Of a stretch of DNA of 44,899 bases, positions 1-44,899 are shown piece by piece. The number at the start of each line of letters is the position of its first letter. Positions within the stretch are counted from its first letter, which is position 1. Location of the stretch: sequence record KX534341.1; one strand, given 5' to 3'. The stretch comes from Escherichia phage Pride. The position numbers were made by a program, and so were the translations under genes. A model generated the notes under the pieces. The model was not told the DNA's origin and made no database searches. It saw only the letters and a list, made by a program, of their open reading frames with translations.

Positions 1-120
1 ACCACCAGACCGATAACCAGTCCGATCGCTGCATATTTAATCACGCCATAACCCCCGGTTTTTAAGCTGTGCAATAGTCATCAGTTCGCCAGAATCGGTA
101 AACATCTTCGGCACTTTCAC
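1..120. repeat. Inverted fold-back copy: 1..120 is the exact reverse complement of 182..301, joined at a short palindromic microhomology (gccgcgc/gcgcggc); probable assembly or chimeric-read artefact
   Basis: Direct comparison of bases: position i pairs with 302-i for i=1..127; match breaks at 128/174. Confidence 0.8.
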
Positions 121-501
121 GCCGCGCCATATTCTGGAGGAGTTATATGGAGTGCAACGCGCCGACCAGATTATGCGCGGCGTGAAAGTGCCGAAGATGT
201 TTACCGATTCTGGCGAACTGATGACTATTGCACAGCTTAAAAACCGGGGGTTATGGCGTGATTAAATATGCAGCGATCGGACTGGTTATCGGTCTGGTGG
301 TAGGATTCTGGCAGGGTGATTCCTACCGAGCTGCCGTTGTGGCGAGAGCATCGCAAGAAGCGCAAGCGAAAGCCCAACGGCAGCAAACTAAGGTTGTCGA
401 GGGGGCTGTGCAGGCAGAACAGGCCCGCGATGTGGAATACCGGACTATCACGAAAGAGGTTGTGAAATATGTTACGCGTCCTAACCGTCCTGATTGCAGT
501 T
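121..501. repeat. Terminal direct repeat, identical to 44519..44899 (offset 44,398 bp); marks circular assembly overlap or terminal redundancy
   Basis: Base-by-base identity of window start and end; position 120 differs from 44518 so the repeat begins at 121. Confidence 0.9.
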
Positions 502-566
502 TTGATGCTGAGCGCGTGCGGATCAAGCAAAGCGCCATTGATGCCGCTAACCGAGTCGGTCTATAG
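258..566 (+). CDS. i-spanin (Rz-like inner-membrane spanin component)
   Basis: N-terminal TM segment (IKYAAIGLVIGLVVGFW) followed by a charged Q/A/K/E-rich region; 3' end overlapped by a lipoprotein ORF in another frame (classic Rz/Rz1 architecture); GTG 258 with GGGGG upstream chosen over TTG 228. Confidence 0.6.
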   Translation: MIKYAAIGLVIGLVVGFWQGDSYRAAVVARASQEAQAKAQRQQTKVVEGAVQAEQARDVEYRTITKEVVKYVTRPNRPDCSFDAERVRIKQSAIDAANRVGL

Positions 567-699
567 ACCGCCTTGCACCTTTGAGAATGCCTCGGCAGAT
601 CCAGACGAAGACTTGCTGGTTGATGTTAAGAATATGGAGTGTGGTGCGAAGCTGCGGGCGCAAGTGCTGGAGTTGCAGAAAATAATTCGGGGGCCGTGA
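469..699 (+). CDS. o-spanin (Rz1-like outer-membrane lipoprotein)
   Basis: ATG 469 with AGAGG RBS; signal peptide with lipobox (LMLSAC); Pro-rich mature part; embedded in the 3' end of the i-spanin gene. Confidence 0.65.
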   Translation: MLRVLTVLIAVLMLSACGSSKAPLMPLTESVYRPPCTFENASADPDEDLLVDVKNMECGAKLRAQVLELQKIIRGP

Positions 700-713
700 T
701 GGCCCCCTTTTCG
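690..713. terminator. Hairpin (gggggcc-gtgat-ggccccc) plus T-run between convergent genes; probable bidirectional intrinsic terminator
   Basis: GC stem 7 bp followed by ttttcg on plus strand; lies between o-spanin stop (699) and minus-strand gene stop (714). Confidence 0.5.
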
Positions 714-1478
714 TTAGCGCGGAATACCGCAAATCTCGTTTAGTGTTTTCACGTCCAGCGCCACCGCCGTGGACTTCGGCTTGTCCGGGTAAGGAATGAA
801 CTGTTCAACTTCAGGCCACGCCTTGATCAGCTTCTTATCTGTATTGTGCATATCCAGCACGCCGGTAACAGTTAGTTTGAACGCGTCATACTTAGCACGC
901 AACTCACGGCGGGCCTTGTCGTTACGGTCCAGGCGCTTGCAGAAATCATGACCCGCCGGGTAGTCTATACGACCGCGTGGCTTATATATCGGCAGCGCTT
1001 TCCCGTCGTCGTCGACTTCGCACACTGACGCTAACAAAATTTCCTCATACCCTGGCACAATATCGCCGAGATCGGGGGATAGTTTATTCATGTATTTATA
1101 CTCCCAGTATCCTCGATGTACTCGGAATCGGTATCCGTCTCCGCTCAATGACACGGTACGGACGTTTCCGCCTGCGTTGATTTCGAAAGTGGCGTCGTAA
1201 ACGCTGCCTATACCATATGGGTTGTCGTCGTCATGTCTATACGTCGCCTTGTTGGTGTATACGCTTACTCCGTACATCTGCGACGGGTCATCGCCGATTG
1301 CTTTAATGCGCGAGAGTAGCTCGGCGAAAGTGCGAATGCCTTCCGGCATACAGTCCAGCGTAATGGCGTACGCCAGATTTCGAGAGTCCATCATGATTGA
1401 TTTGGCTTCGGTCGCGATTTCGTGGTCGCGCAGGATGTTAGCCAGAATCTGGTTTTTAATGTCTTTCGTCAGTCTCAT
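714..1478 (-). CDS. Hypothetical protein (254 aa) encoded opposite to the flanking morphogenesis genes; function unknown
   Basis: Long ORF; start ATG at 1478 (MRLTKDIKNQ...) with GAGGAC RBS; own promoter of the ATTGGTTGCA class immediately upstream. Confidence 0.7.
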   Translation of the reverse strand: MRLTKDIKNQILANILRDHEIATEAKSIMMDSRNLAYAITLDCMPEGIRTFAELLSRIKAIGDDPSQMYGVSVYTNKATYRHDDDNPYGIGSVYDATFEINAGGNVRTVSLSGDGYRFRVHRGYWEYKYMNKLSPDLGDIVPGYEEILLASVCEVDDDGKALPIYKPRGRIDYPAGHDFCKRLDRNDKARRELRAKYDAFKLTVTGVLDMHNTDKKLIKAWPEVEQFIPYPDKPKSTAVALDVKTLNEICGIPR

Positions 1479-1507
1479 TTGTGTGTCCTCGTTGTTGGTG
1501 TGCAACC

Positions 1508-1537
1508 AATATAGTGCAACCAATACGAGGATTGCAA
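1508..1537 (-). promoter_or_regulatory. Predicted sigma70-type promoter (TTGCAA-N18-TATATT) for the 714..1478 gene, containing two tandem ATTGGTTGCAC motifs
   Basis: -35 at 1532..1537 and -10 at 1508..1513 on minus strand; -10 plus leader (TATATTGGTTGCACACCAACAA.GAGGAC) nearly identical to that at 35773..35798. Confidence 0.45.
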
Positions 1538-1627
1538 GCGAATTTTGCGATTATTTTTATCGCTGATAATATTAGAAGCGTGAAGTCGAGCGGGTGGCCT
1601 GCTCTGCCACAATCCCAGGGGGATAGC

Positions 1628-2332
1628 ATGAAACTTACTAAAGCAGAATATGACGCGTTGCCGGAAGGTATGAAGGCGCTTTTTGTTGCCGATGGTGACG
1701 GGTATAAGTCAACGTTCATGACCGCAGAAGAAGTACAGGCGGAAATCAAGGGTCTGAAAGACAACAACGCGAAGCTGGTGAGCGAGAAGAAAGCAGAAGC
1801 TGAACGCCGCGCCGAAGCTGAGCGCCTTGCGAAAGAGAAAGAGGAAGCCGCCGCGCGCAAAAATGGCGACCTCGAAGCGATCGACAAGTCCTGGAAGGAT
1901 AAGTTTGCGAAACACGAAGCAGACACATCGGGAAAAATCGAAGCCTACCGCAAGCAGATCCACGATCTAACCATCGGCAGCGCTGCCAAAGACCTGGCAT
2001 CGAAGCTATTCGGTAAGAATGCGGGCATCATGCAACGCCACGTAATGGACCGCCTGACGCTGGAAGACGGCGAAGACGGCAGCTTGAAAGTGCGTGTCTT
2101 GCAGGATGGCAAACCGTCCGCGCTGACTATGGAAGAGCTTGAAAAAGAGTTCCGTAATAACGCCGATTTTGCATCCGTCCTGGCTGGCACGCCAGCCGGT
2201 GGCGCGCCTAGCAAACCGACGCAGGTTGTCGAAGATGTGAAGTCGAAAATCTCTATGGGCCACAGCTTCGGTATCACTGACCTTACGAAACAGGCAGGTG
2301 AAATCATCGCTAAGATGGGCGACGACGAGTAA
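1628..2332 (+). CDS. Putative scaffolding protein
   Basis: ATG 1628 with AGGGGGA RBS (table ORF begins earlier at 1481 with no plausible start); charged, coiled-coil-like composition; located immediately upstream of major capsid gene. Confidence 0.5.
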   Translation: MKLTKAEYDALPEGMKALFVADGDGYKSTFMTAEEVQAEIKGLKDNNAKLVSEKKAEAERRAEAERLAKEKEEAAARKNGDLEAIDKSWKDKFAKHEADTSGKIEAYRKQIHDLTIGSAAKDLASKLFGKNAGIMQRHVMDRLTLEDGEDGSLKVRVLQDGKPSALTMEELEKEFRNNADFASVLAGTPAGGAPSKPTQVVEDVKSKISMGHSFGITDLTKQAGEIIAKMGDDE

Positions 2333-2337
2333 GCAGA

Positions 2338-2361
2338 TTGCCCGCGAAAGCGGGCAATTTT
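2338..2361 (+). terminator. Weak intrinsic terminator or attenuator hairpin (ttgcccgc-gaaa-gcgggcaa-tttt)
   Basis: 8-bp GC-rich stem with GAAA loop and a short T-run, after the scaffold stop. Confidence 0.35.
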
Positions 2362-2429
2362 GCGAGCGCGTAAATCTAAGGTAACATTAACGTCACTGGG
2401 CGAATGCTCACAACTCAAAGGATTTCGAT

Positions 2430-3530
2430 ATGTCTTTAACAGTGTTCCAGCGTAAACTCGTTACCGCGGTTACGCAAATGATCCCCGACAACCTGAACGT
2501 TTTCAACGCCGCCGCCAATGGCGCTGTTGTTCTCGGTACTGGTGAAGTGCTGAAGGATGTTGTTGAGAAAATGTCCGTAGGCTTGATCGCCAACCTTGTT
2601 ACCGACCGTAACGCCTACGCCCCTGTCGGCACTCCGGCAACCGCTAAAGTGCTGGCGCGTATGCTGACCAACTCCGTTAACCTTTCCGCGAAAGTGGGTC
2701 CGGTAGCAATCACTAAGGCCATGATGGCTAAAATCGAAACCAACGTTAACAGCGTTGCGGCTGAGATTGCGGCGCAGGCTACTCAAGCGATTTTGCTGCA
2801 TTACCTAAAAGCTGGTATCGGTGCGGGTAAAGCGGCGATCGAAAGCAACGCAGCGGCAAAATACACCCAACCGGCGCGCGTTGACGGCGTTGGCGGTCGT
2901 ACCTTCCCGACCCTGGCAGACTTCCCGCTGGCGGCTTCTAAGTTCGGCGATCAGGCGTCTTTGATTAAGTCCTGGTTTATGGACGGCGTTACCTGGGCAA
3001 ACTTCATTGCGTACCAGGCACTCCCTTCCGCTGAACAGGTATTCGCAATTGGCGATCTCCAGGTAATGGGTGATGGCCTGGGCCGTCGCTTCATTATCTC
3101 CGATGCCGCTGCCGATGCTATGGGCGCTGGTAACATGCTGGGTCTGGTCCCTGGCGCGGTTGCAGTTACGACCAACGGCCTCGACATGCTGGCGCAGGAA
3201 AAAGGCGGCAACGAGAACATTGAGCGCTGGTGGCAGGGTGAGTTCGACTTCAACGTGGCTGTTAAAGGCTACCGTCTGAAGGCGTCCGCTCGTACCCCGA
3301 TCGAAGGTGTACGCTCGTTCAAACTGGACGATATCACCACTTCCGCTAACTGGGAACTGGATCAGGGCCAGGTAGACAACGCACCGGCAACCGTGCAGGA
3401 TGTTGGCGCTGTGGGTGATGGCGATACTAAAGGCCGTCGTAAGACCCAGGCCGCACAGGCAGTGCCTACCCGCCACATCAAGGAAACCGCTGGCGTACTG
3501 GTTACGCTGACGGCGACTACCGCGTCTTAA
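2430..3530 (+). CDS. Major capsid protein (putative)
   Basis: 366-aa ORF with AAAGGA RBS, between scaffold and head-tail connector genes, followed by a strong terminator; assignment by position and size. Confidence 0.65.
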   Translation: MSLTVFQRKLVTAVTQMIPDNLNVFNAAANGAVVLGTGEVLKDVVEKMSVGLIANLVTDRNAYAPVGTPATAKVLARMLTNSVNLSAKVGPVAITKAMMAKIETNVNSVAAEIAAQATQAILLHYLKAGIGAGKAAIESNAAAKYTQPARVDGVGGRTFPTLADFPLAASKFGDQASLIKSWFMDGVTWANFIAYQALPSAEQVFAIGDLQVMGDGLGRRFIISDAAADAMGAGNMLGLVPGAVAVTTNGLDMLAQEKGGNENIERWWQGEFDFNVAVKGYRLKASARTPIEGVRSFKLDDITTSANWELDQGQVDNAPATVQDVGAVGDGDTKGRRKTQAAQAVPTRHIKETAGVLVTLTATTAS

Positions 3531-3548
3531 CGGGCGCACATCCCAAAT

Positions 3549-3573
3549 GGGCGGGCTTATGCCCGCCTTTTTT
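3549..3573 (+). terminator. Intrinsic terminator (gggcgggc-ttat-gcccgcc-tttttt) downstream of capsid gene
   Basis: Perfect GC stem followed by T6. Confidence 0.65.
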
Positions 3574-3588
3574 ATAGGAGTGAATCTA

Positions 3589-4089
3589 ATGTATGGCGAC
3601 CCGCAAACCTTTGTCGATTATGCCGCTGCGCGAGGCGTTGAAGTCACGCTGGGCGATGCAACGCGACACCTTACCATCGTTAATGACTTTCTTAACGGCA
3701 TCAACTGGATCGGCGAACAGGCGGACCAGACAGGGATAGACGCATGGCCCCGCGTCAACTACCCGTCAGACGGTAAGCCGGTGCTAAACACGCTTACTGA
3801 AGATTTGGCAGTAGTTCCCGCTGGGCAGATTGTAGACTTCGCATCAATCCCCGTTGCCGTTGAGCAAGCTGTTTACAGGCTGGCGTTGTTGGTGGCGGAC
3901 GAGATCGATATTTCTCCGGTCGGCGATGGTAAAGAGACTATCCGCGAAACGGTCGGCCCGATCACGATGGAATACGACCCGGCGTCGATTGGTAGCGGGG
4001 TGTCGTTTCCGTGGTGGGATGGCTTGTTAGGGCACTGGGTTGATTCTGGCGGCAACGCCGCAGGCAATTTCGATGTATTCCGGGGGTGA
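3589..4089 (+). CDS. Hypothetical structural protein (head-tail connector/adaptor candidate)
   Basis: ORF with AGGAG RBS and ATG 3589 (the table start 3547 lies inside the terminator hairpin); position in the connector region. Confidence 0.5.
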   Translation: MYGDPQTFVDYAAARGVEVTLGDATRHLTIVNDFLNGINWIGEQADQTGIDAWPRVNYPSDGKPVLNTLTEDLAVVPAGQIVDFASIPVAVEQAVYRLALLVADEIDISPVGDGKETIRETVGPITMEYDPASIGSGVSFPWWDGLLGHWVDSGGNAAGNFDVFRG

Positions 4090-4090
4090 T

Positions 4091-4207
4091 ATGAATCCTG
4101 CATTACTGGCGGCTATTATCGCCGCAAATACTAAACGCCAACCAGAACAGGAGCCAGCACCAGAACCAGAACCACCGGTACAGGAGGATGATAATGGCGG
4201 GCTTTAA
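4091..4207 (+). CDS. Small hypothetical ORF (38 aa, Pro/Glu-rich)
   Basis: ATG 4091 directly after preceding stop; overlaps next gene start; weak evidence. Confidence 0.25.
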   Translation: MNPALLAAIIAANTKRQPEQEPAPEPEPPVQEDDNGGL

Positions 4208-4547
4208 TTACGCAGGATTAAAGCGGAAAGTGAATCCGCTGATTAAAAAATTCGGCATGACCGTTACGGTTACGCGTCCGGGGTCGGTTGACCGCGTAGA
4301 CGGCGACGAAGTGGTAATCCCGCCAACGTCGTTCGACGTCATAGGTCTTCGCGAGGAGTACAAGCCTAGCGAGATCGACGGAACGCGTATCGTTGCCGGT
4401 GATGTGAAGTTTTTATGTCGGGCGGTTGAGCAATTGCGGGTGGGCGACCTTGTTAACCTGAACGGCACTGACTACCGGGTCGTTAACCCTAACCCACTGC
4501 AACCGGCGGGGACGACCATGCTGTTTCAACTACAGCTAAGGGGCTAA
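4194..4547 (+). CDS. Hypothetical head-tail joining / head closure protein
   Basis: ORF with AGGAGG RBS 6 nt upstream of ATG 4194; position between capsid and tail genes. Confidence 0.5.
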   Translation: MAGFNYAGLKRKVNPLIKKFGMTVTVTRPGSVDRVDGDEVVIPPTSFDVIGLREEYKPSEIDGTRIVAGDVKFLCRAVEQLRVGDLVNLNGTDYRVVNPNPLQPAGTTMLFQLQLRG

Positions 4548-4548
4548 C

Positions 4549-5142
4549 GTGGCTGAAGTCTACTCATTCGCCGCCACTATTGCTACGTGGGTGGATAAGA
4601 CGAAGGAGAACAACGATAAGGCGGTGCGGGCGTACGGGATGCAAATACTCGGACGCCTTATTGAGATCTCCCCGGTGGGCGACCCTCGCCGGTGGAAAAT
4701 TAACAGGGCTTACGCGCTGGCCCGCCAGCACGCGAACAAGGTGAACGCCGCGCAGCGTCGCAAGAATGGCGGCAAACTGAAGCGCGGGCAGAAAAAGCAC
4801 GCTGGCGTGCTGGTGTCATTCAAGACTAAAAACGGCAACGTCACGTTCCGCCAGCGTGGCTGGGCTGCGAAGAATTACACCGGCGGACGCTTCCGGGGTA
4901 ACTGGCAGGTTACGTTCGACCAACCGGCTGTAGGCGCTATCGACCGCGTGGATAAGGCCGGAACGGCAACACTAGCCGCAGGGCGTGAAGTGCTGGCGCA
5001 TTATGATTCAGGTGAATACGGGTCGATCTGGTTTACTAACAATGTGCCGTATGCGCAGCGACTTGAGTATGGTTGGAGTAAACAAGCGCCCGCGGGGGTT
5101 GTTCGCGTCGTAGCGGCAGAAATTAATTCTAAGGTGAAATAA
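4549..5142 (+). CDS. HK97 gp10-like head-tail connector / tail completion protein
   Basis: GTG start coupled to upstream stop; C-terminal NVPYAQRLEYGW motif resembling the HK97 gp10 family as recalled from memory. Confidence 0.55.
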   Translation: MAEVYSFAATIATWVDKTKENNDKAVRAYGMQILGRLIEISPVGDPRRWKINRAYALARQHANKVNAAQRRKNGGKLKRGQKKHAGVLVSFKTKNGNVTFRQRGWAAKNYTGGRFRGNWQVTFDQPAVGAIDRVDKAGTATLAAGREVLAHYDSGEYGSIWFTNNVPYAQRLEYGWSKQAPAGVVRVVAAEINSKVK

Positions 5143-5564
5143 TGAGCAATACTCTAATCCGCAAGGCGCTTAACAGCGTTGTAGAAGAATTATCGGTAAG
5201 CCTGAGCACTAACCAGCGCCCGATAAAGGTTAACTGGGAGAACGTGAGCGGCGACCACGCAAACGGCAGCGGTGTCTACCTGGAACCGTACCTGCTTCCG
5301 GCCCCTACCCAGTTTGTGGGCTTCCAGCAGAAGGGCCGTATCTATGCCGGTGTGTATCAGGTTGCCGTGGTGTTTCCTGCAGGCACTGGCACACAGTATG
5401 CGAGCGAACTGGCGGACGCCATCGCGACGTCTGACAAGTGGCAGGCCGTAAGGCTTACCGGCGCTGCGTTCCAGCTTCAGGACGCGCCATACACCAGTTC
5501 GGTGATTGAGGATGTTGATCGCGCCCGCATCGTGGTTACAGTGCCCTATTCCTGTTGTGCCTGA
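5142..5564 (+). CDS. Putative tail terminator / tail completion protein
   Basis: ORF translationally coupled (ATGA overlap) to upstream gene; immediately precedes major tail gene. Confidence 0.45.
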   Translation: MSNTLIRKALNSVVEELSVSLSTNQRPIKVNWENVSGDHANGSGVYLEPYLLPAPTQFVGFQQKGRIYAGVYQVAVVFPAGTGTQYASELADAIATSDKWQAVRLTGAAFQLQDAPYTSSVIEDVDRARIVVTVPYSCCA

Positions 5565-5624
5565 TTTGGCGCAATTCTGCGCGTGCTGTATCATTAAACC
5601 GTATATCTAAACAGGAGCTTTATT

Positions 5625-6350
5625 ATGGGTTATCAACTCCCCAACGGGTCCAGCGTCCAGATCGGGTCCGTATTAGGCAGCGGCATCGCTGTTACGGCAG
5701 CTACCAACGCCACCGCATCAATCTCTGACCTTACGCAAGGTTGCGTAATTACCTGCGCGGCATCGCATGGCCTGGTTGTTGGCGACGTTGTTATGTTCAC
5801 TAAAACCCCGTGGGTCCGAGCGCTTAACCGCGCATTCATCGTGGGTAAAGTAGCCGAGAACGACGTGACGCTGGCGCGCTTCGACTCCTCTGACGTCACA
5901 AAATACCCGACCGGCGCTTTCAGCGTAGGCACTCCGGGCGAAGTGGTGAAGGTGTCGAGCTTTATCGACTTCCCTTTCATTACTAACGTTGCCGTGTCGG
6001 GTGGCGACCAGCAGACTACTACCTTCCAGCCGTTGCAGGTGAACACCGCAATCAGTCTTAACACCACGAAAAACCCGTTGGTACAGACTTACACCTTCAC
6101 CCACGACGAAGAAGACCCGATCCGCCCAATCCTGGAAGACCTGGACGACACACAGAAAACCACTGTGATCAAGTTCACTAACCCAGCGGCAGCAAGTGGC
6201 AAAGGTGAAATTCGTATTTACCCGGCTAAGGTATCTTTCCAGAAGATTCCTTCCGCTGAAGTAAACAACGTGGAAACGGTACAGTCTACTCTGACCATGC
6301 AGTCTGATATGGTTATCTACCGTAAGGATCTGGTCGAGGCATTGTCTTAA
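5625..6350 (+). CDS. Major tail protein (putative)
   Basis: 241-aa ORF with AGGAG RBS, followed by terminator and then chaperone G/GT and tape measure (conserved siphovirus order). Confidence 0.6.
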   Translation: MGYQLPNGSSVQIGSVLGSGIAVTAATNATASISDLTQGCVITCAASHGLVVGDVVMFTKTPWVRALNRAFIVGKVAENDVTLARFDSSDVTKYPTGAFSVGTPGEVVKVSSFIDFPFITNVAVSGGDQQTTTFQPLQVNTAISLNTTKNPLVQTYTFTHDEEDPIRPILEDLDDTQKTTVIKFTNPAAASGKGEIRIYPAKVSFQKIPSAEVNNVETVQSTLTMQSDMVIYRKDLVEALS

Positions 6351-6380
6351 TTTGGTCGCTTAAATAGCGAGTGTTAATAT

Positions 6381-6403
6381 GGGGCCAGCACGGCCCCTTT
6401 TTT
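6381..6403 (+). terminator. Intrinsic terminator (ggggcc-agcac-ggcccc-tttttt) after major tail gene
   Basis: GC stem followed by T6. Confidence 0.6.
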
Positions 6404-6419
6404 ATTGGAGAATACTACA

Positions 6420-6782
6420 ATGGCTAAAGCACCACTCTTCACTCTTGACCCTAAGCCGACCTTTAAGCTGCCGATTGAGATCCCGCGCCCTGGTGAGAAC
6501 GAACCCGGCAAGATGACGTTTACCGTCCGTCACCGCCCGATCGACGAATTTTCGCAGACCATGCAGGACACCGAACGCAAGCTGTCGGAATATGACGACA
6601 ATGACCCGGACGGCTTTAACGTTATGGTCGAGGCCATCATGCACGTCGCAGAAGGCTGGAATCTGCCAGACGAATTTAACGCGGAGAACGTCCGCCGCCT
6701 GGTGGTCAACTATCCTCGCGCGTTCGGTGTGTTCCATACGTCGTACTATCTCGAACTGATGGGCTTGCGTGAAAAAAACTAA
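6420..6782 (+). CDS. Tail assembly chaperone (lambda G-like)
   Basis: Acidic ~120-aa ORF directly upstream of the tape measure gene; ends at a slippery site followed by an open -1 frame. Confidence 0.7.
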   Translation: MAKAPLFTLDPKPTFKLPIEIPRPGENEPGKMTFTVRHRPIDEFSQTMQDTERKLSEYDDNDPDGFNVMVEAIMHVAEGWNLPDEFNAENVRRLVVNYPRAFGVFHTSYYLELMGLREKN

Positions 6783-7099
6783 TTGAGGCGGCGCGACGCT
6801 TTTATGGCCCGCCGCCACCCTCCGAAGATTTAGCCGCAAGTTTATGGGGTGCGTCCCCCGAAGATGTTTGTCCGCCTGTTGCGTTATGGCCTGACAACGC
6901 GAAGATAGTCGCAGTATTCACGGATTGTGCCACGCAATGGCGCACCGGATTTGGTGGCGCATACGGCATCGATTACGGCGTGCTGGAGTGGTTATTTAAG
7001 ATGCACGGTATCGAAAACGAGCAGCGCGCGTTTAAAGATATCAAGCTAATGGAACGAATCGCGCTTGATGAAATGGCGCAGCAGAACCACGCACAGTGA
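6420..7099 (+). CDS. Tail assembly chaperone frameshift product (lambda GT-like), made by -1 ribosomal slippage at A AAA AAC (6773..6779)
   Basis: The -1 frame is closed by a TGA at 6770..6772 and then open for 107 codons from 6779 to TGA 7097..7099 with no start codon of its own; slippery heptamer sits at the 0-frame stop. Confidence 0.7.
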
Positions 7100-7100
7100 A

Positions 7101-7425
7101 GCGGGACAAAGCGGGATGTCCCGTTTTGTCCCGCCTCTGTAAAACTGCATATCTAATCACTCCCATTGCATAAACCAAAAGAGGGACAGGCGGGACGTCC
7201 CGTTTTGTCCCACCCCATAAATGTGCATATCTATTCGCATTTCGTGCATAAAACAAACGGGACAAAAAGCGGGACAGACCAGGGGCGGGACAAAGCGGGA
7301 CAGCACCCCGTCCCCGCCAGTGCTGCCGCTGGTTTCAGCCGATCGGGACAGCGGGACAGCACCCCAGTCTTTCAGACTAGACGGGGGTCTGGCACCCCCC
7401 TCGTCTGAGACTGCATAGGGTTTGT
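7101..7425. repeat. GGGACA-array element, copy A: palindromic GGGACA sites (7101..7133, 7183..7211), duplicated TGCATA..GGGACA module, four direct GCGGGACA repeats (7259..7302), two more (7345..7358) and a conserved GC hairpin
   Basis: Direct reading; about 165 bp (7256..7413) aligns with 35432..35590 at roughly 85-90 percent identity. Confidence 0.8.
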
Positions 7426-7481
7426 TTGAAATTCGCTGATACAATGTCAATCGGCAACTGAATAAAAAAGGGGACTGCATA

Positions 7482-10124
7482 ATGGCAGATCAGGCAGCAG
7501 GCATCACGCTAAAGGCGGATGTTGCACAAATCAGAACGGCGAATACTGTGCTTGATTCATTCGCACAGAAATCCGAGAACACAGAAAACAAGGTTAAGAA
7601 ATTAAACGACACCCTCGGCAAATCCAAAAAGGTGACGAGTGACGCCGCGGGCGGAATGGAGAAGCTGGCGACTGAATCGCAGCGCGCTGCCGATGGCATG
7701 ACGAAACAGGAGCGACTTGCCAACAGGTTAGGCATGTCGACCAAAAACCTGGGCTTTGCCTCGCGTAACGCCGCATTCCAGTTACAGGATATCGCAGTTA
7801 CGCTTGAGATGGGGATGCCGGTACACCGCGTTATGCTTCAGCAGTTACCGCAGTTAACTGGGGCGTTCGGGGGATTGGGTAACACGCTGCGTTATGTGGC
7901 GGGATTCCTCGGCCCAGTAGGGATCGGCATTGCCGCACTAACGGCAACGTTAGGCGTCGGCGTGGCAGTTACGACCCGAGCAGAAAACCAGGTCGCAGCG
8001 CTTAACAAGACGCTGGCGCTGTCGGGTAACATTTCCGGCCTCACCGCTAACCAGATCCTTGTGCTGTCTGAGAACGCTGAGCGCATGGGCTGGTCATTCC
8101 GCAAGACGCGAGACACCATTCAGGCACTGGCGGCGGCGGGCGTTAAAGCGGGTGCGGACTTCGGCGCGCTGGCGAAAGTGGTGAATGACTTTGCGAAGGC
8201 GTCTAATCAGCCGATCTCTGACGTGGTTGAATCCATCTCAAAATTGTCGAACGACCCGGTCGGTGGACTGCGCGCACTGGCGGACCAGTATCACGTCGTT
8301 ACCGAGGCGCAGATCCAGCAGGTGCAATCACTAGTGACGGCTGGTCGAGAAACCGAAGCGGTGGCGCTGGCGAACAAAACCGCCGCTGCGTCGTTCTCCA
8401 GCATGACCAATGAGATCAAGTCCAACATGGGTACGCTCGAGCGGTCTATGAACGTCGTCACATCTGCAGCCAAATCCATGTGGGACGCCATCCTGGATGT
8501 AGGACGCGCGCAGTCATCGAATGAGTCCGAGATGAAAGCGCGTGAATCCTTGCAGCGCATGACCACGGCTTACTATGCCGAGATGAAAGCGGTAAACGCT
8601 GCCGGTGGGGTGATGACCGAGGCGCAGAAAGCGCGTATTAACATGCTTTACAGCGAACTGGTCGCCCAGGAAAAGGTGGTGGCGTCGCTCACCCTGCGCA
8701 ACCGCGCCGAGCGAGACAACGCCAGCGCCGCTGACGAAGCAGCAAAGGCGAACGAGGAGGCAAACCGCACCGCCCGCGACCGCGCCGCGTTTGAGAAGGA
8801 GTACGCAACCAACGCGAAGCGGCGAGCCGACGAGATCGCCCGCCTCAATTTGCTGAATAAGCGCGGTGTTATTAACGAGAAAGAACTAGCCGAGGCGGTG
8901 AAGCAGGTCAACGAGCGCTACAAAGACCCAGCACCGAAAAAGGCGGCGGCAATTCGAGTCGATGCCGGGCTGAAAATGCTGGAAGTCGCGCGAAGCGAAT
9001 TAGCCCAGCTTCGTGAGTCTGGAAAGCAGATCGAAGCCAACGCATCGACGCAGACCCGCACGCAACGCGCGCAAGCGGCCCTTAACAAGCTGATCGCGGA
9101 CCATGAACAGTTAATCGCGGCGAGCAAAGAAAGGGCGCTGACGGCAGCAGAAAAGCAGCAAATGGCGGAGTTCGAGTCGGTTAAATCGGTACGCGAGCAG
9201 ATCGTCGAAGAAGCCAAATTGCTGGACGCGAAAGAGAAGCAGATCAAGGCACACGCCCAGGTCGAAGCATTCATCAAGAACCAGAACGCCGAGCTAAAAG
9301 CCACCGCGGCGGGCTATGCGCTTTCTACTCGCGAAGCGGCTAACCTGCGCGAAGAGTTGCAGCTAATTGACCGCCTTCAGCGTGCCGGTGCTAACGATAC
9401 TGATATTGACAAGGCGGTGTATAAGCTGCGTGAGGTTCAGGAAGCACAGACCGGTGCTAACGCCTCATTATGGGATGGATTCAGTCGCGGGCTTCGCGAT
9501 AGTGTGGATGAAATGGGTAACGGATACACGCAGATGTCGTCACTCACAAAATTCACGTTCGGTGCTATGCAGGACACGATGAACGAGTTTTTCGAGACTG
9601 GCAAGCTGAACGCAAAAGATATGGTTAAGTCCATTCTGAGCGAATTAATAAAGCTGGCTACCTCGCAGGCGTTCAAGTCCATCGTTAGCGCTTTCGGTGG
9701 CGACGGCGGCAAAAACGGATTGTTCGGCGCTATCTTCTCGGGCCTCACTAAGAATGCGGACGGCGGAGCGTACACCGGAGGCAATCTCGCGGCCTATTCG
9801 GGGCAAGTGGTGAGCCAGCCTACCTTTTTCAGTTATGGCGTCCAGGCGTTCGCTAAGGGCGCTGGGTTGATGGGTGAGGCTGGACCCGAGGCCATCATGC
9901 CACTGAAGCGCGGGCCGGACGGGAAACTGGGCGTTGCCGCGTCTGGCGCAGGCGGTGGTATGGTCGTGACGACTAACGTTTACACGGGGACCGGTAAGAC
10001 GGATACCAGTGTTGGCGGGCCGGACCCACGTACCGCGCAGGCGTTCGGCAAGCAAATCACCGAGGCGGTGAAGGCCGAGATCGTGAAGGCGATGAAACCG
10101 GGTGGTGTACTTTACAAACGATGA
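7482..10124 (+). CDS. Tape measure protein
   Basis: 880-aa ORF rich in A/Q/K/E coiled-coil-like sequence, between G/GT chaperone and tail-tip genes; AAGGGGA RBS. Confidence 0.85.
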   Translation: MADQAAGITLKADVAQIRTANTVLDSFAQKSENTENKVKKLNDTLGKSKKVTSDAAGGMEKLATESQRAADGMTKQERLANRLGMSTKNLGFASRNAAFQLQDIAVTLEMGMPVHRVMLQQLPQLTGAFGGLGNTLRYVAGFLGPVGIGIAALTATLGVGVAVTTRAENQVAALNKTLALSGNISGLTANQILVLSENAERMGWSFRKTRDTIQALAAAGVKAGADFGALAKVVNDFAKASNQPISDVVESISKLSNDPVGGLRALADQYHVVTEAQIQQVQSLVTAGRETEAVALANKTAAASFSSMTNEIKSNMGTLERSMNVVTSAAKSMWDAILDVGRAQSSNESEMKARESLQRMTTAYYAEMKAVNAAGGVMTEAQKARINMLYSELVAQEKVVASLTLRNRAERDNASAADEAAKANEEANRTARDRAAFEKEYATNAKRRADEIARLNLLNKRGVINEKELAEAVKQVNERYKDPAPKKAAAIRVDAGLKMLEVARSELAQLRESGKQIEANASTQTRTQRAQAALNKLIADHEQLIAASKERALTAAEKQQMAEFESVKSVREQIVEEAKLLDAKEKQIKAHAQVEAFIKNQNAELKATAAGYALSTREAANLREELQLIDRLQRAGANDTDIDKAVYKLREVQEAQTGANASLWDGFSRGLRDSVDEMGNGYTQMSSLTKFTFGAMQDTMNEFFETGKLNAKDMVKSILSELIKLATSQAFKSIVSAFGGDGGKNGLFGAIFSGLTKNADGGAYTGGNLAAYSGQVVSQPTFFSYGVQAFAKGAGLMGEAGPEAIMPLKRGPDGKLGVAASGAGGGMVVTTNVYTGTGKTDTSVGGPDPRTAQAFGKQITEAVKAEIVKAMKPGGVLYKR

Positions 10125-10158
10125 TAAAATGGCCCTCACTACAACGTGGGGGCTTTTT

Positions 10159-10758
10159 ATGTCACAAGGTACAATCACACTAACGAAAGGAAGTAAGACC
10201 GTCACGGGCGCGGGAACGGCGTTCCTTAGCGAGATCGGGAAGGTACTCGTATTCGCCCGCATCGACGGCAACGACTACACCGGCAAAATTGCGGCATTCA
10301 ACTCGAACACGGTCATTACTCTGAAAGATAACTGGGCTGGGCCAACGAAATCCGGTGCGGCATATGAGCTAATCGAAGCACACGACCCGCGATCAAACGA
10401 ATGGCCATATTACTGGCACATGCAATTGCAGGGCGGTGGCGACGTGCAGTTAGCTTTCCGGTCGGAGGAATTGCAATTCGGTAATGGCTACGGACAGAAC
10501 ATCGCGGACGGCCCGAACGCCGAAACGAAACAGTTCCCCGTGCAATTCGTCGGGCTGACTACGGACAAATGGTGCAATCCTAAACTGGTTTACAACTTCC
10601 TTCGCGGTCACTTCGTAAAACCGTTTGTCGTCACCGCGCCGGATGGCGAAACAGGTTTATTCGTGGTCGAGCGTTCGAGCTTGTCGTACACGGACAACGG
10701 GCACTACACGGCAACGGTATCCGCCACCCTTAAGACTGCTATTGGATTCGTAAGATGA
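10159..10758 (+). CDS. Minor tail protein (lambda M-like, with N-terminal extension)
   Basis: First gene after tape measure; ATG 10159 with GGGGG RBS preferred over 10102/10129; gene order M-L-K-I-J. Confidence 0.55.
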   Translation: MSQGTITLTKGSKTVTGAGTAFLSEIGKVLVFARIDGNDYTGKIAAFNSNTVITLKDNWAGPTKSGAAYELIEAHDPRSNEWPYYWHMQLQGGGDVQLAFRSEELQFGNGYGQNIADGPNAETKQFPVQFVGLTTDKWCNPKLVYNFLRGHFVKPFVVTAPDGETGLFVVERSSLSYTDNGHYTATVSATLKTAIGFVR

Positions 10759-11543
10759 ATAAACTCTATCGTGAAGCGACGCGCTTTGACCCCTCAGGAC
10801 GCGTTCGCCTGATTCACATTGACGCGCAGGACGTGGAACCCGGAGACGGCGCGATCGGCGCGGGCCACCACTATTTTCATTACTGCTTTATCCCACACAC
10901 TGCGGAGGATATCGCTGCCGCGGGTGGTGACGAGGATAAGCTAAAACCTAAATCAATCTTCTTCGGCGGGCAGGAGTTCGAATTTTGGCCCTTCGATTTG
11001 TCCGGCCTTAACTTTTCCACATCGACGGCAGCAGAACCGCAACTAACAATCGTCGATATTGGCGGCATAATAACCCGGCTGTCACTGAATCACGACCAGC
11101 TACTGGGCGCGAAGGTTGAAATAATCGACACATTCGCGAAGTTCCTGGATAACGGGTCGGACCCAGACCCGACGCAGAAACGAGTGCAGGAGTATTACAT
11201 CGACTCGCAGGTCGGGCGCAATCCAGGCAAGCAAATCACCTTCGCACTATCCTCCCCCGCGGATATGGAAGGGCAGGTCGTTCCCCGTCGCCAGATCATG
11301 AACATGTGCGAATGGGCGCTCAACGGGAAGTACGCCAGCGGGGACGGTTGCACATGGAACCTTGCACAGCCTGGAATAAAGTATTACGACGAGCGAGGTA
11401 ATGAAGTCATCGCAATGAATATGGACCGATGCGGCGGCTGTTTGTCCGACTGCTATCTTCGTTTTGGGCAAGGGCTTGCGGATCCTAAAGCTGCGGTGCT
11501 GGACTTCGGTGGTTTTCCTGGGTCCAAATTAATCAAGGGGTAG
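10755..11543 (+). CDS. Minor tail protein (lambda L-like)
   Basis: Position in M-L-K-I-J order; C-terminal Cys cluster (CEW..C..MDRCGGCLSDC) consistent with the Fe-S motif of gpL. Confidence 0.75.
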   Translation: MNKLYREATRFDPSGRVRLIHIDAQDVEPGDGAIGAGHHYFHYCFIPHTAEDIAAAGGDEDKLKPKSIFFGGQEFEFWPFDLSGLNFSTSTAAEPQLTIVDIGGIITRLSLNHDQLLGAKVEIIDTFAKFLDNGSDPDPTQKRVQEYYIDSQVGRNPGKQITFALSSPADMEGQVVPRRQIMNMCEWALNGKYASGDGCTWNLAQPGIKYYDERGNEVIAMNMDRCGGCLSDCYLRFGQGLADPKAAVLDFGGFPGSKLIKG

Positions 11544-11545
11544 CC

Positions 11546-12286
11546 ATGTTAACGAAAAAGGTTAAAAGCGATATCGCCGCGCACGTTGCGGCATGTCTGC
11601 CTGAAGAAGCCTGTGGCCTTGTTGTCATGGTGGGCCGCAAACAAGTATTTGTCCCGTGCATGAACGTATTCGAAGACCCGACCGGCGTGCGCTCACGCAG
11701 AGACGCATTCACGATTAGTGATATGGCCTGGATGGATGCCGAGGATATGGGCGACGTCGTGCGAGTAGTCCACTCGCATCCAGGCCAGCGAGAGCTTACA
11801 CCCTCACTTGGCGACGTTAACGGATGCAACGGCAGCGGCGTAGTCTGGACCATCACTAACGAATATGGCGACTTTATCGAGATCGACCCTGAAGACCCGC
11901 CGCTGGTAGGCCGCCGATTTGTTCTCGGAATTACAGATTGTTATGGCCTCGTCATGGACTGGCACAAAAAGCAGGGTGTAAACCTGCCAGACTTCCGCGT
12001 GCCGTATAACTGGTGGGAGACAGGCGAAAATCTGTATATGGATAATTGGTACGGTGCTGGCTTCAGGGAATGCGAGGAGAATACGCCGGGGGCAATGGTC
12101 ATCATGCAGATTAGCGCGCCTGTGCCTAACCACGCTGGGATATTCCTTCCGGGCAACCAACTACTACACCATATCTACGGCAGCCTGTCGAGCGTGATTC
12201 CCTTCCGGGCAGGATTTTTCCGGGACAATGTGGTTAAATGGGTACGTCATAAAGACCTACCGGGGAATATAACAGAATGGCAATGA
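11546..12286 (+). CDS. Tail assembly protein (lambda K-like; JAB/MPN plus NlpC/P60 domains)
   Basis: JAMM-like motif (VVHSHPGQ..S..D) and NlpC/P60-like Cys (GITDCYGLV); position. Confidence 0.8.
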   Translation: MLTKKVKSDIAAHVAACLPEEACGLVVMVGRKQVFVPCMNVFEDPTGVRSRRDAFTISDMAWMDAEDMGDVVRVVHSHPGQRELTPSLGDVNGCNGSGVVWTITNEYGDFIEIDPEDPPLVGRRFVLGITDCYGLVMDWHKKQGVNLPDFRVPYNWWETGENLYMDNWYGAGFRECEENTPGAMVIMQISAPVPNHAGIFLPGNQLLHHIYGSLSSVIPFRAGFFRDNVVKWVRHKDLPGNITEWQ

Positions 12287-12894
12287 CCACATTTAAATTA
12301 TACGGCGTTTTAGGACGTCGATTCGGTAAAGTGCATAAGCTGGACTGCTTCACTCCGGGCGAGGGTATTACCGGCCTGTGCGTGAAGTTACCCGGCTTAC
12401 AGGACTTTCTAATGTCAGCCCACCTGGACAATATGATGTTCAAGGTGCGCAAAGGCGACCACACGATGACCGGCTATGATGAGCTGGGTGAGTTCCACGG
12501 CAACCGCGTCGTCACCATCGCGCCGGTTATGACTGGCGCAAAAAGAGGGTTGGGACAATTGCTGGCGGGTGTCGCGATCGTAGTGGCGTCGTTCTATACG
12601 GGCGGACTTGCTACTGCCGCTTTCGGGGCTTCGGCTGCAACCGCTGCCGCTATCGGGACGGCGACGTTTTCGTTCGGGATGTCGATGGCGCTGGGTGGCG
12701 TTATGCAATTGCTGTCGCCACAACCGAAAGGATTGCAGACAAGGCAGGACGTGGATAACAAAGCGTCGTATGCGTTCGGAGGCCCAGTAAACACTACCGC
12801 GCAAGGCACGGCTCTTGGTGTATTATGGGGCGAGCGTGAGATCGGCGGCGCTATTATTTCAGCCGGAATCGTAACCGAGGACTTGAACGAATGA
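12277..12894 (+). CDS. Tail assembly protein (lambda I-like)
   Basis: Position between K-like and J-like genes; Gly/Ala-rich hydrophobic C-terminal half. Confidence 0.7.
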   Translation: MAMTTFKLYGVLGRRFGKVHKLDCFTPGEGITGLCVKLPGLQDFLMSAHLDNMMFKVRKGDHTMTGYDELGEFHGNRVVTIAPVMTGAKRGLGQLLAGVAIVVASFYTGGLATAAFGASAATAAAIGTATFSFGMSMALGGVMQLLSPQPKGLQTRQDVDNKASYAFGGPVNTTAQGTALGVLWGEREIGGAIISAGIVTEDLNE

Positions 12895-15800
12895 CGATTA
12901 TCTACGACGTCACAGGGCATAAAGGCGGCGGCGGCAAACAGCACACCCCACAGGAGACGCCAGATAGCCTGCATTCGCTGGCTAAAATCCGCATCTTGCT
13001 TGCGCTGGGGGAAGGGGAATTCGAAAGTATTACCAGCGCCAGCGAATTGCGGCAGCGTGTTTACCTTGATGGAACACCGATCCAGAACGCGGACTTGTCC
13101 GAAAACTTCCCCGGCGCGCGGGTGGAGTTCCGCCCAGGCACACAGCACCAGGACGTGATCCACGGATTTTCAGCGGTGGAAAGTGAGCAATCCATCGGTG
13201 TAAAACTGGAAAACGGCACGCCGTGGGTGCGCCAGATTAACGACACCAGTTTGGACGCCGTGCGCATTCGCATCGGCATTCCGGCCCTGTACACAAACGA
13301 AGATAATGGCGACCTGGTGGGCGGGCGCATCGACTATAAGATCGTTGTGTATACGGATAACGCCGACCCGCGTGAGTTCAGATTCGCCGCCGTTGGTAAA
13401 ACAATGTCGCTGTATGAGCGCGACCACCGCATCGAATTACCGCCGAACGTGAATACCGGCTGGCGCGTGGAGGTGCACCGCATAACGGCAGACTCCACAT
13501 CGGCGAAAGTGGTTAATGATATCCGGGTGCAGTCCATCACTGAGATTATTGACGCCCGCCTGCGTTACCCGCTAACCGCGCTGTTGTTTGTGGAGTTCGA
13601 CGCCAAAGCGTTCCAGAACATCCCGCGCGTGTCCATCAAGTGCAAAGGCCGCAAAGTTCTAATACCGAACAACTACGACCCGATTAATCATACCTATTCC
13701 GGGGACTGGGACGGCACGTTTAAACGCGCATGGACGGATAACCCTGCGTGGCACTGGTACGATATTTGTATTACTGAGCGCTTCGGCCTCGGTCGGCGTA
13801 TCAAACCGCAAATGTTAAACCGGTACGCGCTCTACCAGATTGCGCAGCGCTGCGATCAGTTGGTCAGCGACGGCAACGGTGGTCGAGAAATCCGCTTTAA
13901 GAATGATATGTACATTCAGTCACAGACGGATGCCTGGACCGTGCTTAAGGATTTAGCCGCCATCTTCGCCGGAATGACCTGGTGGGGCAACCAGATGTTG
14001 AATATCGTCAGTGACCAACCGGTCGCAGCAGTGTCGCACACTATCACCAACGCCTCGGTTATTGATGGTCGATTCGACTACGCGTCCGGTAGCCAGAAAA
14101 CTCGGTATTCCACATTCGCGGTAGCATACGGCAACCCGAAGAACCACTATGAAGATGCCATCGCAACGGGGCAACGTGTCGAACTGGTACGCCGCCATAA
14201 GATTAACCGTCTTGATATAACGGCGATCGGCTGTACGCGTGAGTCAGAAGCGCAACGACGTGGGCACTGGGCGCTAATCTCCAACCAGCTTGACCAGCAA
14301 GTTAGCTTTAAGGTGGGCATGGAGGGACTTTTCTTTATTCCTGGTAGCGTAGTCGCGATCGCCGATACAAACATTTCTGGCGGCTTCGAGACACGCGGCG
14401 GTCGCCTGTTGTCGGACCCTGGCACGCGTACCGTGCTTAACACGGACAGCGAAATCACATTCCGCCCAGGTGATAAATTCCTGGTACGCACCGATAGTGG
14501 TAATGTAGAGACTCGCGAGATCGCCAGCGTCAACGGCAACAAGGTTACGCTAAAAACCGCACTGGACGCCGACCCGATTCCTGATCAGCCGTTTTGCGTC
14601 GATGGCAACGATATCCAGTTGCAGAAGTTCCGCATCACCGACCTGGAATATGACGACTCTACGAGCACTTTCTCGGTGCGCGGGATTGAATACAACGATA
14701 GCAAATATGATGCCGTTGATAATGGCGCGCGCCTAGACCCGGGCATCTTTACGCAAGTGCCTGACGGGGTAATGAAGGGGCCGGAATCCGTGACCATCAC
14801 CCCGTCGCAGATTTCATCGCAAGGACAGCTAATCACCAACGTGGATATTGTATTCCCTCCGGTGAAGGATGCCGTGGTGTATGAAATCCAGTGGAGGCGT
14901 ACCAGCCTTCAGAATATGGAAATCCAGTGGGGTAACGACTGGGTGAATATCCCACGCACGGCGTCGAACGGCGCGCACATCCCTAACGTGTTCTCCGGTA
15001 ACTACCAGGCACGCGTCCGCGCGATCGGTATGGGCGAGATTTCATCTCCGTGGGTGTCGTCCGCCATCACGCCGGTGGAAGGTCGTCTCGGTGGGCTTAA
15101 CGCACCAATCATCACCAACGCTATTTCGGGCCTTCACCAGATCTTGTGGAAGTGGAACCACAACAACGCCGCTACTGATATCTCGTACACCGAGCTTGAA
15201 GTGCGCAAGACCGGTGAGACTGAATGGAAATTCCTTACCAACGTCCCATATCCGGGGGCGGAGTATGCGCAAACATCGCTGGAGTTCGGAATTTACCAGC
15301 AGTTGCGCGCCCGTGTAGCGGATAAAATCGGCAACCGGTCGGACTGGTCGGCCCCGTTTGAAGGGCAGGTGAGTGACAAAGTTGACGAGTACATGAAGGG
15401 GCTTGATGACGAGTTCTTGACTTCCGAGGATGGTAAACACTTCCAGGAAGCTATTAACACGATCCCGCAAGGCATTTATGAGTCAATGCTCACCGACGCC
15501 CAGCAGCTATTCAACGCCCGCGCCGAGTACAAAGGGATTTATGCGGAAATCAAGGTGACGTATAACGTGGCGGCGGACGCCCACAAGGCGGTCGCTCAAC
15601 TGGAGACGTTGATCGGCACGCGACTTGATGACGCGGAAGCTGCGATCCGCACGTTGCAGACCGCGCAGAGCACACAGGAACAAGCGTTCGCCCAGTACCA
15701 GCAAACTGTTGCCGCTAAGTTCGGGGAACAGGAAGCCGCCATCCAGCAGGTACAAACGGCAACCGCAGACGTGGCGGGAGCGCTGGCGGAATATAAGACC

Positions 15801-16310
15801 CAGGTCGCTACACAGTTCGGTCAGCAGTCCGCCGCTATCGAGCAGAAGATGACGTCCTCGTTTAACCACTCTGGTGGTAGCGCCACGTATAGCCTTAAGG
15901 CTGGCGTGACATATAACGGGACTTATTATGATGCGGGTATGCAGCTTTCCGTTGTGACGTCTGGCAACGCGGTTAAATCGCGTATTGCGTTCAAGGCGGA
16001 CCAGTTCTACATCATGCATCCGTCCAATGGGACGCTGTCGTCTGCGTTTATTGTGGACGGTGGCGCGGTGTATATCGACACGGCACGCATCAAGAACGCG
16101 TCCATCAACTTCGCGCAGATAACAGACACGCTGCAATCGAATAACTACGACGGCAGCACGCGCGGCTGGCGCTTAGGGAAAGATGGAACGTTTATCAACC
16201 TGGGCACCGGTAGCGGCGGCGGGATGAAACAGACGAACACAAGAATCAGCGTGAAGGACGGAAACGGCGTTCTCCGCGTGCAGATTGGTGAGCTTACTGG
16301 TAGCTGGTAG
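12891..16310 (+). CDS. Central tail fibre / tip attachment protein (lambda J-like host specificity protein)
   Basis: 1139 aa; recognisable similarity to lambda J as recalled from memory (GHTP.E...L, YSGDWDGTFK.AW..N.AW..YD, ALYQIAQRCDQLVSDGNGG). Confidence 0.9.
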   Translation: MTIIYDVTGHKGGGGKQHTPQETPDSLHSLAKIRILLALGEGEFESITSASELRQRVYLDGTPIQNADLSENFPGARVEFRPGTQHQDVIHGFSAVESEQSIGVKLENGTPWVRQINDTSLDAVRIRIGIPALYTNEDNGDLVGGRIDYKIVVYTDNADPREFRFAAVGKTMSLYERDHRIELPPNVNTGWRVEVHRITADSTSAKVVNDIRVQSITEIIDARLRYPLTALLFVEFDAKAFQNIPRVSIKCKGRKVLIPNNYDPINHTYSGDWDGTFKRAWTDNPAWHWYDICITERFGLGRRIKPQMLNRYALYQIAQRCDQLVSDGNGGREIRFKNDMYIQSQTDAWTVLKDLAAIFAGMTWWGNQMLNIVSDQPVAAVSHTITNASVIDGRFDYASGSQKTRYSTFAVAYGNPKNHYEDAIATGQRVELVRRHKINRLDITAIGCTRESEAQRRGHWALISNQLDQQVSFKVGMEGLFFIPGSVVAIADTNISGGFETRGGRLLSDPGTRTVLNTDSEITFRPGDKFLVRTDSGNVETREIASVNGNKVTLKTALDADPIPDQPFCVDGNDIQLQKFRITDLEYDDSTSTFSVRGIEYNDSKYDAVDNGARLDPGIFTQVPDGVMKGPESVTITPSQISSQGQLITNVDIVFPPVKDAVVYEIQWRRTSLQNMEIQWGNDWVNIPRTASNGAHIPNVFSGNYQARVRAIGMGEISSPWVSSAITPVEGRLGGLNAPIITNAISGLHQILWKWNHNNAATDISYTELEVRKTGETEWKFLTNVPYPGAEYAQTSLEFGIYQQLRARVADKIGNRSDWSAPFEGQVSDKVDEYMKGLDDEFLTSEDGKHFQEAINTIPQGIYESMLTDAQQLFNARAEYKGIYAEIKVTYNVAADAHKAVAQLETLIGTRLDDAEAAIRTLQTAQSTQEQAFAQYQQTVAAKFGEQEAAIQQVQTATADVAGALAEYKTQVATQFGQQSAAIEQKMTSSFNHSGGSATYSLKAGVTYNGTYYDAGMQLSVVTSGNAVKSRIAFKADQFYIMHPSNGTLSSAFIVDGGAVYIDTARIKNASINFAQITDTLQSNNYDGSTRGWRLGKDGTFINLGTGSGGGMKQTNTRISVKDGNGVLRVQIGELTGSW

Positions 16311-16312
16311 TA

Positions 16313-16331
16313 TAGGGGCTTCGGCCCCTTT
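16313..16331 (+). terminator. Intrinsic terminator (ggggc-ttcg-gcccc-ttttt) after J-like gene
   Basis: GC stem with tetraloop and T-run. Confidence 0.55.
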
Positions 16332-16346
16332 TTAACGAGGTTATTT

Positions 16347-16649
16347 ATGGCATTCGGTATCGCAACGTGGGACGCGCAAGGACGCCCAAACAACTACGGC
16401 ATTAAACCGGTAAGCGTGATCGGAAGGATTCATCTTGCGGAAGGACAAAAATCAGGCGCATGGTCATTCCCTGTACCGGCGGGGATGAAGGTCGGATACG
16501 TGGTCGCACTGGATAAAGGCGCGGTCGGGCCAGGCCGCAGAATAACCGCCAGCGGGAACACTATCACGGTTTCCGCGGCAAGTGCGGTAGGTGGCGGGGT
16601 TTACTCCGCATCTGAATGTGACGTTATTGTTTTTGTGGAGCGAGCATAA
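16347..16649 (+). CDS. Hypothetical protein (tail-associated by position)
   Basis: ORF with ACGAGG RBS downstream of J-like gene. Confidence 0.6.
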   Translation: MAFGIATWDAQGRPNNYGIKPVSVIGRIHLAEGQKSGAWSFPVPAGMKVGYVVALDKGAVGPGRRITASGNTITVSAASAVGGGVYSASECDVIVFVERA

Positions 16650-17323
16650 TGGCTAATTACGGCGCGTTGATTGACTTACCAAACGGCAACCCGTTTATCA
16701 CGCCAGAATCGACGCCGTTTTGTCTATTCCGCCGTGTGGTTGTTGGGTCTTCGGCTAACGGCACTGCGCAGTCGGCGGCTGCCGATATTAATTTGGGCGG
16801 TGACTACCCTGCAATAGCGTTTGTGAAAACTACGCACACCGCCCAGCCGACCGTCGTAGGGTCTTCTCGCGTTGGTAATGTGGTGAAGGTGAGCGCCAGC
16901 AATCCATTCGGGCAAGGCTTCACGATGACGGCTTACATCTTTGCCATATTCCCACAGACCCTTCCGCGGTGGGGCTTCGCTATTTGGGATAAGACGGGGA
17001 AGCTAGTGCTTACTAATGAGAGTCGCGTACTGAGCGATTTAGTTACCGTCGGGTCGCCTGGCGCTAACGGGGGGATTAACATTGATCAGACGCTAAACGG
17101 CAGCTACGCCGTCGCACCGGGAATATTGGGGTCTACGCTGATCCGGTTTTTTGTGCAGGGCCAGCCGCAGGTAATATCGGTAACGGCGTACACGGGGGCC
17201 AGATTTGATGGGTCGCGAACGCGTATATCGGCAGCGTCGTCAGGGAACGCCACGGGGGATGTGGTGGGGTATACTAACAACGGCAACGCGATTATGGCGA
17301 TTAACACTGCCAATTATGATTGA
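16649..17323 (+). CDS. Hypothetical protein (tail-associated by position)
   Basis: ORF translationally coupled (ATAATG) to upstream gene. Confidence 0.6.
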   Translation: MANYGALIDLPNGNPFITPESTPFCLFRRVVVGSSANGTAQSAAADINLGGDYPAIAFVKTTHTAQPTVVGSSRVGNVVKVSASNPFGQGFTMTAYIFAIFPQTLPRWGFAIWDKTGKLVLTNESRVLSDLVTVGSPGANGGINIDQTLNGSYAVAPGILGSTLIRFFVQGQPQVISVTAYTGARFDGSRTRISAASSGNATGDVVGYTNNGNAIMAINTANYD

Positions 17324-17326
17324 AGA

Positions 17327-17344
17327 AAGCCCCGAAAGGGGCTT
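17327..17344. terminator. Bidirectional terminator hairpin (aagcccc-gaaa-ggggctt) between convergent genes
   Basis: Stem-loop flanked by T-rich sequence on both strands; overlaps stop of minus-strand lipoprotein gene. Confidence 0.5.
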
Positions 17345-17561
17345 ATTTGCAGGTTGTGCTTTTGAAATGGTCTACAGACACGTACTGGAAGCTAAACGGA
17401 TAACCCGCCCTTAGCATTTTATGCCCGGAGAAGTCCGCAACACCATACACAGGTACCGCATAATCCATGCCGCTATTCTGGTATGTGGCGTCGCAGACTT
17501 TAGCGGGCATGTTGGCACAACCGGACAAAAGAACCGCACAAATCATAATTAAAGTTTTCAT
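17343..17561 (-). CDS. Small outer-membrane lipoprotein moron (72 aa); candidate superinfection-exclusion protein (Cor/Llp-like)
   Basis: ATG at 17561 with AGGAGA RBS; signal peptide plus lipobox (MKTLIMICAVLLSGC); opposite strand inside tail module; own promoter. Confidence 0.65.
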   Translation of the reverse strand: MKTLIMICAVLLSGCANMPAKVCDATYQNSGMDYAVPVYGVADFSGHKMLRAGYPFSFQYVSVDHFKSTTCK

Positions 17562-17592
17562 GGTATCATCTCCTATATTTGGTCGAGTTTCA

Positions 17593-17620
17593 GTATTACA
17601 CCGCTCAACCAGGATTGCAA
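17593..17620 (-). promoter_or_regulatory. Predicted promoter (TTGCAA-N16-TAATAC, ATTGGTTGCAA motif) for the lipoprotein gene
   Basis: -35 at 17615..17620 and -10 at 17593..17598 on minus strand. Confidence 0.4.
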
Positions 17621-17641
17621 CCAATTTATGAGGATTTAGCT

Positions 17642-19420
17642 ATGGCAGCGGGCACACTATCCGTAACGAATAACAGCAAGGCGGTTGTAGGGGTCGGCAC
17701 AACGTTTACCTCGTTTAACGCTGGCGACTTCTTAACGCTGGTGGTAGGACAAGTCCCCTACACCGTAGCAATCGCGTCCATTGAAAGCGAAACCGCGCTT
17801 ACGCTGGTGTTGCCGTTCGACGGCCCAACGGCAACCGGCCTCGCGTGGGATGGCGTTAAGCGCGATACCATGTCACTGGCGACGATGGGTGTAACCGTAC
17901 AGGCACAGAAAGCATTGCGCTTGATGATTGCAGATGAAAACAACTGGCGTGCAATCTTCGGCGACGCTGAAGAAATCACCGTGACGCTGCCTAACGGGCA
18001 GGTAATGCAGGGTATGTCATGGGGCTACCTGTCGCAGTTGATGAAACAGATCGACCCCGTTGAGATGCTAAACCTGCAACAACAAGCCGCCGCATCGGAA
18101 GCAGCCGCGCAAGGATACCGCGACCAGGCCGAAGGCATTAAAACCGAGACGGCAGGCATCCGCGACGACACCAGGTTGATTAATGCTGATACGCTGGCGA
18201 TCCGCAACGACACCGATGCCATCAGGACGAATACCAACCAGATTAAATCAGATACGCAGGCCATTAAGGACCAGACGAACCAGATCAAGACGGACACCGG
18301 CGTTATTCGCGACGAAGCCAATACCGCGAAGACGGACGCGCAATCCGCCCGCGATGCTGCGCTGGGATACCGGAACGAGGCCGAACAGTTCAAGAATGAG
18401 ATCGACCCGTCGAAACTTCTGGCAAAGGCCAACAACCTTAGCGACGTTGCCGACCCCGCGGCAGCGCGCGACCACTTAGGCATCGGGCCTGACGACACCC
18501 TTAACCTTGGTGGCCTGGTAACGTCCGGCAGTATCTCCGCGGGCCGCAACACATGGGATGGGTCTAACTGGGGGAGCCAGGGACTTCTCGCCTCATTAGT
18601 GGTCCTATACCCGGACGGAAGCTCAGCCCCAGGCTTATACGTGCGAAAATCCAACGGCGACAGCGGATATGCGGCGGGATGGTTGTATAACGAGAACAGT
18701 ATCAGTTGGGCTACTAACGCGCGTATTGCGGGCTTTCAGTTCCGGTCCCCTAAAGGCGCGATGGGGTATAACCAGCTATGGTCAGAGGCTGTGGTGCGTG
18801 CGGACGACTTCATGGCACAGAATGGCGCGGAAAACTATAAGTCGTTAATCGCGGGGGCCGCTACAACGCAAGGTCACGGATACTCGGGCGGTGTCTCGTT
18901 CGGGATAATGACAACTGGCATAAACAACTGGCCCCGGGCGCAGATCTCGATCGGCACAGCAGACCGTGACGCCGCTGGGAATATGGCTTCGCAGATGCAC
19001 TTCCGCTTTAATGAATATGGGCAGATTTCTTACACAGGGCCACTGGGGACGGGGTCGTTCCAGCAAGTACCTGCGTCGGATCGCAACCTGAAGCATGACA
19101 TTGCCGATGACGCAAGCAGCACCGCCTACGACAATATCAAGGCTTTGCGGTTCCGCACGTTCGTATTCAACAACGATGAACAGGAACGGCAGCGTCGCGG
19201 TATTATTGCGCAGGAAGCGGAAGAAATCGACCCGCTGTATGTGAAGCACCGCGTGTATAACAATCACGAATTAAATGGGCCTCTGGTGCACCAGCTTGAA
19301 CTGGATACGACACCGCTGTTACTCGACACTATGCGAGCGTTGCAGGATACGATTAAGCAGGTGGAGGATTTGAAGGCGGAGATCGCAGCGATGAAGCAGG
19401 CGGAAGAGTTGAAGAAATAA
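17642..19420 (+). CDS. Tail fibre protein with C-terminal intramolecular chaperone (peptidase S74-like) domain
   Basis: ATG 17642 with GAGGA RBS; repetitive segments (IRDDTRLINADTLAIRNDTDAIRTNTNQIKSDTQAIKDQTNQIKTDTGVIRDE); C-terminal DRNLKHDI...RTFVFNND motif typical of self-cleaving fibre chaperone domains. Confidence 0.8.
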   Translation: MAAGTLSVTNNSKAVVGVGTTFTSFNAGDFLTLVVGQVPYTVAIASIESETALTLVLPFDGPTATGLAWDGVKRDTMSLATMGVTVQAQKALRLMIADENNWRAIFGDAEEITVTLPNGQVMQGMSWGYLSQLMKQIDPVEMLNLQQQAAASEAAAQGYRDQAEGIKTETAGIRDDTRLINADTLAIRNDTDAIRTNTNQIKSDTQAIKDQTNQIKTDTGVIRDEANTAKTDAQSARDAALGYRNEAEQFKNEIDPSKLLAKANNLSDVADPAAARDHLGIGPDDTLNLGGLVTSGSISAGRNTWDGSNWGSQGLLASLVVLYPDGSSAPGLYVRKSNGDSGYAAGWLYNENSISWATNARIAGFQFRSPKGAMGYNQLWSEAVVRADDFMAQNGAENYKSLIAGAATTQGHGYSGGVSFGIMTTGINNWPRAQISIGTADRDAAGNMASQMHFRFNEYGQISYTGPLGTGSFQQVPASDRNLKHDIADDASSTAYDNIKALRFRTFVFNNDEQERQRRGIIAQEAEEIDPLYVKHRVYNNHELNGPLVHQLELDTTPLLLDTMRALQDTIKQVEDLKAEIAAMKQAEELKK

Positions 19421-19424
19421 GAGA

Positions 19425-19445
19425 GGGGCCATACAGCCCCTTTTT
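19425..19445. terminator. Bidirectional intrinsic terminator (ggggc-cataca-gcccc-ttttt) between tail fibre gene and convergent minus-strand operon
   Basis: GC stem, T-run on plus strand and T-rich flank on minus strand. Confidence 0.55.
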
Positions 19446-20019
19446 AGTTTGAGTTTTCCCAGTCCATTTTGCGCCGCACCAGCGGGCTTTCGTAATATTC
19501 CTTTCCTTCCACTTCCACCAAAGGCCAGTCGTTCACAATCACGTATGGCTCCGCGATATCCTCAATCACGCCGTGCGCGCTTTGCGGCCCTAACGACACA
19601 CCAACCAGGATAACACCGGCAACGCGACGGGTCAGATATTCGCGAGCGCAACGTGCCTCAACCAGCCCACGACGGATGCCGCTGGTGGCCTTAACCTCGT
19701 AGGTCCATACGGCATCGATCACATGCTCGCGGAAGTCGGGACCGGACTTCACCTTGCGCTTGCCTACCATGATAATATCGCCGCGGTCTATGGTATTGGC
19801 ACTAAACAAGCCGGTACGCATGAGCAAACCTTGCGGTATACAACTGCGCCCGCCTGCTTGCCCTTCAAGGTACATGCCCGCAAACATTTCGCCCAGCACA
19901 CCGACCAGTCGGCTTTGCTTGCACGCGTCGGACTTTAAGCGCCATTGGTCAAACTCGATGCTTGCTATCATTGCCGCCAGGTGGAATTGTTTACCGGATA
20001 TTTCATATTCGCCGTACAT
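19444..20019 (-). CDS. Hypothetical protein with possible PD-(D/E)XK nuclease-like motif
   Basis: 191-aa ORF; GDIIMVG ... DAVWTYEVK resembles a D...E.K catalytic arrangement; weak. Confidence 0.4.
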   Translation of the reverse strand: MYGEYEISGKQFHLAAMIASIEFDQWRLKSDACKQSRLVGVLGEMFAGMYLEGQAGGRSCIPQGLLMRTGLFSANTIDRGDIIMVGKRKVKSGPDFREHVIDAVWTYEVKATSGIRRGLVEARCAREYLTRRVAGVILVGVSLGPQSAHGVIEDIAEPYVIVNDWPLVEVEGKEYYESPLVRRKMDWENSN

Positions 20020-20061
20020 CGTGTGGTCCTCATTGATGCGGGCCGAAGCCCGCGATTAGAA

Positions 20062-20616
20062 TTATTTCAGTGCGCTACGTACCAGTGTTTTTTCCATGTT
20101 GCGGAAGTCTTCCGGCGTCATGAGGATTTTGGACCCATCCTCTCCAGTGAGCACGACCATAGGCTGGACGTCCTGGGCCGCTACGCCGAAATTGGCGGCT
20201 TTGACAGTCTTCCCGAACGAGGCCACCACACCTTCGGCAACGCGCATCGCACTGTTATACGCATTAATCTCGCCATCTAGTCGTACGGACAGGTCTTTGA
20301 GGCTGTCGAATTGTGCTGCCGTTGTGTCGATCTGGATCTCGTCATGCACGGTCATGTACGACTCGCCCAGCAGTGCGGCATATGCTACCAGGTCAACGAT
20401 GTTATCGTCCTGGTGCTTACGGTGCTGGCGTACCAGCTTCAGGCAGATCAAGAAGGTCCAGGCTTCTTGCTCGGTCAGGTCGCGACCGGTAAGCGCGTTA
20501 AACACGTCAGCGATCTGTTTAGCGCTACGCTCTTCTTTCGCGTTGTCATAGCCGTTTTCTTTTCCGCGCTGTTCCATAGTGGTGGCGGCGTTTTTGCAGT
20601 ATTCGTATGCTTTCAT
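20062..20616 (-). CDS. Hypothetical protein
   Basis: ORF; ATG 20616 with AAGGA RBS preferred over 20640; promoter immediately upstream. Confidence 0.6.
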   Translation of the reverse strand: MKAYEYCKNAATTMEQRGKENGYDNAKEERSAKQIADVFNALTGRDLTEQEAWTFLICLKLVRQHRKHQDDNIVDLVAYAALLGESYMTVHDEIQIDTTAAQFDSLKDLSVRLDGEINAYNSAMRVAEGVVASFGKTVKAANFGVAAQDVQPMVVLTGEDGSKILMTPEDFRNMEKTLVRSALK

Positions 20617-20629
20617 TATGTGGTCCTTT

Positions 20630-21145
20630 TTAGGGGCCATATCGCCCCGACGAGTTAACTATAGTGCAACCAATAGGTTGGTTGCAAGTAAATTTTGCAA
20701 CGTTTATCGCATAAATTTTCGAGACCAGATCGCTGCACGCCCGTCGAATGGCCGCGATGTTCTTCGGGCAGTCTTCAATGATGACCAGTTCCGATACGTC
20801 CGCATAGCAGACCATTTTGAACACGGCGCACGCTTTAAACTCTGGCGGCGGGGTATCGTCCAGCATGTGGCGCATAAACAACCGGCCTACGGGGAATACT
20901 TCCAATTGCTCGACGGTAGTCTCCCAGCATTCTCGCTGCCGGTTGGTCAGATACGCGATCTCGAAGCCTTGCTCTTTGTACATGGTCAGCAGCGGCAGCA
21001 TATCCATGTTCAGATCTTCGCGTATATGCGCTTTGTGCCACTTCGCCCAAAAGGTGGATTTTGTTTTTATACCTGGCACCAGGTCGGCACGCGCATCGCT
21101 TGAACCATTAATAACGCCATCAAGATCACAAATCAGTAGTTTCAT
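20630..21145 (-). CDS. HAD-superfamily hydrolase-like protein (putative phosphatase/nucleotidase)
   Basis: N-terminal DxDG motif (ICDLDGVI), downstream T/S (LTNR) and acidic (IIEDCPKN) motifs. Confidence 0.5.
   Translation of the reverse strand: MKLLICDLDGVINGSSDARADLVPGIKTKSTFWAKWHKAHIREDLNMDMLPLLTMYKEQGFEIAYLTNRQRECWETTVEQLEVFPVGRLFMRHMLDDTPPPEFKACAVFKMVCYADVSELVIIEDCPKNIAAIRRACSDLVSKIYAINVAKFTCNQPIGCTIVNSSGRYGP
20658..20687 (-). promoter_or_regulatory. Predicted promoter (TTGCAA-N18-TATAGT) within palindrome TGCAACCAA-TAGG-TTGGTTGCA
   Basis: -35 20682..20687, -10 20658..20663 on minus strand; same architecture as the 1508..1537 promoter. Confidence 0.45.
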
Positions 21146-21366
21146 TTTAATTCCTCAACCAAATCCGAACGAACAACTCTGGCGGAAAACTTGTTACACA
21201 CAAGATGCCAATTTGCGGTTATGACAAGCCAGCCGGTAAGGTCCAGACCCAGGATATATTCTGGACGTGACACTCGCTTCACACGATCGCGGCGCGGATC
21301 GATGTTATAGTCTCTTTGCATTCGGTCTACTACCGCAGGGTCGCGGTCAACGATTAAGATATTCAA
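21142..21366 (-). CDS. Hypothetical protein
   Basis: ORF in operon context. Confidence 0.5.
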   Translation of the reverse strand: MNILIVDRDPAVVDRMQRDYNIDPRRDRVKRVSRPEYILGLDLTGWLVITANWHLVCNKFSARVVRSDLVEELK

Positions 21367-21832
21367 GGAGTTCTCCTTCGCTCATTATTTCAATTTGTGC
21401 GCTGCCGGTTGGTGGCGCTTCGTCAAATATTATCAATTGCTGGCACTTGTTATTGCTCGGCCCGACTTCACCGGTGACAGCGTGTATAAATCTCACCCGC
21501 CAGTCCAGAAGAATTATCATATTGGCAGTCTTCCGGGCCAACTTCGCCCACTTCGTCGACGTGTCCTGATTCAGTAGCATGACAGTCCGGCGACCGTGCG
21601 CTGCGCATTCCACCCACGGCAGCGGGTCGGAATACGGCGGATTGCACCACTTCCACCCTTTCAAATCAGCCCAGTCCACATCAAGCGCGCTATGTTCTGC
21701 TGTGAAGTAACGCGGTAGCAGGTGGTTGGCATCGCTTGCCGCCATATCGTAACGGAATCGGTATTTCCGACGAAGCGGTTTGAATAAAGCTGGCGGCGTG
21801 CGCCAGCTATCTTTTTGCTCACTCTTCTGCAT
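21347..21832 (-). CDS. DNA N6-adenine methyltransferase (phage Dam-like)
   Basis: NPPY catalytic motif (WCNPPYS) and N-terminal SWRTPP region typical of the small phage Dam family as recalled from memory. Confidence 0.65.
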   Translation of the reverse strand: MQKSEQKDSWRTPPALFKPLRRKYRFRYDMAASDANHLLPRYFTAEHSALDVDWADLKGWKWCNPPYSDPLPWVECAAHGRRTVMLLNQDTSTKWAKLARKTANMIILLDWRVRFIHAVTGEVGPSNNKCQQLIIFDEAPPTGSAQIEIMSEGELLEYLNR

Positions 21833-22283
21833 GACCTGGATCTATCGCGTATAAAGGGACTTTATTGCCGGTTTTCATAACGCGCTGGACGCGCTTTGAC
21901 TCCTCGGCGCTCATTGGGCGCATATCAGTGCTATAACCACCGTTTGATGTGTGCCGCCACGCTATCAGCACCAGATCTTTCCGGTCGATCTTAGACTGGC
22001 GGCCCTTCGGTCGCACGTACGCCTCGGCCCGTTTGCAATGCTCGCGCAGACCTTCGGCAGTGATGCGGTTTAGCGCGACGGTGGTTGTGTACCCGGTGCG
22101 CTGCATAATACCCATCAACCCATACAGCAGTTCGAAGCGCTCCTCTAACTCCTTGCGCATCTTTTCCTCGCCTTCATAGCTCGCCAGGTAGGTATCCGCC
22201 AGCGCGTTCGCCCGTTCGACCTGTTCGCGGGCTTCGAGGCATTGCGCGGCCCAGTAATTTTTCTCTTCTTGTAAAATTTTCAT
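21819..22283 (-). CDS. Hypothetical protein
   Basis: ORF with promoter of ATTGGTTGCA class upstream. Confidence 0.6.
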   Translation of the reverse strand: MKILQEEKNYWAAQCLEAREQVERANALADTYLASYEGEEKMRKELEERFELLYGLMGIMQRTGYTTTVALNRITAEGLREHCKRAEAYVRPKGRQSKIDRKDLVLIAWRHTSNGGYSTDMRPMSAEESKRVQRVMKTGNKVPLYAIDPGHAEE

Positions 22284-22330
22284 CGTGTTGTCTCCAGGTA
22301 TTAAAAAGGGCGTCCAAACCGGACACCCTC

Positions 22331-22359
22331 AATATAAGGCAACCAATATGACTATGCAA
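22331..22359 (-). promoter_or_regulatory. Predicted promoter (TTGCAT-N17-TATATT) with two tandem ATTGGTTGC motifs
   Basis: -35 22354..22359, -10 22331..22336 on minus strand. Confidence 0.45.
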
Positions 22360-22364
22360 CCAAT

Positions 22365-22688
22365 TTACGCATAAAAGTTCGGGTCGCGTGCAACGTCTAC
22401 CAGGTAAAGGTTGCTTATGCGGTTGCCGTAGTGCCCTGGAGTGCGCTGGCGGCACACAACGGCGAAGCCTGGAGGGATTGTATTGCCCGTCTCAATAATC
22501 CACGCCACGCGTGCGCCAGACAGCGTCTTGCCGTTGTATTCGATACGTGTTCCGCCATCGGCGGTATTGAGGTTGCCAATTTTGCAGCCGGTGGACTTCA
22601 GACGAATGACGCCGGTTTTGCTGTCGTAGGAGAATAACTGGTTAGTCATTGCAACCGAAAAATCGATGGCTTCGAATGAAGTATTCAT
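22365..22688 (-). CDS. Hypothetical protein
   Basis: ORF in operon context. Confidence 0.6.
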   Translation of the reverse strand: MNTSFEAIDFSVAMTNQLFSYDSKTGVIRLKSTGCKIGNLNTADGGTRIEYNGKTLSGARVAWIIETGNTIPPGFAVVCRQRTPGHYGNRISNLYLVDVARDPNFYA

Positions 22689-23380
22689 TTTAAATTTTCC
22701 TCGTTAACCGCTATCGCGAAGCCGCGCGGAGTGAGCGACCGGATTAATTTTGTGCGGGCTGATTTGCCTCCGAGGCGACTATACTGCTTCGAGTACCCTT
22801 TTTCAACGAAAACAGGTCTCTTCTCTGGCATACGGAAGCCGTTGCCGGTCCATAAGCAGGTCAGCTTCGGATATGAATCGCGGGCGTTGATGTATTCCGG
22901 GAAGAGCGGGTGTACGTCATCCTCCGGCAGATATCCCCCATACTCCCACGGGTCGAATGAGTGATCCGGCTTGCGCCACTGGGTGGAAAGCACACTGCGC
23001 GGATTCTCAATCATATACGGCACTTCGAAGAAGTCACCCAGGTACGCGGCGATCTTCGCGGTGCGCACCGCCTTAAGCTGGAAGGCCGGGTCGCGGGCGC
23101 GTTTGCGCGGGAAAGCTGGCGCACCGCTCACCGCCAGATCAGTACACGGCGGGAATGCGTAGATGATATCTGGCGTACCGAAATCGCCATTCATCGCGCG
23201 GTCTACAAAGTCCAGATCAATAAACTCATTGCGATATCGGATCCCGCGACCATAAATCCGGTAGTCCAGGTACGACCCGTGATCGGCTTCGGAGTAGTTA
23301 AAACAGTAGCACTTATGCCCCATCTCGGCAGCACGCTCAATCATCAAGCCGCTGCCGTCAAACAATGACCAGATTATCAT
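22685..23380 (-). CDS. DNA cytosine-5 methyltransferase-like protein (small)
   Basis: Motif I-like LFDGSG, motif IV-like FPPC..AVSGA, motif VI-like IENP. Confidence 0.6.
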   Translation of the reverse strand: MIIWSLFDGSGLMIERAAEMGHKCYCFNYSEADHGSYLDYRIYGRGIRYRNEFIDLDFVDRAMNGDFGTPDIIYAFPPCTDLAVSGAPAFPRKRARDPAFQLKAVRTAKIAAYLGDFFEVPYMIENPRSVLSTQWRKPDHSFDPWEYGGYLPEDDVHPLFPEYINARDSYPKLTCLWTGNGFRMPEKRPVFVEKGYSKQYSRLGGKSARTKLIRSLTPRGFAIAVNEENLK

Positions 23381-24801
23381 TTGCGCGCCTTCTTAGCTTT
23401 CATGTATTCCATCAAGTCGTCCTGAATATCCCGCTTACTGTCGCGACGCTCGGCGACCAGTTCGTCCAGTGTTCCGCGCGCCTGGATAATGTAGACGAAT
23501 ACCGGTCGAGGGTGCCCGGCCTGCATCTGGCGAACCGGCCCGATACGCTCAACGATCTGCGAAAAGTGCTCAAAGTTCCAGGTATCGGAGAAGATTGCCA
23601 GGTGATGACCGCCGTCCTGCAAGTTAAGGCCGTGGCCTGCCGATGCCGGGTGTGCAAACATGATGGGGATCTCACCCCTGTTCCACGCTTCCATATCCTT
23701 ATTGCCCTGCTTACCTTTACCCAACGCAACGCCGTGCGGAAATTTCTTCTTAAGTCGTGCCAGGTCATGCTTATACTGATACGCAACGAGCAACGGCGCG
23801 CCGTTCAACTCCTCTACGATACTCTCCAGCGCGTCCAGCTTCGCGTCGTGAATCTTCACCCACTCGTCGGTCCGTTCGCCGTCTTCGTCCACCTTATACA
23901 CGGCCCCGGATGCAAGCTGAAGGCACTTAATTGTCTTCGACGCCGCGTTCGCCGCTTCCACTGTTCCGCTTTCCAGTTCTGCAAATAGCTCGCTTTCAAA
24001 CTGGTCATAAATCTTACGCGCTTTCTTCGGCAGGTCCACAACAACCGGCGTATAGATTGGCTTGTCGCACCCGAAGTATTCCGCCGCGTCAACGGTGAGG
24101 GATACATCTGACAGACGTTGTTGTATCTCTTTCTCGGAGTTCTTTAGCGGAGCGTGCTGCATAGTGAAGCTGCTAGGCTTAACAGGCTTGCTAATGAACC
24201 AGCGGTCGGTAAATGCCTTATAGCTACTGCCGAGGCGTTCGCCACCGTCGACAAACCACGTCTGACCCCATAAGTCTTTTAGCCCGTTTGGCGCTGGTGT
24301 GCCGGTAAGGTTAATCCAGCGCTTGACGTGTTTATGTGCAATCGCTGCCAGTGCGCGGGCGCGCTTGCTCCCCTGCTTGCTACGATAGCCTTTCAGCTTA
24401 GTCGATTCATCGGCAACAACGACCGTAAAGGGCCACGCATCGCCGTAATAGTCGACCAGCCACTCAACCACATCATAGTTAACACAAACCACGTTAGCGT
24501 CGCTCTCCAGCGCTGCAATGCGGTCCTTCTCTGGACCAGTGCCGTCTACTACCAGCAGGGCTGGGAAGCGCCATTTCTCCTGCTCCGGGGGCCAGGTGCC
24601 GGACGCAACGCGCAGCGGGGCCAGCACCAGTACGCGGTCCTCCTGGTTGGACAGGATACCCGTCTGGAACATTTTATTCAGCGCCCACATTGTCGCGCCG
24701 GTTTTACCCGATCCCATTGTCGCCCATATATTACATCGCTTATGCTTGAGGATGAACGCGGTTATCAACTTCTGATATTCGCGGCGTCGGAATCGTGCCA
24801 T
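23377..24801 (-). CDS. SNF2-family DNA helicase/ATPase
   Basis: Walker A (GSGKTG), DExx (VVADESTKLK), LTGTP motif, C-terminal helicase domain; ATG 24801 chosen. Confidence 0.8.
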   Translation of the reverse strand: MARFRRREYQKLITAFILKHKRCNIWATMGSGKTGATMWALNKMFQTGILSNQEDRVLVLAPLRVASGTWPPEQEKWRFPALLVVDGTGPEKDRIAALESDANVVCVNYDVVEWLVDYYGDAWPFTVVVADESTKLKGYRSKQGSKRARALAAIAHKHVKRWINLTGTPAPNGLKDLWGQTWFVDGGERLGSSYKAFTDRWFISKPVKPSSFTMQHAPLKNSEKEIQQRLSDVSLTVDAAEYFGCDKPIYTPVVVDLPKKARKIYDQFESELFAELESGTVEAANAASKTIKCLQLASGAVYKVDEDGERTDEWVKIHDAKLDALESIVEELNGAPLLVAYQYKHDLARLKKKFPHGVALGKGKQGNKDMEAWNRGEIPIMFAHPASAGHGLNLQDGGHHLAIFSDTWNFEHFSQIVERIGPVRQMQAGHPRPVFVYIIQARGTLDELVAERRDSKRDIQDDLMEYMKAKKARK

Positions 24802-24805
24802 ATCT

Positions 24806-25039
24806 TTATTCCGCCTTTTTCCAGACTTCAGTTTCACTGTTCCAGTTCCTTTTTGTGGCGTCGTAGTTGGTGGCGTGTCCGACGTGGACACCGGTAGCCC
24901 GGAAGCTCTTAAATTTTTGCCAGCACACCGTCAACGGCAGCGGATCATTCATGCCTGCGATAAACCATACGCGATCGCCCGGTTTACATTCGCCCAGCTT
25001 GGTGAGTCGGTAATGTTCTTTCATCGTCATGTCTCCCAA
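24806..25039 (-). CDS. Hypothetical protein
   Basis: ORF in operon context. Confidence 0.5.
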   Translation of the reverse strand: MGDMTMKEHYRLTKLGECKPGDRVWFIAGMNDPLPLTVCWQKFKSFRATGVHVGHATNYDATKRNWNSETEVWKKAE

Positions 25040-25067
25040 AAATGGCGGGACAAGCCCGCCGTATTAA

Positions 25068-25241
25068 TTATTTTTGTTCTGCACGGTAGCGGCGCTGCCG
25101 TTCGCGCTCTTTTTTATTGCGGCACGATTTGCACTCTGCCCGATACCCGTCTGGACTTCGCGCAGTCTTACCGGTGTATTTGTGGAACTGGGATAGCGGC
25201 TTTACACAGCCGCAATTACTACAACGTTTTTCTTCAATCAT
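25068..25241 (-). CDS. Small zinc-ribbon protein (CxxC...CxxC plus basic tail)
   Basis: ATG 25241 with GAGGA RBS; CSNCGC...CKSCRNKK pattern resembles the N-terminal zinc-ribbon repeats of the neighbouring HNH protein. Confidence 0.5.
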   Translation of the reverse strand: MIEEKRCSNCGCVKPLSQFHKYTGKTARSPDGYRAECKSCRNKKERERQRRYRAEQK

Positions 25242-25272
25242 CTCTAAAATCCTCGATATGGCTAACCGGCAC

Positions 25273-25301
25273 ACTATACCGCTATGCGACCAATTCAGCA
25301 A
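25273..25301 (-). promoter_or_regulatory. Predicted promoter (TTGCTG-N17-TATAGT) with ATTGGTTGC / ATTGGTCGC motifs
   Basis: -35 25296..25301, -10 25273..25278 on minus strand. Confidence 0.45.
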
Positions 25302-25560
25302 CCAATAAATCACAGTCGGCTATGCTGTCGATAACGCGAACGTCCGCACCGCGGCGGGCCATTCGCTCATGTTCTCGTACCTGGTGCGGCTTAGGTTTAC
25401 CGCCTGGGCGCTTCACTTCGACGAAAACTATCTTGCCGTTGATGATGATAATCAGATCGGGCGCGCCTGCGCGCCCCTCCCACGCCACTTTACGGCAGAA
25501 TCCGCCAACCTCTTTAACCCGTTTCATAAGGTGACGCTGCACCTTGCCTTCTGGTGTCAT
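25282..25560 (-). CDS. VRR-NUC domain nuclease
   Basis: PDLIIII..GKIVFVEVKRPGGKPKPHQ motif; ATG 25560 with AAGGAAAAG RBS. Confidence 0.65.
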   Translation of the reverse strand: MTPEGKVQRHLMKRVKEVGGFCRKVAWEGRAGAPDLIIIINGKIVFVEVKRPGGKPKPHQVREHERMARRGADVRVIDSIADCDLLVAELVA

Positions 25561-26159
25561 TGTCGGCTTTTCCTTACGGCAGCGATGGCAGGTCCGATAA
25601 ACTTCTTCATTTCGTCCGGGGTAAACCGATCCCCGCGGGCTATGTTGCACTCTACGCAGCACGGCACGCAGTTATCTTTCGTATGGCCTACTGCGTTGTC
25701 GAGTCGGTCCGCGCCATTGTCGCCGGTGAATCCGCAGTATGCGCACGGCTGAGAAGTAAGGCGCAGCACGTCCTCTGTAGTAAGGTCGGTGTTTAGCCCC
25801 TTCCTTTCGTCTGCCTTACGGTACTGAAAGAGTTTATAGTAAGCGCGGATCTCTGGTGTCCGGTGGTTGTACTCGCGGCGTGACTTATTAGCGCACGATC
25901 GGCATTCTTTACGAATATGTGACCCGTTTGCTTGGCTTCCTGGCCGGAAGTTTTCCGGCGTGAGCGGCTTGCGCTCACCGCACGTACGACATGTTACGAT
26001 CTCCCCGGTGTACTCTCGCCATACTTCTCTCGGCGGCGCGCCTCTTTCCTTATCCCGTCTCTCTTTCTTATATGCCGCCATGCATTTGGCGCACCACGAC
26101 TGGCCCTTGTTGAAAGCGGACTCATCTTTACCCGTATTACAACGCCCACAATGTTTCAT
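25557..26159 (-). CDS. HNH endonuclease with N-terminal zinc-ribbon repeats
   Basis: HNH motif (CAYCG...DRLDNAVGHTKDNCVPCCVECN); two CxxC..CxxC modules at N-terminus. Confidence 0.75.
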   Translation of the reverse strand: MKHCGRCNTGKDESAFNKGQSWCAKCMAAYKKERRDKERGAPPREVWREYTGEIVTCRTCGERKPLTPENFRPGSQANGSHIRKECRSCANKSRREYNHRTPEIRAYYKLFQYRKADERKGLNTDLTTEDVLRLTSQPCAYCGFTGDNGADRLDNAVGHTKDNCVPCCVECNIARGDRFTPDEMKKFIGPAIAAVRKSRQ

Positions 26160-26225
26160 ATACACCTCGAAAAAGAAAACGCCAGACAATAATGCCCAAC
26201 GTTTCCGCTAAAAGCAACATTTCCG

Positions 26226-28517
26226 CTACTTGCGGTAGCGATACATGCAATCGCCCTCTGCGGCAAGTGGGAAGCCTTTCGCCCAAATAGGCAGGTCGCA
26301 CATCAGCGCGCAAAGCTCCTCTGTCGTGTAGTCGTCGGTGTCCGGCACTTCTGTGATCAATTCATCATGCACCGATAGAACGATTTCATAGCCCGCAGCT
26401 TCAACGCCAGGCATTGACCAGGCGAGAATATCACGGCACAACGCCTGTACTATGTTCTCCGTCAGTTTGCCGCCGTAGGTATACTGGAAGCCCCACTGGC
26501 GCGTCGTCTGATTCTCGCCCTGATATTTAATGCGGGTGCTGGTGCGTTTCTTGCCGGTATCTTCGTCGATCTCGGTCGTCACTGACAGCGCAATGCCTGG
26601 ATAACTCATAATACGCCCCGACGGCAACTCAATTTTCAACCACCACCCCGCGGCGTTCGGGTCGTCGCGTTCCTCGTCGAAGGTTGGGTCATGCTTCGCC
26701 TTCGTGCGGACTATCTTGAGCGCTTTCTTACCATCCGGGCGAACGTTCGCGCCAGCCCAGTACGCTTTGCCAGGATTGCGGATTGCACACAACACCGCGT
26801 CCTCAAGCTCGGCCCAAAAGGCTACCGTCTTCGGGTGAGCCTCGCGCCACATGCGTTTAATCGCATCACACGTAAGCCATACGTTTTTCGGCAGTATGTA
26901 AGTCGGGCGCTCGTCCTTCTTGCCAGGCTTTGGCGGTCGCTTCGCTTCGTTAATGCGGGCGTACTCATAACCCCGTTTAGCCGCTGCCCAAATGTGATCG
27001 GGGAATGTGCCCTTCATGACGTCCGCCATCGCGTAAAGGTCGAGGCCCAGGTTTTTAGCGAACTGCAAGAACGCCGCGACGCCGCCACCATAGCCCAGCC
27101 CCAATTCGCACGCCTTACCGATCTGGCGTAAGTCCTTGCGGTTAGCTTTAATGTAGTCCGGGTCCAGGCCGAACATCTTACCGGCAGTCTCACAATAGAT
27201 ATCGCGACCGGCCTTAAACACCATTAGCGCGGTTTTCTCGCCTGCGATCCAGGCAAGTCCACGCCCTTCCACGTTGGAGTAGTCCGCTACGACAAACTTC
27301 TTGCCCTTAGCCGGGATAATGCACCCGCGAACGGTCGAGGCTGTTAGCTTAGATATGTCATACGCCCAGTGCGCGGTCCCGCGTAACAGGGAATTGATGC
27401 CGTTGGTGAGCATGTGCGACCGGACCCAAAAAGCAACGTCGCTCTCGCCTTCGCGGCGCTTAATCTTCCCTTCGTGATCGTCGCTATACTCGCCGCGTGC
27501 CAGGTTTTGAGGCTGGAAGCCTTTACCCGCCCAGCGCAGCGTGCGCTTTGCACCACCATACTGAAGACACCCACGGCGGCGACCATCTGCGGATAAGCCG
27601 TTAACTAGCGGATTGTACTTAGTCGATGCCGTTGATGACGCTCCGAGGCGCATTTCTATAAGCGCTTTGCCTTCGTCGGGGAAGTCCGGGTCTTCAAGCA
27701 GGTCGTTAAGTGTGGATTTCTGCGCGTTGTGGATCGTGAACGCCGGGGCGATATCACGTAGGATTGGCAGGAAGTCATTGCCGGTCAGCTTACCGCCAAA
27801 TCGCTCCCAGGCTTCCTCTTTCAATTCTTCCTTATGCGCCTGTACCGCTTTGATCGCAGCGCGCGCCAGGTCAACGTCCACGTAGAAGCCGCGGTCGTTA
27901 ATCAATTGGTCGATAAGCAGGATTTCGTCTTCCTTCGGCGTATTACCCCAGTCCGGTATGCGCCAATAGACTTCCCTCATCGCGATGATATCCAGCGCGG
28001 CATAGCGCAGGAATTTAGCCCACTCCTCGGGGTGCGTCTTGCGCGTGTAGCGGCGGATTTTGTAGGTCTTAGGGGTAGGCTTACAGAATCGTTTAATCAG
28101 CGCCTTGCCTGCCTTATCCTTCGCGTGCTCTGCGTCAACGCCCAGCACCTGACACTGCATATCGAGGCTACCCGGCAGCGCGTGCCGAAAGGCCATAATC
28201 ATGGTATCTTCGATCTGGCTTACCGGCAGGTCGATTCCCCACTTTTCACGGATAACCAGGCGGTCAAACAGGAGGCCGTTAGCCATCACGATTTTTGCTT
28301 TCTTGCGGGATACCTGACGGAGCGCCTTGCGCAGTTCACGCGGCATTGTTGGGGATTCAGTGGCATCCCATGTCTGCACGCGGCCCTCGTCGATGGCGTA
28401 TGTGCAAATCATAATCTCGGTTGATGGGTGTTCTGCGTAGGCGTAAGCGCCGACTTTCTTCAGGTCCACATCGCTAAACGTCTCGGTGTCGAGAAACAGG
28501 CGTTCGAAGTCTTTCAT
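26226..28517 (-). CDS. DNA polymerase, family A, with 3'-5' exonuclease domain
   Basis: Exo motif (LFLDTETFS), motif B-like (KACELGLGYGGG), motif C (VLSVHDELI). Confidence 0.85.
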   Translation of the reverse strand: MKDFERLFLDTETFSDVDLKKVGAYAYAEHPSTEIMICTYAIDEGRVQTWDATESPTMPRELRKALRQVSRKKAKIVMANGLLFDRLVIREKWGIDLPVSQIEDTMIMAFRHALPGSLDMQCQVLGVDAEHAKDKAGKALIKRFCKPTPKTYKIRRYTRKTHPEEWAKFLRYAALDIIAMREVYWRIPDWGNTPKEDEILLIDQLINDRGFYVDVDLARAAIKAVQAHKEELKEEAWERFGGKLTGNDFLPILRDIAPAFTIHNAQKSTLNDLLEDPDFPDEGKALIEMRLGASSTASTKYNPLVNGLSADGRRRGCLQYGGAKRTLRWAGKGFQPQNLARGEYSDDHEGKIKRREGESDVAFWVRSHMLTNGINSLLRGTAHWAYDISKLTASTVRGCIIPAKGKKFVVADYSNVEGRGLAWIAGEKTALMVFKAGRDIYCETAGKMFGLDPDYIKANRKDLRQIGKACELGLGYGGGVAAFLQFAKNLGLDLYAMADVMKGTFPDHIWAAAKRGYEYARINEAKRPPKPGKKDERPTYILPKNVWLTCDAIKRMWREAHPKTVAFWAELEDAVLCAIRNPGKAYWAGANVRPDGKKALKIVRTKAKHDPTFDEERDDPNAAGWWLKIELPSGRIMSYPGIALSVTTEIDEDTGKKRTSTRIKYQGENQTTRQWGFQYTYGGKLTENIVQALCRDILAWSMPGVEAAGYEIVLSVHDELITEVPDTDDYTTEELCALMCDLPIWAKGFPLAAEGDCMYRYRK

Positions 28518-28684
28518 TGCTTTATCCTCACTACGGCGTCAGCGCTGCCGATCATGGAGAAGATACCGTCGGAAAGGGTTATCTCCTCGCCGTTGTTACG
28601 AACCTCGGCAACGGTGAAATACTCGCCCAGCAGTTTAGACCATACCTGCATTCCGACTTTTACTTCGCTGGCTTTAATGCGCAT
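28514..28684 (-). CDS. Small hypothetical protein (56 aa)
   Basis: ORF below the table size cutoff; stop overlaps polymerase start (ATGA). Confidence 0.35.
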   Translation of the reverse strand: MRIKASEVKVGMQVWSKLLGEYFTVAEVRNNGEEITLSDGIFSMIGSADAVVRIKQ

Positions 28685-28699
28685 TTTTCATTGTCCTAT

Positions 28700-28723
28700 T
28701 AAAAAGCCCGCATTAAGCGGGCT
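28700..28723 (-). terminator. Intrinsic terminator on minus strand (agcccgc-ttaat-gcgggct-uuuuu)
   Basis: GC stem followed by T-run on the minus strand, 20 nt downstream of the 28743 stop. Confidence 0.55.
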
Positions 28724-28742
28724 TGAATAGTGGGCTTTGCCC

Positions 28743-29525
28743 TTAACGGCGGCGACGTTTACGTGGTGCTTCGTCTTCGTCGTCGTCCTCATCTTCGTCA
28801 TCGCGTGGCTTACGACGTTTGCGAGGTTTTTCATCTTCCTCATCGTCGTCGTCATCGCGGCGCTTGGATTTCTTGGACTTGCGCGGCTTGTCATCTTCAT
28901 CATCGTCATCACGACGTTTTGACTTTTTGGACTTGCGCGGTGCTTCGTCTTCGTCGTCGTTGTCCAGGTCTTCATCGGAGCAAGAAGACCCGCCACCTCC
29001 GAAGGCTTCGCCGTCTTCACGGAATCGCAGACCCAGCAAGCCAGCCCCGAGACCCTTGCCGTTGGTGTTGTTCCACGCCCAAATATCAAGGGACACGTTG
29101 CAATAACAACCAGAGTAGATCTCCTGGCCTTCAATCTCGTCGCCGTCGATGGTCAGACCCTGTTCAGTCTGCTTCTCGCCGAGTGACGTTTGAATGATCG
29201 GCTGTTTGAACGATTTGGCGTTGATGTACAACATGCCTTCGAATTCTTCGGTCACTTCGTCGCGCTCGTCACCGTCGCGGACTGCGCATTCCTTCGAATC
29301 CTGGGCGTAGTGGCGGTCCATCCACTTATCAGCATTCTTCTCGGATTTCAGCTTGTCGGTTAGCACTGCGCGCGCTGCCGCTTCCACTTTGTCCACCTGC
29401 GGATCTTCTTTATCAAGAAGAATCACTGCACGGTATGCCGGTTTTTGTCCATCCTGTTTAGGGGTATCACGTTCCCAAATTTTAAGGAAACATGCGCGCA
29501 CATTTTTCAGGTTGACTTTAGCCAT
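28743..29525 (-). CDS. Putative ssDNA-binding / recombination-associated protein with charged repetitive C-terminal tail
   Basis: ATG 29525 with GAGGA RBS; adjacent to PD-(D/E)XK exonuclease gene; C-terminus made of alternating acidic/basic repeats. Confidence 0.45.
   Translation of the reverse strand: MAKVNLKNVRACFLKIWERDTPKQDGQKPAYRAVILLDKEDPQVDKVEAAARAVLTDKLKSEKNADKWMDRHYAQDSKECAVRDGDERDEVTEEFEGMLYINAKSFKQPIIQTSLGEKQTEQGLTIDGDEIEGQEIYSGCYCNVSLDIWAWNNTNGKGLGAGLLGLRFREDGEAFGGGGSSCSDEDLDNDDEDEAPRKSKKSKRRDDDDEDDKPRKSKKSKRRDDDDDEEDEKPRKRRKPRDDEDEDDDEDEAPRKRRRR
28790..28990. repeat. Imperfect tandem repeats (~54-60 bp) inside CDS 28743..29525 encoding alternating D/E and K/R blocks
   Basis: ggacttgcgcgg recurs at 28875 and 28929; protein repeats PRKSKKSKRRDDDD... 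Confidence 0.7.
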
Positions 29526-29615
29526 TTTCCAATTCCTCATTTTCACATGTATCGGGGTTATTGGAAGCCACCCCGTTCGGCTTGGTTGCTAATTTACTTG
29601 GTTGCGCCTGAGCGG

Positions 29616-29858
29616 TCAAGCATTTTCATTAAAAAGATTTCGGGTAACGTAGTTGGTCGCGTTCTCGATCCAGCTTAACGGCGGGCGGTTGATGTTCTTC
29701 TCCACCCAATCGACGGCAGCTTCGCTATAGCCGTCATCCAGCCAGCGGGTCGGATGTCTAATCATCCATGCCACCATTAACACGCCTTGCACACAATGCA
29801 GGATAAAGCCCAGCGCGCCGATAACAAACATCAATAAGATTGCGAATACTTTATTCAT
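29616..29858 (-). CDS. Small membrane protein
   Basis: Two hydrophobic segments (FAILLMFVIGALGFIL; VLMVAWMI). Confidence 0.5.
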   Translation of the reverse strand: MNKVFAILLMFVIGALGFILHCVQGVLMVAWMIRHPTRWLDDGYSEAAVDWVEKNINRPPLSWIENATNYVTRNLFNENA

Positions 29859-31281
29859 TGCTTAAGTCCTCGTCAGTAGCTTCCGACCACGCAGGGCGCG
29901 GGTCGTCGATTGGTGCTAACACCGGTTTTGCCGGTGCGCGCGTGATTTTATCACACAGCTTCGCCCACACTTTCGGTTTTTCGTCCTTCAGTACCTTCTC
30001 GGCATCCGTAGGGCTGAGCAATGTTTCTTTGTACATCACATCGCGCTTGATCCGGGCCTTCGTGAAGATTTCAATCACTTCGCTTTCGTCTGCCCACTTG
30101 CGAATCCCTTCCTTACCGGCAACCATCTTGAGGCCCAGCGATTCGCCATCGCCCGCCATAACCGCTTTGAATACCGCGGACTCGATAGCCTTGATGTGCT
30201 GGCGCATTGCGTCAAGACCTTCATATGCCTTGCGCAGTTCCGCGGCGGTCATAGCGCCTGTGGCCGCTTCTTTCTTGCCACGCTTCGCACGTCGTGCCGC
30301 TTTGCGGGCTTCGCGGGCCATATTGCGGTCGTGATTGGCGCATTCTTCCTCTGTCGCAATACTTACGTCGTCGCCCAGGTCTTCGTCTGTTGCCGTTGGT
30401 GGGGTCATCGTGTCGATTGCAGCCTTAGCGCGGGCGCTACACTGATCCGCAAATCTGCACCACTGACACGCATCAACGCTCGGTCGGAAGTCGGCGCGGG
30501 TGAGTCCTTTCTTACCGCGGGCGTACGCTTCCAGGGCGGCGATAGCACGCTTGGACGCAAACTTCGCGAATATCTCCAGCGCTTCTACCGAAATATCCCA
30601 CTCCGACGCCCCGCCGCAATACGGCTGGAAGATAACCAGGCGAACGGTCGTAATGTCGTACATAGTTTGCAGCTTGCGTAGCAGGCCGAGCGCATACAGC
30701 ATAAGCTGTTTGTTCTCTTTCGCCTCGACCTTATGGCGTCCGGTCTTCAGGTCGCCAACAATCAGCATGTACGTGCCGTCGGTCTTCTTCATGACCATAA
30801 CCATATCGGCAGTACCGAAGGTTTTAATCACCTCGCCGTCAATCTCGTAGCCTTTGTGCAGGACGCGTGTCAGATCCGCGCGCATCTCAAGCTGGACAAA
30901 CTCTGCCACTTCGAGGAGCGGTCGCCAGTGGTCGATGTACGCGTCGCACTGTTTCACCATATCGTCGTTGACCAGTACGCCGCCTTTCGGTGCTTTCGGG
31001 TGTGCCTTTACTGGCCCCTTTCCTTCGTTCTCGACGTAACACCCTTTATACGTCTTTGCGGTTATCAGCTTTTCACCGGCGATAATGCGGTTTAGCACGA
31101 CTTCAGATACGGTGTGCATACTCGTACCGTTAATCGCGGCTTGCCCGGATTCGTTTGGGATATCTTTTTCTACCACCAGAGCGGCAGGGCAACCCATCCA
31201 TTTTTTAGCACCGGACGGCCCGAGTAATGAGTGTTCGGTATTGCTACCGGATTGCGTCTTACGTTTTGGTTTAATCGCCAT
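29851..31281 (-). CDS. PD-(D/E)XK-family exonuclease (RecB/RecE-like)
   Basis: GDLKTG..K and QLMLYALGL motifs typical of RecB-type nuclease cores; Cys cluster near C-terminus; paired with SSB-like gene. Confidence 0.6.
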   Translation of the reverse strand: MAIKPKRKTQSGSNTEHSLLGPSGAKKWMGCPAALVVEKDIPNESGQAAINGTSMHTVSEVVLNRIIAGEKLITAKTYKGCYVENEGKGPVKAHPKAPKGGVLVNDDMVKQCDAYIDHWRPLLEVAEFVQLEMRADLTRVLHKGYEIDGEVIKTFGTADMVMVMKKTDGTYMLIVGDLKTGRHKVEAKENKQLMLYALGLLRKLQTMYDITTVRLVIFQPYCGGASEWDISVEALEIFAKFASKRAIAALEAYARGKKGLTRADFRPSVDACQWCRFADQCSARAKAAIDTMTPPTATDEDLGDDVSIATEEECANHDRNMAREARKAARRAKRGKKEAATGAMTAAELRKAYEGLDAMRQHIKAIESAVFKAVMAGDGESLGLKMVAGKEGIRKWADESEVIEIFTKARIKRDVMYKETLLSPTDAEKVLKDEKPKVWAKLCDKITRAPAKPVLAPIDDPRPAWSEATDEDLSNE

Positions 31282-31460
31282 TATTCCACCCGTGTAAACT
31301 GGACAATTACATATTTCACATTAGCCAGGCCCGCTTTTTCGACTCGGCGCTTAACTTCATTTTGCGCGTCCACAAAGCAATTGCTTGCGTTGGTGTTTTC
31401 AACAATAAAAGAAGTGTGATCGTTTAATTCGTGGCAAGTTGCCATGACGAAGAATTTCAT
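31281..31460 (-). CDS. Hypothetical protein
   Basis: ORF, translationally coupled on both sides (TAATG overlaps). Confidence 0.45.
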   Translation of the reverse strand: MKFFVMATCHELNDHTSFIVENTNASNCFVDAQNEVKRRVEKAGLANVKYVIVQFTRVE

Positions 31461-31711
31461 TATTTTGTCTCCCAGCGGTCGATTGTTTTTGCTTCGGATG
31501 CAACTGCGAAGCGAACATATTCCAGATTTGAATCCGCCCAAATATAAAAGTCGGGATTAATAAAGGTGGTGCGCTTAATTTGCGCGGGGGTGTTGCGGCG
31601 TTTGTCTATTACGGCAACGCGTGACTGAAAGCTGCCGATGCGTTCGAATAGCCAATAGTACGGGCGCTGGTCGCGGGAATCCACCGCCTCGATTAGCGTG
31701 AATCGTGCCAT
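31460..31711 (-). CDS. Hypothetical protein
   Basis: ORF in operon context. Confidence 0.5.
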   Translation of the reverse strand: MARFTLIEAVDSRDQRPYYWLFERIGSFQSRVAVIDKRRNTPAQIKRTTFINPDFYIWADSNLEYVRFAVASEAKTIDRWETK

Positions 31712-31759
31712 TGTCTCGTCCTCTAAAAATAGGCCCGCAGATTAGCGGGCCGGATAATA

Positions 31760-32266
31760 TTAATCTTCCAGTTCGAAATAAGTTTCGACGATTTCTTTTA
31801 GCTCTTTGTGGAAGTCTTCGACGTCGTCATCTTCCAGCTTAGCGATTGATTTGATTTCGAACGCGTCCAGCAGATCATCAAATTCGTCGTTCGCGTCGTC
31901 GTCATCACCGCCCGCGATAATCGCGGCATACTGTTTGATCTCGTCGCGCATCTCCGCCAGCGGATCGGCATCTTTCTTGCCTTTGCCCTTCGCCGGTGCT
32001 TTTTTAGACTTAGCCGGTTTTGCGTCTTCGGCGTCTTCGTCGTCATCTTCGACTACTTCTTTTTTAGCCTTACCTTTCGCCGGGGCTTTTTTAGATTTAG
32101 CCGGTTTTTCGTCTTCGTCGTCATCTTCGACAACTTCTTTTTTGGCCTTAGACGGCTTCTTGTCTTCCTGCTTACCAACGGCAGCGCCAACGGTTTCATA
32201 ATGCTTAGCGATGACTTCCAGTGCTACTACGCCGCGAGTGATCAGGTTTACGATTTGCTCAAACAT
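31760..32266 (-). CDS. Hypothetical protein with lysine/alanine/proline-rich and acidic tandem repeats (histone-H1-like tail); first gene of leftward early operon
   Basis: ATG 32266 with GGAGA RBS; 29-aa protein repeat KPAKSKKAPAKGKAKKEVVEDDDED from an ~87-bp DNA tandem repeat (about 31985..32160); acidic C-terminus. Confidence 0.6.
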   Translation of the reverse strand: MFEQIVNLITRGVVALEVIAKHYETVGAAVGKQEDKKPSKAKKEVVEDDDEDEKPAKSKKAPAKGKAKKEVVEDDDEDAEDAKPAKSKKAPAKGKGKKDADPLAEMRDEIKQYAAIIAGGDDDDANDEFDDLLDAFEIKSIAKLEDDDVEDFHKELKEIVETYFELED

Positions 32267-32462
32267 GGTATATCTCCGATTGGTTAAGTTTAGGTGTCGG
32301 CAGTTAACTTCGTCGGTGGCCTTAACATATTGCCAGGTTACGCGTTCTCCCGTTCGGGTAGTGGACCTGGTTATATAATCACGGTTGGGAATCCTGACAC
32401 TTCGATCCGGCCCCTGCGTTGCCCCTCTCCAGTTTGCGTCCTGCATCCTGTCGACGGAGTGA

Positions 32463-32492
32463 ATGATAGATTGGTTGCAGGATGGGTGTCAA
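32463..32492 (-). promoter_or_regulatory. Predicted leftward early promoter (TTGACA-N18-TATCAT) with GCAACCAAT motif in spacer
   Basis: -35 at 32487..32492 and -10 at 32463..32468 on minus strand; upstream of minus operon beginning at 32266. Confidence 0.5.
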
Positions 32493-32503
32493 CAACTAAT
32501 TTC

Positions 32504-32537
32504 AAAAAAAAAGCGCCGAGGCAAAATGCGACGGCGC
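32504..32537 (-). terminator. Intrinsic terminator on minus strand (gcgccg-loop-cggcgc followed by U9)
   Basis: 6-bp GC stem with 13-nt loop and A9 run on plus strand (T-run on minus). Confidence 0.55.
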
Positions 32538-32561
32538 TAACCAATAAGAGACAATGAGACG
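32504..32561 (-). ncRNA. Candidate small RNA (~55-60 nt) transcribed leftward from a TTGAAA-N16-TAATAA promoter and ended by the 32504..32537 terminator
   Basis: Promoter elements on minus strand at 32591..32596 (-35) and 32569..32574 (-10); no ORF; terminator immediately downstream. Confidence 0.2.
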
Positions 32562-32608
32562 GGAATTATTATTACACGCGTGCGCGCCCGTTTCAATATC
32601 CAAAGGAT

Positions 32609-32637
32609 TTGACACCATGCAGTTTTAGGTGTAGTTT
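32609..32637 (+). promoter_or_regulatory. Predicted rightward promoter (perfect -35 TTGACA, weak -10 TAGTTT) upstream of HTH gene
   Basis: TTGACA at 32609..32614; weak -10 suggests activator dependence. Confidence 0.35.
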
Positions 32638-32668
32638 CGTTGGTCATTAACCAACAGGAGACTGAATT

Positions 32669-32998
32669 ATGAATATCAAAGAAGCAATTGAAGTGTTATC
32701 TAATGCAATCCGCGGCGAAGCGGGTAAATCCTGGTATTACACAAATGCGGTGGATACTCTGTTATTTGAAGTGTCCAGATTATCGCGTGCTGAGAAGGAG
32801 CTTACCGCGAAGCTGGAATTGCTCAACGGCACGGCAGCAAGCAAGCTGCAAAAACACAATGAAGAAATGGAAGAATACAAAAAACAGGTTATCCGTCTAC
32901 GTGAGGAAGGTAAATCCTGGGCGATGATTGCCGAGTTGACCGGAATTAATCAGAGCACAGTGCGCTCCTGGGTACGCAATAATAAAACTTCTAAGTAA
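32669..32998 (+). CDS. Helix-turn-helix DNA-binding protein (putative transcriptional regulator)
   Basis: CAGGAG RBS; C-terminal HTH-like segment (SWAMIAELTGINQSTVRSWV). Confidence 0.6.
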   Translation: MNIKEAIEVLSNAIRGEAGKSWYYTNAVDTLLFEVSRLSRAEKELTAKLELLNGTAASKLQKHNEEMEEYKKQVIRLREEGKSWAMIAELTGINQSTVRSWVRNNKTSK

Positions 32999-33008
32999 GG
33001 CCACGGCA

Positions 33009-35273
33009 ATGAGCTTAATTAAATTCGCTGTAACAAGACCCGCTAAAAAAGGCGAAAAAGCCAGGGCGGAAAACTTCCAGATGACGACCGATGAATTTTT
33101 CGAATTTATCAAAGATGCGAAAGAGATATCGTCGGTGCATATCAACAAGACGGAAGATAAAGCCGAGTATGCGCGCCGCAAGCGTAAGGCCGATGGCATC
33201 GTAGCGTATACCAGTGACGGCTTACGCCGCAAGACCAGTGCGGTGGACCGCTCGATCCTGTTCTTCGATATTGACCGTACCGACACCCGCACCCTACGCC
33301 GCTGCCGTAAGGCTTTCATCGACGCGGGGCTGGAGCACGTATTTCACACCACAACCGGCGACCGCCACCCGCTGAAAGGCGGCACGCGTTGCGCTCGTTT
33401 CCTGGTGCTCACCGACAAGCCTGTACCGGCTGAAGACCTGGGCCGCGTCCAGTACGCACTATTACACCAACTGGGCCTGTCAGATGTGGACTTCGATGAT
33501 TGTACGAAAGACACAAACCGCCTGATGTACCTGCCACACCAGCAGTCTGTTATTAAGTGCCACTACGGCAAGCGTGCCCGCGTCCGTCGTCTGCTTCGCC
33601 TGGCGGATAAGTTGGGCGTGGAGAAGGAGGAAGTACGCCGCGAGCTTACCCAGGGCGACGACGCAGTGGCAGACGGCATTCTGGACTGGTGCTTCCAGGC
33701 AGGATTCGAGGAGTTATCTTCCGGTCGCGGTTATGAAGTGCCGTGCCCGAACGAACATCTGCACAGCGGCGAAGGGTCGACGGCTATCATGGTCAAGGAT
33801 GGCGAGATCCGTTTCAAGTGTATGCACACCGGCAACGAGTGTTGCTCGGAACTGAACAGACACCAGCACCTGGCGCTACGTCTTATCGGGATCCCGGACC
33901 ACCTGAACGTCGAGCCGCACAACATGTCACGTAAGCAAATCGCCGCCATCCTTCCGGGACTGGACGATGAGGAAGTGGAATCGTGCTATGAACATATCGT
34001 TGATGCGGTCGGAGACGGCGACGAGTACGGCGTGTGTACTGATGCAGACCTGGACAACGAGCCGGTCGCACTGTTCAGTAAGCACGACCCGATCATCGAA
34101 GGCCTGGTCAACTTCAAATCGACCTGGTATCTCGCCGGTGAGTCGAACATTGGCAAGTCGTTCTACGTGCTGGGCCAGATGGCGTCAGTATCTGCCGGTA
34201 TTCCGTTCGGCGGTGCGAAGGTCGTCCAGTCTCATTGCTTCTATTTCGATGCGGAAGGTGGTGAGGCCTCCAACCAGCGTAAAGAAGCACTGCAGATCAA
34301 ATATGAGCACGACCTGGACAAGCTGCACATTATCGATCTGCAATCACGCGGCTGGGATATCACCAGCAAATCCGGCTTGCGTGAAGTTATCAGCTTCATC
34401 AACCGCACCGCTAACGGCGAGCCGGTTGGCCTGGTGGCGTTCGACTCACTCAACCAGACTGTTGCGCTGCGGTCCGCCGATGCAAAACCGTTCGACGAGA
34501 ATAACGCCAGCGATATGGGTGAAGTGGTCAAAGCGCTGAAGGCCATTGCGGAAAATACAGGCGGCAGTGCGGGCGTCATCCACCACCCGGCGAAGGGTGC
34601 AAACGGCAGCAGATCTCCCCGTGGGTCCGGCGCGCTGCATGGCGCTGTCGATTCTGCGTTCTTCCTGGAACAGCCGGACGACAACCAGCCAGGTCAACTC
34701 AACCTGTATCACGAAAAATCCCGTAACGGCATCAAGCAAGCGCCGCGCGGCTTCGTCCTGCTCAAGTGCAAGGTTAAGGTGGATCTCCGCAAGTCCGAGG
34801 CGTTCGAAGCCCACCAGTCCACCAGCACCGGGCCGGACTTCGGTGACGTCGTTGCCGGTTGGGACGTCAAGCCGATTGCCTCCACGCCACGCGACGAGAC
34901 TCTTTACCTCGTACCGGTCGCCCTGGCACCGTTCGCCATTGAGCAGGCAAAGGCCGCTGGCAAGGCCGCAGTTAAGGAAGAGAACGCCGCAGGACCGCGC
35001 AACGAAAAAGAGAAAGTGCTTTATGCAGCGCTGGAAAAACTGATGGAAGATAACCCGGACCATACCGGATTCAGCAAATCGGCAATTGTCCGCCAGGCTG
35101 GGCTTGCGAAAGGTGGCACATCGACGAAGGCAATTGACGATATGGTCGAGCGCGGCGTGCTCGGTTTTTATACCGATCCGCACACCGGGGCCATCTATGG
35201 GTCGTCGAATATCGTCATCAAAACGAAGATACCCATCACGCTTTCGGCGACCGATGACGACTTAAAAGATTAA
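33009..35273 (+). CDS. Bifunctional DNA primase / replicative helicase (primase-polymerase-like N-terminus, zinc ribbon, RecA/DnaB-like ATPase)
   Basis: ILFFDIDRTD acidic motif; Cys/His zinc cluster (CPNEHLH...CMHTGNEC); Walker A GESNIGKS; VIHHPAKG. Confidence 0.75.
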   Translation: MSLIKFAVTRPAKKGEKARAENFQMTTDEFFEFIKDAKEISSVHINKTEDKAEYARRKRKADGIVAYTSDGLRRKTSAVDRSILFFDIDRTDTRTLRRCRKAFIDAGLEHVFHTTTGDRHPLKGGTRCARFLVLTDKPVPAEDLGRVQYALLHQLGLSDVDFDDCTKDTNRLMYLPHQQSVIKCHYGKRARVRRLLRLADKLGVEKEEVRRELTQGDDAVADGILDWCFQAGFEELSSGRGYEVPCPNEHLHSGEGSTAIMVKDGEIRFKCMHTGNECCSELNRHQHLALRLIGIPDHLNVEPHNMSRKQIAAILPGLDDEEVESCYEHIVDAVGDGDEYGVCTDADLDNEPVALFSKHDPIIEGLVNFKSTWYLAGESNIGKSFYVLGQMASVSAGIPFGGAKVVQSHCFYFDAEGGEASNQRKEALQIKYEHDLDKLHIIDLQSRGWDITSKSGLREVISFINRTANGEPVGLVAFDSLNQTVALRSADAKPFDENNASDMGEVVKALKAIAENTGGSAGVIHHPAKGANGSRSPRGSGALHGAVDSAFFLEQPDDNQPGQLNLYHEKSRNGIKQAPRGFVLLKCKVKVDLRKSEAFEAHQSTSTGPDFGDVVAGWDVKPIASTPRDETLYLVPVALAPFAIEQAKAAGKAAVKEENAAGPRNEKEKVLYAALEKLMEDNPDHTGFSKSAIVRQAGLAKGGTSTKAIDDMVERGVLGFYTDPHTGAIYGSSNIVIKTKIPITLSATDDDLKD

Positions 35274-35410
35274 AATTTGCGCGCATTGGTCGCCGATATG
35301 GGGATTCCCATATCGCTAGACGATTAAATTTTGCGCGCATTGGTTGCCATTTTGAGTGTTTTTATCTGGTCGTATTGGTTGCCGTGTAGTGTGAATATAG
35401 TGAATAGTTA

Positions 35411-35592
35411 TGCAGTTTTATTGCATAAAGTAAGCGGGACAAAAAGCGGGACAAACAAGGGGCGGGACAAAGCGGGACAGCACCCCCGTCCCGCCACGGA
35501 TGGCGCGGCTTCCAGAGGAGCGGGACAGCGGGACAGCACCCCAGTCTTTCAGACTAGACGGGGGTCAATGGCCCCCCTCGTCTGAGACTGAA
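35411..35592. repeat. GGGACA-array element, copy B (homologous to 7256..7413), preceded by direct repeats TTGCGCGCATTGGT(C/T)GCC at 35271..35294 and 35325..35350
   Basis: Four GCGGGACA direct repeats, GGGACAGCGGGACAGCACCCCAGTCTTTCAGACTAGACGGGGG...CCCCCCTCGTCTGAGACTG conserved in both copies. Confidence 0.8.
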
Positions 35593-35749
35593 TAAAATCC
35601 GGGGATTGCAAAATACACGGCAGCATGATGCTAAGTGCGGTCGTCGATGAACTAGGCAACCAATGCAGGTTGTATTATGCTGAGTGAAAATGCGGTTTGC
35701 AGTCACAGCAGATAGCGATCAACTTTTTCATGCGCGTGATTAATATTGG

Positions 35750-35778
35750 TTGCACCCTGCCTGGCGCCCTGCTATATT
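35750..35778 (+). promoter_or_regulatory. Predicted promoter (TTGCAC-N17-TATATT) with two ATTGGTTGCAC motifs
   Basis: -35 35750..35755, -10 35773..35778; -10 and leader nearly identical to the promoter of the 714..1478 gene. Confidence 0.5.
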
Positions 35779-35806
35779 GGTTGCACACCAACAAGAGGAC
35801 TGAACG

Positions 35807-36112
35807 ATGAAAGCATTAATCTGGAATTACACATCAGCGGTCGCAGCGCTCTATGAAGCGAAGCACACAAACGGCAACGCCGACCACGCACGCCAGGCTG
35901 TAATGTTCGCGCAGCAGGCAATCTTTGCAGCGTTCGACAACATGGGCGTCAGCCTGGATGAACTGGAACCATTGCGTGTGGCAATCTGCGAGTATGCGAT
36001 GAAATTCGCCCGTGAGCGTCTTGCGTACCGGTTTGGCATCGGAGAGACGGCAGTGACTAACATCGCTCGCATCACGGCTCAGCGTGAGCTGCACGCCTTA
36101 CTTGCGAAATAA
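35807..36112 (+). CDS. Hypothetical protein
   Basis: ORF with AAGAGGA RBS. Confidence 0.6.
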   Translation: MKALIWNYTSAVAALYEAKHTNGNADHARQAVMFAQQAIFAAFDNMGVSLDELEPLRVAICEYAMKFARERLAYRFGIGETAVTNIARITAQRELHALLAK

Positions 36113-36121
36113 GGGGCTAAA

Positions 36122-36391
36122 ATGGCACGTAGACGCGCTAAATGGTTATCCTGGTATATTCCCCTGCATAGCATCCGTTTATGGGCGCAGAATGCGATTG
36201 AGGGTGATTCTGTGTTCTGGAGCTATCGGGATGACGTCAAGCCGCTGACGCAGACCAAAATGCTGCACCAGTTCATGAACGAACACGGACTGCCGGTGAA
36301 AACATCATTGCAACCAATCGGCATCCGTATTACATTACGCCGTAAGCCAATCGTTGCGCAGGTTGGCAAACACAAGAGACTGAGCAAATGA
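36122..36391 (+). CDS. Hypothetical protein
   Basis: ORF in operon context. Confidence 0.55.
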   Translation: MARRRAKWLSWYIPLHSIRLWAQNAIEGDSVFWSYRDDVKPLTQTKMLHQFMNEHGLPVKTSLQPIGIRITLRRKPIVAQVGKHKRLSK

Positions 36392-36540
36392 CACCAATGC
36401 AAAGAGCGCTAATGGCTGGATTCTCGCAGAAGTTTATTTCAGTAGACGACTGCATAGCTGATTATGAGATGGACGGCATCGCTACGGTATGCGATGGCGA
36501 CTATAAGACTGTTGACGAGATCGAGGAGACTGAGCAATGA
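36388..36540 (+). CDS. Small hypothetical protein (50 aa)
   Basis: ATGA-coupled at both ends; below the table size cutoff. Confidence 0.4.
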   Translation: MTPMQRALMAGFSQKFISVDDCIADYEMDGIATVCDGDYKTVDEIEETEQ

Positions 36541-37091
36541 AATTACTATTCCGCAATAAACATAACGGGCTATTCTTCACCCCGATCGAAGTGCTGCCGA
36601 ACTTTGTGCGCATGTACCATGAAGCCAGCGACCGCGTATACTGGTACAGGAAAGACACCCTGCATGAGCATTTGCAGGTTGTGCATCACGACGTACGAGT
36701 AGGTGATGTGCTGCGTTGTGATGGCAATGACTACACCTGGGTCGTGAAGTCAGTCGGGAAGGAATGGATTACTATCGACAGCACTCTGGTTGCGGGCGCA
36801 ACAATAAACCCCGCCACCCTGGTGAACTACACCCGCGTAGGCCGGAACTATGCACCTAAGCGCCCTGGCGTCGAAGCGAAAGCGATTACCCGTACGGAGC
36901 ACCCATATACCAAATACGACGAGAACAAGGTGCGCCAGCATATCGACAACGCCCGGAAAGCCATCACCCAGCAATGTGATGCGATGCGCCTGGCTAATCT
37001 GGACGCAGAGCGCTTTGGCATTGGTGTGATCCTGGTCTACCCGGACGGCAGCATGAAGTCTACCGATCCGCGCTCGGTGATTCAGAAATGA
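36537..37091 (+). CDS. Hypothetical protein
   Basis: ORF in operon context. Confidence 0.6.
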   Translation: MKLLFRNKHNGLFFTPIEVLPNFVRMYHEASDRVYWYRKDTLHEHLQVVHHDVRVGDVLRCDGNDYTWVVKSVGKEWITIDSTLVAGATINPATLVNYTRVGRNYAPKRPGVEAKAITRTEHPYTKYDENKVRQHIDNARKAITQQCDAMRLANLDAERFGIGVILVYPDGSMKSTDPRSVIQK

Positions 37092-37228
37092 GTGCGACGG
37101 TCCGTGATATGCTAATGCATAACCGCTTTGAGGTTGGCGGTCGTGTATTCCGTAACTACTTCGTTGCGCGCGCCTGGGCGCGCCACATTGGCAAACCAGA
37201 GGGGGCAATACGATGCTACACGATTTGA
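37088..37228 (+). CDS. Small hypothetical protein (46 aa)
   Basis: ATGA-coupled start; overlaps next gene start. Confidence 0.3.
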   Translation: MSATVRDMLMHNRFEVGGRVFRNYFVARAWARHIGKPEGAIRCYTI

Positions 37229-37500
37229 TATATTGGTTTGGATTGGGGTGCGCGACACTCTTTGCCACGGTGCTGGCGCTGTTGGTATGGGTGTTCCTGA
37301 TTTGGCCCGCGGTGGAAGCAGCCAGCATTACCCGCATGACGTTCCAGATATACAAGCGCCGTGGCATCACGGAGCACCCTACCAGGTTGCGCATGTGGTG
37401 GCTATGGTATCGCGATATGATCGGCGGGCGAATGTTCGAGGCCGTCCGATCGGAAGGGTGGGAGTGGAAAGGCGTCGGCAAGTGGTCCATTTTCGATTAA
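37213..37500 (+). CDS. Membrane protein (two TM segments), upstream of lysis cassette
   Basis: Hydrophobic segments FGLGCATLFATVLALLVWVFLIWPAV. Confidence 0.5.
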   Translation: MLHDLIYWFGLGCATLFATVLALLVWVFLIWPAVEAASITRMTFQIYKRRGITEHPTRLRMWWLWYRDMIGGRMFEAVRSEGWEWKGVGKWSIFD

Positions 37501-37517
37501 TTATGCAAGCGTGATAT

Positions 37518-37552
37518 AGTCCCAGTGAGCTAAAACTTACTGGGACTTTTTT
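37518..37552 (+). terminator. Terminator-like hairpin (agtcccagtgag-ctaaaa-cttactgggact) plus T5, ending 1 nt before the holin ATG
   Basis: 12-bp stem with one mismatch, then ttttt directly abutting ATG 37553. Confidence 0.5.
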
Positions 37553-37843
37553 ATGGATAAGCTAAACGAGTGGTTATTCGCCCTTGCGTGTCTTGCTGGT
37601 GGCTTCGTAGGCGCACGCATTCATGGCGAGGCAACGAAAGGGCCGCTAAACTTCGTGTTATATATCGTAGTTGGCTTCCTGTGTGCCATCTTTGGTGCGC
37701 CAGCTATCGCCGAGTGGGCTGGCTTATCTGGCGAGCGCACTGTCGCCGGTTTGGGCTTCGTAACTGCAATCTTCTGGATGCCAATCGCCGACCGGGTCAG
37801 GGGGACTATTGCGTCGTTCCGACTTCCGGGGGGTGCAAAATGA
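37553..37843 (+). CDS. Putative holin (three predicted TM segments)
   Basis: Three hydrophobic segments; immediately upstream of endolysin; no alternative in-frame start after the stop at 37526. Confidence 0.6.
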   Translation: MDKLNEWLFALACLAGGFVGARIHGEATKGPLNFVLYIVVGFLCAIFGAPAIAEWAGLSGERTVAGLGFVTAIFWMPIADRVRGTIASFRLPGGAK

Positions 37844-38085
37844 TTATCTCCGTCCTGTTGTTTGTTATCATCGGGGCTTCGTCCCTGTTTAACGTGTATG
37901 CGCCGTCCGTCCGGGATGGCTTTTTCGGTCGGGTGCTGTATCTGTTAACGGCAATGGTCTGTTTTATCGGATTGTTGCAAACCGGAGACGTATCTGATAC
38001 CACCAGGACCGCGTTAATATGGCTGTTTGCATTGCGCACGCTGCGTAATGCTGTTTTGAATGGGGTAAAACATGCGATTCAGTGA
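37840..38085 (+). CDS. Small membrane protein (holin/antiholin-like)
   Basis: ATGA overlap with holin stop; two to three hydrophobic segments; overlaps endolysin start. Confidence 0.45.
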   Translation: MIISVLLFVIIGASSLFNVYAPSVRDGFFGRVLYLLTAMVCFIGLLQTGDVSDTTRTALIWLFALRTLRNAVLNGVKHAIQ

Positions 38086-38563
38086 CAACGGTCTACGATT
38101 TACGGCAGCATGGGAGACGTTCAGTCCAGTGCCGTATTTCGCGACTAAGAAAGAGCAGGCACGCGGCCTGTACACCTGGGGCTATGGGCATACTGGCACA
38201 AACCCGCCGCGGAGCATTACCCGCGCGGAAGCGCTTGAACTACTCAAGCGCGATGTGGCGTATGCCGAAAACTGGGTGAACAAGTACGCACACCCTAGTA
38301 TCAATCAGGCGCAATTCGACGCGCTGGTGGACCTGGTTATCAATGCCGGTCCTGGTCCGATCATGCCGGACGACGTCGCCGGAGACTTCGACGATGCGAT
38401 CCGCCTGGGTGACTGGGCAAAGGTCCGTGCTACGCTGCCACAATTCCGCAAGCAAGGCGGGGCAGTGCTCAAGGGGCTTGTCCGTCGTGCAATCGGCAGG
38501 CAGGCACTATTTGATGGTAAGCAGTGGGATGTTGCCGAGAAAATCGGGCGAAACGCCGCATAA
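38072..38563 (+). CDS. Endolysin, phage lysozyme (glycoside hydrolase family 24-like)
   Basis: T4-lysozyme-like motifs (AAWETFS, YTWGYGHTG, FDALVDLVINAG). Confidence 0.85.
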   Translation: MRFSDNGLRFTAAWETFSPVPYFATKKEQARGLYTWGYGHTGTNPPRSITRAEALELLKRDVAYAENWVNKYAHPSINQAQFDALVDLVINAGPGPIMPDDVAGDFDDAIRLGDWAKVRATLPQFRKQGGAVLKGLVRRAIGRQALFDGKQWDVAEKIGRNAA

Positions 38564-38579
38564 TACGAGGAGACACAGT

Positions 38580-38741
38580 ATGTTAAAAAGCATTCTTGAT
38601 CATAACGCCGACGCGCTCGCCGCGCTGGCTAAAACCGAAGACCCAGGCGCTCGCGCCATTATCGCGGACACTATCAGTCATGCTGGCGTATTTGACGCGA
38701 AGCTGCCGAGTCCGCCACCGCCGGAAGATCCAGAAGTGTAA
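38580..38741 (+). CDS. Small hypothetical protein (53 aa)
   Basis: GAGGAG RBS; followed by strong terminator. Confidence 0.4.
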   Translation: MLKSILDHNADALAALAKTEDPGARAIIADTISHAGVFDAKLPSPPPPEDPEV

Positions 38742-38748
38742 ACTACCA

Positions 38749-38774
38749 AGCCCGGATAATTCCGGGCTTTTTTA
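38749..38774 (+). terminator. Intrinsic terminator (agcccgga-taat-tccgggct-tttttt)
   Basis: Perfect 8-bp stem plus T6 downstream of lysis genes. Confidence 0.7.
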
Positions 38775-38836
38775 TTTCTTGGCCCAGTACCGTGGTATAT
38801 TGCCTCCAGGTCATCTCAAACTGGAAGTAAATTAAT

Positions 38837-39979
38837 ATGCACCCGCAAACTAAAATTACCGATGAGCAATTGATCGCAGAATTGCAAGCAGGCACTACGT
38901 CGAAAGATATTGCGAAGAAATACGGCATTGCCCTTCGAAATGTCTACATGCGCAAAGCCCGCCTGTCGAAGAAAGGTATTGGTCACGGTAACGATGCCGT
39001 AATTCGTAAGCGCGTTGCTGATGGCTTCGGTGTTAAACGCGTATCCGCCCTGGTGCGCGGAAATGGCGAAGAGGTCATGTCGTGGGTTATCACTGAGCAA
39101 GACAAGGAGCGCCAGCTTGAAGCAATGCGAGCCGTTGTCGAGGGTATGAACAGCGAAATCACACCGGCAGCGCCAGTAAACGCCCCGCCAGTACCGATCC
39201 AGGCGCTAGACTTGCTCAACCTGTACACCGTGTCCGACTTCCACCTGGGTATGCTGGCATGGGGCGAGGAGACTGGCGAAGATTGGGATATGGCGATCGC
39301 CGAAGACCTGTTCTACCGCTGGTTTGTCGAAGCCTTCGCCCGCGCACCGGACGCAGGCACTGCCGTGATCAATATCCTCGGCGATATGGCGCACTTTGAT
39401 AGCCTTGATGCCGTCACACCGGCAAGCGGTCACGTATTGGACGCCGACACCCGCTACCAGAAACTGGTACGCTACATGATTCGCATGGTGCGCAACGTGG
39501 TAGACCTGGCGCTGCAAAAACACCACAAAGTCAAACTTCTAATCGTCCAGGGGAATCATGACGAGTCTGGCATGATTTGGCTGGCTGAAATGTTCAATAC
39601 ACTGTACGAGAACGAGCCACGCGTCGAGGTGGACACGTCCCCGGACGTGTACAAAATGGTGCAACACGGCAAGACCACGCTGTTCTTCCACCACGGGCAC
39701 AAAGCGCGCTTCGATGCTATCGAGACCGTCATGATTTCTAAATTCAGACAGGCTTTCGGATCCAGTGAGTACAGCTACGCACACGTAGGCCACTTGCACC
39801 ACCAGAAGATTGTAGAATCCCGCAACATGATTGTTGAACAACACCGGACCCTCGCAGCGAAAGACGCATATGCCAGCCGCGGCGGTTGGATGTCCGGTCG
39901 TAGTGCCAACGTCATCACCTACAGCGCCAATTACGGCGAAGTGGCGCGCTTAACCATTAGCCCGGAAATGTTGAAGTAA
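38837..39979 (+). CDS. Metallophosphoesterase (calcineurin-like phosphoesterase) with N-terminal HTH-like region
   Basis: Motifs DFHLG, GDMAHFD, GNHDE, HHGH, GHLHH; N-terminal TSKDIAKKYGIALRNVYMRK. Confidence 0.7.
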   Translation: MHPQTKITDEQLIAELQAGTTSKDIAKKYGIALRNVYMRKARLSKKGIGHGNDAVIRKRVADGFGVKRVSALVRGNGEEVMSWVITEQDKERQLEAMRAVVEGMNSEITPAAPVNAPPVPIQALDLLNLYTVSDFHLGMLAWGEETGEDWDMAIAEDLFYRWFVEAFARAPDAGTAVINILGDMAHFDSLDAVTPASGHVLDADTRYQKLVRYMIRMVRNVVDLALQKHHKVKLLIVQGNHDESGMIWLAEMFNTLYENEPRVEVDTSPDVYKMVQHGKTTLFFHHGHKARFDAIETVMISKFRQAFGSSEYSYAHVGHLHHQKIVESRNMIVEQHRTLAAKDAYASRGGWMSGRSANVITYSANYGEVARLTISPEMLK

Positions 39980-40108
39980 CGGCAACCAGTAATCCTCCCA
40001 GCCTGCCGATTTGGTGGGCTTTTTTGTGCCTGTTATAATCCCCTCAGATGGCAGGGCCGTCTCTTATGTTGCCGATGGTCGGCGCATATGCACAAAAGGG
40101 CTTATATC

Positions 40109-40660
40109 ATGGCAGAAATTAAAGTTAAAGGTCGTCGCGCTAAACTGGACGGACGAGTCGCAGTAACCCCGCGCCGTAAACCAGGCGAGCAAACAGAGCA
40201 TACCAATCTCGGACCTGAGATCGAATATGGCAAGCGTCGTAAAGGCGGCAAATGCGGACGCCCTACTGACTACAGATCCGTTTACTGCGACCAGCTTCGC
40301 CGCTATTTTGCCGACGCCGACGCCTGGCAGGTCAACTACTCCGATAAAGGCGCTGCGCAAGTAATTCCCCGCAACAAAATGCCAACCTTCGGTCGATTTG
40401 CCGCGGAAATCGGCGTTGGCGTCGCTTGCCTGTATCGCTGGGCGCGTGCACATGAGGAGTTCGCCGAGGCTATGGCGGACGCTATGGAGCTACAGAAAAC
40501 TTTCCTGATGGAAGCTGGCGGCGTTACCATCGCGGCGGGCTTCGCCACGTTCCTGCTTAAAGCCAACCACGGCGTCCGCGATGATGTTCCACTGGATGAC
40601 GACGAAGATGATAACGGCGACGTCGTTGTCGAACCTACCGGCAAAGGCCAGGGTGAGTAA
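40109..40660 (+). CDS. Terminase small subunit (putative)
   Basis: Gene immediately upstream of and overlapping the terminase large subunit; basic N-terminus, acidic C-terminus; ATG 40109 with AAAGGG RBS preferred over 40088. Confidence 0.55.
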   Translation: MAEIKVKGRRAKLDGRVAVTPRRKPGEQTEHTNLGPEIEYGKRRKGGKCGRPTDYRSVYCDQLRRYFADADAWQVNYSDKGAAQVIPRNKMPTFGRFAAEIGVGVACLYRWARAHEEFAEAMADAMELQKTFLMEAGGVTIAAGFATFLLKANHGVRDDVPLDDDEDDNGDVVVEPTGKGQGE

Positions 40661-42045
40661 TGCGTAATTATGCGGCAGAACACCGCGCCCTGGAACGCGC
40701 GATCGCAAAGCGCAACCGACCGCCGCGCCCTACGCGTGTTGCGCAGGCCGTCCGCCTGTATCAGCCTGATTGCCTTCCCCACCAGGTGGAACTACTGCGC
40801 GATACAAAGACCAAAATCCTCGGCCTGTGTTCCGGCTTCGGTGGCGGTAAGTCATGGGTTGCGGCGCGCAAGGTCATCCAGCTTCTGACACTGAACCCTG
40901 GTCATGACGGCATCGTTACAGAACCGACAATCCCCCTCCTGGTTAAAATCATGTACCCGGAATTGGAAAAGGCGTTTGACGAGGCGGGCTTCCGGTGGAA
41001 GTTCAATAAGCAGGACAAGATCTATAACGTGCTTGTGAAAGGCAAATGGACCCGCGTTATCTGTGAATCAATGGAGAACTATACCCGCCTGATCGGGGTC
41101 AACGCCGCGTGGATTGTTGCCGATGAATTCGACACCACGAAGCAGGACGTTGCGCTGGCGGCGTATCACAAATTGCTCGGCCGTCTGCGTGCGGGTCTGG
41201 TCCGCCAGTTTGTCATCGTGTCCACCCCGGAAGGCTACCGGGCAATGTACCAGATTTTCGAGGTGGAGAAAGACAACCAGAAACGCTTGATCCGGGCGAA
41301 GACCACGGACAACCACCATTTACCGGCAGACTTTATCGACACGCTCCGTAGTCAGTACCCAGCTAACCTGATCGACGCGTACCTGAACGGCCTGTTTGTT
41401 AACCTTACGTCGGGCGCGGTATACAAGATGTTTAACCGTGAGGAGAACGCCAGCACCGAAGAAGTGCAACCGGACGACACGCTGATTATCGGTATGGACT
41501 TTAACGTCACGAAAATGGCGGCGGTCGTGTACGTCAGACGGCAGCGCATCACCGAAAACAAGGAGTTCCGCGACGAGATTCACGCAGTGGATGAATTTGT
41601 GGACCTGTTTGATACCCCGGCTATGATTGAGGCGATCGAGGAGCGATACCCCGATCATTGTGCTGCCGGTCGTGTTGTTGTTTACCCGGATAGCAGCGGC
41701 AAGTCTCGCAAGACTGTCAACGCATCGTCGTCCGATATCGCGCAACTGGAAGACGCGGGCTTCGAGGTGGAGTATGACAGCGTTAACCCTCCCGTGAAAG
41801 ACCGATTGATCGCGATGAATACGATGATGTGCAACTCGAAGGGCGTGCGCCAGTATTTTGTCAACCTGGATAAATGCCCTACACTAGCGAAATGTCTGGA
41901 ACAGCAGGTCTACGACCTGAAGAAAGGCGAGCCGGATAAAACCGCCGGTGTGGACCACATGAACGATGCCGCGGGCTATCCAATTGCGCACCTGTTCCCA
42001 GTGATTCGTCCGATCGCCGTTGTTCCAACTGTAGACTTCTACTAA
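40660..42045 (+). CDS. Terminase large subunit
   Basis: Walker A-like GFGGGKS, Walker B-like (WIVADEFD), C-terminal nuclease-like acidic residues; followed by portal. Confidence 0.85.
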   Translation: MRNYAAEHRALERAIAKRNRPPRPTRVAQAVRLYQPDCLPHQVELLRDTKTKILGLCSGFGGGKSWVAARKVIQLLTLNPGHDGIVTEPTIPLLVKIMYPELEKAFDEAGFRWKFNKQDKIYNVLVKGKWTRVICESMENYTRLIGVNAAWIVADEFDTTKQDVALAAYHKLLGRLRAGLVRQFVIVSTPEGYRAMYQIFEVEKDNQKRLIRAKTTDNHHLPADFIDTLRSQYPANLIDAYLNGLFVNLTSGAVYKMFNREENASTEEVQPDDTLIIGMDFNVTKMAAVVYVRRQRITENKEFRDEIHAVDEFVDLFDTPAMIEAIEERYPDHCAAGRVVVYPDSSGKSRKTVNASSSDIAQLEDAGFEVEYDSVNPPVKDRLIAMNTMMCNSKGVRQYFVNLDKCPTLAKCLEQQVYDLKKGEPDKTAGVDHMNDAAGYPIAHLFPVIRPIAVVPTVDFY

Positions 42046-42055
42046 GGAAACGACC

Positions 42056-43576
42056 ATGACCGTTAACGTTGACAACCAGCACCCTCTCTATGCGCGCATC
42101 GCGCCAGAGTGGAAAATGATTCGTGACTGTGTAGCAGGGGAGCGCGCCGTGAAGGCGTGCGGCCCCTTGTACCTGCCTCATCCCGCCAGTGGCGACAATA
42201 CTGACCCAAAAGCACGGGCGCGATATAAGGCGTACAAGCAACGCGCTGTATTCCTGAACGCCACCGCCCGCACACTTAACGCGCTGTTAGGCGTCGCCTT
42301 TGCAAAACCTGTAAGTCTGGACCTTTCTGGGGCGATGGCTGACCTGATTGACGACGTAGACGGCAGCGGTATGCCATTGCCGCAACTTCTGCGCGGTGCT
42401 ATGTCGGAAGTTCTGCAATCGGGCCGCGCGGGCTTTATGGTGGACTACGACCGCCAGGCTAACTTTGATGAACTGGGTAACGTAGTTCCGCAGACAGCCG
42501 CCGAGATGGCGTCACACCGCCCGCTTATCCGCCTGTACACGGCAGAACAGATCATCAACTGGCGGCAGACCCACGGCGTCGATACGCTAATTGTGCTGAA
42601 GGAAACGGACGAAATCAGCACCGAAGACCCGGACGACTTCGCAAACCACGAAGTAACAATCTGGACCGAGCTTCGCATGATTGACGGCAAGGCACACGCC
42701 CGCCGCTGGTTTTACAACGCGGACACGTCCGAAGTGCAGATGGACTTGCCGCGTGGATTTACCCGCACCGATCTGGTGCCGTTGGTGGATGCTTCCGGTA
42801 ATGCGCTTACGCAACTACCGTTTTGCTGGTGCGGTGCGGTGGACAACAACGCAACGCCTGACGCCGCTCCGCTGGCGGATATCGCATCCATCAACATTAA
42901 GCACTACAACGCCGAAGCGGACGTCGCCGAGATTGCGCACATCGTGGGCCAGCCTACCCTCGTTGCGACGGGCTTGACCCAATCATGGGCGGACAAGAAC
43001 CTGAAGGGCGGCATTGCCCTCGGTGCGACTAAGGGCGTTATCCTGGGCCAGAACATGGACGCTAAACTGATCCAGGCGGAGGAGCGCAACTTGTCTGTTG
43101 CACTGTGTGAGCGTCGCGAATTGCAAATGGCTAAACTTGGCGCGGCCCTGGTCGAGAAGGGGACAGCACCTAAGACGGCAACGGAAGCGGCCTACGATGC
43201 GCAGACTGATAACAGTATCCTGTCACTGATCGCCGGTAACGTCGAGAAGGCTTTCAACCGTGCGCTGCAAATCGTCCAGCTATTCACGGGCGACACCGCC
43301 GACCAGCGTGTGACGCTGAATAAGTTCTACACCGAAATCACGGTTGATGCGCAGCTTATGACCGCGATGATGTCGGGTGTGCAGACGGGTACGGTCCGCC
43401 TGGCTGACTTCATCAAGTGGATGATGGCGCAGGGTGTCATCGACGACTCGCAAACCGTCGAGCAGGTTGAAGACGAATTGCGGAATCAGAATCCACTGCC
43501 CCAAATGTCCTCCGATGCGGTAGAATCTACCGAAGAAGACCCGGACAAGGTAGCGGACAATGTCGAAGACAATTAA
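42056..43576 (+). CDS. Portal protein
   Basis: 506-aa ORF directly after terminase large subunit; AAGGAAA RBS; acidic C-terminus. Confidence 0.8.
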   Translation: MTVNVDNQHPLYARIAPEWKMIRDCVAGERAVKACGPLYLPHPASGDNTDPKARARYKAYKQRAVFLNATARTLNALLGVAFAKPVSLDLSGAMADLIDDVDGSGMPLPQLLRGAMSEVLQSGRAGFMVDYDRQANFDELGNVVPQTAAEMASHRPLIRLYTAEQIINWRQTHGVDTLIVLKETDEISTEDPDDFANHEVTIWTELRMIDGKAHARRWFYNADTSEVQMDLPRGFTRTDLVPLVDASGNALTQLPFCWCGAVDNNATPDAAPLADIASINIKHYNAEADVAEIAHIVGQPTLVATGLTQSWADKNLKGGIALGATKGVILGQNMDAKLIQAEERNLSVALCERRELQMAKLGAALVEKGTAPKTATEAAYDAQTDNSILSLIAGNVEKAFNRALQIVQLFTGDTADQRVTLNKFYTEITVDAQLMTAMMSGVQTGTVRLADFIKWMMAQGVIDDSQTVEQVEDELRNQNPLPQMSSDAVESTEEDPDKVADNVEDN

Positions 43577-44663
43577 TCAACATTTGGCGGATCGAATGAT
43601 TCGCCGTCACATCTTCACCCAGCGCCTGAGCAATGATCAGGCGCGGAGGGTGCTGGCTATGTGGGAGAAGTTCCGGCCCACTTTACTTGGTAAGCTGACC
43701 GAGTTACTTGATGGCAAAAAGTCCATGAGCAACAAGGCACTTACCACACTGTTAACGCAACTCGACAAGACCGTCAAAACGGAACTGCGCGCCGAGTTTA
43801 AAGTGCTGGCGGATAGTCTTCAGGAGTTTGCCGACACCGAGGCCGATTACCTCGCCGACACATTAACGGCAGCGATCCAGCCGGTGGTCGCCGTACCTGC
43901 GGTCGAGGTGGTGGGTGTAGTAACAGGCGCGCAGGTCGCAGCGACTGCGATGAAAAACCCGTTCCAGGGTAACACCATGATGCAATGGCCGGATTCACTT
44001 TCAGAGTGGACAAGGACGCAGATCGGCAATCAGGTGCGCGCCGGATTCATCCAGGGCAAGCCGACTATGGAAATTATCGCGGACGTGAGGCGCGCGCTCG
44101 GCGGTCGTAGTGCGCAAGCAATCTCAAGCGTTGTTAAGTCCGCTGTCAACCACTATGCGGCGACCGCCCGCGAATTAATGGTGAAAGCTAATGACGATAT
44201 TCTCGAAGGTCGCCAATGGTTGGCCACATTGGACACTCATACTTCCCCTATGTGCCAGCTACGCGATCGCCTGTTTTATCCTGTTGACGTCACTCCCGAC
44301 ACCAAAGGAAAACGCGGCGGGAAAGTGGTGGCGGGATCACAATATGGCGCTGGTCCGGGCAAGCTGCATTATTGCTGCCGTTCGACGGAGACGTGGAAAG
44401 TTAAGGGCATGGAAGACTGGCCCAGTGGTAAGCGTCCGGCACTGAAGGCTGACGCAGGCAGATTGCTGAGTGAGCAGGTAGACGCGCAGACTGATTTCTT
44501 CTCATGGGTGCAGCGCCAGCCGCGCCATATTCTGGAGGAGTTATATGGAGTGCAACGCGCCGACCAGATTATGCGCGGCGTGAAAGTGCCGAAGATGTTT
44601 ACCGATTCTGGCGAACTGATGACTATTGCACAGCTTAAAAACCGGGGGTTATGGCGTGATTAA
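43560..44663 (+). CDS. Head morphogenesis protein (Mu F / SPP1 gp7-like minor head protein)
   Basis: Position after portal; WLATLDTHTSPMCQ motif typical of the minor head protein family. Confidence 0.7.
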   Translation: MSKTINQHLADRMIRRHIFTQRLSNDQARRVLAMWEKFRPTLLGKLTELLDGKKSMSNKALTTLLTQLDKTVKTELRAEFKVLADSLQEFADTEADYLADTLTAAIQPVVAVPAVEVVGVVTGAQVAATAMKNPFQGNTMMQWPDSLSEWTRTQIGNQVRAGFIQGKPTMEIIADVRRALGGRSAQAISSVVKSAVNHYAATARELMVKANDDILEGRQWLATLDTHTSPMCQLRDRLFYPVDVTPDTKGKRGGKVVAGSQYGAGPGKLHYCCRSTETWKVKGMEDWPSGKRPALKADAGRLLSEQVDAQTDFFSWVQRQPRHILEELYGVQRADQIMRGVKVPKMFTDSGELMTIAQLKNRGLWRD

Positions 44664-44899
44664 ATATGCAGCGATCGGACTGGTTATCGGTCTGGTGGTA
44701 GGATTCTGGCAGGGTGATTCCTACCGAGCTGCCGTTGTGGCGAGAGCATCGCAAGAAGCGCAAGCGAAAGCCCAACGGCAGCAAACTAAGGTTGTCGAGG
44801 GGGCTGTGCAGGCAGAACAGGCCCGCGATGTGGAATACCGGACTATCACGAAAGAGGTTGTGAAATATGTTACGCGTCCTAACCGTCCTGATTGCAGTT
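44519..44899. repeat. Terminal direct repeat, second copy (identical to 121..501)
   Basis: Base identity with window start. Confidence 0.9.
44656..44899 (+). CDS. i-spanin, duplicate partial copy in terminal repeat (truncated by window end)
   Basis: Identical to 258..501. Confidence 0.5.
   Translation, partial: MIKYAAIGLVIGLVVGFWQGDSYRAAVVARASQEAQAKAQRQQTKVVEGAVQAEQARDVEYRTITKEVVKYVTRPNRPDCS

Follow-up and report, generated by a model that had tools for sequence, protein, structure and literature searches.

The gap of about 400 bp (32267-32668) that separates the two divergent early operons of a virulent Escherichia coli phage contains a promoter followed by an intrinsic terminator, which together are predicted to yield a leftward small RNA of about 55 nt whose unpaired 5′ part is complementary to the start regions of the first gene on either side, gp20 and gp21. 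These features exist, form a unique combination, are conserved with compensatory changes, and are complementary to both sites. From them we infer transcription, pairing in the cell, a repressive effect and any role for Hfq. On the comparative evidence set out below, the small RNA is likely to be transcribed; that it acts as a countertranscript-like antisense repressor of its two non-overlapping neighbors is a tentative proposal, to which we give slightly less than even weight. The window analyzed throughout is the 44,899-nucleotide sequence of Escherichia phage Pride (KX534341.1), and the coordinates of its features are collected in Table 1.

The early control region and its three promoters

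The window belongs to a Dhillonvirus, and its control region is 100% identical to that of Escherichia phage Gluttony. The protein encoded by gp21 matches the Pfam families HTH_23 (E 7e-7) and Sigma70_r4_2 (E 8e-7), and the replisome genes are T7-like according to the record annotation (family A polymerase, gp2.5-like SSB, and helicase-primase). No tRNA or tmRNA was found by ARAGORN. With Rfam 15, no family, C4 included, reached the gathering score anywhere in the window, and a search of positions 32100-32800 at E values up to 10 returned chance-level matches only. Cumulative GC skew is lowest at 31-33 kb, which is also where gene orientation switches, so that this minimum is not independent evidence for a replication origin.

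Table 1. Features of the early control region and adjoining genes (positions in the window)
Feature	Position	Strand	Description
Terminator 3′ of gp20	31751..31732	-	
gp20	31760..32266	-	First leftward gene; 168 aa, rich in lysine and acidic residues; phrog_3127
gp20 start region	32270..32288	-	CUUAACCAAUCGGAGAUAU; proposed left-hand target
Leader RNA, about 160 nt	32296..32455	-	Begins at the PL transcription start
PL, leftward operon promoter	32463..32492	-	TTGACA-18-TATCAT; 11/12 match
Small-RNA intrinsic terminator	32504..32538	-	7-bp stem, internal loop, 3-bp stem, UUU loop, U9
Predicted small RNA, about 55 nt	32504..32561	-	Single-stranded 5′ part, terminator hairpin, U9
Candidate seed	32537..32553	-	UGUCUCUUAUUGGUUAG; in the unpaired 5′ part; complementary to both flanking SD regions
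P3, small-RNA promoter	32568..32596	-	TTGAAA-17-TGtAATAAT, extended -10; 10/12 match with TG
PR, rightward operon promoter (gp21, then helicase-primase)	32609..32637	+	TTGACA-17-TAGTTT
5′ end of rightward mRNA	32639..32662	+	Inverted repeat GTTGGT-CATTA-ACCAAC, then SD AGGAGAC
Proposed right-hand target	32647-32662	+	UUAACCAACAGGAGAC
gp21	32669..32998	+	First rightward gene; 109 aa; C-terminal helix-turn-helix
Helicase-primase gene	33009-35273	+	Begins 10 nt after gp21

Both operon promoters, the leftward PL and the rightward PR with its perfect -35 and weak -10, are present exactly where the initial annotation had placed them. PL is conserved among relatives, L017 included, and its spacer carries an invariant GCAACCAAT. 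PR (-35 at 32609-32614, 17-nt spacer, -10 at 32632-32637) does not appear in the list from our promoter scan because its -10 matches at only 3/6 positions. Despite this weak -10, both hexamer blocks are invariant in relatives; phage HK578 has TAGTAT at the -10 position, and its GenBank record annotates a promoter there.

The third promoter, P3, had been proposed earlier as TTGAAA-N16-TAATAA. The promoter itself stands, but that register is off by one base, and we corrected it to an extended -10 form, with TTGAAA at 32596-32591, TG at 32576-32575 and AATAAT at 32573-32568. The 17-nt spacer is GC-rich, alternates purines with pyrimidines and carries the invariant, palindromic ACACGCGTGT. P3 is nearly invariant in 14 of 15 relatives, and the HK578 record lists it as a consensus promoter. 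P3 and PR fire in opposite directions, with their -35 hexamers 12 bp apart. Because the two promoters stand back to back and diverge, the P3 RNA never overlaps the PR transcript, and neither collision nor occlusion can occur; the transcriptional interference over the rightward promoter that had been suggested for this layout does not fit this geometry. At most, P3 and PR compete for polymerase binding.

A probable small-RNA gene conserved among Dhillonviruses

The predicted small RNA starts at about 32561/32560 and stops at about 32505. Its 5′ 24 nt are predicted by folding to be unpaired, and a second copy of GUCUC lies at 32560-32556 within it. The minus-strand terminator with its U9 tail is found at the place previously given for it and folds with a ΔG of -16.7 kcal/mol (z -3.05), a stability matched by none of 200 shuffled sequences. 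Its 7-bp lower stem is GC-rich (AGCGCCG/CGGCGCU) and is topped by a 2x2 internal loop; a simple scan misses the structure because it allows loops of 8 nt at maximum. The GenBank record of phage CS16 annotates a terminator at the homologous position. We rejected a bidirectional terminator, the plus-strand side having no T run, as well as a small peptide encoded in the RNA gene, since the sole minus-strand open reading frame (32618-32502) begins upstream of the P3 -35 and thus outside the transcript.

We searched both strands of the whole 44.9-kb window for units in which a promoter-like site (at least 10/12) is followed 35-130 nt later by a strict terminator. Three promoter-like sites at this threshold and 11 strict terminators are present, and P3 with its terminator is the sole promoter-then-terminator unit; none arose in 60 local shuffles. 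Lone promoter-like sites are not enriched in the region (2, against 1.8 ± 1.3 expected from shuffles). The combination of promoter and terminator, unlike the single sites, is not chance.

The control region was found in 154 GenBank phage records, 150 of which carry at least 80% of it. The RNA body and the terminator make up the most conserved 100 nt of the locus (pairwise identity 0.93-0.96), above the flanking coding sequence (0.65-0.88), and the gp21 protein is only 76-79% identical among the same phages. In L005/LM40P1, both partners of two terminator-stem pairs have changed with pairing preserved; the stem of L017 is a different one. The U tract, 9 nt in the window, measures 8-13 nt across all 19 Dhillonvirus variants, and UGUCUCUUAUUGGUUAG is invariant in 17 of the 19. 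The RNA gene has no homologue in 5,426 E. coli genomes, control regions like that of L017 were not found in GenBank phages, and the literature searched yielded neither a Dhillonvirus transcriptome nor a report on either core sequence. Taken with the uniqueness of the unit and the complementarity described below, the conservation and the compensatory stem changes speak for the putative short, self-contained, non-coding leftward transcript predicted in the initial annotation.

Complementarity to the flanking start regions and competing explanations

A blind repeat search recovered one 15-nt family with members in the RNA gene (32538-52), at the gp21 start (32648-62) and, inverted, at the gp20 start (32273-87). 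The repeat families that contain the seed are D3, I1 and I2, of which D3 and I1 also cover the gp21 start region; the arms of the inverted repeat I2 (32273-32286 and 32538-32551) are 86% complementary. The small RNA would pair at 16/17 positions with the gp20 site (ΔG -15.9, p 0.0065 against shuffled RNA) and at 15/16 with the gp21 site (ΔG -16.7, p 0.013). Among 1271 ATG contexts, the gp20 and gp21 sites rank 27 and 14, and AACCAA together with GGAGA[CT] occurs only at gp20 and gp21 among the 61 annotated genes. Ranked by duplex energy among the 61 real start regions, gp21 is 7th and gp20 10th, a modest signal because any RNA rich in pyrimidines will pair with purine-rich SD sequences. We therefore gave genome-wide duplex energy little weight as target evidence; it does not single out the neighbors against GU-rich decoys.

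The complementarity varies across the genus. In HK578, which has a different gene at the gp21 position, pairing there reaches p 0.1 only, and in the L005/LM40P1 lineage pairing to gp20 is weak (p ~0.12). Across Dhillonviruses the gp21 start region keeps its hairpin part unchanged but varies in its SD part; the RNA stays invariant while this SD part of its proposed target drifts. The gp20 start region is conserved in phages with and without the leader element described in the next section. The likeness of the RNA gene to the gp21 start region (GAATTATTATTA versus GAATTATGAATA) extends into the P3 -10, which gives the RNA gene the appearance of a degenerate antisense duplicate of its putative target.

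Divergent phages have a comparable arrangement with other sequences. The RNA of L017 differs in sequence, yet it pairs at 10/11 positions with its own gp20-like start region (p 0.017), and cross-combinations do not pair (p 0.16-0.46). In all nine more distant relatives, whose helicase-primase proteins are 43-49% identical, a minus-strand terminator lies 90-130 nt upstream of the helicase-primase start and is preceded by a promoter-like site, which is above the scan threshold in four and was read by eye in the five below it (L077-L081). In four of five lineages, the RNA body contains a sequence, peculiar to the lineage, that is complementary to the start region of the helicase-primase gene, with duplexes of -24 to -35 kcal/mol (p at most 0.002). 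This sequence covers the SD and AUG in L081, reaches into the SD from about position -20 relative to the start codon in L077-L080, and covers the SD in L076/L082, where the RNA also overlaps the helicase-primase SD in cis. VSiA and L083 have no such complementarity to the helicase-primase start region, and in the 43-49% relatives trans pairing to gp20-like or HTH start regions is not significant.

In the mechanism that we propose, host RNA polymerase would read 32596-32504 on the minus strand from the extended -10 promoter P3, and the strong intrinsic terminator would end the RNA just upstream of PL. The product would consist of an unpaired pyrimidine-rich 5′ part, a 3′ hairpin and a long U tail. 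Its segment UGUCUCUUAUUGGUUAG could pair with UUAACCAA(N2)GGAGA at the gp21 ribosome-binding site and with the same motif at gp20, the first leftward gene. As the RNA accumulates, such pairing would block ribosome entry and thereby damp or time expression of the early and replication genes.

The main rival to this antisense reading holds that the TAACCAA/TTGGTTA segments are DNA operators, bound by the gp21 HTH protein or another repressor, or else iterons of an origin nearby, the short RNA being a by-product without function in trans; P3 and its terminator could then hold polymerase beside PR or insulate PL from upstream transcription. We consider this unlikely, although both models could hold at once, and several observations speak for it. 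AACCAA is half of a near-perfect DNA palindrome, GTTGGTCATTAACCAAC, at PR +1..+15, a classic operator position, so that the inverted repeat GTTGGT-CATTA-ACCAAC may be either an RNA hairpin or a DNA operator, and the small HTH protein is encoded directly beside the sites. AACCAA also lies between the -35 and -10 of PL, in an untranscribed spacer, where it is invariant and where L017, whose RNA lacks the motif, has two copies; the P3 spacer, too, is invariant and palindromic. Placement of AACCAA where RNA pairing cannot explain it fits a protein operator. Moreover, complementarity between non-overlapping sites amounts to a direct DNA repeat, which could equally reflect iterons or a relic of recombination, and relatives show direct DNA repeats 50-60 bp apart upstream of the replication gene. 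Operators leave unexplained, however, why the similarity runs over the SD, spanning 15 nt rather than 7, and why the second copy always falls inside the transcribed, unpaired part of the unit, the L081 copy extending over both SD and AUG. A palindromic partner exists at the PR site only, the other sites being lone half-sites, and a mere insulator would not require the RNA body to be conserved in sequence, although that body is the best-conserved part.

The remaining alternatives are less probable. The small RNA may be real and have its main targets among host mRNAs or other phage genes, as an Hfq-dependent RNA of host takeover like lambda PreS/LPR1, in which case the match to the neighboring start regions would be a by-product of duplicate origin. 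We regard this as improbable. The unpaired 5′ seed, the GC-rich terminator hairpin and the U tail of at least 8 nt do conform to the architecture of enterobacterial Hfq-bound small RNAs; the seed is invariant while the nearby gp21 SD varies, which suggests that something other than this SD constrains it; judged by energy, several other start regions of the phage are equally good or better partners; and lambda encodes an RNA of this kind (bioRxiv 10.1101/2024.10.31.621285). Under such a role, on the other hand, one would not expect the RNAs of four other lineages each to match, with a sequence of their own, the replication gene beside them. It is very improbable that P3 serves the leftward operon as a second promoter in tandem, upstream of PL, with the terminator as a regulated attenuator. 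By default P3 would then yield a short terminated RNA, like 6S RNA from lambda PR′, and a factor of phage or host would later permit read-through into PL-gp20 and the replication genes. P3 and the terminator do point the same way as PL and the leftward operon, and a second terminator follows gp20, so control of read-through could matter. PL itself, however, is an 11/12 match immediately downstream, which makes a second promoter gated by antitermination look redundant; no Q- or N-like protein was seen among the products of the neighboring genes; and both the conservation of the RNA body and its complementarity to the start regions would be left unexplained. There is, finally, only a slight chance that the unit marks a replication origin, with the short transcript priming or activating DNA synthesis beside the helicase-primase gene, as promoters do at the primary origin of phage T7. 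The T7-like replisome, the position of the skew minimum and the retention of a short leftward unit beside the helicase-primase gene across distant relatives would suit this idea, but that minimum falls where gene orientation changes, a hairpin plus U tract sets the RNA free instead of keeping it in a stable hybrid as a primer, a phage that encodes a primase has no need of such a primer, and neither an iteron array nor a DnaA box was seen.

A structured leader RNA, known systems and biological meaning

The leftward transcript from PL would begin with a second RNA element. Its fold consists of a closing helix P1 (GUCGACAG/CUGCCGAC) around a GGA-loop hairpin and a three-way junction, with six helical segments in total and invariant junction nucleotides; G-U pairs occur in its helices P3, P1 and P5a. 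The leader model matches the window at 32289-32463 with 157 bits. Fifteen of the 40 pairs have changed on both sides, and the covariation score of 0.282 exceeds both that of shuffles (0.112; 0/500) and that obtained when partners were slid (at most 0.127). The leader is present in some Dhillonviruses and absent from others; it also occurs in unrelated siphophages (Tempevirinae, Sortsnevirus and unclassified phages) and is absent from bacterial genomes. Neither the window copy nor three divergent copies matched Rfam at E up to 5-10, and the leader has no expression platform, that is, neither a terminator nor an anti-SD helix. It is a structured RNA with good support, strong covariation and no family assigned to it.

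Several other readings of the leader were rejected. It has no conserved reading frame: no frame is open in all members, and in some, such as PHB17 and JK16, stops fall in all three frames. An N-terminal extension of gp20 from the in-frame ATG at 32446 would turn the paired substitutions into radical R/W swaps. An RfaH ops-like GGCGGCAGGATG in some copies is not conserved, being absent in the window and in JK16, and a link to the gp20 terminator was dropped because that terminator is kept in phages with and without the leader. A search for the PL pattern in viral contigs gave mostly chance matches. Two features were missing from the initial annotation, namely this structured leader of the leftward transcript and the complementarity of the small RNA to both start regions.

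The small RNA invites comparison with the countertranscript antisense RNAs that control plasmid replication genes, such as CopA of R1, RNAI/II of pT181 and Inc RNA of ColIb-P9. These are RNAs of about 55-90 nt with a constitutive promoter of their own and a terminator; they lie in the leader of the replication gene, from which they are read away, and limit synthesis of its product by pairing with its start region. The phage RNA is likewise short, has its own promoter and terminator, is read away from the replication operon, and is complementary to the start of that operon's first cistron, gp21, which precedes the helicase-primase gene; in L076/L082 it overlaps the helicase-primase SD as well. 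Unlike the plasmid RNAs, the window RNA (32561-32504), encoded upstream of PR, has no base in common with the PR transcript; pairing would rest on a separate, imperfect target copy of 15-16 nt, and the RNA may act on two divergent operons, in a virulent phage rather than a plasmid. The c4 RNA of P1/P7 and the CI/CB RNAs of P4/N15 are processed from the transcript of their own target and serve lysogenic immunity. They resemble the geometry at gp20, where the RNA is upstream of and co-oriented with the controlled operon and short blocks cover the ribosome-binding site; they differ in that the present RNA has its own promoter and terminator, occurs in a virulent phage and does not match Rfam C4. 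Lambda OOP and P22 sar, terminated transcripts of about 69-77 nt from constitutive promoters, are antisense repressors of cII and ant. They too are short terminated phage transcripts within a control region, but they overlap their targets with full complementarity, whereas the present RNA is wholly intergenic, with no annotated gene opposite and no overlap with a known transcript.

Other comparisons concern Hfq-associated and cis-acting RNAs. The long U tail after a 3′ hairpin serves as the Hfq proximal-face site in small RNAs, and from its sequence the window RNA is predicted to have such a tail, along with its own promoter and a Rho-independent terminator that would yield a discrete RNA within the 50-300 nt of Hfq-type small RNAs. 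HK022 put and the Bacillus EAR element are promoter-proximal cis-acting RNAs for processive antitermination, put comprising two hairpins of about 70 nt in total. Like these and like riboswitch aptamers, the leader forms a conserved fold of several helices at the 5′ end of an operon transcript, whatever gene follows; unlike put, it spans about 160 nt and comprises six helical segments with a three-way junction. Its location, at PL +1 with a terminator after gp20, would suit a put-like role; this terminator is kept equally where the leader is missing. Lambda PreS/LPR1 is reported to be an Hfq-associated base-pairing small RNA that aids lytic development and affects replication, regulating host genes and enhancing dnaN translation (bioRxiv 10.1101/2024.10.31.621285). 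Here, by contrast, the candidate targets are early genes of the phage itself and repression is the predicted outcome; the two RNAs have no sequence similarity.

Early control regions of virulent siphophages are mostly unannotated, and to our knowledge regulation by small RNAs, well documented in temperate phages and plasmids, has hardly been described in virulent siphophages. Taken together, the 400-bp region could hold two undescribed RNA devices, an antisense-duplicate small-RNA family acting on adjacent operons and a mobile leader fold of about 160 nt, though we regard this joint reading as somewhat doubtful. Its first part would be a small-RNA family in virulent Dhillonvirus- and Cornellvirus-like siphophages, each RNA consisting of a degenerate antisense duplicate of the neighboring replication operon's start region and acting on that operon without overlap; the Dhillonvirus member would gate both early operons. 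Its second part would be that the promoter-linked leader, always at the 5′ end of an early transcript, represents a new class of functional RNA, for instance a leader that binds a ligand or a protein, an RNA that processes itself or a decoy against defence systems. The leader matters independently of the small RNA, as it moves between unrelated phages, and natural phages with and without it allow comparison. If real, the small RNA would provide a simple and testable switch that times replication genes, and would do so in a genus in wide use in phage collections and therapy work, including BASEL phages and urinary and veterinary isolates. A design in which an antisense copy of a start site lies beside its target could easily be looked for in other phages.

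Promoters, terminator and conservation of the predicted small-RNA unit

Over positions 32000-33100 the window agrees at 100% identity with Escherichia phage Gluttony, a member of Dhillonvirus, a genus of virulent siphophages of the HK578 type; 174 GenBank phage records have matches there. The small-RNA unit and the promoters lie between two divergent gene blocks (see table). The leftward block runs from gp20 through small genes to a PD-(D/E)XK/DUF2800 exonuclease, a gp2.5-like SSB and a DNA polymerase; in the rightward block, gp21 (109 aa) is followed after 10 nt by the helicase-primase gene. Among relatives the gp20 protein is 138 to 180 aa long, and since a terminator-like hairpin stands directly 3' of its gene, most gp20 expression may come from a monocistronic early message. 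Similar proteins (M..KF.ALLERFVVA) lead the leftward operon in most of the relatives with a 43-49% identical helicase-primase, some of which have a short ORF upstream. Because only a C-terminal helix-turn-helix (HTH_23, E 7e-7) is detectable in gp21, the GenBank names of its homologues (transposase, resolvase, "DNA recombination nuclease inhibitor gamma") look like annotation carry-over. The cumulative GC skew is lowest at the control region (31000-33000) and highest near 18-19 kb, where gene blocks converge; the minimum fits an origin at the control region, but coincides with the switch in gene orientation.

Features of the divergent control region and related loci
Feature	Position	Strand	Description
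PL, leftward-operon promoter	32492..32463	-	TTGACA-18-TATCAT; 11/12 consensus match (scan)
P3, small-RNA promoter	32596..32568	-	TTGAAA-17-AATAAT; extended -10, TG one base upstream of -10
PR, rightward-operon promoter	32609..32637	+	TTGACA-17-TAGTTT; -10 below scan strength
Small-RNA terminator	32538..32504	-	7-bp stem, 2x2 internal loop, 3-bp stem, UUU loop, U9
Repeat site in RNA gene	32538-52		TAACCAATAAGAGAC (repeat finder)
Repeat site, gp21 start region	32648-62		TAACCAACAGGAGAC (repeat finder)
Repeat site, gp20 start region	32273-87	inverted orientation	(repeat finder)
TTGGTYA/TRACCAA motif	32639-32655 (+), 32469-32477, 32279-32287, 32538-32546
TTTAGGTGT	32289-97, 32624-32
Leader RNA	32296-32455	-	~160 nt, PL transcript 5' end (covariation, covariance model); also in Tempevirinae, Sortsnevirus, unclassified phages
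gp21	32669-32998	+	only C-terminal HTH domain detectable
gp20	31760-32266	-	lysine- and acid-rich repeat protein
Terminator-like hairpin after gp20	31732-31751	-	GGCCCGC-N6-GCGGGCC, interrupted T run; conserved
Terminator/promoter unit, relatives	L034 2740-2863; L076-L083 about 3870-3960 (L083 1439-1559)

The initial annotation had described a strong leftward promoter, a rightward promoter with a perfect -35 and a weak -10, and a minus-strand terminator with a U9 tail, all of which were recovered. The PR blocks are invariant in relatives, HK578 having TAGTAT at the -10 position, and the terminator folds at -16.7 kcal/mol (z -3.05), with none of 200 shuffles as good. The third promoter is likewise present, in a register one base from the TAATAA and 16-nt spacer first proposed. 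Since P3 and PR diverge, the suggested transcriptional interference over PR is unsupported. Lone promoter-like hexamers occurred at chance frequency in our scan; a promoter matching at least 10/12 positions with a strict terminator 35-130 nt on was found once on both strands of the 44.9 kb, at the P3 unit, and in 0 of 60 shuffles. The observed layout is real and is not a product of chance. In GenBank, the HK578 and CS16 entries already annotate all three promoters as well as the terminator, by pattern matching only, and neither proposes the RNA gene. The P3 spacer (32574-32590) is an invariant alternating purine/pyrimidine run, GCGCGCACGCGTGT, containing the 10-bp palindrome ACACGCGTGT; L017, the most divergent Dhillonvirus-like contig, likewise has an alternating tract (GCGCGCGTATA). 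The spacer may be prone to form Z-DNA or be sensitive to supercoiling, or it may serve as a binding site.

The 226-bp control region occurs in 154 phage records. Across 16 aligned Dhillonvirus loci, pairwise identity averaged 0.93-0.96 over 32489-32593 (terminator, RNA body and P3 -10) and 0.65-0.88 in coding sequence on both flanks; gp21 protein identity among the same phages is only 76-79%. Of 19 distinct Dhillonvirus arrangements, 17 share the same RNA body, GUCUCAUUGUCUCUUAUUGGUUAG. In L005/LM40P1, both partners differ in two terminator stem pairs, one G-C being replaced by U-A and another by C-G, and an upper-stem A-U has become G-U; L017 has a different 8-bp stem followed by U13. Judged from these alignments, the paired changes prove only that the hairpin is important, and the conserved unpaired part shows that the RNA sequence itself matters. 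The short non-coding leftward RNA of the initial annotation, predicted from sequence, is thus supported by comparative evidence in the form of conservation, stem changes and the uniqueness of the unit. Our search of the literature found no Dhillonvirus transcriptome; we consider the predicted transcript probably real.

Complementarity to translation start regions

A repeat finder run blind on 32250-32690 returned a single family of three 15-nt sites, located in the RNA gene and in the gp20 and gp21 start regions. The RNA segment UGUCUCUUAUUGGUUAG could pair at 16 of 17 positions with CUUAACCAAUCGGAGAUA, which precedes gp20, and at 15 of 16 with UUAACCAACAGGAGAC, which precedes gp21; both target sites include the Shine-Dalgarno (SD) sequence. 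Duplexes were more stable than those of shuffled RNA (p 0.0065 for gp20, 0.013 for gp21), and the two sites ranked 27 and 14, respectively, among the 1271 ATG contexts of the window. SD sequences pair with any CU-rich RNA. By duplex energy among the 61 annotated Gluttony start regions, gp21 ranked only 7 and gp20 only 10; AACCAA and GGAGA[CT] combined were confined to these two of the 61 genes. In L017 the RNA differs (…GGACUCCUGAA…), and pairs with its own gp20-like start region UUUAGGAGUAC at 10 of 11 positions (p 0.017); when partners were swapped between L017 and the window, the signal was gone (p 0.16-0.46). Because the similarity to the gp21 start extends into the P3 -10 (GAATTATTATTA vs GAATTATGAATA; repeat search), the RNA gene looks like a decayed duplicate of its own target, read backwards.

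We also analyzed Cornellvirus VSiA and eight IMG/VR contigs whose helicase-primases are 43-49% identical. Each of the nine carries a terminator, on the minus strand only, at 90-130 nt before the helicase-primase start, preceded by promoter-like sites that are mostly weaker matches; instead of lying upstream of PR, the unit is placed between an HTH gene and the helicase-primase gene. For four of the five lineages its body is complementary to the helicase-primase start region, through a different sequence each time: AGCATGGAA (start codon) and GAGAAC (SD) in L081, ACCGCTCA(A/G)GG in L079/L080, AACCGCTCAA in L077/L078, and TACCAG(A/G)AG in L076/L082, whose RNA overlaps the SD in cis as well. These four gave duplex energies of -24 to -35 kcal/mol (p <= 0.002); the same test on the nine relatives found no comparable complementarity in VSiA and L083. 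This recurrence, with sequence changed and logic kept, is the strongest argument for an antisense function on the replication operon. The hairpins of L017, VSiA and L083 have a common upper stem, UCA-(C)UU(U)-UGA, and the L017 and VSiA RNAs both begin with CGUAUUGC, which hints at common descent.

A serious rival is that the repeated sites are DNA operators or iterons. Complementarity between sites that do not overlap is, in formal terms, equivalent to a direct DNA repeat, and the AACCAA core is also found in places that RNA pairing cannot account for: in the PL spacer, which is not transcribed (there it is invariant, with two copies in L017), and at the PR start, where it makes up half of the palindrome TTGGTCAtTAACCAA. 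Such a distribution fits an operator of the neighbouring HTH protein. The antisense and operator or iteron readings may both hold. Other rivals are a host-directed sRNA, an attenuated tandem promoter and origin priming. In the gp21 start region, the SD part drifts among Dhillonviruses with the RNA unchanged, and HK578 has another gene there. Given this drift, the energy ranks among the 61 Gluttony start regions and the operator-like AACCAA sites, we propose the antisense mechanism tentatively. Five copies of the motif TTGGTYA/TRACCAA lie within 400 bp; two of them together make a near-perfect palindrome at the PR start, and the one in the PL spacer is invariant. These copies could be operator sites for gp21. 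TTTAGGTGT occurs twice in the control region.

A structured leader RNA on the leftward transcript

About 150 extra nt separate PL from the gp20 ribosome-binding site in 10 of 15 Dhillonvirus loci, and the other five lack them. Parts of this leader segment recur in unrelated Tempevirinae (PHB17, JK16, KMI8), Sortsnevirus (IME279, sortkaff) and BUCT618, in further IMG/VR and metagenome contigs and in one phage-like contig in a MAG; it was absent from the bacterial genomes searched. The distinct cores number 33. All of the approximately 20 copies inspected in detail are intergenic and on the coding strand, starting 5-15 nt past a sigma-70 -10 hexamer; 20-45 nt separate their end from the next gene, and no terminator follows the element. 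With the covariance model, each genome gave a single copy (157 bits for the window, at 32289-32463). In its alignment, 86.7% of cells pair, 15 of 40 pairs are changed on both sides, and stem P5 has up to five pair types per position; the covariation score was 0.282, against 0.112 for shuffles (0/500) and at most 0.127 for slid partners. The fold is strand-specific, as its G-U pairs indicate, and comprises a closing helix that includes the transcript 5' end, a GGA-loop hairpin and a three-way junction with invariant strands GGAGAGG, GAUCGWAGUG, CACU, AGAACGC and ACCGACGAAG.

We found no conserved reading frame in the element and no match in Rfam, tRNA models or the literature. PMC10690425 reports 10,006 unnamed candidates, and the leader RNA may be one of them. 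An ATG at 32446 opens a stop-free frame through the leader into gp20 (32446-32266, minus strand), entered as a 228-aa ORF in a mechanical ORF list; with no leader frame conserved, this ORF is very likely an artefact. Some GenBank records place a "hypothetical protein" over the element. An ordinary riboswitch or antiterminator is not indicated, because the downstream genes differ from phage to phage, no expression platform was found in the element, and the terminator after gp20 is retained whether or not the element is present. In its patchy, mobile distribution at the heads of early operons, the element resembles accessory genes for host takeover or anti-defence.

The leader is the more novel object of the two RNAs. 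The small RNA would likely act as a short antisense regulator of the replication operon, an already known type; what is unusual in it is the non-overlapping layout derived from a target duplicate and its possible reach over both divergent operons.

Follow-up and report, generated by a model that had tools for sequence, protein, structure and literature searches.

The window, i.e., the whole stretch of DNA analyzed here (44,899 nt), is a Dhillonvirus genome. A primase-helicase gene was encoded on its plus strand (33009..35273); the product of 754 aa is predicted to comprise an N-terminal AEP primase fold, a Cys/His cluster, a helicase of the RepA-like type, and a winged helix at the C-terminus. 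From the end of this ORF (35273) to the start of the next gene (35807) extends a 533-bp non-coding gap, which is the region of the element considered below as copy B. A sigma-70-like promoter for the next gene (ATG at 35807), TTGCAC-17 nt-TATATT, was read from the sequence at 35750..35778 (plus strand); it lies downstream of element B, not upstream, and scored under the threshold of the consensus scan. The latter identified neither promoters nor terminator-like sites within 35000-36000; within 6700-7600, it gave no more than two terminator-like sites, both weak, on the minus strand, and located in a box palindrome. An ORF with a TTG start (35331-35585, 84 aa), present as a hypothetical protein in some records, was rejected as coding because 1-nt indels occur inside it among relatives. 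GC skew, with a minimum near 31-33 kb, followed gene orientation and thus provided no independent evidence on the location of an origin.

The conserved core of element B consists of an AT-rich module, four direct boxes, one inverted box, a variable spacer, two direct boxes, a 49-nt hairpin, and a ACGGCAGC motif. The GGGACA boxes of the original prediction were confirmed: 13 occurrences of GCGGGACA were counted in the window, where 1.9 were expected, and 0 of 100 shuffles reached 13. Six copies belong to element B (starts at 35434, 35446, 35462, 35472, 35520, and 35528), six to the region of copy A, and one is isolated at 25045. Counted as CGGGACA, the boxes of element B are six direct and one inverted; the first of them starts 161 nt past the stop codon of the primase-helicase gene. 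The first four GCGGGACA boxes (35434..35479, plus strand) are direct and lie 12, 16, and 10 nt apart from start to start; these candidate iterons are followed by the single inverted box GTCCCGCC (35488..35495, minus strand), convergent with the fourth direct box. The gap between these two is 9 nt in element B of the window and 0 nt (GCGGGACGTCCCGC) in copy A of HK578, copies A and B of Ioannina, and copy B of L031. A variable GC-rich spacer (35496..35519), in which A-type and B-type copies differ, has only 3 invariant positions of 24 and a mean majority frequency of 0.76; the exact-match count and the alignment of copies place two abutting direct boxes after it (35520..35535, plus strand). Across 32 distinct Dhillonvirus copies (16 A and 16 B), the CGGGACA core was almost invariant.

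The AT-rich module (35401..35428), a candidate DNA-unwinding or auxiliary site, is formed by TGAATAGTTATGCA (35401-35414) and the palindrome TTATGCA-N7-TGCATAA (35408-35428). The TGAATAGTTATGCA 14-mer recurs, identical or near-identical, 3' of the helicase gene in the uncultured lineages L038, L039, and L043 and in Salmonella phage FSL SP-031, while the N7 loop of the palindrome is flipped among Dhillonviruses (GTTTTAT vs. ATAAAAC). A reading of this module as DnaA boxes was not adopted: TTATGCA(N)(N) fits TTATNCACA at 7-8 of 9 positions, position 8 being freely variable between copies and lineages. At the other end of the element, the motif ACACGGCAGCA (35615..35625, plus strand) was found 3' of the hairpin in every lineage examined. 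The octamer ACGGCAGC is the most frequent 8-mer of the genome; the commonest octamer, written as ACGGCA(G/A)C, is strand-biased.

Repeat search and pairwise alignment revealed that element B (35400-35594) is indeed the second copy of a longer element: it forms a 195-nt direct repeat of 83% identity with copy A (7223-7417). The region of copy A (7101..7417, plus strand) lies between the tail chaperone and tape-measure genes and contains, apart from the shared core, two palindromic box modules (7101-7134 and 7183-7214) and, at 7140-7161, a further AT-rich module in inverted orientation. Copy A occurs in each of the 16 distinct A sequences from Dhillonvirus and is absent from Cornellvirus FSL SP-031, which has a single element copy at the B site; thus, the B position is the ancestral one. 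A second copy in more distant lineages was sought in two ways. Comparison of short box patterns with viral contigs gave mostly chance matches among those listed, with the match in the L039 contig located at the B site only, and the tape-measure search returned only Dhillonviruses. Both regions are already annotated as repeat regions in the GenBank record of Sodalis phage SO-1, with a note opening with "possible". Two copies of such identity 28 kb apart could also belong to a selfish or decaying repeat, e.g., a miniature mobile element, functionless for the phage. We consider this extremely unlikely: neither terminal inverted repeats nor target duplications were found, both positions are fixed in all Dhillonviruses examined, the spacers drift while boxes and stems stay and copy-specific spacers are kept, and orthologous elements occupy the same gene junction across genera.

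Upstream of the core, TTGCGCGCATTGGTYGCC was found in exactly two copies in the window (35277-35294 and 35331-35348), which corroborates the two direct repeats predicted before the element, although their coordinates had been a few bases off. The extended repeat is 32 nt long with 88% identity. Its first copy (35263..35294, plus strand) spans the stop codon of the helicase gene (35271-35273) and has ATTGGTCGC at 35285-35293; the second (35317..35348, plus strand) contains ATTGGTTGC at 35339-35347. The predicted 8-bp-stem hairpin between them, GATATGGG-GATT-CCCATATC, was located at 35295..35314, one base to the left of its noted position; it is unique in the window and gives a DNA fold of -6.2 kcal/mol (z = -3.3). 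Repeats and small hairpin together make up a lineage-specific 54-bp tandem duplication, or insert, taking in the last helicase codons. Seven of 17 distinct sequences (the window and 16 distinct B regions of relatives) carry it; HK578, SO-1, and EP23 do not, and it was fully covered in only 85 of 150 matching phage records. Because the duplication is present in only about half of the relatives, we regard the direct repeats and the small hairpin as peripheral; moreover, the few outer-stem changes of this hairpin among relatives are uncompensated. The conserved portion of each direct repeat is ATTGGTYGC, a motif that recurs at promoters genome-wide and is inverted beside the element of L235; a third ATTGGTTGC copy was found at 35374..35382 (plus strand), with no -10 element at promoter spacing. 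We failed to find a correctly spaced sigma-70 -10 element for any of the three ATTGGTYGC copies upstream of the element, and they were rejected as sigma-70 promoters. On our preferred reading, both 22-bp direct repeats and the 8-bp-stem hairpin represent a recent duplication of this flanking regulatory motif outside the core.

The large hairpin (35542..35590) is a near-palindrome of 49 nt with three tiers (stems of 6, 5(+2), and 6 bp) and a G/C apex, a candidate single-strand initiation structure. Folded as DNA, it gave -12.7 kcal/mol (z = -4.3). In the 32 Dhillonvirus copies, its stems were 98% conserved with 34 of 42 stem positions invariant and the apex variable, and boxes and hairpin stems together were 95-98% conserved vs. 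76-84% for the spacers. As had been claimed from the window, the loop differs between the copies (TCTGGCA in A, TCAATGG in B) while the flanking stems are identical in the pairwise alignment. Manual alignment across genera placed the same three-tier shape, with unrelated sequence, at the equivalent position in L039, L043, and Klebsiella phage 37P2, and downstream hairpins of 49-65 nt with z between -2 and -4.4 were found in eight sequences from seven lineages. The large hairpin fits selection on structure, as RNA or DNA alike, because its stems are invariant within the genus and a three-tier hairpin of unrelated sequence occurs elsewhere. The selection on structure proposed in the original prediction is thereby retained for this hairpin and withdrawn for the direct repeats and the 8-bp hairpin. 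The proposed check by covariation was likewise answered in part: since the stems never vary within the genus, true covariation was not observed, and the same shape with unrelated sequence speaks for structure between genera.

A simpler role of the large hairpin would be that of a terminator, or a 3'-end protector of the primase-helicase mRNA, with the boxes being incidental. A "terminator" is in fact annotated within region B in the record of one relative and within region A in that of HK578, and in L038, L039, L043, and FSL SP-031 the hairpin is followed by a T-rich TTATTCAT stretch. The Dhillonvirus hairpin, however, is followed by GAATAAAATCC, without a T run, i.e., it is not the GC-rich hairpin with a subsequent T run of an intrinsic terminator, in line with the negative scan of the region. 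Since this role would also leave unexplained both the invariant, lineage-shifting boxes and a second copy inside a read-through operon, it seems very improbable.

The element might instead act as RNA: a 3'-UTR or intercistronic stabilizer, a source of small RNA, or a cis-acting modifier of RNA polymerase like HK022 put, with the repeated GGGACA bound by an RNA-binding protein. Both copies and all orthologues share the orientation of transcription, the 73-nt end segment with the hairpin folds as RNA at -31.8 kcal/mol, folds of the whole element have z = -2.0 (copy B) and -2.4 (copy A), and the last direct box is able to pair with the inverted box in every lineage. At the same time, most boxes have no pairing partner, the abutting convergent boxes in the four copies mentioned above preclude a full RNA hairpin, and boxes and modules also occur inverted. 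HK022 put sites are located directly after their promoters, whereas the nearest promoter upstream of copy B is 3 kb off. No Rfam family matched the element even at E = 10; the search of Rfam 15 gave no gathering-score match in the whole window and, within 35200-35850, only chance-level eukaryotic snoRNA/miRNA with E above 1. Altogether, an RNA function appears quite unlikely.

An array with a hairpin after the primase-helicase stop codon was found in Dhillonvirus, in L235 (69% identical), in the uncultured lineages L038, L039, and L043 (37-45% identity), and in Cornellvirus FSL SP-031, and looser versions of the array in Klebsiella phage 37P2 and L241-L244. Thus, the gene junction is common to at least six lineages with the full layout and five with looser arrays. 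The count and order of the parts are constant while the box sequence shifts by lineage: CGGGACA, TCCGACA, AGGGATA, GGGGAT(G/A), GGGGAGA, TTGCGAGT, or TTCCGCACA. Boxes in both orientations were found in the palindromes of region A and in 37P2. In some relatives with the same winged helix (L034-L037, L040, L041, Kagunavirus, and Jerseyvirus), the gene is followed by a plain terminator only.

These arrays could also serve transcriptional control, being occupied by the winged helix or another phage DNA-binding protein; their occupation would prevent transcripts of the early operon from reading through or set the timing of the promoter at 35750-35778, and copy A would act likewise before the tape-measure gene. 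The element follows the early rightward operon and precedes a long rightward gene block with its sigma-70-like promoter; this position is consistent with such a role, as are the ATTGGTYGC regulatory motifs on both flanks, the lack of a terminator between the element and the upstream gene, and the site of copy A, where tail-gene expression could be tuned. We nevertheless consider such control unlikely. The boxes lie 215-345 bp upstream of the promoter -35, a long way for an activator or repressor in bacteria; such a scheme leaves the long conserved hairpin without an obvious role; Cornellvirus lacks the tail-operon copy; and the constant partner across lineages is a replication protein, the three domains of which fit a replication initiation system.

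The helicase part of this protein was recognized by Pfam as AAA_25 (E = 3.5e-20, residues 357-531), a RepA-like family and the sole Pfam match; the isolated N- and C-terminal parts gave no Pfam match. Sequence and profile searches of the PDB were uninformative apart from weak sequence matches to RSF1010 RepA (1g8y). The N-terminus is predicted to adopt a primase fold like that of RSF1010 RepB', and the C-terminus a winged helix; the fold matches listed did not include P4 alpha (1ka8). We failed to find a match to an iteron-binding initiator family in the primase-helicase and three neighboring proteins, the rest of the genome being covered by record annotation. The start of the recognition helix of the winged helix, read by eye in about ten lineages, corresponds to the box: TSTKAI and TNTTAI occur with CGGGACA, xRRPA with the GGGAT/CCGAC types, (D/G)RY with GGGGA(G/T), (N/H)Y(K/G)K with TTGCGA, and RYSDAL with TTCCGCACA. 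A small HTH protein encoded upstream (32669-32998) is unlikely to be the box reader because lineages with the same architecture carry a non-orthologous Cro/C1-type protein at that place.

The original prediction assigned no function to the element; the results point to repeats in DNA to which a protein would bind at a replication origin. Taken together, element B is probably the replication origin of the phage or else the principal cis-acting site for its replication initiator. From the anatomy and conservation of the element and the predicted folds of the protein we infer binding, melting, priming, and a role for copy A as follows. The CGGGACA boxes would act as iterons, recognized by the winged helix at the C-terminus of the primase-helicase from the gene just upstream; several bound protomers would assemble the RepA-like hexameric helicase on the DNA and melt the neighborhood, with the AT-rich TGAATAGTTATGCA module as the most likely place. 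The 49-nt near-palindrome, when exposed as single-stranded DNA, could fold on either strand and present a start structure for the N-terminal AEP primase, like ssiA/ssiB for RSF1010 RepB'. Copy A in the tail operon may offer the same protein a second binding site, whether as another origin, as an enhancer of the P4 crr kind, or as a barrier to forks comparable to SPP1 oriR.

Gene linkage, lineage-specific boxes, DNA-level recognition, a matching DNA-binding domain, conservation, and literature precedents make the origin reading a reasonably likely one. Recognition at the DNA level is suggested by the use of both box orientations, the convergent gap of 0 or 9 nt, the inverted AT-rich module, and the inverted flanking motif in L235. 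Several observations point the other way. The AT-rich stretch lies beside the iterons and the inter-box spacer is GC-rich, unlike in SaPI ori; both copies and all orthologues are oriented with transcription; and some relatives with the same winged helix have a plain terminator only. In addition, no terminator was predicted between the gene and the element, so that transcripts of the early operon probably include the element at their 3' end.

A broader proposal, which we offer as doubtful in its entirety, is that a widespread set of virulent siphoviruses of enterobacteria (Dhillonvirus, Cornellvirus with related Guernseyvirinae, and uncultured relatives) uses a single-protein version of the IncQ system on a composite origin of iterons and hairpin, that the Dhillonvirus tail-operon copy is a programmed second origin or fork barrier, and that ACGGCA(G/A)C is the signal recognized by the primase. 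One chain would then carry the RepB'-like primase and the RepA-like helicase along with a winged helix that reads the iterons.

Dhillonviruses are common coliphages, represented in the BASEL collection and in therapy-oriented studies. A defined pair of origin and initiator would allow marker-frequency mapping of the origin, the reading of replication-dependent defence systems, and the construction of minimal replicons. The joint shift of box and recognition helix across lineages may provide a natural series for the evolution of initiator specificity, and copy A, in the tail operon, a Gram-negative counterpart of SPP1 oriR that is open to testing. In the literature, we found no paper describing the element or a Dhillonvirus replication origin; the kind of element is ordinary, and in this phage group it is previously undescribed.

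In the IncQ plasmid RSF1010, iterons are bound by RepC, and RepB' primes on ssi hairpins (PMC8567376). The phage protein shares with it a hexameric helicase of the RepA family; however, the three activities appear to be fused in one protein of 754 aa, the boxes are 7-8 bp long vs. iterons of 20 bp bound by a separate RepC, one near-palindrome replaces the two ssi sites on opposite strands, and the phage carries a second copy of the whole element. Sequence homology to RSF1010 RepC was not detectable.

In the Sulfolobus plasmid pRN1, an essential stem-loop, the presumed origin, is located just 3' of a gene for an AEP primase-helicase with a winged helix, with a small DNA-binding repressor gene upstream; the stem-loop's structure is kept across relatives with low sequence conservation, and the authors note similar arrangements in phages (PMC4234260, PMC2777425). 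As in its ORF904, the phage AEP primase, helicase, and winged helix are predicted to lie in one protein, a small DNA-binding gene precedes it, and a large stem-loop, conserved in structure and not in sequence, follows. The pRN1 helicase, however, is of SF3 (D5/P4-alpha-like) rather than RepA-like, and its stem-loop is about 100 nt long without iterons, whereas the phage hairpin of 49 nt is preceded by them.

Staphylococcal SaPI Rep, a self-loading AAA+ helicase of SF3 or MCM-like groups, binds via its C-terminal winged-helix domain 6-12 short iterons directly 3' of rep, some in the opposite orientation, with island-dependent specificity (PMC9371898). The phage repeats, six direct and one inverted, agree in number and orientation and are also located directly downstream of the ORF of the proposed helicase-initiator. 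In contrast, SaPI ori has a central AT-rich region between iteron sets while the phage AT-rich module is lateral (35401-35428), a long conserved hairpin after the boxes is described for the phage and not for SaPI ori, and Rep is not RepA/DnaB-like, unlike the phage helicase.

Phage P4 has octamer iterons at two separated loci, ori and crr, about 4.5 kb apart, both bound by its primase-helicase via the C-terminal winged helix; copies A and B are separated by 16/28 kb. P4 alpha combines a DnaG-type primase with an SF3 helicase, and its domain order is given (PMC2777425). SPP1 has two similar origins, oriL and oriR, with direct repeats as well as an AT-rich stretch, one located at the replication genes and the other interrupting the late structural gene order; the initiator bound at the late copy has been suggested to halt forks and set off the change to concatemer synthesis (PMC6316719, PMC3485210). 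In SPP1, the initiator gp38 is a protein distinct from helicase and loader, oriL lies inside gene 38, and there is no sequence or protein homology to the phage; the arrangement is nevertheless similar, with copy B at the replication gene and copy A among the tail genes. Element B is best read as an origin of the iteron type, with IncQ oriV, SaPI ori, and the pRN1 origin as its counterparts, and copy A as a second site for initiator binding, in the manner of SPP1 oriR or P4 crr.

Element B, the repeated element 3' of the primase-helicase gene, and its accompanying repeats were located in a non-coding gap of 533 bp between the stop codon of this gene (33009–35273, 754 aa) and the next gene (ATG at 35807). 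Its parts match known origins adjoining their initiator gene; thus, we read element B as a probable replication origin. The window represents a complete Dhillonvirus genome with 99–100% identity to Escherichia phages Gluttony and Lust. The genome unit was 44,398 bp in length, and the two window ends were redundant (1–420 and 44519–44899): 121–420 was identical to 44519–44818, and 1–127 was the reverse complement of 175–301 and of 44573–44699. This redundancy has the appearance of an artefact of assembling a circularly permuted genome. Two early minus-strand genes (28759–28977 and 31971–32150) contained families of degenerate direct repeats rich in TCGTC/TCTTC; read on the minus strand, these would code for acidic repeats rich in Asp/Glu.

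Everything described in the original prediction was found in the window, including a second copy of the element: 35400–35594 (copy B) and 7223–7417 (copy A) were 83% identical over 195 nt in pairwise alignment. The array of CGGGACA repeats (boxes), candidate iterons, was also real: GCGGGACA occurred 13 times in the window versus 1.9 expected, with six copies in B and another six in region A. From 5' to 3', the core of B consisted of an AT-rich module, TGAATAGTTATGCA, with the palindrome TTATGCA-N7-TGCATAA (35401–35428); four direct boxes (35434–35479); one inverted box (35488–35495); a GC-rich middle spacer (35496–35519); two direct boxes (35520–35535); a 49-nt three-tier near-palindrome, the large hairpin (35542–35590); and the motif ACACGGCAGCA (35615–35625). 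An 84-aa ORF annotated here in some records was ruled out by one-nucleotide indels among relatives. Two mutually reverse-complementary versions of the N7 loop of the AT-rich palindrome (35408–35428), GTTTTAT and ATAAAAC, occurred among Dhillonviruses. Loop inversion of this kind is typical of hairpin-mediated template switching and suggests that the palindrome forms a hairpin in single-stranded DNA during replication.

Conservation was measured on 32 distinct Dhillonvirus copies (16 A and 16 B). Mean majority frequency was 0.98 for the hairpin stems (34 of 42 positions invariant) and 0.95 for the boxes (30 of 42); inter-box spacers, the middle spacer, and the hairpin apex had values of 0.84 (8 of 26), 0.76 (3 of 24), and 0.77 (2 of 7), respectively. 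As predicted, the apex of the large hairpin differed between the aligned copies while the stems were identical. The middle spacers were copy-specific, the A type and the B type each being kept, which indicates that both copies are held by selection and not by gene conversion. A selfish repeat is scarcely credible, because positions of the copies are fixed and their conservation is selective.

Copy A breaks the normally tight junction of the tail chaperone and tape-measure genes: it occupies a non-coding gap of 380 bp (7101–7481), before which the frameshift product of the tail assembly chaperone ends (7100) and after which comes the tape-measure gene (7482). Region A additionally contained two palindromic modules (7101–7134 and 7183–7214), each of two direct and two inverted boxes, and a further AT-rich module in inverted orientation (7140–7161). 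The first palindrome is marked as a rho-independent terminator in the record of phage HK578.

Relatives outside Dhillonvirus were found by a primase-helicase protein search, and the DNA 3' of each stop codon was read. The full layout was present in three uncultured lineages (L038, L039, and L043; 37–45% identity), Salmonella phage FSL SP-031 (Cornellvirus), and lineage L235 (69%), in the common order of an AT-rich module, 3–4 direct boxes, 1–2 inverted boxes, a spacer, 2–3 direct boxes, a long hairpin, and (A/C)ACGGCAGC. The box was CGGGACA in Dhillonvirus and L235, TCCGACA in L038, AGGGATA in L039, GGGGAT(G/A) in L043, and GGGGAGA in FSL SP-031. Looser arrays of other boxes (e.g., TTGCGAGT and TTCCGCACA) were found in Klebsiella phage 37P2 and lineages L241–L244, and all of these also had a long hairpin together with ACGGCAGC. 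The hairpins had no common sequence across lineages but the same shape, with stems of 5–6, 4–5, and 4–6 bp in four lineages, and all those compared folded with z of −2 to −4.4. In FSL SP-031 the element occurred once, and the tail genes lacked it; therefore, the site 3' of the primase-helicase gene is ancestral, and copy A is a Dhillonvirus duplication. A plain terminator alone followed the gene in lineages L034–L037, L040, and L041, Kagunavirus, and Jerseyvirus; element B itself is very improbably a plain terminator, since the T-run test failed in Dhillonvirus.

Residues 357–531 of the primase-helicase matched Pfam AAA_25 (RepA family). The start of the recognition helix, following a conserved Gly-Gly, changed from lineage to lineage along with the box: TSTKAI and TNTTAI with CGGGACA; RRRPAV with CCGACA; NRRPAM, GRRPAM, and KRRPAI with GGGAT-type boxes; GRYAAL with GGGGAT(G/A); DRYKIL with GGGGAGA; NYKKVL and HYGKTL with TTGCGA; and RYSDAL with TTCCGCACA. 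The product of the upstream HTH gene was disfavoured as box reader because it is sigma-70-region-4-like in Dhillonvirus and Cro/C1-type elsewhere.

Both orientations of the box were present in the region A palindromic modules and the 37P2 array. Convergent boxes were 9 nt apart in most phages and abutted (gap of 0) in HK578 A, Ioannina A and B, and lineage L031 B; the AT-rich module was inverted once, in region A, and the flanking motif was inverted in L235. These arrangements favour an element read as double-stranded DNA and weaken the alternative of an RNA element, for which Rfam gave no match. Transcription probably extends through the element, and the two always have the same direction; this leaves room for an RNA role, albeit a decidedly doubtful one.

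The direct repeats and the 8-bp-stem hairpin between them were likewise verified. The 18-mer TTGCGCGCATTGGTYGCC occurred solely at 35277–35294 and 35331–35348 (extended repeat of 32 nt, 88% identity), and the small hairpin, single in the window (z = −3.3 versus shuffles), was located at 35295–35314, one base from its predicted position. Repeat 1, hairpin, and repeat 2 represent a 54-bp tandem duplication or insert, duplicating the final codons and stop codon of the helicase gene. Among 17 sequences (the window and 16 distinct Dhillonvirus B regions), it was present in seven and absent from HK578, SO-1, and others; EP23 lacked even one repeat copy, and Ioannina had both repeats without the small hairpin. 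The full arrangement was covered in 85 of 150 matching records of the phage collection. Changes in the outer stem (G to A, A to G) were never compensated among the 17 sequences. Sequence comparison thus places these repeats and the small hairpin at the periphery of the element, and the proposed selection on structure is supported for the large hairpin but not for the small one.

The conserved core of each direct repeat, ATTGGTYGC, occurred 16 times in the window versus 1 expected (1502–1524, 17617, 20666, 22339–22364, 25286–25306, 32470, 35285–35382, 35656, 35745–35784, and 36310). In most copies, TTGCAN served as the −35 of a sigma-70-like promoter whose −10 element followed 17 nt downstream, as in front of the next gene (TTGCAC-17 nt-TATATT, 35750–35778); no −10 was found for the three copies upstream of element B. 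Some of these promoters had a second motif copy over the −10 (TATATTGGTTGCAC). Enrichment was limited to the Dhillonvirus lineage, L235, L042, and partly 37P2, so the motif, probably bound by a phage transcription factor, is a regulatory signal in its own right that adjoins the element by chance. In lineage L042 (IMG/VR contig 2700989012_000001, 4795–5693), with a different primase-helicase C-terminal domain, a 900-bp non-coding gap 3' of the gene held nine copies of GCAACCAA(C)/TTGGTTGC, the motif marking Dhillonvirus promoters, which hints that this motif can itself be the repeated site at this junction. Element B as a transcriptional control array is unlikely, since this would account neither for the hairpin nor for the constant link to the replication protein.

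The octamer ACGGCAGC was the commonest in the genome (24 copies on the plus and 6 on the minus strand; e.g., 35616–35624, 32830–32838, and 21615–21623), followed by ACGGCAAC (18 copies). The two combined (ACGGCARC) occurred 42 versus 13 times by strand, where a third-order Markov model predicts about 2 per octamer; copies lay in each of the three reading frames as well as in non-coding sequence. SO-1, HK578, Ioannina, and FSL SP-031 (14 versus 4) shared this bias, and one ACGGCAGC-type copy lay 3' of the origin-like hairpin in every lineage examined. A role as a primase-recognition signal or a Chi-like one is possible, as is a partial codon effect.

An excerpt of the Sodalis phage SO-1 entry in GenBank already marks a 'region A' and a 'region B' of direct, inverted, and palindromic repeats, mutually alike, 'possible ...'; other records had only terminators or hypothetical proteins at these sites. 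Our literature search found no paper describing or testing the element. From the observed anatomy, conservation, and predicted protein folds, we infer that the winged helix of the primase-helicase would bind the CGGGACA iterons, helicase assembly would open the DNA, probably at the AT-rich module, the near-palindrome would fold on the exposed strands, and the AEP domain would prime there or at the adjacent conserved motif.

The type of element is known; the candidate described here would be a new member, unusual in its composite layout and present in two copies. In RSF1010, RepC binds the iterons, RepA unwinds the DNA, and the AEP primase RepB' starts on the ssiA/ssiB hairpins thus exposed (PMC8567376). 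SaPI helicases use their own C-terminal winged helix to read 6–12 short iterons directly 3' of rep (PMC9371898). The pRN1 replicon has a small repressor gene, followed by a primase-helicase-winged-helix gene and then by an essential stem-loop, conserved in structure and not in sequence (PMC4234260). For copy A, the candidate roles are those of a second origin, of an enhancer as in P4 crr, or of a fork barrier as in SPP1 oriR. The latter breaks up late genes and is bound by the same initiator as oriL (PMC6316719, PMC3485210); copy A likewise splits the late (tail) gene order.

What the first reader, a model, noticed from the sequence alone, without database searches (positions are those of the whole stretch)
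38837..39979. Metallophosphoesterase with N-terminal HTH-like region placed between lysis genes and terminase
All calcineurin-like phosphoesterase motifs are present (DFHLG, GDMAHFD, GNHDE, HHGH, GHLHH). The enzyme is fused to an N-terminal segment that looks DNA-binding and is expressed with late genes. It could be a protein phosphatase acting on host proteins, an Mre11/SbcD-like nuclease, or a cyclic-nucleotide phosphodiesterase countering nucleotide-signalling defenses.
Basis: partly seen in the sequence, partly recalled or inferred. Interest (0 to 1): 0.45.

Follow-up and report, generated by a model that had tools for sequence, protein, structure and literature searches.

The report
Phage HTH-fused Mre11-like metallophosphoesterase
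This is a real, intact metal-dependent phosphoesterase with a DNA-binding head; it is a core gene of this phage genus, has relatives in over 2,000 phage genomes, most resembles DNA-cutting enzymes of the Mre11/SbcD type, and has never been tested biochemically, so it is an ordinary catalogued gene with an open function.

Summary
The window is Escherichia phage Gluttony (Dhillonvirus). The ORF at 38837-39979 (+, 380 aa) is real and is RefSeq gp33, annotated 'DNA repair exonuclease' (PHROG 704, E 3e-161).

All five metallophosphoesterase (MPE) motifs are present and invariant in 84 diverse relatives. The N-terminal HTH is confirmed at family level.

The AlphaFold model (pLDDT 92.5) has three parts: a 3-helix HTH, a conserved beta-hairpin plus helix, and a compact MPE domain.

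- **hhalign:** of five unrelated reference MPEs, only T4 gp47 aligned across the whole domain (78.6%).
- **What is missing:** there is no Mre11 capping domain, no Rad50/SbcC gene and no conserved partner ORF.

The gene is core in the genus (153 full-length records against 156 for terL). Its position differs in other phage groups. In Gluttony it sits between two intrinsic terminators, behind a conserved extended -10-like element. A 98%-identical orthologue was detected in CsCl-purified virions.

The best reading is a solitary, HTH-tethered DNA phosphodiesterase. An anti-defence cyclic-nucleotide role is not excluded but has no support. Interest is low to moderate.

The parts
38748..38775 (+). 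Intrinsic terminator upstream of the gene: 9-bp GC-rich stem, 4-nt loop, then a T run. It ends the lysis-cassette transcript.
   Evidence: Terminator scan. RNA fold gives -16.8 kcal/mol, z -5.5, followed by U6. Present in Gluttony and Envy. In other Dhillonviruses this spot holds inserted small ORFs.
38793..38801 (+). Extended -10-like promoter element TGGTATATT, 35 nt upstream of the start codon, with no good -35. Putative own promoter of the MPE gene.
   Evidence: TGNTATAWT occurs 6 times in the window against 1.5 expected (0 of 100 shuffles reach 6). Three sites are intergenic and precede ORFs. CCGTG(G/A)TATATTG is invariant in 5 Dhillonviruses whose sequence further upstream is unrelated. 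This is a consensus match only; no transcript data exist.
38823..38827 (+). Shine-Dalgarno-like GGAAG, 9 nt before the ATG.
   Evidence: Read directly from the sequence. GGAA is conserved in the 5-phage alignment. Inferred.
38837..39979 (+). Coding sequence, 380 aa: HTH-fused metallophosphoesterase (Gluttony gp33; PHROG 704).
38861..38971 (+). N-terminal three-helix HTH (residues 9-45), GerE / sigma-70 region-4-like.
   Evidence: AF2 helices at 9-17, 22-29 and 33-45. Pfam HTH hits in relatives. Weak profile matches to the GerE, RhlR and DesR HTH. Some relatives carry two tandem HTHs. This is the least conserved part (0.365 against 0.545 for the catalytic domain, mean frequency of the commonest residue per column).
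39026..39154 (+). Conserved beta-hairpin (residues 64-88) plus helix (90-106), with near-invariant G77 and W83. It belongs to the family core.
   Evidence: AF2 secondary structure. Conservation. The element is retained in the Campylobacter phage F207 homologue, which lacks the HTH; that alignment starts at query residue 68.
39197..39976 (+). Compact metallophosphoesterase domain (residues 121-380). Motifs: I D134-x-H136; II G182-D183-x-x-H186; III G239-N240-H241-D242; IV H285-H286; V G318-H319-x-H321. A family-specific insert follows motif II (VTPxSGHxLDADxR, residues ~193-206). There is no capping domain.
40000..40026 (+). Intrinsic terminator downstream of the gene.
   Evidence: RNA fold gives -12.3 kcal/mol, z -2.3, followed by U6. 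Invariant in 5 Dhillonviruses, including one with a 215-bp insertion between the MPE stop codon and the terminator.
40031..40039 (+). Consensus extended -10 (TGTTATAAT) for the terS/terL/portal operon. It marks the boundary of the MPE transcription unit.
   Evidence: Consensus match only.

Best explanation
gp33 is a catalytically intact binuclear-metal phosphodiesterase of the nuclease branch of the calcineurin-like (MPE) superfamily, the branch that holds Mre11, SbcD, T4 gp47 and PolD DP1.

It works alone, without a Rad50/SbcC ATPase and without the Mre11 capping domain. An N-terminal HTH and a conserved beta-hairpin module most likely hold it on DNA.

The most likely chemistry is metal-dependent (probably Mn2+) hydrolysis of DNA phosphodiester bonds. 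The two metal ions would be bound by D134, H136, D183, N240, H286, H319 and H321, with H241 as the catalytic histidine. The likely role is in phage DNA metabolism: processing DNA ends or replication and recombination intermediates, and/or breaking down host DNA.

In Gluttony the gene appears to be its own transcription unit (extended -10-like element, coding sequence, terminator) between the lysis cassette and the packaging operon.

**Shown:** the ORF, motifs, fold, architecture, conservation, distribution and flanking signals. **Inferred:** the substrate (DNA), the metal, the biological role, promoter activity and timing.
For: - **Complete active site.** All metal-ligand and catalytic residues are invariant in 84 relatives.
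- **Sequence profile.** hhalign of the family profile aligns T4 gp47 over 187 columns, covering motifs I-V plus a post-motif-V block (probability 78.6%, E 1.7e-5). E. coli SbcD, CpdA, YfcE and lambda phosphatase score 0.5-9%.
- **Motif II.** It reads GD-x-x-H, as in T. maritima Mre11 (GDLLH) in the profile alignment. In Mre11 this histidine is tied to exonuclease activity (my knowledge of Pfu H52 and yeast H59).
- **DNA-binding fusions.** HTH modules of varied type, sometimes two in tandem, are a constant of the family.
- **Genomic company elsewhere.** The neighbours are DNA-metabolism genes: helicase, VRR-NUC, Dam ... MPE, PNK, dNMP kinase in Drexlerviridae; DNA ligase then MPE in Campylobacter phage F207; dCMP deaminase, dNTP pyrophosphohydrolase and ThyX then MPE in an N4-like roseophage.
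- **Core gene.** 153 full-length records against 156 for terL, in the same identity band.
- **Precedent.** BFVD neighbours are auto-named 'DNA polymerase II small subunit', that is DP1-like.
Against: - No biochemical or genetic study of any family member was found (10 literature searches).
- The gp47 match depends on the profile. It falls to 9.9% with a 20-sequence profile.
- E. coli SbcD itself aligns poorly.
- PDB sequence searches give nothing significant.
- Defining Mre11/SbcD features are absent: there is no capping domain and no Rad50/SbcC.
- Adjacency to PNK and dNMP kinase in Drexlerviridae fits a nucleotide or end-healing role equally well.
- The 'DNA repair exonuclease' label in PHROGs and RefSeq is transferred annotation, not evidence.
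Confidence: 0.5

Rival explanations
1. DNA/RNA end-healing enzyme. It would act as a 3'-phosphatase or 2',3'-cyclic phosphodiesterase on broken nucleic-acid ends, cooperating with a polynucleotide kinase and a ligase. The analogy is the MPE domain of Clostridium thermocellum Pnkp. The purpose would be to repair phage DNA or host tRNAs cut by host nucleases.
For: In Webervirus and Sauletekiovirus the gene is followed directly by a polynucleotide kinase/3'-phosphatase and a dNMP kinase. In Campylobacter phage F207 it follows a DNA ligase. The substrate would still be nucleic acid, which fits the HTH fusion and the nuclease-like fold.
Confidence: 0.15
2. Small-molecule phosphodiesterase. Either a cyclic (oligo)nucleotide hydrolase that destroys CBASS, Pycsar or type III CRISPR signals, or a nucleotide-salvage enzyme.
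Against: - It is a core gene with terminase-like conservation, not a patchy accessory gene.
- The constant fusion to DNA-binding HTHs has no explanation under this reading.
- CpdA and YfcE hhalign probabilities are 4% and 9%.
- No PADLOC match.
- No paper links a phage MPE to cyclic-nucleotide immune evasion in the searchable library.
Confidence: 0.1
3. Ser/Thr/Tyr protein phosphatase acting on host proteins, like lambda NinI.
For: It shares the generic MPE motifs. Lambda encodes such an enzyme.
Confidence: 0.04
4. Primarily a DNA-binding regulator. The HTH would repress or activate phage promoters, possibly including its own, and the enzyme domain would be secondary.
For: The HTH is sigma-70 region 4 / GerE-like. 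One record annotates the orthologue as 'transcriptional regulator' (H11). In three Dhillonviruses a perfect 9-11-bp inverted repeat brackets the -10-like element upstream of the gene.
Against: The inverted repeat is absent or degenerate in Gluttony, Envy, grams, AAS23 and the Salmonella phage. The catalytic residues are invariant while the HTH is the least conserved part, and the Campylobacter homologue lacks it entirely. Selection therefore acts mainly on the enzyme.
Confidence: 0.05

Closest known systems
Mre11 / SbcD / T4 gp47 nuclease subunits (MPE nucleases of the Mre11-Rad50 / SbcCD complexes)
   Same: - All five MPE motifs are shared, including the Mre11-type GD-x-x-H in motif II.
- T4 gp47 aligns over the whole catalytic domain plus a post-motif-V block.
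   Different: - There is no C-terminal capping domain; the protein ends 59 residues after motif V.
- The genome has no Rad50/SbcC/gp46 ATPase, and none sits next to any homologue examined.
- It has an N-terminal HTH plus beta-hairpin module.
- It has a ~20-residue conserved insert after motif II.
- Sequence similarity is in the twilight zone.
Archaeal DNA polymerase D small subunit DP1 (3'-5' proofreading exonuclease)
   Different: DP1 works inside the PolD holoenzyme with the DP2 subunit, and it carries an OB domain. Gluttony encodes a family-A-type DNA polymerase (763 aa) and no DP2. Sequence identity is 13%.
Pseudomonas putida MPE / PdeM (ligase- and Lhr-associated stand-alone Mn2+ ssDNA endonuclease)
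   Same: It is a precedent for a small, Rad50-independent MPE that cuts DNA. The ligase adjacency in Campylobacter phage F207 echoes its context. There is a weak NCBIfam PdeM hit (E 0.14).
Phage T5 pre-early protein A1 (host-DNA degradation, shut-off)
   Same: It is a solitary phage protein with invariant MPE-like motifs (GDxH, HD, SNHD, H, GHxH). Its relatives carry N-terminal HTH domains. So it has an analogous architecture, and a genetically defined role in host DNA degradation (record annotation).
   Different: Profile-profile comparison does not establish homology (probability 20-26%). It is larger (556 aa), and the MPE-like part is C-terminal to a long unrelated region. A1 itself has no Pfam hit.
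Class III cyclic-nucleotide phosphodiesterases (CpdA, Rv0805) and YfcE/MJ0936 diesterases
   Different: They score lower than the nucleases. hhalign probabilities are 4-9% over short stretches. They have no DNA-binding fusion.

Membership tests
Calcineurin-like metallophosphoesterase (MPE) superfamily | Five motifs in order: D-x-H, G-D, G-N-H-[DE], H, G-H-x-H (the metal ligands and the catalytic His). | tested here: met
   D134/H136, G182/D183, G239-N240-H241-D242, H285/H286 and G318-H319-x-H321 are invariant in 84 relatives.
Calcineurin-like metallophosphoesterase (MPE) superfamily | Beta-alpha-beta-alpha-beta sandwich fold. | tested here: met
Calcineurin-like metallophosphoesterase (MPE) superfamily | Pfam Metallophos or Metallophos_2 above the gathering score. 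| tested here: not met
   23.3 against 27 bits, and 20.0 against 21.5 bits, both just below threshold. Some relatives pass (P0127 scores 25.1). This is a divergent branch.
PHROG 704 ('DNA repair exonuclease') phage family | Full-length match to the family profile. | tested here: met
   E 3.1e-161, residues 5-380 on profile positions 2-390 of 390.
Mre11 / SbcD / gp47 nucleases | MPE nuclease domain with Mre11-type motifs (including GD-x-x-H). | tested here: inconclusive
Mre11 / SbcD / gp47 nucleases | C-terminal capping domain. | tested here: not met
   The alignment to gp47 stops at gp47 residue 221 of 339. The query ends 59 residues after motif V.
Mre11 / SbcD / gp47 nucleases | Partner Rad50/SbcC/gp46 coiled-coil ATPase encoded with it. 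| tested here: not met
   None is annotated in the 61-gene genome. Pfam scans of the unassigned larger ORFs find a PD-(D/E)XK nuclease, an SNF2 helicase and an SSB only. None sits next to homologues in 8 other phages.
Mre11 / SbcD / gp47 nucleases | Mn2+-dependent exo- and endonuclease activity. | not testable with these tools
   This needs purified protein.
PPP-type Ser/Thr protein phosphatases (e.g. lambda NinI) | GDxHG, GDxVDRG and GNHE motifs, and the PPP fold. | tested here: not met
Class III cNMP phosphodiesterases (CpdA / Rv0805) | Specific profile or fold similarity beyond the generic MPE motifs. | tested here: not met
Known anti-phage defence or anti-defence components | Match to a PADLOC model, or a published anti-defence MPE. 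| tested here: not met
   There were 0 PADLOC families at E<=1. No relevant paper was found.
T5 A1 family | Profile-profile homology. | tested here: inconclusive
   hhalign probability is 25.8% (N-terminus only) and 20.5% (213 catalytic columns).

The most novel reading that the evidence does not exclude
The enzyme is a genuine low-copy virion component, delivered with or bound to the incoming DNA. It would act in the first moments of infection as a Rad50-independent, HTH-tethered Mre11-like enzyme: attacking host DNA, guarding or processing the phage DNA ends, or destroying an immune signal. That would be a previously unrecognised class of ejected enzyme, shared by Dhillonvirus, T1-like and related siphoviruses.

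The basis is thin. A 98%-identical orthologue gave 13 unique peptides (36.6% coverage, rank 9 of 21) in CsCl-purified vB_EcoS-B2 virions, against 3 peptides for DNA polymerase (PMC5945888). One peptide was seen in Pantoea phage AAS23 virions (PMC8004638). Co-purification of a DNA-binding protein with virions is the simpler explanation.
Probability: 0.1. Interest if true: 0.6.

Novelty: new member of a known kind. Interest (0 to 1): 0.3.

Why it matters
This gene family has relatives in about 2,000 sequenced phages. They include T1-like, Dhillonvirus and Jersey-like phages, groups widely used in phage therapy and defence-system research. No function has been tested.

If it is a solitary DNA-targeted Mre11-like nuclease, three things would follow. 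It would be a compact model for MPE nuclease chemistry that does not need Rad50. It would be a candidate for the unassigned host-DNA-degradation or recombination functions of T1-type phages. It could also be a trigger or target for bacterial defences.

As it stands, the finding is a correctly recognised and already catalogued gene. It is not a new system.

Tried and rejected
1. **PDB sequence searches** with the protein, the full profile and a catalytic-only profile gave nothing significant. The designed-repeat hits are artefacts.
2. **Autoregulation through a palindromic operator.** A perfect 9-11-bp inverted repeat brackets the -10-like element in Opt212, welsh and Shigella phage 1b. It is absent or degenerate in Gluttony, Envy, grams, AAS23 and a Salmonella phage. 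This is not supported for this window.
3. **A conserved small partner ORF** overlapping or flanking the gene. The flanking small ORFs of 6 lineages are unrelated.
4. **A hidden Rad50/SbcC.** None was found.
5. **Homology to T5 A1.** It has MPE-like motifs and HTH-bearing relatives, but the profile-profile probability is only 20-26%. It stays an analogy only.
6. **Defence-library match.** None.
7. **Known RNA element or compositional island.** There is only a sub-threshold Trp-leader hit caused by the terminator hairpin, and GC is uniform at 0.53-0.57.
8. **Bacterial-genome occurrence.** The alignment-based scan was impossible because no stretch was conserved enough. The single-protein scan found no close relative in 185,579 species genomes.
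9. **Literature.** Ten searches found no functional study, only annotations and two virion proteomes.

Full report
**Identity of the window and the observation**

Megablast shows the window is Escherichia phage Gluttony (Dhillonvirus), at 100% identity. The ORF is RefSeq gp33, 'DNA repair exonuclease'. Other records call the orthologue 'putative phosphoesterase', 'calcineurin-like phosphoesterase' or 'transcriptional regulator'.

The ORF at 38837..39979 (+) encodes 380 aa. PHROGs confirm the neighbours: two holins, an endolysin and a 53-aa unknown upstream; terS, terL and portal downstream.

**It is a real, divergent MPE**

Pfam Metallophos and Metallophos_2 fall just under threshold. PHROG 704 matches full length at E 3e-161. 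The 50%-identity representative library holds 4,676 relatives at E<=1e-3. tblastn finds relatives in 2,072 phage records.

In an 84-sequence alignment (32-48% identity to the query), these residues are invariant: D134, H136, G182, D183, T194, N240, H241, H286, G318, H321. They are the complete set of metal-binding and catalytic residues. A family-specific block, VTPxSGHxLDADxR, follows motif II. The enzyme is therefore almost certainly active, unlike degenerate MPE folds such as Vps29 or the polymerase B-subunits.

**Architecture**

AlphaFold2 with this alignment gives pLDDT 92.5 and pTM 0.81. The model has these parts:
- a three-helix bundle at residues 9-45;
- a long beta-hairpin (64-88) plus a helix (90-106);
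- a lower-confidence linker;
- a compact MPE domain (121-380) that ends 59 residues after motif V.

The HTH is weak in this sequence (GerE E 0.017) but clear in relatives: Sigma70_r4_2 1.5e-9, GerE 2.4e-8, HTH_1 in 18 of 84. Some relatives carry two tandem HTHs. It is the least conserved part. The Campylobacter phage F207 homologue lacks it but keeps the hairpin and the MPE domain. The family core is therefore hairpin plus MPE, with exchangeable DNA-binding heads.

**Which kind of MPE**

Sequence searches of the PDB find nothing significant.

- T. maritima Mre11: 15.2
- S. aureus SbcD: 15.1
- LpxH: 13.9
- P. furiosus Mre11: 13.5
- MJ0936: 13.4
- E. coli SbcD: 13.2
- YfcE: 12.7
- Rv0805: 12.3
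- PP5: 9.1
- P. putida MPE: 9.1

Foldseek gives T. maritima Mre11 first, but it discriminates poorly.

I ran hhalign locally with the family profile against six sequences: five unrelated reference MPEs, and the Campylobacter phage F207 family member as a positive control (100%). T4 gp47 aligns over 187 columns covering motifs I-V and a further block (TLtAgD..RGfW against TLAAkDAYAsRGGW), at probability 78.6% and E 1.7e-5. E. coli SbcD, CpdA, YfcE and lambda phosphatase reach only 0.5-9%. With a shallower profile the gp47 probability falls to 9.9%, so this is suggestive rather than proven.

Motif II reads GD-x-x-H, as in T. maritima Mre11 (GDLLH) in the profile alignment. In Mre11 enzymes that histidine is tied to exonuclease activity (my knowledge).

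Taken together, the nuclease branch is the best fit, protein phosphatase the worst, and small-molecule diesterase lies between.

**Not a canonical Mre11/SbcD**

There is no capping domain. No Rad50, SbcC or gp46 homologue is encoded in the genome or next to homologues in eight other phages. No conserved small partner ORF exists. I therefore describe it as working like an Mre11-type nuclease, and I do not file it as a member of that family.

**Genomic context and expression**

The position between the lysis and packaging genes is specific to Dhillonvirus.
- In Drexlerviridae (grams, Domnhall, AAS23, IME268) the gene closes the replication and nucleotide-metabolism module: helicase, VRR-NUC, Dam, small ORFs, MPE, then PNK and dNMP kinase in some, ahead of holin and endolysin.
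- In a Jersey-like Salmonella phage it forms an opposite-strand islet among the tail genes.
- In Campylobacter phage F207 it follows DNA ligase.
- In an N4-like roseophage it follows nucleotide-metabolism genes.

In Gluttony the gene is bracketed by two intrinsic terminators. The upstream one folds at -16.8 kcal/mol (z -5.5). The downstream one folds at -12.3 kcal/mol (z -2.3). Each is followed by U6.

An extended -10-like element, TGGTATATT, lies 35 nt before the ATG. Such elements are over-represented in the window (6 against 1.5 expected). The intergenic ones precede ORFs, including a consensus TGTTATAAT in front of terS.

CCGTG(G/A)TATATTG is invariant in five Dhillonviruses even where the sequence further upstream is unrelated because of inserted small ORFs. 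The downstream terminator and the terS promoter-like element are likewise invariant.

The gene therefore looks like its own transcription unit. 'Expressed with late genes' is not established, and no transcript data were found.

**Core, not accessory**

At megablast sensitivity, 153 phage records hold the full gene, against 156 for terL, in the same 90-95% identity band. At protein level, 149 records are 95-99% identical. GC content shows no anomaly, and no Rfam family is present. PADLOC has no match. This profile is unlike typical anti-defence genes.

**Literature**

Ten searches found no functional study. Two virion proteomes are relevant.
- In CsCl-purified Dhillonvirus vB_EcoS-B2, ORF44 gave 13 unique peptides (36.6% coverage, rank 9 of 21), against 3 peptides for DNA polymerase. 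I verified ORF44 as 98% identical to this protein. The small ORF upstream of the MPE gene (92% identical to the window's 38580-38741 ORF) was also detected (PMC5945888).
- In Pantoea phage AAS23, gp38 (42% identical, full length) was reported in virions, but from a single peptide (PMC8004638).

This may be real virion association, or co-purification of a DNA-binding protein. I treat it as a lead, and it underlies the novel case.

**T5 A1 lead**

From memory, T5 A1 (host-DNA degradation) is a predicted metallophosphatase. Its family alignment does show invariant MPE-like motifs, and its relatives have N-terminal HTHs. Profile-profile comparison with this family is inconclusive, at 20-26%. It remains an architectural analogy only.

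**Verdict**

The rivals are:
- end-healing enzyme: 0.15
- small-molecule or cyclic-nucleotide diesterase: 0.10
- DNA-binding regulator: 0.05
- protein phosphatase: 0.04

The gene is already catalogued and widespread. What is missing is experimental characterisation. Interest is low to moderate (0.3).

Noticed in passing
window 38580-38741 (+): A 53-aa ORF (phrog_11068, unknown function) lies between the endolysin gene and the upstream terminator. Its 92%-identical orthologue (B2 ORF46) was detected in CsCl-purified virions with 94.5% coverage, so it may be a small virion protein rather than a lysis accessory.
   Followed up: partly
window 38742-38836; L009 443-852, L010 449-685, L012 449-860 and 2004-2328: The two intergenic regions flanking the MPE gene are insertion hot spots. 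Other Dhillonviruses carry one or two extra small ORFs between the 53-aa ORF and the MPE gene. Shigella phage 1b carries a ~215-bp insert, with an ORF overlapping the MPE stop codon (ATGA), before the conserved terminator.
   Followed up: partly
L010 638-663 (also L009 803-832, L012): In phages welsh, Opt212 and Shigella 1b, a perfect 9-11-bp inverted repeat (GGACCGTGG / CCACGGTCC) brackets the conserved TATATT element upstream of the MPE gene. It is degenerate in Gluttony and Envy. It could be an operator or an RNA hairpin.
   Followed up: partly
window 35730-35800 (+): An extended -10-like TGCTATATT at 35770 lies 28 nt upstream of the ORF that starts at 35807. The 12-mer TATTGGTTGCAC occurs twice in direct repeat there (about 35743 and about 35774), which suggests a duplicated promoter or operator.
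   Followed up: no
window 20630-21142 (-) and 21819-22283 (-): A 170-aa ORF gives a sub-threshold HAD acid-phosphatase-type hit (E 4e-5). It lies near an ORF that RefSeq annotates as 'possible DNA ligase but no evidence'. Together they hint at a separate end-healing or nucleotide-phosphatase function in the early region.
   Followed up: no
L022 1706-3376 (phage T5 A1) and alignment A6: The T5 A1 family has invariant MPE-like motifs (GDxH, HD, SNHD, H, GHxH) although A1 itself has no Pfam hit. Relatives of ~45% identity carry N-terminal HTH domains. So this is an HTH plus MPE-like architecture parallel to the family studied here.
   Followed up: partly
window 38675-38775 (+): There is a sub-threshold Rfam Trp_leader hit (26.2 bits against a gathering score of 41). 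It is explained by the terminator hairpin and T run, and is not a real leader.
   Followed up: yes
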